From assembly GCF_003334335.1 (NCBI RefSeq), contig NZ_QOWQ01000118.1: a DNA stretch of 1,221 nucleotides. One strand, 5' to 3'. The translations under genes and the position numbers were made by a program. The notes under the pieces are model-generated. The model saw only the letters and a program-made list of their open reading frames with translations, was not told where the DNA came from and did not search any database. This document shows, in pieces, positions 1-1,221 of the stretch. Positions within the stretch are counted from its first letter, which is position 1. Every line of letters starts with the position of its first letter. This DNA comes from Escherichia coli (GTDB lineage: Bacteria; Pseudomonadota; Gammaproteobacteria; Enterobacterales; Enterobacteriaceae).

Positions 1-26
1 TGTAGATTCAATCTGTCAATGCAACA
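1..26. repeat. Terminal inverted repeat (IRR with respect to the transposase orientation), 26 bp
   Basis: Window 1-26, TGTAGATTCAATCTGTCAATGCAACA, matches the reverse complement of 1196-1221 at 23 of 26 positions (mismatches at repeat positions 13, 14 and 20). Similarity stops at position 27. Confidence 0.9.
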
Positions 27-1159
27 CCCCTTTCAATTATCTCTTTCGGTGTTTTGAACTTCAGTGTCTTTCTCGGTCTGTTGTTTAGCTGAGCAGCAAC
101 CAGATCTAGTTCATGTTGAGTATATTGGGCAAGACATGTCTTTTTAGGAAAGTACTGCCGAATTAGCCCATTTGTGTTCTCATTTGTTCCCCGCTGCCAA
201 GGACTCTGAGGATCGCAGAAGTAAACTTTAACGCCGGTGCTGACAGTAAATTCTAGATGTCTGGCCAGTTCCATTCCTCTGTCCCATGTCAGTGATTTTC
301 TGAGTTCTGACGGTAAACTCAGGAATTTGTCGGTAAGAGCCTGATTTACTGAGACAGAATCTTTGCCCCTGAGTCTAAGGATGATCGTATAACGTGATTT
401 TCGGTCTACAAGTGTGGCTATATGAGAGTTTTTTGTACCTGAGACTAAATCGCCCTCCCAATGCCCCAGAGAGCGTCTGTTATCGATATTTCGGGAACGT
501 TCGTGAATTGGTGTTCCGTTCACTATGTTAATCGTACCTCTTTCGCCTTTGCGGGTATGACGCCTGCCATGGCGAAGGCTATGCGACCGTCGCAGATGCT
601 GTATATTCAGGTGGTGTAGCGCTTCACGGCTACGAAAGTACAGCGTTTTATAAATTGTCTCAGGTGATATTCGCAGCGTTTTTTGACGTGGTTTTGTTCG
701 CCTTAACCATCCTGATATTTGCTCTGGAGACCATTTCATCTCCAGCTTTTCCAGAACAAGCTTTCGCAATGGTAAATTTTGATCCAGTAAGCACGGTTTT
801 GGCCTTTTCGCCATTCTGTTGGCTCGGTTATTAGCATCAACAGCTTTGTAATAGCGTCTGCCCCGATTACGCTGAACTTCACGTGAGATCGTCGAAGGAC
901 TGCGATTCAGCGCAGTAGCTATCGCACGAATGCTCATTTTGGCTGACAAACCAGCTCGTATCTCCTCGCGCTCAGACAGTGTCAGGTGAGCTACAGCCCG
1001 CTTACGCTCATGGGGTTTTATGCCGCCAGTATCCCTTAACATAGTGAAGATCGTTCCGGGTTTTGAACCCAGGATATTCGCTATTTCACTGAAGCCTGTT
1101 CCGTTCTTCCATAGTTCAAAAACAGAGGCTTTTTCCTCTGCTGTAAATGTTCGTCTCAT
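8..1159 (-). CDS. insI: IS30-family DDE transposase, 383 aa (InsI-like)
   Basis: Single uninterrupted ORF from ATG (reverse complement of 1157-1159) to TGA (reverse complement of 8-10). A GGAGG ribosome-binding site lies 8 nt upstream. The catalytic residues read directly from the translation are D237 in HWEGD (codon 449-451), D293 in LTWDRG (codon 281-283) and E327 in GTNENT (codon 179-181), giving D(55)D(33)E spacing, which is the IS30-family signature. The N-terminal third has helix-turn-helix-like segments. I assign insI from recognising the protein as E. coli IS30 transposase; this is recall, not an alignment. Confidence 0.95.
   Translation of the reverse strand: MRRTFTAEEKASVFELWKNGTGFSEIANILGSKPGTIFTMLRDTGGIKPHERKRAVAHLTLSEREEIRAGLSAKMSIRAIATALNRSPSTISREVQRNRGRRYYKAVDANNRANRMAKRPKPCLLDQNLPLRKLVLEKLEMKWSPEQISGWLRRTKPRQKTLRISPETIYKTLYFRSREALHHLNIQHLRRSHSLRHGRRHTRKGERGTINIVNGTPIHERSRNIDNRRSLGHWEGDLVSGTKNSHIATLVDRKSRYTIILRLRGKDSVSVNQALTDKFLSLPSELRKSLTWDRGMELARHLEFTVSTGVKVYFCDPQSPWQRGTNENTNGLIRQYFPKKTCLAQYTQHELDLVAAQLNNRPRKTLKFKTPKEIIERGVALTD
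14..19 (-). promoter_or_regulatory. Outward-facing consensus -35 hexamer (TTGACA) inside the terminal repeat
   Basis: Plus-strand TGTCAA at 14-19 is TTGACA on the minus strand, reading toward and out of the element terminus, with 13 bp between the hexamer and the end. No matching -10 exists inside the element, so any promoter would need a -10 supplied by flanking DNA or by an abutting repeat. Confidence 0.5.
155..472 (-). other. DDE (RNase H-fold) catalytic core of the transposase, about residues 230-335
   Basis: Contains the three acidic residues D237, D293 and E327 with 55 and 33 intervening residues, in conserved local contexts (HWEGD, TWDRG, TNENT). Boundaries are approximate. Confidence 0.7.
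860..1159 (-). other. N-terminal DNA-binding region of the transposase (about residues 1-100, two helix-turn-helix-like segments)
   Basis: Translation shows HTH-like stretches (…EKASVFELWKNGTGFSEIANILGSKPGTIF… and …LSAKMSIRAIATALNRSPSTISREVQRN…). Established knowledge: IS30-family transposases carry N-terminal HTH motifs that recognise the terminal repeats. Boundaries are approximate and not profile-verified. Confidence 0.6.
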
Positions 1160-1167
1160 TCAAAAAA

Positions 1168-1172
1168 CCTCC
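1168..1172 (-). promoter_or_regulatory. Ribosome-binding site (Shine-Dalgarno GGAGG) for the transposase
   Basis: Plus-strand CCTCC at 1168-1172 is GGAGG on the minus strand, 8 nt upstream of the ATG at 1159-1157, followed by a T-rich spacer (GGAGGTTTTTTGAATG). Confidence 0.8.
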
Positions 1173-1187
1173 GCAACCCCATGTTTT

Positions 1188-1215
1188 CACATAACTGTTG
1201 CGTTGACCAATTGAA
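1188..1215 (-). promoter_or_regulatory. Putative weak native transposase promoter overlapping the inverted repeat
   Basis: Inference: only poor sigma70-like hexamers are present in the 62 nt between the terminus and the ATG, for example TTCAAT then a 16-bp spacer then TATGTG on the minus strand. This fits the generally weak expression of IS transposases. Exact boxes are uncertain and no transcription start site can be read from sequence. Confidence 0.25.
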
Positions 1216-1221
1216 TCTACA
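1196..1221. repeat. Terminal inverted repeat (IRL with respect to the transposase orientation), 26 bp
   Basis: The reverse complement of 1196-1221 is TGTAGATTCAATTGGTCAACGCAACA, matching 1-26 at 23 of 26 positions. It lies 36 nt upstream of the transposase start codon on the minus strand. Confidence 0.9.

Follow-up and report, generated by a model that had tools for sequence, protein, structure and literature searches.

A 1,221-bp Escherichia coli sequence read as a single full-length IS30 element

Results and Discussion

The window analysed here, a stretch of 1,221 nucleotides from an Escherichia coli contig (NZ_QOWQ01000118.1), is taken up almost entirely by a single long open reading frame on the minus strand, which starts with ATG and spans positions 8 to 1159. 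This transposase gene, insI, accounts for 1152 of the 1221 bases and encodes 383 amino acids plus the stop codon, the product being annotated as WP_001254932.1 in identical copies, with computed values of 44.3 kDa and a pI of 10.9. A first-pass annotation of the window had described a full 383-aa transposase with its ribosome-binding site, and both are in place: a Shine-Dalgarno motif GGAGG can be read directly from the sequence at 1168–1172 on the minus strand, 8 nt before the start codon (1157–1159), within an untranslated leader of 36 nt that reaches from the left terminal inverted repeat to the start codon (1160–1195, minus strand, likewise read from the sequence). The accompanying statement that the window holds the element and nothing else also stood up, as passenger genes, Rfam families and tRNA-sized features are all absent from it; the Rfam search gave no match on either strand at E values up to 1. 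Further ORFs of 35–64 aa on either strand all overlap the transposase gene and, lacking any evidence of their own, were not counted as genes.

Sequence profiles from Pfam place an N-terminal helix-turn-helix region ahead of an rve catalytic core, in the order typical of the IS30 family. The HTH_38 DNA-binding domain (PF13936, E 1.3e-18) covers residues 58–98, encoded at 866–988 on the minus strand, and a second match to the same profile at residues 6–41 (1037–1144, minus strand) marks a weaker first helix-turn-helix that with an E value of 0.014 is below significance when taken alone. The RNase H-like integrase core rve (PF00665, E 9.8e-14) follows at residues 229–320 (200–475, minus strand). 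Over the complete length of the NCBIfam model NF033563 transpos_IS30 (profile positions 1–267 of 267), the protein scores 276.3 bits against a cut-off of 80, which assigns it to the family. A search of solved structures by sequence found none matching the transposase.

Three acidic residues are the candidate catalytic triad, all encoded on the minus strand: D237 in the motif HWEGD (449–451) and D293 in TWDRG (281–283) lie inside the rve core, and E327 in NENTNG (179–181) lies just after it. They are separated by 55 residues between the two aspartates and by 33 residues between the second aspartate and the glutamate; the IS30 family reportedly carries a DDE triad with exactly this spacing of 33 residues. 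We aligned the window protein with eight IS30-family transposases from Klebsiella (ISCfr4), Rhodococcus, Acinetobacter, E. coli (ISApl1), Vibrio, Agrobacterium, Lactiplantibacillus (ISLpl1) and Enterococcus (IS1252). Although these relatives are only 28–47 % identical to the window protein, D, D and E are invariant in all nine family members, in agreement with the intact triad described beforehand. The same alignment shows that IS30, ISCfr4 and the Rhodococcus relative are extended at the N-terminus by about 50 residues, which contain the weak first helix-turn-helix (alignment columns 1–110); this extension is absent from ISApl1, ISLpl1, IS1252 and the Acinetobacter, Vibrio and Agrobacterium elements. 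The Rhodococcus ORF additionally features an insertion of 33 residues ahead of the WSPEQI motif and one of 18 residues in the core.

The coding region is framed by two terminal inverted repeats of 26 nt, occupying positions 1–26 and 1196–1221. Since the window is antisense to insI, the usual convention makes the repeat at 1196–1221 the left one (IRL) and the repeat at 1–26 the right one (IRR), neither being assigned to a strand as a feature. The two arms are imperfect, with 23 of 26 positions complementary (88 %) and three mismatches; at least 23 of 26 matches at one fixed pair of positions would arise by chance with a probability of about 1.6e-11. The last six transposase codons and the stop codon (8–10) fall inside IRR. 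In IS30 the inverted repeats measure 26 bp (PMC9333248), and IRR is a site of transposase binding and cleavage. One long ORF and terminal inverted repeats of 20–30 bp in an element of about 1.0–1.25 kb make up the architecture of the IS30 family, and the window displays all of it.

To locate the ends of the element, the window was compared with 18 full-length copies from 18 loci in other records, a small sample of top hits that may not be independent of one another. The flanks of these copies vary from one to the next, and resemblance to the window breaks off precisely at its bases 1 and 1221. The two 26-bp repeats of the first-pass annotation, and its assertion that the window begins and ends at the element termini, are thus both borne out.

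When searched against 5426 complete E. coli genomes by megablast, the window matched 3825 of them in altogether 9766 places, and at least 80 % of its length was covered in 3111. In at least 25 E. coli records the full 1221 bases are matched without a difference (100 % identity), and the identical E. coli loci are annotated as 'IS30-like element IS30 family transposase'. Matches were also found in 1363 plasmid records, the majority from Escherichia, followed by Citrobacter, Klebsiella, Enterobacter, Salmonella and Shigella, with exact copies on plasmids of E. coli, Klebsiella quasipneumoniae and Citrobacter. The chromosome of E. coli K-12 MG1655 carries three full-length copies annotated as mobile elements of exactly 1221 bp, namely IS30A (270541–271761), IS30C (1469296–1470516) and IS30D (4507459–4508679), and it is this K-12 annotation on which the element length of 1221 bp rests. 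They share with the window the length, the 26-bp inverted repeats, the 383-aa transposase InsI and the ribosome-binding site; the window is given on the strand opposite to the usual convention.

By the isoform convention of ISfinder, copies of one element share at least 95 % nucleotide identity with the reference element over the full length. The window agrees with IS30A at 1219 of 1221 positions and with IS30C and IS30D at 1220 of 1221, which corresponds to the near-identity with K-12 IS30 that had been expected (99.8–99.9 % over the full length). None of the three MG1655 copies is matched exactly: IS30C and IS30D are a single silent base apart from the window, and of the two bases that set IS30A apart one is silent, while the other turns L261 of the window into V261. 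With its end-to-end 100 % matches to annotated IS30 loci, the one intact IS30-type element proposed at the outset can be named more closely. Judged from its sequence, the window is most probably a full-length E. coli IS30, the type insertion sequence, in antisense orientation and with no host flank, and we put the probability of this reading at about 97 %. Such a copy is an ordinary, already known textbook insertion sequence. The first-pass annotation had rightly rated it as belonging to a thoroughly described family and not as a novel system, the structure, target choice and copy-out-paste-in pathway of IS30 having been published. As a discovery it carries little weight, and a genome scan would do best to mask this window or flag it as an already described mobile element instead of following it up.

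The typical IS30 duplication of 2 bp, which had been predicted for the insertion site, was found immediately outside the ends of 13 of the 18 sister copies, as AG, AC/GT or GC. The short target-site duplication of the IS30 family (2–3 bp) is therefore documented via these sister copies, which are identical or nearly identical to the window, the window itself being without flank. The 13 duplicated copies reduce to six distinct reconstructed empty sites, and their half-site profile reads TnnTnAAnAAnGC followed by the 2-bp duplication, which with so few sites serves as a small-sample illustration. IS30 has a palindromic hot-spot consensus ('GOHS'), and the six-site profile illustrates it.

The remaining five copies (L002, L003, L007, L011 and L012, the K-12 copy IS30D among them) lack the 2-bp duplication, and in all five the left and right flanks derive from two different IS3-family target sites. 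This suggests recombination between copies, or an inversion or deletion mediated by IS30, so that the missing duplications would be due to later rearrangement and not to a different insertion chemistry.

Most of the sampled natural IS30 copies (L004, L006, L009, L011 and L013–L019) lie inside IS3-family elements of the IS911/IS600 type, and they do so at a homologous position directly behind the A-run in orfA, ATATTAAAAAA(A)GCC / GGC, with junctions at locus positions 300/301 and 1521/1522. Insertions at this position are present in at least three diverged IS3-family hosts. In K-12, IS30A (L009) is located within IS911A, and IS30D (L011) between IS911B and IS600. Other settings occur as well. 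In two E. coli chromosomes (L001 and L005, locus 1–1584) an exact IS30 is inserted between two genes for ibs type I toxins; an AG duplication flanks it, and its right-hand junction precedes the downstream ibs start codon by 6 bp. In NZ_AP027553.1 (L008, locus 1508–3725), an IS30 copy positioned between an IS3-family fragment and IS600 is split by an inserted IS903B and adjoins a frameshifted porin gene.

Surroundings of this kind raise the question whether the window is itself one side of a more extensive arrangement, be it an (IS30)2 tandem dimer, a compound transposon bounded by IS30 or a nested insertion sequence. A single insertion sequence with nothing else would then be true of the window but not of its locus. 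In its favour, natural copies are in many cases embedded in IS3-family elements or lie beside fragments of other insertion sequences, the mismatched flanks of five of the 18 copies point to rearrangement, and IS30 dimers and cointegrates are documented (PMC9333248). We consider such an arrangement quite unlikely for this copy, and as it concerns the context only, it does not contradict the identification of the window as IS30.

The recurrence of the orfA spot leads to a more general idea, namely that IS30 may in nature systematically favour the site ATATTAAAAAA(A)GCC-NN-GGC in orfA of IS3-family elements. If this were true, other insertion sequences would be its favoured landing places and would be disabled by it, acting as safe-haven or competitor targets. 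We regard this preference as doubtful, and set a second possibility beside it, in which silent changes at positions 464 and 467 of the window tune the antisense control of the transposase.

Both of these positions are third codon positions at which silent variants recur (758 and 755 in conventional numbering). Position 464 is changed from C to A in a copy on a Salmonella plasmid (L015) and from C to T in a copy on an ExPEC plasmid (L019), and position 467 is changed from C to T in the K-12 copies IS30C and IS30D. An internal antisense promoter of IS30 has been described at about 730–760 (review, PMC9330008), and 464 and 467 both fall within this zone. On the plus strand of the window, a weak promoter-like pair consists of ATGCCC (461–466) and GATATT (485–490) with a spacing of 18 nt, and base 464 would be part of its -35 hexamer.

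A further regulatory signal resides in the ends of the element. IRR contains a perfect, outward-directed -35 hexamer TTGACA at 14–19 on the minus strand, which is the only TTGACA in the element, and IRL holds a -10-like TAGATT at 1214–1219 on the same strand. Joining IRR, two arbitrary bases and IRL in silico yields TTGACA and TAGATT with a spacer of 17 nt, a match to the consensus in 10 of 12 positions, and this promoter, of which IRR supplies one half, arises only in the IRR-NN-IRL configuration with its 2-bp spacer. The arrangement fits the published promoter at the circle or dimer junction of copy-out-paste-in transposition. Junction promoters of IS30, as well as fusion promoters formed from the outward -35 hexamer in IRR, have been described (review, PMC9330008).

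For the single element, a scan for consensus sigma-70 promoters and intrinsic terminators returned none of either, fewer than in shuffled sequence; this simple consensus scan recovered neither the resting transposase promoter nor the published antisense promoter nor any terminators, and a relaxed promoter scan of the left end reached a match of 7 of 12 positions at most. Since no stand-alone promoter appeared in the scan, expression of the transposase from a resting copy would rest on a weak, putative promoter.

The published pathway of IS30 is of the copy-out-paste-in type and proceeds through a figure-eight intermediate and a minicircle or (IS30)2 dimer, with 26-bp ends and a 2-bp spacer at the junction; a staggered attack 2 bp apart gives rise to the 2-bp duplication (PMC9333248). 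The sequence of the window is consistent with this route through an IRR-IRL junction, the pathway itself being taken from the literature. Following published IS30 work, the transposase would use its N-terminal helix-turn-helix region to bind the inverted repeats, nick one end and join it to the other, and thereby generate the figure-eight. Host replication would convert this form into a minicircle or, where two copies take part, into an (IS30)2 dimer; in either product IRR and IRL abut across 2 bp. The abutted junction, with TTGACA in IRR, TAGATT in IRL and the 17-nt spacer, would provide a strong promoter and hence more transposase. Both ends would then be cleaved and inserted 2 bp apart, either into a hot-spot target or beside another IS30 end, and repair of the insertion would leave the 2-bp target duplication.

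We strongly infer from the sequence that this copy is transposition-competent, because it encodes the same protein as K-12 IS30C and IS30D and both of its ends are intact. It might instead be a fossil that merely looks intact and has been silenced by a disabling substitution or by defective ends. Activity cannot be read from a sequence, and residue 261 does differ from K-12 IS30A, with L in the window and V in IS30A. This explanation appears very improbable to us nevertheless, given that the protein is the one encoded by IS30C and IS30D and recorded as WP_001254932.1, an entry annotated in all eleven exact copies that were fetched and in one further copy with a single silent difference, and that both inverted repeats and the catalytic triad are intact. 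The exact 1221-bp sequence furthermore occurs at many sites, on chromosomes as well as plasmids, in four genera, a distribution that requires recent mobility. An intact and probably competent IS30 copy would give rise to insertions, deletions, inversions and fusions of replicons, and its outward -35 hexamer can turn on adjacent genes.

Several relatives share the architecture of IS30, so the window could in principle be a different IS30-family element such as IS30H, ISCfr4 or ISApl1, a chance that is practically negligible in view of its 99.8–100 % identity to IS30 proper. IS30H, an E. coli plasmid element that is an isoform or relative of IS30, gives a full-length colinear match of 1221 bp (H50); its nucleotide identity of about 90 % makes it a separate element under the usual isoform threshold. 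The transposase of ISCfr4 is 47 % identical to that of the window at the protein level. ISApl1 and ISAba125-like elements are shorter than IS30; their transposases possess HTH_38, the rve core and the invariant D, D and E with the same D-E spacing region, but share 37–40 % protein identity and lack the first 50 or so residues with the first helix-turn-helix. These identity values (about 90 % at the DNA level for IS30H, 47 % and 37–38 % at the protein level for ISCfr4 and ISApl1) refute all three as identities of the window. The IS911/IS3 family, whose members are frequent targets of IS30 in the sampled genomes, follows the same two-step pathway of figure-eight, circle and junction promoter (PMC9333248, PMC9330008), but is a different family in which the transposase is made from two ORFs by programmed frameshifting.

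Partial copies of IS30 were encountered in several collections. Among phages, the single match was an internal IS30 fragment of 280 bp in Escherichia phage phi456 (OR339795.1, 54505–54784), which corresponds to positions 108–387 of the window at 98.9 % identity and is annotated as a hypothetical protein. Truncated remnants recur on plasmids of different genera (H53–H65), representing window positions 1–129, 1–153, 341–1221 and 722–1221, and most of them are unannotated in the PLSDB gene table. Finally, ISApl1 is known for mobilising mcr-1, and the sampled copy (L023, NZ_MN476098.1, locus 230–1424) is located about 200 bp upstream of mcr-1.1, a neighbourhood that represents a known colistin-resistance arrangement.

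Follow-up and report, generated by a model that had tools for sequence, protein, structure and literature searches.

Introduction

IS30 encodes, in one long ORF, a ∼44-kDa transposase whose catalytic domain is of the DDE (rve) type and is preceded by an N-terminal HTH. (IS30)2 dimers and minicircles are said to have been studied by the Olasz/Kiss laboratory. Circular and tandem-dimer intermediates with abutted ends are established for this element (PMC9333248, PMC9330008), and the joined ends lie 2 bp apart (PMC9333248). In statements that credit or cite Dalrymple 1987 (Mol Gen Genet 207:413), a 2022 study of the IS30 transposition network describes the IRL-IRR junction of dimers as forming "a strong Pjunc promoter" and takes this promoter to explain the extreme instability of junction-bearing strains; Pjunc is further described as directional, with high transposase production from ORF-A of the downstream copy (PMC9333248). 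Dalrymple 1987 is also the source given, in several later accounts, for fusion promoters that combine the −35 hexamer of the IS30 right repeat (IRR) with a −10 in flanking DNA (PMC9330008, PMC7780238, PMC11894529, PMC8764528). As relayed from Stalder 1990, an N-terminal transposase fragment protects bp 9 to 35 of the IS30 ends (PMC7780238; PMC3299598).

Transient junction promoters place IS30 in a group with IS911, IS2, IS21, and IS256 (PMC9330008, PMC7780238, PMC11894529). In IS911 and IS2, members of the IS3 family, an outward −35 in the right repeat and an inward −10 in the left repeat are assembled only at the junction, as in IS30, and the strong promoter that transiently results supplies the reactive intermediate with transposase (PMC9330008). 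The systems differ in detail: the IS911 spacer is 3 to 4 bp rather than the 2 bp of IS30, and transposase is a frameshifted OrfAB product in IS3-family elements, whereas IS30 encodes it in a single ORF. The same split-promoter logic is found in IS256/ISCth4 and in IS21. In ISCth4, the right repeat carries TTTACA as the −35 and the left repeat TAAAAT as the −10 (PMC7780238); these hexamers reportedly fall outside the base-specific contacts of the transposase, while the IS30 −35 lies inside the bp 9 to 35 footprint. Here, we compare with these systems a stretch of Escherichia coli DNA, referred to below as the window (1,221 bp in full), in which an earlier note had pointed out an outward-reading −35 hexamer at one end.

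Results

The window is a complete IS30

The window is IS30 of E. coli, complete and presented antisense, and it is 100% identical across 1,221 bp to RefSeq copies annotated as "IS30-like element IS30 family transposase." Of 5,426 complete E. coli genomes, 3,825 contain an IS30 match, and 30 of the 32 distinct full copies that we recovered are 1,221 bp long. The terminal inverted repeats are 26 nt long and imperfect, with 23 of 26 positions complementary (88%). The right repeat, at the 3′ end of the transposase gene, occupies window positions 1 to 26 (TGTAGATTCAATCTGTCAATGCAACA) and is assigned from the inverted repeat and the RefSeq identity; the left repeat (IRL), upstream of the transposase gene, occupies 1196 to 1221. 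Between them, the minus strand carries transposase ORF-A (8 to 1159, 383 amino acids) with HTH_38 and rve/DDE domains; the record of the identical protein lists PF13936 (HTH_38) and PF00665 (rve). Its stop codon (10 to 8) falls inside the right repeat. A GGAGG ribosome-binding site, read from the sequence, is located on the minus strand at 1168 to 1172, 8 nt upstream of the transposase ATG; counted along the element, GGAGG occupies positions 50 to 54 and the ATG begins at position 63.

Identical 2-bp flanks, the expected target duplication, surround 18 of the 32 distinct full copies. Length and identity, 26-bp imperfect repeats, a single HTH+DDE transposase ORF, and a 2-bp target duplication thus all identify the element as IS30. 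The other 14 copies lack matching 2-bp flanks and are chimeric: their left and right flanks derive from different targets, often IS3-family elements (loci L006 to L150), which implies later and frequent recombination or rearrangement between IS30 copies.

Inside the element, the transposase ORF contains a perfect 13-nt inverted repeat, at 519 to 531 and 1036 to 1048 (TTCACTATGTTAA and TTAACATAGTGAA), whose arms are 504 nt apart; by a rough estimate, ∼0.01 such pairs would be expected by chance in 1,221 bp. Positions 510 to 523 (GGTGTTCCGTTCAC) share 11 of 14 bases with the right-repeat core (window 15 to 28) read in reverse complement. Adjacent to GGTGTTCCGTTCAC is one copy of a perfect 10-nt direct repeat, TGTTCCGTTC, found at 512 to 521 and 1097 to 1106. 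The site at 510 to 523 may be an internal repeat-like site or a chance resemblance.

Abutted ends assemble a promoter-like array

The window contains a single TTGACA, both strands counted, on the minus strand at 19 to 14, which corresponds to repeat positions 14 to 19. These coordinates bear out the description in the earlier note of an outward-reading hexamer that is separated by 13 bp from the end of the element on the 3′ side of the transposase gene. The intervening 13 nt (1 to 13, minus strand) read GATTGAATCTACA. The left repeat carries TAGATT at positions 3 to 8 (window 1214 to 1219, minus strand), which reads inward and matches TATAAT at four of six bases, A2 and T6 among them; a properly placed extended −10 TG is absent.

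We built the junction in silico as IRR + NN + IRL, with a 2-bp spacer. Together, the 13 nucleotides of GATTGAATCTACA, the NN spacer, and the TG with which the left repeat begins make up 17 bp, within the 16- to 18-bp range across abutted ends with the natural spacer, so that the junction reads TTGACA, a 17-nt spacer, and TAGATT, followed by GGAGG and the transposase ATG. In a Pjunc-type promoter, the right repeat contributes an outward −35 and the left repeat contributes an inward −10 ahead of the transposase start; both hexamers are present here. The predicted start lies upstream of GGAGG, and the junction transcript would thus carry the ribosome-binding site. This construct has exactly the layout proposed from the window alone, with a 2-bp spacer, a 17-bp spacing, and TAGATT in the −10 role, and a natural fossil junction with a 2-bp spacer, described below, agrees with it; the proposal that such a promoter would drive the downstream transposase matches the published Pjunc (PMC9333248). 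The assignment of TTGACA and TAGATT to Pjunc is our deduction from the sequence and the published 2-bp spacing; promoter activity and directionality are taken from the literature, as conveyed by papers citing Dalrymple 1987.

A lone TTGACA is unremarkable, with 0.65 copies expected by chance in 1,221 bp when both strands are counted. Its placement is less readily obtained: the probability that a given strand of a 26-bp repeat contains one is ∼0.006, and 0.66% of arm shuffles gave a junction that scored 10/12 or better and had A2 and T6 in its −10. None of the 2,290 internal 76-nt windows of IS30 reached 9/12. A promoter/terminator scan of the linear window found no σ70-like site by the criteria of the tool, as expected of a promoter that exists only across the junction.

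The opposite end is a weaker counterpart. The outward hexamer of the left repeat, TTGACC, matches the −35 consensus at five of six bases and lies at 1203 to 1208 on the plus strand, one base away from the 1204 to 1209 given earlier. The earlier note traced this weaker hexamer to repeat mismatches at positions 13 and 14. Both mismatches are real, but a third, at position 20, had been missed, and only position 14 (T in the right repeat, G in the left) is part of the hexamer; position 13 opens the spacer, and position 20 immediately precedes the hexamer. The right repeat in turn carries TAGATT at 3 to 8 on the plus strand, a potential −10 for a junction promoter in the reverse direction. That arrangement, TTGACC-17-TAGATT, scores 9/12, one base weaker than the forward one. 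The functional asymmetry of the two ends claimed in the note thus holds for the hexamers (6/6 versus 5/6), yet it amounts to one base, and with a 5/6 hexamer in the left repeat the directionality of the junction promoter, as judged from the sequence, would not be absolute.

Natural junctions are limited to one fossil

The earlier note had proposed looking for tandem or abutted IS30 copies. We searched with a 303-nt synthetic junction and, in metagenome and viral contigs, with the exact junction pattern. Neither the 20,395 E. coli records (5,426 genomes) nor the 72,556 plasmids contained an intact head-to-tail IS30 junction, and the exact pattern had no match in the metagenome or viral contigs; the search yielded one fossil only. 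The absence of intact junctions is expected of an unstable, transient intermediate.

The fossil is located on Shigella dysenteriae ATCC 12039 plasmid NZ_CP026830.1 (∼148,935 to 149,021; L150, 1620 to 1664). There, the right end of a full IS30 is followed by "AC," by IRL nucleotides 1 to 14 (TGTAGATTCAATTG), and then by an IS2 end. The "AC" spacer is the same 2 bp that flank the left end of that IS30 copy, from which we infer that one end was transferred just outside the other. In the fossil, TTGACA-17-TAGATT is intact and faces into IS2 from its right end, in antisense orientation relative to the IS2 transposase gene. This junction is unique among the 72,556 plasmids and absent from the 5,426 E. 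coli genomes; a second IS30 copy was looked for beyond the IS2 and is not there.

Two other kinds of match were rejected. A junction-covering match on E. coli 042 plasmid pAA (NC_017627.1; L001, 1501 to 2056; hits H21 and H111) is not a tandem junction, its ends being in the normal orientation. It is an internally deleted, 556-bp IS30 inside an IS3-family transposase gene, with both terminal repeats intact, and represents a potential nonautonomous, MITE-like IS30 remnant. Hits H22 to H27, which appeared to hold 10 nt of the right-end terminus before a left end, reflect chance flank similarity (...ctgaatttcaacag|TGTAG and ...ttgaatataacgat|TGTAG).

Hybrid promoters with natural flanks are rare

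The earlier note had also suggested that the outward hexamer could form hybrid promoters that activate neighboring host genes and that the flank should be inspected for a suitable −10. The window itself has no flank, and we therefore surveyed 134 IS30 right ends with flanks, representing 35 distinct target types, accepting as a −10 any hexamer with at least 4/6 matches, A2 and T6 included, at 16 to 18 bp from the −35. An acceptable −10 was found in 2 of the 35 distinct natural targets: TATTTT at 17 bp (L053/L075; target sequence GCCGTATTTTTT) and CAGAAT at 18 bp (L103; AGTTGCAGAAT). The remaining targets have none at this distance. Hybrid promoters are documented for IS30 in the literature, but a flank that permits one is the exception. 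IS30 prefers G and C at flank positions 4 and 5 (24/35 and 23/35 targets) and T-T at positions 10 and 11, and the G-C falls inside the −10 window; this preference explains why natural hybrid promoters are rare. The common targets do contain A/T-rich sequences that resemble a −10 (TTTAAT and TAATAT), but at 21 to 25 bp from the −35 these are too distant.

The commonest targets of IS30 are other insertion sequences, not host promoters. Most often, the element sits inside IS3-family elements between orfA (HTH_Tnp_1) and orfB (rve), and an A-rich stretch (A AAA AAG) resembling a programmed −1 frameshift heptamer lies a few base pairs upstream of the insertion point. Both orientations occur at this target, which is near-palindromic (AA..GC..|..GC..TT). 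In L007, L010, L013, L021, and others, the arrangement is ...ATATTAAAAAAAGCAAC | IS30 | ACCGCGTATTTTGCACAGG...; a second type, in L003 and L014, has GTAGCCTTTTTTAATAT. L053 (6960 to 7000, minus strand) and L075 hold a diverged IS30 isoform, with subterminal AATAGAAG versus TTGAAAGGGG, that retains the full 26-nt right repeat with TTGACA and forms, with the TATTTT of its flank, one of the two candidate hybrid promoters.

A search of genome contigs for the exact right repeat returned four loci only, all in metagenome-assembled genomes of unlikely hosts. These contigs (L002 to L005) were binned to Planctomycetales, Collinsella, Spongiibacteraceae, and Oceanospirillaceae, and misbinned enterobacterial contigs or contamination seem a more likely explanation than true hosts.

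The strategy recurs in the family without positional conservation

Diverged IS30-family elements were taken from plasmids, their repeats were located, and junctions were rebuilt with a 2-bp spacer; ends were set by repeat detection and carry an uncertainty of ∼2 bp. ISPsy38, ISAs2, and an E. faecium element, for which repeats were not confidently found, were left out. IS30 itself (transposase identity, 100%) scores 10/12 with TTGACA-17-TAGATT, and an IS30-like element on a Klebsiella pneumoniae plasmid (95%) has the same junction and score; although the terminal 34 nt carry other substitutions, IRR still has TTGACA and IRL still has TTGACC in this relative. Scores of 6/12 were obtained for the Burkholderia RPE67 element (49%; TCGACC-17-CGGATT), ISCfr4 (47%; CTCACA-17-TCGATG), and IS1394 (about 41%; CTGCAA-17-AAAACT). 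ISRme10 (about 40%; TTGAAA-17-AATGAA) reaches 8/12, ISLpl1 (about 29%; TTGCAA-17-TAAAAT) 9/12, and ISApl1 (about 38%; TTGACA-17-TGCAAT) 10/12, the last with a −10 that lacks A2.

The 47 to 49% relatives keep a GTC(A/G)A core at the homologous position and have no consensus promoter, so the IS30 hexamer could be partly a by-product of the conserved, transposase-binding repeat core, which it overlaps. The outward TTGACA in the right end of ISApl1 lies 7 bp from the terminus, compared with 13 bp in IS30, and is not positionally homologous. An ISAba125-like element has an outward, −35-like TTGAAT; ISAba125, also of the IS30 family, supplies this −35 to resistance genes (PMC9330008). We considered the Pjunc arrangement as a conserved family character and rejected it, since it is not positionally conserved and the 47 to 49% relatives score 6/12. 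Judging by these sequences, the split-promoter strategy appears to be recurrent in the IS30 family, with positions that are not conserved.

Discussion

We are confident that the window is IS30 and that the TTGACA of its right repeat provides the −35 of Pjunc, a promoter that is split and normally silent. The element and the feature are those of Dalrymple 1987, with no difference in substance; the junction promoter was described at that time, and the observation made from the window is correct but ordinary. The additions beyond known biology are modest: a measured rarity of natural hybrid promoters and a single junction fossil.

Three other explanations of the hexamer deserve consideration. That it is a chance TTGACA with no function is scarcely credible: a sequence of this size is expected to hold 0.65 copies and the scan of the linear window is empty, in line with this explanation, yet the combined placement (in the repeat, outward, with a −10 at 17 bp across a 2-bp junction, upstream of the transposase start) has a probability of <0.01 and coincides with an experimentally described promoter (PMC9333248). 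We consider it very improbable, too, that the hexamer is present only as a transposase-binding site, its −35 match being incidental and without transcriptional consequence. The protected region at bp 9 to 35, as relayed from Stalder 1990 (PMC7780238; PMC3299598), does cover repeat positions 14 to 19, and the GTCAA/GTCGA core (repeat positions 15 to 19) occurs in both IS30 repeats and in the 47 to 49% relatives that lack a consensus −35. Against this stand the published strong, directional junction promoter with phenotypic consequences (PMC9333248), a T at position 14 that is specific to the right repeat and whose difference from the left-repeat G is kept in the 95% relative, and a matching −10 at exactly 17 bp, which is improbable by chance. 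Transposase binding and promoter function of the hexamer are compatible rather than exclusive.

The remaining explanation, that the main role of the hexamer is to form hybrid promoters with host −10 boxes and so to activate neighbors, seems to us quite unlikely. The right-repeat −35 of IS30 is cited as forming fusion promoters (PMC9330008, PMC11894529, PMC8764528), and two natural targets offer an acceptable −10. However, 33 of the 35 do not at 16 to 18 bp, G and C being preferred within that window, and the common targets are other insertion sequences with −10-like motifs too far away. Hybrid promoters are therefore best regarded as an occasional by-product, not as a selected function of the hexamer.

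The reading that we prefer, in which TTGACA is one half of Pjunc, suggests the following cycle. In an integrated single IS30, the −35 faces the host sequence and the matching −10 lies at the opposite end of the element, at a distance of 1.2 kb, and for this reason the transposase gene depends on a weak resident promoter. During copy-out-paste-in transposition, the right and left ends are first joined via a 2-bp spacer, in a minicircle or a head-to-tail (IS30)2, and this joining brings TTGACA and TAGATT to the optimal 17-bp distance directly upstream of the transposase ribosome-binding site and ATG. A burst of transposase would then occur exactly while the reactive junction exists, and integration would split the promoter again. 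TTGACA falls inside the bp 9 to 35 region attributed to Stalder 1990, where transposase binds the repeat; the bound protein therefore probably occludes the −35, which would amount to negative feedback. Occasionally, the same −35 and a host −10 would form a hybrid promoter as a side effect, an uncommon one because of the target preference.

A further reading joins two of our observations, and we think it unlikely. It holds that the reverse promoter of the near-palindromic junction, TTGACC-17-TAGATT, would fire antisense into the transposase 3′ end, and that the target consensus would provide "insulation," the G-C at flank positions 4 and 5 systematically blocking the outward −35 from firing into host DNA, with the hexamer kept purely for Pjunc. 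If true, the reverse promoter would give dimers and circles a bidirectional, self-limiting control of the reactive intermediate.

For IS30 itself, Pjunc accounts both for hyperreactive, unstable dimers and minicircles and for quiet integrated copies. Since a −10 at the right distance from its outward −35 is very rare in natural insertions, IS30 should activate neighboring genes poorly compared with IS1, IS2, or ISAba125, a consideration that is relevant when IS30 insertions upstream of resistance or virulence genes are interpreted.
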